NCBI GenBank assembly: GCA_043228905.1
Contig: JBHGNT010001091.1
Coordinates: forward strand, 1-12,171
DNA: 12,171 nt
Source of the DNA: Azolla caroliniana
Lineage: Eukaryota; Plantae; Polypodiophyta
Reading direction: 5' to 3'
Part shown: one piece after another, positions 1-12,171 of the stretch
Numbering within the stretch: the first letter of the stretch is position 1
How the letters are laid out: each line of letters opens with the position of its first letter
Translations under genes and position numbers: made by a program
Notes under the pieces: model-generated
The model's input: only the letters and a program-made list of their open reading frames with translations
What the model was told of the DNA's origin: nothing
The model's database searches: none

Positions 1-2600
1 AGGACAGTCGTACGGCCGATGCTTTGGAAGAACACTAGCTTTGCCTTTGTCGAAAACATCAGCATAGTCTTGATATTTTTTAGGAATTTGGATGTCTGAA
101 TTCCCTTGAGTGACAGTAGGTCGAGACGTCAGGTAAATCAAATTCACTATGACAATAAAAATGAGTCCAACATTTTAGAAGCAGTTAATGAATCTAATAT
201 TATGAATAATCCACCCTTGTCCAATAAGTTTGAAGTTTGAAGTCCTAAGCCAATTAGAAGAGAAGTCAAACAAATAAGTACGACCAAAATAAGAGCGATT
301 TGGTTGGACAACCCTAGATATGTACAACCTAGTGTGGGTTCCATTTCTTCCAAGCATATTAGTAGAGTCTTCTCAACCCAAGTACAAGTTAGGACACTGA
401 GTTGTCAACTTCAAGTCCAAGCCCTCTTAGATATTGGAGCAAATTCTTGTTTCATGGATAGAGATTTTTCCCAAAAACACCAAATATCCTTGCATACACT
501 TCCTTGTCTAGTTTCTGTAGTAGTGATTGATGGACGTCCCATAGCTTCCGGGAAGATATTCGAAGAGTCTAAGCCAATGCACATACTCTTAGGTGATTTA
601 GGATGTGTAGTGTCCTTTAACATAATCCGTACACCTGAGCATCCAATTGTCCTCGGTTTGCCATGGTTCGAGCTACATAACCCTAGAATCGATTGGAGGA
701 AGCGAGAAATTTGGTTTCCTTCAGCAGAAAATATCATTGCCAAGGATCGAACTCAAGGTTATTCTCTTGAAGAATATAGTTCTACCAATGCACCATCTCC
801 TTTTCATCAAATTTCAGCCATCACATTGCAACAATGGCGCCAAGTGGGAGGCAAGGAGGACCTTTTCTTATTTGCAGTATCAGTGACACCTTCTGGTGCC
901 ACTCAAGGGAATTTAGACATCCAAATTCCCAAAAAATATCAAGACAATGTTGATGTTTTCGACAAAGTCAAAGGTCGTGTTCTTCCAAAGCATCAACCGT
1001 ACGAGTGTCCTATTGATCTCCAACTAGGAAAAGAGCCATTGTGGGTTCCAATTTACAATTTATCACCCATTGAGCTTGAGGTTGTTTGAGAATACATTGA
1101 GGAAAATCTTGCACATGGTTTTATTCGACATTCAAAGTCTCCAGGTGGTGCTCCTATCTTTTTTGTGAAGAAAAAGGACGGCTCCCTTCGTTTGTTCATG
1201 GACTATCGAGGCTTAAATAAAGTCACCATAAGGAATAAGTATGCTCTACCTTTAATCTCCAGTCTCTTAGAACACATTGGTGGGGCAAAGCATTTTACCA
1301 AAATTGATCTAAGGGGTGCATATAATCTTGTTCGAATTCGAACGGGAAATGAGTGAAAAACTGCATTTCGTACTCGATATGGTCATTTCGAGTATATAGT
1401 CATGCCTTTCAGGCTCACAAATGCACCCGCAGTATTTCAACATATGGCAAATGACATTTTCCGGGATTTCTTGGATATATTTCTCATCATCTACCTAGAT
1501 GATCTGTTGATTTACTCTAAAACACAGGAGGAGCATGATATACATGTGCAGAAAATACTTGAATGCCTAAGAAAGTATGGTCTTAATGCCAAACTTGAGA
1601 AATGCAGTTTTGATTGCAAACATGTCAAAATTTTGGGATACACTATTTCATCCAAAGGTATTTTCATGGATCCAGCAAAAGTTCAAACAATATTGGAATG
1701 GAAACCCCCATGCTCAGTTCGGGATGTCTAGTGTTTCCCCGTATTTGCGAACTTCTATCGCAAATTCATACGTAATTATTCAAGGATTGTGTTCCCCCTC
1801 ACCCAACTCACCAAGAAAAATCAAGCATTTTTTTGGAGTATCGAAGCGGACAAGGCTTTTACTCAGCTAAAAGAGGCATTCACATCAGCGCCTATCCTAA
1901 CGCATATTGATCCCGAAAAGCTATTTACTATTGAGGTAGATGCGTCAGACTTCACATTGGGGAGTATCCTATCGCAACCAGGTGAAGACGGGCAGACTCA
2001 TCCAGTCGCGTTTCATTAGAGAAAATTTATTGTTTCGGAGATAAACTATGAGGTGCATGACAAGGAGTTACTAGCTGTGGTCAACTCATTCGAGCAATGG
2101 CGTCATTTTCTAGAAGGATCGCCTCATTAGATTATCATTTATAGTGATCACAAAAATCTCACATATTTTCAAATAGCTCAAGTATTAAAGAGAGGACAAG
2201 CTCAATGGGTCCAATTTCTAACGTGCTTCGATTTCAATATCATTTTTCACCCTGAAAAACAACAAGGGAAAGCAAATGCTTTGTCCCAACGTTCATATCT
2301 AGCTCTTCGACCTGGTGATGTGGCCTTTGATAATCAAAAGCAGATTCTCCTCGGTCCATCAAAGCTACAGGCAACAACAATTTATGCCACGCCACTTGAT
2401 TCTAGCCTTCTTGTGACTATTCGGCAACAACTTCACTCTAATGATTTCGCTAAGGATGTCTTAGCCCACATTGGTTCAAGTCCTCCATCTTGCTCTTCTA
2501 CAAGAATCTCCTTTACGTCCATGACGGATCACCCCAACTTCAAGTGTAAGAACATTGTCATGATGCCCCCATGGCTGGACATTTTGGTATTGCCAAGTCC
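1..2600 (+). mobile_element. Element A: decayed, truncated Ty3/gypsy LTR retrotransposon (chromovirus-type pol, Tcn1-like by motif recall)
   Basis: Domain order PR-RT-RH-IN is diagnostic of Ty3/gypsy. No LTR is visible; the 5' part is outside the window and coding similarity stops at about 2600. Confidence 0.9.
304..2600 (+). pseudogene. pol: pol polyprotein pseudogene of element A (aspartic protease, RT, RNase H, integrase zinc-finger start)
   Basis: ORFs at 304, 1165, 1402, 1789 and 2281 share one frame, broken by stops at 1087, 1354, 1729, 2017 and 2128. Protease ALLDIGA (D at 430) and VLGLPW...NPRIDW; [28 protein letters not shown] (1492-1503); RNase [23 protein letters not shown]. After a frame change near 2505 comes LLYV...HCHDAPMAGHFGIAK (integrase HHCC first half), then similarity ends. 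Confidence 0.93.
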
Positions 2601-2812
2601 ATTAGCTGGTGCAACACTCATACCAACCACTTAAGTTCATGTGAATGCACTTTTCCTTCACATTTACTTGGACTTAATGATTTACTCTGAGAAATCGGGT
2701 ATATCAATGGAACACAAGTGTCATGAACACATGACCATTATGGTGTCACCCGGACTTGAACCCCGAACCTTGTAATCCATAATTGAAAACCTCAACCATT
2801 AAGATAGCTTAT
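2601..2812 (-). mobile_element. tRNA-derived SINE-like element or tRNA retropseudogene with downstream body
   Basis: The minus strand 2812->2741 reads ATAAGCTATCTTAATGGTTGAGGTTTTCAATTATGGATTACAAGGTTCGGGGTTCAAGTCCGGGTGACACCA. It has an A-box-like TATCTTAATGG (2806-2796), a B-box GGTTCAAGTCC (2762-2752), tRNA-like spacing and a terminal CCA. Acceptor and anticodon stems do not pair. The left boundary is inferred only from where element A coding ends. Confidence 0.55.
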
Positions 2813-2949
2813 TGTCATATGAGAGCATAAAAGCTACTTTTTGTATTACATTGATTATTGTAAAAACTCTAGATCATCTAGACATTCTAGAAATCTCTAA
2901 GCTATTATCTAAGGGCATACATGTATTCTCAAATAAATTCGAATCAACA
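2813..2949. repeat. Possible short solo LTR or LTR remnant (137 bp)
   Basis: Begins TGTCA and ends CAACA (TGT...ACA), AT-rich, with TCTAGA at 9-bp spacing (2868, 2877, 2886). Flanks CTTAT and CTAGT match only 3/5, so a target-site duplication is not established. Confidence 0.35.
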
Positions 2950-2989
2950 CTAGTCTTTAGCTCTCATTACATATCTTGTATCCATTCTC

Positions 2990-5860
2990 TTTCTTTCTCT
3001 ATCTTAATACACCCATTCTTCTCTTAGCATACCTTGGTTTTTTAATAAAAACCCTTCTTTGTCCATTGATTGGGTTAATCACTCAATCACATTTGAACTT
3101 AATAATTGTAAACATTTTATTCAATGTTCCAAACTTCCTTCTCGTTTACTTGTGTCTTGTAAAACTTTAAGTTAGTATTCTAGTTCATTAATTTATTCGT
3201 GTGTAATTGATCCCGCGCTTCAATTCTATTATTTTAATCTTGATGCCACAAAATTACTAAATTATGAACGACAATTACTCGACTCTATTTTAGACGATTT
3301 GCAAGACATGTTTCCTAATGAATTGTCGCTTACTTTATCACCAAAACGTAATGTGAACCACCAAATTGAACTCATCCCTCGTGCTGCTCTTGTGAGCATT
3401 CCACCTTATTGACTTAGTCAATTAGAAGAGAATGAGATTGCAAAACAACTTAAGGAACACTTGAATATGGGTCACATTAGGTATAGTAAATCACCGTGGG
3501 GTGCGCTAGTTCTATTAGTTAGGAAGAAGGAAGATTCATGGCGAATGTTTATCAATTATCGTTGTTTGAATAAAATGACAATTAAAAATGCATATCCGTT
3601 ACCATGCCGATGATTTGATTAATCGTTTGCATGGGACCCGATATTTTTCGAAAATTGACTTACGAACAAGTTATCATCAGATTCGCATTGCCGAGGATGA
3701 TATTCCTAAAACCGCTTTTCGTACACGCTATGATCATTATGAGTTTTTGGTCATGCCTTTCGGGTTGACTAATGCTCCGGCCACATTACAACAAGCGATG
3801 AATGACGTTTTCCAAGAACAAGTCGGAGATTTTGTTGTCGTCTGCTTGGATGATATTCTCATATATAGCCATACCTTGCAAGCTCATGTTTAACATGTTC
3901 GATTTGTTTTGCAAAAGTTGCGTGACAACTCTTTCTATGCAAAACATTCAATGTGATTTTTTCCAAAAATGTATTGTGTACCTAGGTCATTTAATTACAG
4001 AAAATGGCGTTGAAATTGAACCTTCTCGTATTGAAAAGGTTAAACTTTGGCCCATTCCTCGTAATATTCGTGAACTTCAATCATTCTTAGGATTTGTTGG
4101 AGTTTTATGAAAATCAATTCGTAACTATTCCAAATTGACTACGCCATTAACTGACCGTTTAAAAGGTCATCCACGTAAGTTTGTCAAACCAATTTCCTGG
4201 AATGAAGAACTTGACACATCATTTGAGACACTCAAAGAGCATGTTTGTCAGGCTCCAACTCTTCTATTACTAGACCCTTCCAAGCCTTTCTCAATCGAAA
4301 CCTATGCTAGTGATTACGCTATTGGTGCCGTACTTTATCAAGGTGGTCACCCTATTGCTTTTGAAAGTAAGAAGCTTGATGTTGCTCAATCATGGTATTC
4401 GGTTAAAGAGAAATAGTTGTTCACGGTAATACATGCACTAAAAACATGGAAGCATTATCTCTATGGAAATCAATTTGTGGTTACAATGGACCATCAATCC
4501 TAAAAGTATTTTTGTGACCAACCAGATCTTGTTGGTCGTAAAGGCCGTTGGGCTAACCTTAGGCAAGATTTTGGTTTTTCCATACGGTATCACAAAGGTT
4601 CTATGAACACTATTGTAGATGGTCTTAGTCGCATTAAAGAAGTTAACATGCTTTCTTAGCTTCACGTAAATAAAATTTGATCTTTTAGATCACCTTCGTA
4701 GGAAATACCTTGATGACAGTTATTTCTCAAAATATTGAACGAAAGCCGAATGTGGTTTAGATGCCGTTACTAGCACCCTACCCTCGAAGGCGACCTTTCA
4801 CATTACAAACGGTTTGCTCTACCGTAGTGGAAAGGCCTGTGTTCCAGATTTACTAAACATAAAACAGAAAATTCTCCATGAACGTCATGATGCACCATCT
4901 ATTGGTCATCTTGGAATACAACACACACTCGTTCTCATCTCGAATACTTTTTTCTGGCCTAAGATGCACTATGACTTGCATAAATATGTGACTCAATGCT
5001 TACAATGTCAAATTAATAAGTCGAAACGACTTAAAGCTGCTGGTCTTTTACATCCCTTAGATATTCCCAACAACAAATGGGAAAGTATCTCGATGGATTT
5101 TAGTGTTGGTTTACCTCGTACACAAAGGGGTCATGATGCCATTTGGGTTGTCGTTGACCGACTAACAAAATTAGCTAGAGTTATTCCAACCAAAACCATA
5201 GTTACCACTCAACAATTGGCTTATCAATTTGTTGATGAGTTATTTCATTTTTATGGATTACCGATGGATATTGTTAGTGATCGAGATTCGAAGTTTACTA
5301 GTGACTTTTTGACTCAGGTCTTTAAGAAGCTAGAAACTGCGTTGAGCATGAGTTCCATAGATCATCCTCAGTCTGATGGATAAACTAAACAAGTTAATCA
5401 ACTTATTGAGGACATGCTTCGAGTTTATGTAGCAAAAACCACTTCCAAGTGGGAGCAATACCTTCCTATCTTAGAATTTTCCTATAATATCTCAAAACAT
5501 ACATCCACTGGATATAGTCCTTTTATGTTGATGTATGGTTTTCAGCCATGTGCCCCAGTCGATGTTATGATTCATTGTGATACATTAGATAGTACACGCA
5601 TTTTTTTGCAAGAAATGAACCAAATGTTGCATATTGCCAAAGAAAATGTCAAGACAGCTCAAGATCGTGCTCGATTTTATGCTAATCAAGATGGACGTCC
5701 TCGTGCATTTACTATTGGTCAAAAAGTTTTTTTGCGTATCCCTACTGACTCTATGTCATTGTAAACGAGCAAGTGCGCTAAGTAAGCCCCACGACATTGT
5801 GGCCCATATGAAATCCTTAAGCGACTTGGGTCATCTACTTATCACATTGCCTTACCTCGT
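2990..5860 (+). pseudogene. pol: Element B: heavily decayed Ty3/gypsy pol (protease C-terminus, RT, RNase H, integrase), interrupted at 5860 by element C
   Basis: LSIPWF...NPSLSIDW (from 3023; protease C-terminal LG.PW motif) is in frame with HQIELIP..PPY*LS..SKSPWGA..VRKK..KNAYPLP. Frameshift near 3604; [26 protein letters not shown] (3843-3854, YLDD mutated); frameshift near 3950. RNase H ETYASDYAIGAVL..HPIAFESKKL. Integrase HDAPSIGH..CLQC, SMDF, SDRD, HPQSDG*T, and CGPYEILKRLG..YHIALP ending near 5857. Start coordinate is approximate. Confidence 0.92.
4814..5860 (+). pseudogene. Integrase domain of element B (HHCC zinc finger, catalytic core, GPY/F)
   Basis: ORFs 4814-5383 and 5414-5764 are in the same frame, separated by TAA at 5381. 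The usual DGQTERVN reads DG*TKQVN, so the catalytic Glu is lost. Confidence 0.9.
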
Positions 5861-6481
5861 TGTCGAGGTATTCCTCGCGGATGCGTGGAATGAGGCGCAA
5901 CCTCGAGGGTCTTGTACCGAAGAGCAAGAGACAAAGGAGAAGGGAAGGGACCCACTACGAGTGGGCGTAGATTCACAGGGACACGGCCCTTCGACACAAA
6001 GACGCGAGTGGGACACGACGCAGAGAGACACGAATGTATGTATATATATATTAACAAGGACAAGCAACAAGAAGCACGAAGTCGGTTACAACCGAACAGG
6101 CCAGCGAACAGATGTTGATGCCTGTTCGTAAACGCTCAGAAAGAAAGGAGTAGGTGGGAGGTGCTGCCGGAAGCACTCGGGCATTCCTCAGAGTAGCGCG
6201 AGCCTCCCCAAAACCCTGCACAGAAAGAAGCTACGGAGTATGGAAGAGAGAGAAGCCTTCGGTCCGCAACCCGACAGCACTTCGTCCTCTCTCCGCGCGA
6301 TCCCTCACTCCTCCTCGTCTCCCTCCTTTTATAGGCAAGAAAGGAGCCGTTTCCCATTAACTACCTACCGGATCTACCTACCTAGGATCTTCTATGTACT
6401 ACATAAGACGCACGTGCATGAAGAGCCGGTTCCTACGCTCCGGTACACCGATTCCGCTTGTGGACGGTTTTCTTCACGACA
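5861..6481 (-). repeat. 3' LTR of element C (621 bp)
   Basis: On the minus strand it starts TGTCGTG directly after the PPT and ends CCTCGACA, giving a 5-bp terminal inverted repeat TGTCG/CGACA. Its end coincides with the interruption of element B integrase. The second LTR is not in the window for confirmation. Confidence 0.88.
6327..6333 (-). promoter_or_regulatory. TATA box in LTR U3
   Basis: Minus strand GCCTATAAAAGGAGGG, about 150 bp inside the LTR start, the expected location for the Pol II promoter of an LTR. Confidence 0.7.
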
Positions 6482-6494
6482 TCCGCCCCCACCT
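6482..6494 (-). other. Polypurine tract (plus-strand primer) of element C
   Basis: Minus strand AGGTGGGGGCGGA directly abuts the TG of the LTR, 60 bp after the integrase stop. Confidence 0.85.
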
Positions 6495-6554
6495 AACCGC
6501 GCATCCACCGGCATGCGCCAAATTGAGTTGGGACGGAGAAAACCGGTCCAGCCT

Positions 6555-7622
6555 TCATTCCCTGCCCGTCGGTTCTTCCTCGGTTTCGGATCGTTCGTCG
6601 TCGTGGTCCAGGTTAACCGGATCCGGCTCGTCGTCGTGACGCTTCTTGAACGCTTTGATCTGCTTCCCAGCTACCGGTATCGCCATTCTCGTGCCGTCGA
6701 GCTCCGCCAGATGGTACGTCCCGTTGTCGTTGGCGCTTTGTACCACGTAAGGCCCGAACCACCTTCTCGCGAACTTCCGTGTCGCTCGGTGCTGGTTGTC
6801 GAGGCTGTTGTCGTAGACTAGCACCCAGTCGCCTTCCTCGATCTTCTTTGGTCGGAGCCGGTGCGTCCGGTCGTACCGGGCTTTGTTCCTCGTCCTTGCC
6901 ACCCGAAGCTTTCCCGCAGCCTGCTCCACGTCCTCCGGTCTTCGCTCGAGCTGTCGTATGCGCGCCGCCAATAGTTCCTCCCGGCTCATCTCGTCTTTCC
7001 AGTCCACGGTTGCCCATGAGGAGATCGTACGTTCCATCGGCATGATCGGCTTCTGCCCAAACATGAGCTCTGCCGGCATGAATCCGGTTACCGAACTATG
7101 CGTAGTTCGGTCCGCCCACAACGCGTAAGGCAACAGCCGCGGCCAGTTCCCGACTTGACCTCTGCATGCCTGAACTAACGCCTTGACGATCGGTCCATGT
7201 CCGCGCTCCACCTTCCCATTCGCCTCCGGATTGTACGAAGTGGTAAGCGAGAGCTTGACTCCTAGCCGGTCGAACAGCTCCTCGACCTCTTCGGCATCCA
7301 ACTCCCCGCGATCAGCCACGATCTTCCCGACGCACCCGTACCGGCATATCACGTCCTCAATCAGGAACCGACATACGGCCGCAGTCGTTTTGTTCTGAAG
7401 GGCTCGGCCTTCCACCTGGTTCGTCAAATCTTCCCGAGCCAGGACCAGATACCACATCTGTCCTACTCCCATCGGCATCATCACCAGATCTACCATCCAT
7501 TTGAAGTGGATGGTCGGAGGGTACGTAGGGTGAAGCTCATCCCGATGTCGTACTATGGAGTGCATCTGACAGCTCTCGCAAGTTGTCACGAACCGATGCA
7601 TTCCCGGTACAGTCCCGACCAC
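6555..7622 (-). CDS. Integrase of element C (CC half of zinc finger, DDE core, GPY/F; no chromodomain); fragment of disrupted pol
   Basis: CESCQ, WMVDLV (D), VADRG (D), YNPEANGKVERGH (E), WFGPYVV, short acidic tail. Joined to the upstream frame by a 1-bp loss near 7602 (WWSGLYR / HRFVTTC). Confidence 0.9.
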   Translation of the reverse strand: MVGTVPGMHRFVTTCESCQMHSIVRHRDELHPTYPPTIHFKWMVDLVMMPMGVGQMWYLVLAREDLTNQVEGRALQNKTTAAVCRFLIEDVICRYGCVGKIVADRGELDAEEVEELFDRLGVKLSLTTSYNPEANGKVERGHGPIVKALVQACRGQVGNWPRLLPYALWADRTTHSSVTGFMPAELMFGQKPIMPMERTISSWATVDWKDEMSREELLAARIRQLERRPEDVEQAAGKLRVARTRNKARYDRTHRLRPKKIEEGDWVLVYDNSLDNQHRATRKFARRWFGPYVVQSANDNGTYHLAELDGTRMAIPVAGKQIKAFKKRHDDEPDPVNLDHDDERSETEEEPTGRE

Positions 7623-8077
7623 CAGTACTTCCCCTTTATCTTCTCAAACGTGGCCCACGTTCCACGGTGTCCAGCCCAAGGGCTGTCGTGGTAGGCCGTC
7701 AGCAGCTCCTCCTGTTCTTCCTTCATCGCCACCACCCGGAGCGGGACGCCGTTCCTCTTCTTCAGGTGCTTCCATGAGTATCCGTCCCGGAGAAAGAATC
7801 GGTATGCTTTCTTCCGGATCCGGTTGGCCTCGTCCCTCGTCCACGACGCATCCGGCGTCATTGTCCTCAAGAAACCACCGATCTGGATCCACTCGCCGTC
7901 GTACTTGCTCTCGTCGAAGCCGTTAAGCGCCGGAGCGCTCGTCCCATCGGTCGTCACGTACGATGCCTCGAAGAAGTCCACGCCGACTTCTTCGTCCTCC
8001 GAAACCATGCCGCCCTCGTCATCAAACCTCGCCCTCGAAAGCATGTCGGCCATGGCGTTGTCCTTTCCGAAAATGTG
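7586..8077 (-). CDS. pol fragment of element C: RNase H end, linker and HH half of integrase zinc finger
   Basis: In frame with 8078-9913 across one TGA: DPEI*HIFGKDNAMADMLSR. Later AYHDSPWAGHRG..KYWW. Confidence 0.85.
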   Translation of the reverse strand, partial: HIFGKDNAMADMLSRARFDDEGGMVSEDEEVGVDFFEASYVTTDGTSAPALNGFDESKYDGEWIQIGGFLRTMTPDASWTRDEANRIRKKAYRFFLRDGYSWKHLKKRNGVPLRVVAMKEEQEELLTAYHDSPWAGHRGTWATFEKIKGKYWWSGLYRECIGS

Positions 8078-10051
8078 TCATATTTCCGGGTCCAGGGACT
8101 TGATGTATGCTATCCACCTGAGCATCGCCAGGTCCGGTGTAGCGCATCCGGAAACCATGCCGAGAATTGGGAGGCAATCCATCTCGATAATCACTTCTGT
8201 CCCGATCAGGTAGTCTTTGTCAGCCTTTAATGCCGAAACGATACCCCAGAGTTCTCGTTTAACCTGGGCATACCCTCGTTGTCGCTCACTGAGGACCTTC
8301 GCGCCGAATCGGATCGGGAACCGAATGTCGTCCTCGTCTTCTTGGTTGACGACCCATCCGATCCCGGTCGGACTCGTATCCACCGTTATGTATACCGGGG
8401 TACCCTTCTCGTAGACAGCCTTCCGGAGCGCCGGTGATGCCGCAAGAGCTTCCTTCAGCTTCCGGACCGACTCCGTGTGCTCGTCTCGCCACTCGAATTT
8501 TTGCCCTTTCTTCAGCAACCCGTATAGCGGCTCCGCAACGTGGGCGTAATGCGGGATCCATACGTGGTAGAATGTGCACGCCCCCAGGAACCTCCGAACT
8601 TCTGTAACCGAGCTACAATCGGTCTTCATCGCGGAGATGGCTTCTACTTTTGCCGGAGACGGCTTCCGGCCATATGGTCCACATAGGTGTCCGACCACCA
8701 GGATTTCTGATTGCCCGAAGGCCGATTTCTCCCCGGAGAAGGTGAGCCTCGCACCCTCTAGCCTTTGTAGCACCCTTTCGCAGTCGTTGATATGTGTTGC
8801 CACGAATCGCCGGCATCCGTCCGGCCCGAGTGTCTCGTCTTTCTCTTCCAGTGGGCACCCCTTTATCGGGATATCGTCTAGAAACGGCATGGTGATGTCC
8901 GGGATGCAATCCCTCAGTACTTTGTTCATTGCATTCACCATGTGGGCCACCGAGTTGGTCCCTCCTTGTGGCATGGTACACATTCGCACTAGGCCGAGGG
9001 GAGTTCGCATCGTCGTAATGTCTCTGCTCTCCACGGCTAGCTGGAACTGGTCGTACCCCGAGTACAGATCACCGACCGAGTAAATCGACCTTCCGGCGAA
9101 GGCCTCCGCGAACTCGTCTATGGTCGGTCTGATTCCTGTGTTCCGAATGGTCACTCTGTTGACCGGCTGCAGGTCTTGAATGAAGCACAATGTTCCGTTT
9201 TTCTTTGGTACGGTAAACCATCGGTTCGAGTATGGGGCACTCGATGGTTCGAGAATGCCCATATCGACTTTCTGCCTCAATAGCTCCATCAACTTCGGGA
9301 TGTGAGCTCTCGGTACTGGAATCGGCTTGAGATTCCACGGCACATGCGGTACCGTGAATATCACCATTGGCTCCACGATTGTCGGGTCTACGCACCCGAT
9401 CTCCTCCGGTGAGAACGTGAAGGCTTTCCTGTGCCTTCCGAGCATTCTCCGAAACCGGTCTTCCTCCGCCGGCAGTAGGAACCCACCCCCACCGATTTTG
9501 AGCTCTCGGAGCGTCCCGTCGGTGAAGGTGTGTCCTATGCAGACCGGATCTCGTAAACTGGGGTCCGACGCAACCCCTCTGATTCGGGACTCGCTGCCCT
9601 CCGGTAAGGGTGCCGCAACTGGCCTTACCTTTCGGTCCACCGTCTTGTACTTCGTGCTAACCCGGGCCGTCCGATCCGACCTGAGCCCCTGACTGAAGTT
9701 CGCGATGACTTCGTACATCTCTTCGGAACATACCGGTATTGTCCGGTCTTCGTTAAGGCCTTCTCCGGCTACCTCCCTCAGCATTCCCAAGGTGTCGTCG
9801 AAGGAGACCGCCTCCACGGCTCCACTGATTTCCTCGTCCGGGCCAAGAACTCCGCACGCTCGAAGTCGCTCCTCCGCCCTTGCCTTTTCTCGGCCAACGA
9901 TGCCGACCATCACACACCCTCCGTTGTTGGAGAAGCAAAATTTCCTACCTATCGTACAAGGTTTCTTCGGTTTCGGTTCTATCGTACAGCTGTGGGGTCT
10001 TTCCCGAGTGTTCGGACTGCCTCGGCCCCACGCCTTGGCAGCCCTCTCTAA
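8078..10051 (-). CDS. pol: Reverse transcriptase and RNase H of element C (pol frame, open from the slippery site to the TGA at 8078)
   Basis: PYSNRWFTVPKKNG, QDLQPVN, DLYSGYDQ, MPQGGTNS, PFLDD (FLDD 8884-8873); RNase H VDTSPTGIG, YAQVKRELWG, EMDC. The frame of ORF 8078-9913 stays open upstream through 10051 (FLERAAKAWG...GGCVMVG). Confidence 0.93.
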   Translation of the reverse strand, partial: LERAAKAWGRGSPNTRERPHSCTIEPKPKKPCTIGRKFCFSNNGGCVMVGIVGREKARAEERLRACGVLGPDEEISGAVEAVSFDDTLGMLREVAGEGLNEDRTIPVCSEEMYEVIANFSQGLRSDRTARVSTKYKTVDRKVRPVAAPLPEGSESRIRGVASDPSLRDPVCIGHTFTDGTLRELKIGGGGFLLPAEEDRFRRMLGRHRKAFTFSPEEIGCVDPTIVEPMVIFTVPHVPWNLKPIPVPRAHIPKLMELLRQKVDMGILEPSSAPYSNRWFTVPKKNGTLCFIQDLQPVNRVTIRNTGIRPTIDEFAEAFAGRSIYSVGDLYSGYDQFQLAVESRDITTMRTPLGLVRMCTMPQGGTNSVAHMVNAMNKVLRDCIPDITMPFLDDIPIKGCPLEEKDETLGPDGCRRFVATHINDCERVLQRLEGARLTFSGEKSAFGQSEILVVGHLCGPYGRKPSPAKVEAISAMKTDCSSVTEVRRFLGACTFYHVWIPHYAHVAEPLYGLLKKGQKFEWRDEHTESVRKLKEALAASPALRKAVYEKGTPVYITVDTSPTGIGWVVNQEDEDDIRFPIRFGAKVLSERQRGYAQVKRELWGIVSALKADKDYLIGTEVIIEMDCLPILGMVSGCATPDLAMLRWIAYIKSLDPEI

Positions 10052-10057
10052 AAATCC
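9992..10057 (-). promoter_or_regulatory. Putative programmed -1 ribosomal frameshift signal (slippery heptamer plus pseudoknot)
   Basis: G_GAT_TTT (10057-10051) directly precedes the gag-pro TAG, and the -1 frame is the pol frame. 6-nt spacer; stem 1 GGGCTGCC (10044-10037)/GGCAGTCC (10021-10014); stem 2 GTGGGG (10031-10026)/CCCCAC (9997-9992). Confidence 0.75.
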
Positions 10058-10728
10058 TCCCGGTTCTCGCCACCGAGGGATTCGCGGTTTCGCTCGTGGT
10101 TCGGCCGCACCGTCAGAAATTGGACCGAATGGCGCCCGTCCTGGCTTTTGACCCTCGCGTAGGCCGAACCGTTGTCCAGCACCTTGGTCTCCATTCGCGC
10201 CGCCGTGATGTATGGTTCCCCTAATATGACCGGGTGTGATGACGTCTCCTGAACGAAGAAGTGCTGGTCAATCTCGACGTCGCCGATCTTGACTCGCACG
10301 TTCGGGCAGGCCCCGTGCAGTTCCTCGGTGGCGCACGTCGCCGCCCGTATCTTCCACCCGTGCTTGGTGTTGATCGGCCACTTTCCCTTCTTATAGAAGT
10401 CCATGGACATCAGGTTTATTTCCGAACCGTGGTCCACCAATGCCACCACCGGTTCCTGAACATCTCCGATCTTTACCGGGGTCTCCGTGGTCGCTTGGGC
10501 CCAGTGTGGCCTCGAATAGTGGCTCTCCGCCCACTCATCTTCCAGCGCCAAGTCGTCGATGTGCGTCGTCCGCACCTCCACCGGTCTTTCCGGTTCCGTC
10601 TCCGTTGACAGCCTCTTCCGCTTCACCAAGTCCACAATGGAGTCGTGGAACTCCTTCTTAGCAATCCCTAGCACCTCCCGCAATGACAGCTCCACTTTGC
10701 TGTCGAGGATCTGCTCTTCTAGGACCTT
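10048..10728 (-). CDS. Aspartic protease region of element C, in the gag reading frame
   Basis: VALVDHGSEINLMS (D at 10434) and HFFVQE..HPVILGEPY. Same frame as gag, separated only by the TGA at 10731-10729 (TDL*KVLEEQILDSKVELSLREVL). Confidence 0.85.
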   Translation of the reverse strand, partial: KVLEEQILDSKVELSLREVLGIAKKEFHDSIVDLVKRKRLSTETEPERPVEVRTTHIDDLALEDEWAESHYSRPHWAQATTETPVKIGDVQEPVVALVDHGSEINLMSMDFYKKGKWPINTKHGWKIRAATCATEELHGACPNVRVKIGDVEIDQHFFVQETSSHPVILGEPYITAARMETKVLDNGSAYARVKSQDGRHSVQFLTVRPNHERNRESLGGENREDF

Positions 10729-12147
10729 TCATAGGTCCGTGGTCCTTTCTATTTCCGTCCCCAGTCGGTATCCACCCTTCCTGGGGTTATCTTGCGCGCT
10801 GGACCCACCGGCATCGTTCCGTCGCTGCCCGAATCGGGTCTCGTATCGTTGTGAGGGCCCGGCCGCTCCGGCTTTCCCCACTCGTTTGTCTTCTACCAGA
10901 GCCTCGTAGTTCCGGCAGGCGGCATCTACGAAGCCCATCTTCTCCTCAACCGGGTCGCTCCACCCGGTTATTTCCCGAACCCGTCTCTCAGCGCGGTTCG
11001 CTTCATCTTTCCTCAGCCGTGCGCCAGCGAGGCCTTCCAACATTGCCGACAAGAATCCGTCTTTGCTCTCCTTTCGGGCCTCGCTGCCCCCGACCCGAAT
11101 ACCGGCCGACGCCGAGTAGTGGATGGCCTCCACGTGTCGGGCCGCTGCCTCTTCCATCAATCTCTTCATACCTCCTCGCCCGTCGTTCCGGTTTAGGGCC
11201 CTTCTGGTATCGTCGGCGTGCACCCGGCCTTCCCATAGGTACACCACCCGGTTCCTCAACGCCTCTGCGAAATCGCCGCAATCCTTCCGAATGTGGCCGA
11301 CCTCGTCGCACCACATGCACCTGTTCCCTGCTACCGGCCGTCGGTCACGAGCCGGTTCGCCGCCTTCCCTTCGAGTCTGGGCGATCTGGAGATCCTTTAT
11401 CGCCCGCGTCAACTCCTCCAGCGTTGCTCCTCCGGACGAGTCATTGACCATGCCGGTCGGAGCCGACCCGGTTTTGAGCCACTCCCAGGCTTCTGCCCTT
11501 CGCCCTTGCGGTGCCGATTCAAGCCTCCTTGCTGTGACAGAGCCCGCACCGGCCGCCCCGTTATCAGCCCATTCTCGCCGTTTGTCGAAACGGCCACAGA
11601 CTCTCTTAACCGCAGCCCAGTCGGTCGTCGGACCGTCTTCGGTTTCCAGCAAGGAGCCGACTTGATCCTGGTCCTGCTCGTCCACCGACTTGACGAGCAG
11701 TAGGAGCCGGCTCGTATCCAGAATGGTTCGGTCAAGCGCCGAAAGGCATGCAAAGCGTTTTTCAAACTCCCGGAGGACTGCCGACGCGTTTCTTCCCTTG
11801 CCGAGGGACTCCACCCATTCCATGAAGTCCCGTTTCGAAAGCCGGAGCGCGTCGTCCAGCCCGTATTTTTCTAGGAGTCGGCCTTTGAACTCCTCCCAGG
11901 TATGACTCTCCGCCCGTACCTCCAGCACCTCCGCATGGATGCTCGGCATCGCCACTCGAGGGAACCCGGCAAGACGCCTTTCTTCCGGAATGTCCCGCAT
12001 CAGCATTTCTGCCCCGTAGGACGCCAAATACTTCGTGGCATCCTTTCCGCTGAACCGGCCGATCGTACCGACGACCGCCTCAATGGCTCTATCGAGGGCG
12101 CCGGTGCCCTCGCGTGTGCTCAATATCCGATCCACGGCCGAAGCCAT
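10729..12147 (-). CDS. gag: Gag of element C with CCHC zinc knuckle
   Basis: 472-aa ORF. ATG in GAGGCCATGG context, though the frame is open to the window edge. RFSGKDATKYL capsid-like start; CMWCDEVGHIRKDC = CX2CX4HX4C (11319-11278). Confidence 0.88.
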   Translation of the reverse strand: MASAVDRILSTREGTGALDRAIEAVVGTIGRFSGKDATKYLASYGAEMLMRDIPEERRLAGFPRVAMPSIHAEVLEVRAESHTWEEFKGRLLEKYGLDDALRLSKRDFMEWVESLGKGRNASAVLREFEKRFACLSALDRTILDTSRLLLLVKSVDEQDQDQVGSLLETEDGPTTDWAAVKRVCGRFDKRREWADNGAAGAGSVTARRLESAPQGRRAEAWEWLKTGSAPTGMVNDSSGGATLEELTRAIKDLQIAQTRREGGEPARDRRPVAGNRCMWCDEVGHIRKDCGDFAEALRNRVVYLWEGRVHADDTRRALNRNDGRGGMKRLMEEAAARHVEAIHYSASAGIRVGGSEARKESKDGFLSAMLEGLAGARLRKDEANRAERRVREITGWSDPVEEKMGFVDAACRNYEALVEDKRVGKAGAAGPSQRYETRFGQRRNDAGGSSAQDNPRKGGYRLGTEIERTTDL

Positions 12148-12171
12148 GGCCTCTGCAAGATCCGACCCCCT

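Follow-up and report, generated by a model that had tools for sequence, protein, structure and literature searches.

Introduction

Phygy is a non-chromovirus lineage of Ty3/gypsy retrotransposons (Neumann et al. 2019) which is listed with a preference for NCGN targets; in the available part of that source its polyprotein organisation is given as 'ND' and no recoding signal is entered for it (PMC6317226). The same excerpt describes an intron after the protease in Ogre and a single stop in Retand. In RSV/ASLV the protease is part of Gag and a pseudoknot is involved (PMC12789967), and a -1 shift gives access to Pol (PMC5009743). According to the available sections of the latter review, G_GA heptamers work in dianthoviruses, as an earlier note on this DNA had stated, and in umbraviruses, and the G_GAU_UUU site of PEMV has a nearby stop which is required (PMC5009743). 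The Dictyostelium element Skipper was considered as a precedent for a shift between protease and pol and was set aside, because the accessible text places its protease in ORF2 (PMC5006619).

For plant elements, the portion of the 2016 review at hand gives only +1 gag/pol cases, taken from the 2003 survey of Gao et al. (PMC5009743), and the -2 cases named in the review excerpts are those of phage Mu, arteriviruses, and Trichomonas virus 1, with no retroelement among them. Our searches of full-text literature, in which most subscription papers and Repbase-type annotations (where two ORFs may be noted) are missing, turned up no account of a Phygy frameshift signal and none of a retrotransposon with a -2 shift. 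The junction of protease and RT is not addressed in the available passages on Ylt1 (PMC5014426), the transposable elements of Physcomitrium (PMC7466625), or Retand (PMC11963269). Here we describe what is very probably a conserved programmed -1 frameshift signal of a Phygy-like family, placed after the protease.

The Window Element

Positions 12171 to 5861 on the minus strand of the window, that is, of the whole 12,171-nt stretch that was analysed, are occupied by a GC-rich LTR retrotransposon, of which three quarters, the 3' part, are present. It is a decayed Phygy-like Ty3/gypsy element. All motif coordinates refer to the minus strand, which the earlier note did not indicate, and the features are collected in Table 1. 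The domain order Gag-PR-RT-RH-IN, the LTR, and the polypurine tract are those of Ty3/gypsy, and the family profile, searched by sequence against the PDB, matched Ty3 Gag-Pol best. The element interrupts the integrase end of an older plus-strand gypsy element, and the GC content climbs from about 0.37 in the latter to 0.55-0.6 in the former. The window stops short of the 5' end; in sister copies the primer site directly follows the LTR end. The ORF1 translation shows a zinc-knuckle-like CxxCxxxGHxxxxC, and Gag also has a weak DUF4100 match. Intact sister ORF1s are 708-717 aa long and terminate in the same REDF as the ORF1 of the window.

Table 1: Features of the window, in positions of the whole stretch.
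Feature	Position	Strand	Remarks
Slippery heptamer G_GAU_UUU (GGATTTT; X_XXY_YYZ type, G_GA class)	10051..10057	-	From sequence
ORF1 stop codon, immediately 3' of the heptamer	10048..10050	-	From sequence
6-nt spacer TAGAGA	10045..10050	-	Equal length in 43/43 aligned relatives and in a second sequence class
Stem 1, 5' strand GGGCTGCC	10037..10044	-	95.6% of cells paired across 43 sequences
Stem 1, 3' strand GGCAGTCC	10014..10021	-	In the minimum-energy fold
Predicted stem 2, 5' strand GUGGGG, within the loop of stem 1	10026..10031	-	79.8% of cells paired at fixed columns
Predicted stem 2, 3' strand CCCCAC	9992..9997	-	Complement of GUGGGG
ORF1 (Gag and protease)	10048..12171	-	Runs off the window; broken by a gag stop at 10731-10729
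Retropepsin-type aspartic protease domain	10219..10479	-	Invariant D-x-G, here DHG
pol, -1 frame	6555..10057	-	Linker of ~130 codons, RT, RNase H, integrase; broken by an RNase H stop at 8080-8078 and a frame change at 7637-7601
RT	about 9121-8687	-	pol -1 frame
RNase H	about 8491-8102	-	pol -1 frame
Polypurine tract	6482..6494	-	Directly precedes the LTR start
3' LTR, 621 nt, TGTCG...CGACA	5861..6481	-	Matched by the 5' LTR regions in L004 and L002
Likely target-site duplication ACGA (NCGN)	5857..5860	-	One flank visible only
Older AT-rich decayed gypsy element	3579..5856	+	Pfam RT and integrase matches; frame reaches the junction

At the 3' end of ORF1 we read GAG GAT TTT TAG, with RT-RH-IN in the -1 frame. 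The heptamer, the stop, and the 6-nt spacer lie where the earlier note had put them; the frame that it described as stop-free into RT is open from 10267 to 8081 and contains RT and most of RNase H, and its trans-frame peptide NREDFLERAAK also reads as it claimed. Across the family the heptamers are of the X_XXY_YYZ form in the correct phase (G_GAU_UUU/C, G_GGU_UUU), G_GA being a tolerated slippery form in the list of the available review text (PMC5009743). The distance to the downstream structure, a covarying stem 1, is 6 nt, within the range of 5-9 nt given for -1 signals (PMC7618472).

The domain upstream of the site was modelled with a pLDDT of about 90-97. A fold search with this model retrieved as best matches the Ddi1 retropepsin and the proteases of XMRV, EIAV, FIV, and HIV (E from 2e-6), which confirms, at the level of the model, a retropepsin fold upstream of the putative shift site. 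At the sequence level, a PDB search with the protease alone gave no match, and the aspartyl protease family PF13650 was matched in the window copy below the cut-off (E = 0.006); 12 of 63 homologues hit it.

The window copy is dead, with lesions in gag and RNase H and a further frame change (Table 1). Because it is decayed, a single frame break proves nothing by itself, and the case rests on its relatives.

Conservation of the Frame and the Heptamer

Relatives were fetched from metagenomes with a protease-side motif pattern that excludes the site itself, which yielded 88 loci. Together with the window these made 89 sequences, of which 56 had both a stop ending ORF1 and an RT match farther downstream (the other 33 had no stop or no RT match). 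In 47/56, pol lay in the -1 frame and was open across the heptamer; in two (L048 and L067) it was open in the +1/-2 frame, and in seven there were stops between ORF1 and pol. A continuous frame from Gag-protease into RT was found in 0/56. The distance from the ORF1 stop to RT varied from 356 to 443 nt across the 47, the -1 phase being always kept. The reading of the earlier note, a family-wide -1 signal after the protease made up of heptamer, 6-nt spacer, and pseudoknot-shaped structure, is supported.

It could be argued that the frame break is a 1-bp indel confined to this one dead copy, considering that the window copy carries three other lesions. We give this almost no credence: the register is common to intact relatives, such as L031 (ORF1 of 727 codons, pol of 1162 codons) and L008, and the frame count refutes it. 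Sister copies in one continuous frame, which the earlier note had named as a refutation, were not seen: no relative in the count joins protease and RT in one frame, and no indel at 3% or more occurred over 9700-10400 in thousands of contigs from four DNA runs.

The codon usage at the end of ORF1 was analysed where this end is DF-stop, which is the case in 67 of 85 sequences. G is the last base of the codon preceding Asp in 66 of these 67, and in fourfold boxes G was found in 32/33 against a background of 30%. Asp is encoded by GAT in 66/67 (background 56%) and Phe by TTT in 62/67 (background 44%), and the stop is TAG in 31, TAA in 23, and TGA in 13. As the synonymous positions of the heptamer are kept and all three stops are used, the constraint acts on the nucleotides and not on the protein. 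The 63 class-I loci reduce to 45 distinct 73-mers, and most loci come from one assembly accession series with near-duplicates included, so these counts are not independent events. In a tree of 32 near-complete RT-RH rows, built without an outgroup, a dozen or more families are well separated.

For the end of ORF1, 210 protein homologues were found. Among the 120 of them that were listed, 67 finish with D/G/N-F-stop, 26 with DF/GF followed by 3-4 residues and PL/PF, and two with QVF-x-stop; the remaining 25 finish otherwise, many of them being eukaryotic gene models. Named sources were Physcomitrium, Riccia, and Adiantum, which makes a seed-free plant the probable host. Viral contigs searched by protein and by pattern gave no match.

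A second class of loci (L013, L020, L023, and L074) has an unrelated sequence with the same spacer and stem geometry. Its heptamers are G_GGU_UUU, G_GAU_UUU, or G_GAU_UUC, followed by the 6-nt spacer and by a stem 1 with 7-8 of 8 pairs, and its stem 2 partners are GCGGGA/UCUCGC, AGGCGGGG/UCCCGCCU, or CAAGG/CCUUG. The stop is located 15 nt farther downstream, from which it follows that a stop directly beside the heptamer is not needed.

On the other side, protease reads continuously into RT in the relative P0177 (62% RT identity), which is on a long branch in the tree, and four distant relatives with 38-46% RT identity also have protease and RT in one frame. A single ORF is therefore probably the ancestral state.

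The Linker between Protease and RT

The region between the site and RT was studied with 20 representatives picked among loci already open in the pol frame. Since they were chosen in this way, the lack of stops in the pol frame is no test; the other frames and pN/pS are. The other frames contained 3-23 stops, and upstream of the Met near RT the pN/pS was 0.22-0.75 in nine pairs, which argues both against an intron and against internal initiation.

One of these alternatives is that an intron joins Gag-protease to RT, as in Ogre, with the slippery site being incidental. The Ogre intron sits at the same position according to the available text of PMC6317226, and 14 longer homologues fuse protease and RT, with some junctions recurring. 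All of these are Riccia or Physcomitrium gene models, as are almost all fused proteins in the databases. Against splicing, the distance from the gene-model junction to the RT-side KYK motif, where it could be located, ranges from 29 to 159 residues, and such variation is what would be expected if gene predictors bridge a frame break. The fused models would then contain predicted introns whose junctions omit the site. Furthermore, the region has no stops in its -1 frame, keeps its phase, and is under purifying selection, none of which an intron would need.

The earlier note had asked whether RNA joins the two parts by an intron, and no splice joint over 9600-10300 was seen in 185 reads from three poly(A) runs, obtained from a related organism and a sister family. 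The site was covered at a shallow depth of 8-21x, and the sole gap was an in-frame deletion of 6 nt. About an eighth of each run was read, and the reads occur in both mate directions, so that carry-over of DNA is possible; this is weak evidence in the expected direction. Joints in Logan contigs were disregarded, being single-contig, short-sided, and scattered. Taking the linker, the gene models, and the reads together, we regard splicing as very improbable.

Another explanation, to which we give an equally small chance, is a separate synthesis of pol, with ribosomes initiating internally or re-initiating at an AUG close to RT. In many loci an in-frame ATG does precede the RT-side core by about 57-72 nt. 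This Met is missing in L030 and L023 as well as in the sequences from Riccia and Physcomitrium, purifying selection acts on the linker upstream of it, and the heptamer would be left without explanation.

RNA Structure Downstream of the Site

The minimum-energy fold includes stem 1, with z = -3.0 for 9992-10044 (2 of 200 shuffles were equally good), and the z weakens to -1.5 when a segment of 131 nt is folded. The structure alignment, A1, comprised 43 distinct sequences; L030 and L085, two of the 45 distinct class-I sequences, were left out because their stems differ, and both were kept in the free-register pairing analysis. Stem 1 pairs as the earlier note had proposed, and it covaries across relatives, with changes on both sides in 5/8 pairs; for instance, the window has G-C and C-G where most relatives have A-U and U-A. 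In stem 2, 3/6 pairs change on both sides, so the covariation across related elements that had been suggested as a check was found in both stems. The covariation score of both stems was 0.27 versus 0.17 when shuffled (0/500), and slid pairings gave 0.14 or less. On cells paired, stems 1 and 2 together exceeded 500/500 shuffles and every slid register. The shuffles take no account of relatedness.

Considering stem 2 by itself, the proposed complement GTGGGG (10031-10026)/CCCCAC (9997-9992) is present and positionally kept; sequence by sequence it is weak. A stem 2 of at least 5 bp can be formed in 47/51 sequences in free register and is above its own shuffles at p < 0.05 in 16/51, the window copy not being among the latter (p = 0.22). 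Its strands covary between classes (GUGGGG/CCCCAC, GCGGGG/CCCCGC, GGGGCU/AGCCCC, GGGAC/GUCCC, GAGGGU/ACCCUC, GCGGGA/UCUCGC), and the 3' strand is mostly 9-17 nt downstream of stem 1. This joint change of both strands is a better argument for the predicted stem 2 than pairing within each sequence. Compensatory changes thus support stem 1, with weaker support for stem 2. An additional CCGA/UCGG arm of the proposed pseudoknot pairs in the window copy, but in only 34% of cells across the 43 relatives; both halves vary in sister copies (10022, 10005), and it was rejected as a conserved feature, being private to the window copy.

Because stem 2 exceeds shuffles in so few sequences, a plain hairpin may be the stimulator, that is, the -1 shift would be real and driven by stem 1 together with the adjacent stop. 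This is a variant inside our best explanation, and we find it unlikely. Its basis is the shortness and individual weakness of stem 2, which pairs in 79.8% of cells at fixed columns, together with the importance of a nearby stop at the PEMV G_GAU_UUU site in the available text of PMC5009743. On the other side, the partners of stem 2 change together across classes, mostly at 9-17 nt past stem 1, and the second class has its stop 15 nt farther along. The downstream element is probably an H-type pseudoknot, as predicted, rather than a hairpin.

Proposed Mechanism

On these grounds we propose that most ribosomes would stop directly after the heptamer and release Gag-protease, and that a share of them likely slips one base back at G_GAU_UUU, where the predicted H-type pseudoknot, 6 nt downstream, would stall the ribosome. 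Shifted ribosomes would produce Gag-PR-linker-RT-RH-IN. In this way the protease would be made 1:1 with Gag, and RT, RNase H, and integrase alone would be rationed. The layout, the -1 register, the synonymous constraint on the heptamer, the covariation of stem 1, a linker under purifying selection, and the protease fold upstream are what the analysis shows; that ribosomes shift, how efficiently they would do so, and that stem 2 forms are inferred.

A Candidate -2 Branch

In L048 and L067 ORF1 ends in CAG GTT TTT (G/T)AC TAG, and pol occupies the +1/-2 frame, which stays open over 1153 and 1100 codons, respectively. These two diverged relatives are what is new here. Their DNA is 80% identical, with a pol dS of about 1.2 and a dN/dS of 0.09, so that the layout has persisted under selection, and ORF1 ends of this type recur in their protein clusters. 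The pol-frame peptide aligns without gaps with that of the -1 elements. Both stems are kept; a stem of 10-12 bp starts 5 nt downstream (z of -2.4 and -3.3), versus 6 nt in the -1 elements. The two loci group with -1 elements at 98/100 support, with further -1 elements outside; in the RT-RH tree without outgroup their placement is not resolved. Being nested among -1 elements, their +1/-2 state is likely derived, and a one-base loss from a G_GGU_UUU-type site would yield it.

We consider it rather likely, from two DNA loci, that L048 and L067 use the ancestral structure for a -2 shift at AG_GUU_UUU. According to the available part of PMC7618472, the best spacers for -2 shifting are 1-2 nt shorter than those for -1 shifting. 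A double -1 route was rejected, given that the -1 frame is closed just before and after the site: it stops just upstream in both, and downstream at once in L048 and after four codons in L067. A +1 slip of tRNA-Phe at UUU would reach the same frame as a -2 shift, and known access to the +1 frame is mostly by +1 shifting (PMC5009743, in the sections available). L067 has UUU_U at the slip position; L048, with UUU_G, would re-pair more poorly. That both keep CAG GTT TTT and a 5-nt spacer, of the shortened kind that favours -2, and that they descend from -1 elements also speaks against the +1 slip. It is an unlikely reading, and we keep the -2 shift as the preferred one.

Putting these observations together, it seems reasonably plausible that the lineage gained a post-protease, pseudoknot-driven shift from a single-ORF ancestor, rebuilt the pseudoknot more than once with the same geometry, and in one branch passed from -1 to -2 by the loss of one base, reaching AG_GUU_UUU independently of arteriviruses. 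If true, the branch of L048 and L067 would provide a naturally occurring -2 shift with RNA structure as its only driver, and evolution would have put the spacer-tension model to the test. The -1 and candidate -2 cassettes, which differ by one base of spacing before the same structure, offer a natural experiment on slip size. To a record with only +1 cases, a plant element with a well-supported -1 pseudoknot signal is also a useful addition. The signal would fill in the expression strategy that is lacking for a high-copy lineage of retrotransposons in seed-free plants, one with an ORF layout given as 'ND', and would account for the inconsistent introns that public gene models of these elements show at the junction.

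Comparison with Known Systems

The closest described lineage is Phygy, which this family resembles in several of the traits that follow and through its close homologues in Physcomitrium, whose proteins are 55-67% identical to those of the window family. Phygy has a tRNA-Trp primer site; here TGGTGAACCCG(A/G)CGTGA, which we take to be complementary to tRNA-Trp, precedes gag in 27 of the 88 loci, and many of the rest are too short. ACGA after the LTR of the window and ACGT in L009 would fit the NCGN preference, though one flank only is visible in each. Phygy lacks a chromodomain and an additional RNase H, and none was matched by Pfam in the pol frames of the window either. Phygy is found nested in Tcn1 near the integrase end (PMC6911290, in the accessible text), and the window element is likewise inserted in an older gypsy element. 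The stated length of Phygy is 7.7-10 kb in the available part of PMC6317226; here it is estimated at about 7.0 kb, a little less, from the 621-nt LTR and from sisters in which the primer site lies about 2.1 kb upstream of the motif.

Ogre and Retand, of the Tat lineage, are split after the protease, as is this family. They carry an extra RNase H, whereas in the window family Pfam found none, the frames overlap at the slippery site, and no splice joint was seen in the reads covered, which sets it apart from Ogre/Tat. With such splits known in Ogre, Retand, and RSV, the layout as such is not new. The earlier note had called it the alpharetrovirus layout; the likeness to RSV holds, and a separation of Gag-protease from RT is not unique among plant gypsy elements.

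PEMV RNA2, the dianthoviruses, and the umbraviruses share with this family the G_GAU_UUU or G_GA sites, a stop close behind, and plant ribosomes. In those plant viruses the stem-loop pairs with an element kilobases away (PMC5009743, in the sections available), whereas here the predicted pseudoknot is compact and local. For the -2 branch, the site of PRRSV nsp2TF, where -2/-1 shifting occurs, is AG_GUU_UUU, and its eight bases are identical in L048 and L067, where the -2 frame is open. In PRRSV there is no RNA structure downstream, and nsp1beta together with PCBP is required (PMC7618472, as far as its available text goes), whereas L048 and L067 have the ancestral structure 5 nt downstream. Signals of the arterivirus type have a C-rich protein-bound motif 10 nt downstream and no RNA structure; with their stem, the two loci may work like such a signal, yet they are no members of that type.

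In its order of Gag-Pro, -1 shift, and Pol, the family is like RSV/ASLV. It differs from them in being a retrotransposon without env, in its heptamer and structure, and in a linker of about 130 codons before RT. As the distant relatives have a single ORF, we infer that the layout shared with RSV arose by convergence.

Variants of the Predicted Signal

In a sub-clade represented by two metagenome loci, L048 and L067, pol was found in the +1/-2 frame, and the stems beyond the slippery site were those of the -1 elements. This sub-clade is a candidate for -2 frameshifting. A second sequence class of the predicted pseudoknot was located in five other loci, one of which, L085, was mixed, its second-class stems being combined with a stop-adjacent heptamer. 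The variant stem 1 of L030 belongs to an element of the group with an ORF1 of 800-900 aa.

Coordinates of the features in the window and in the metagenome loci (L)
Sequence	Position	Strand	Feature
Window	9950-9990	-	Short tandem duplication, TGTACGATAG x2, directly 3' of predicted pseudoknot
Window	10426-10434	-	Protease active-site motif, D-H-G in place of D-T/S-G
Window	241-5856	+	Tandem pair of decayed gypsy elements, AT-rich, with RT repeat copies starting the pair's match at 1357 and 3708
Window	1-115 and 897-1011		115-nt inverted repeat, arms 90% complementary, 781 nt between
L013	1546-1675		Second class, geometry as in first
L020	6082-6211		Second class, geometry as in first
L023	1163-1292		Second class, geometry as in first
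L074	1301-1430		Second class, geometry as in first
L085	349-478		Second class, geometry as in first
L030	56-185		Longer stem 1, internal extension, 3' of G_GAU_UUC
L048	5370-5440	-	+1/-2 sub-clade, AG_GUU_UUU, 5-nt spacer, same stems
L067	2495-2565	+	+1/-2 sub-clade, AG_GUU_UUU, 5-nt spacer, same stems

Protease and Its Junction with RT

The active-site D and G of the protease were invariant across 63 homologues. Gene models of Riccia sorocarpa and Physcomitrium (P0122-P0135, P0166-P0178) fuse both frames with a junction of varying length, and this joining is probably an annotation artefact. A single frame spans protease and RT in the relatives P0177 and P0179-P0182, among which P0182 is fungal and P0180 carries a bacterial (Bosea) database label, probably through contamination.

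Surroundings in the Window

Within the tandem duplication, near 9974, 6 nt are absent from sister RNA reads, an in-frame loss. A protease-like frame was observed between the arms of the inverted repeat, and this arrangement may represent either a small DNA element or a local inversion. The RT repeat copies of the AT-rich pair are 75% alike, and its second element is split by the GC-rich one. By motif resemblance only, this pair is putatively Tcn1-like.
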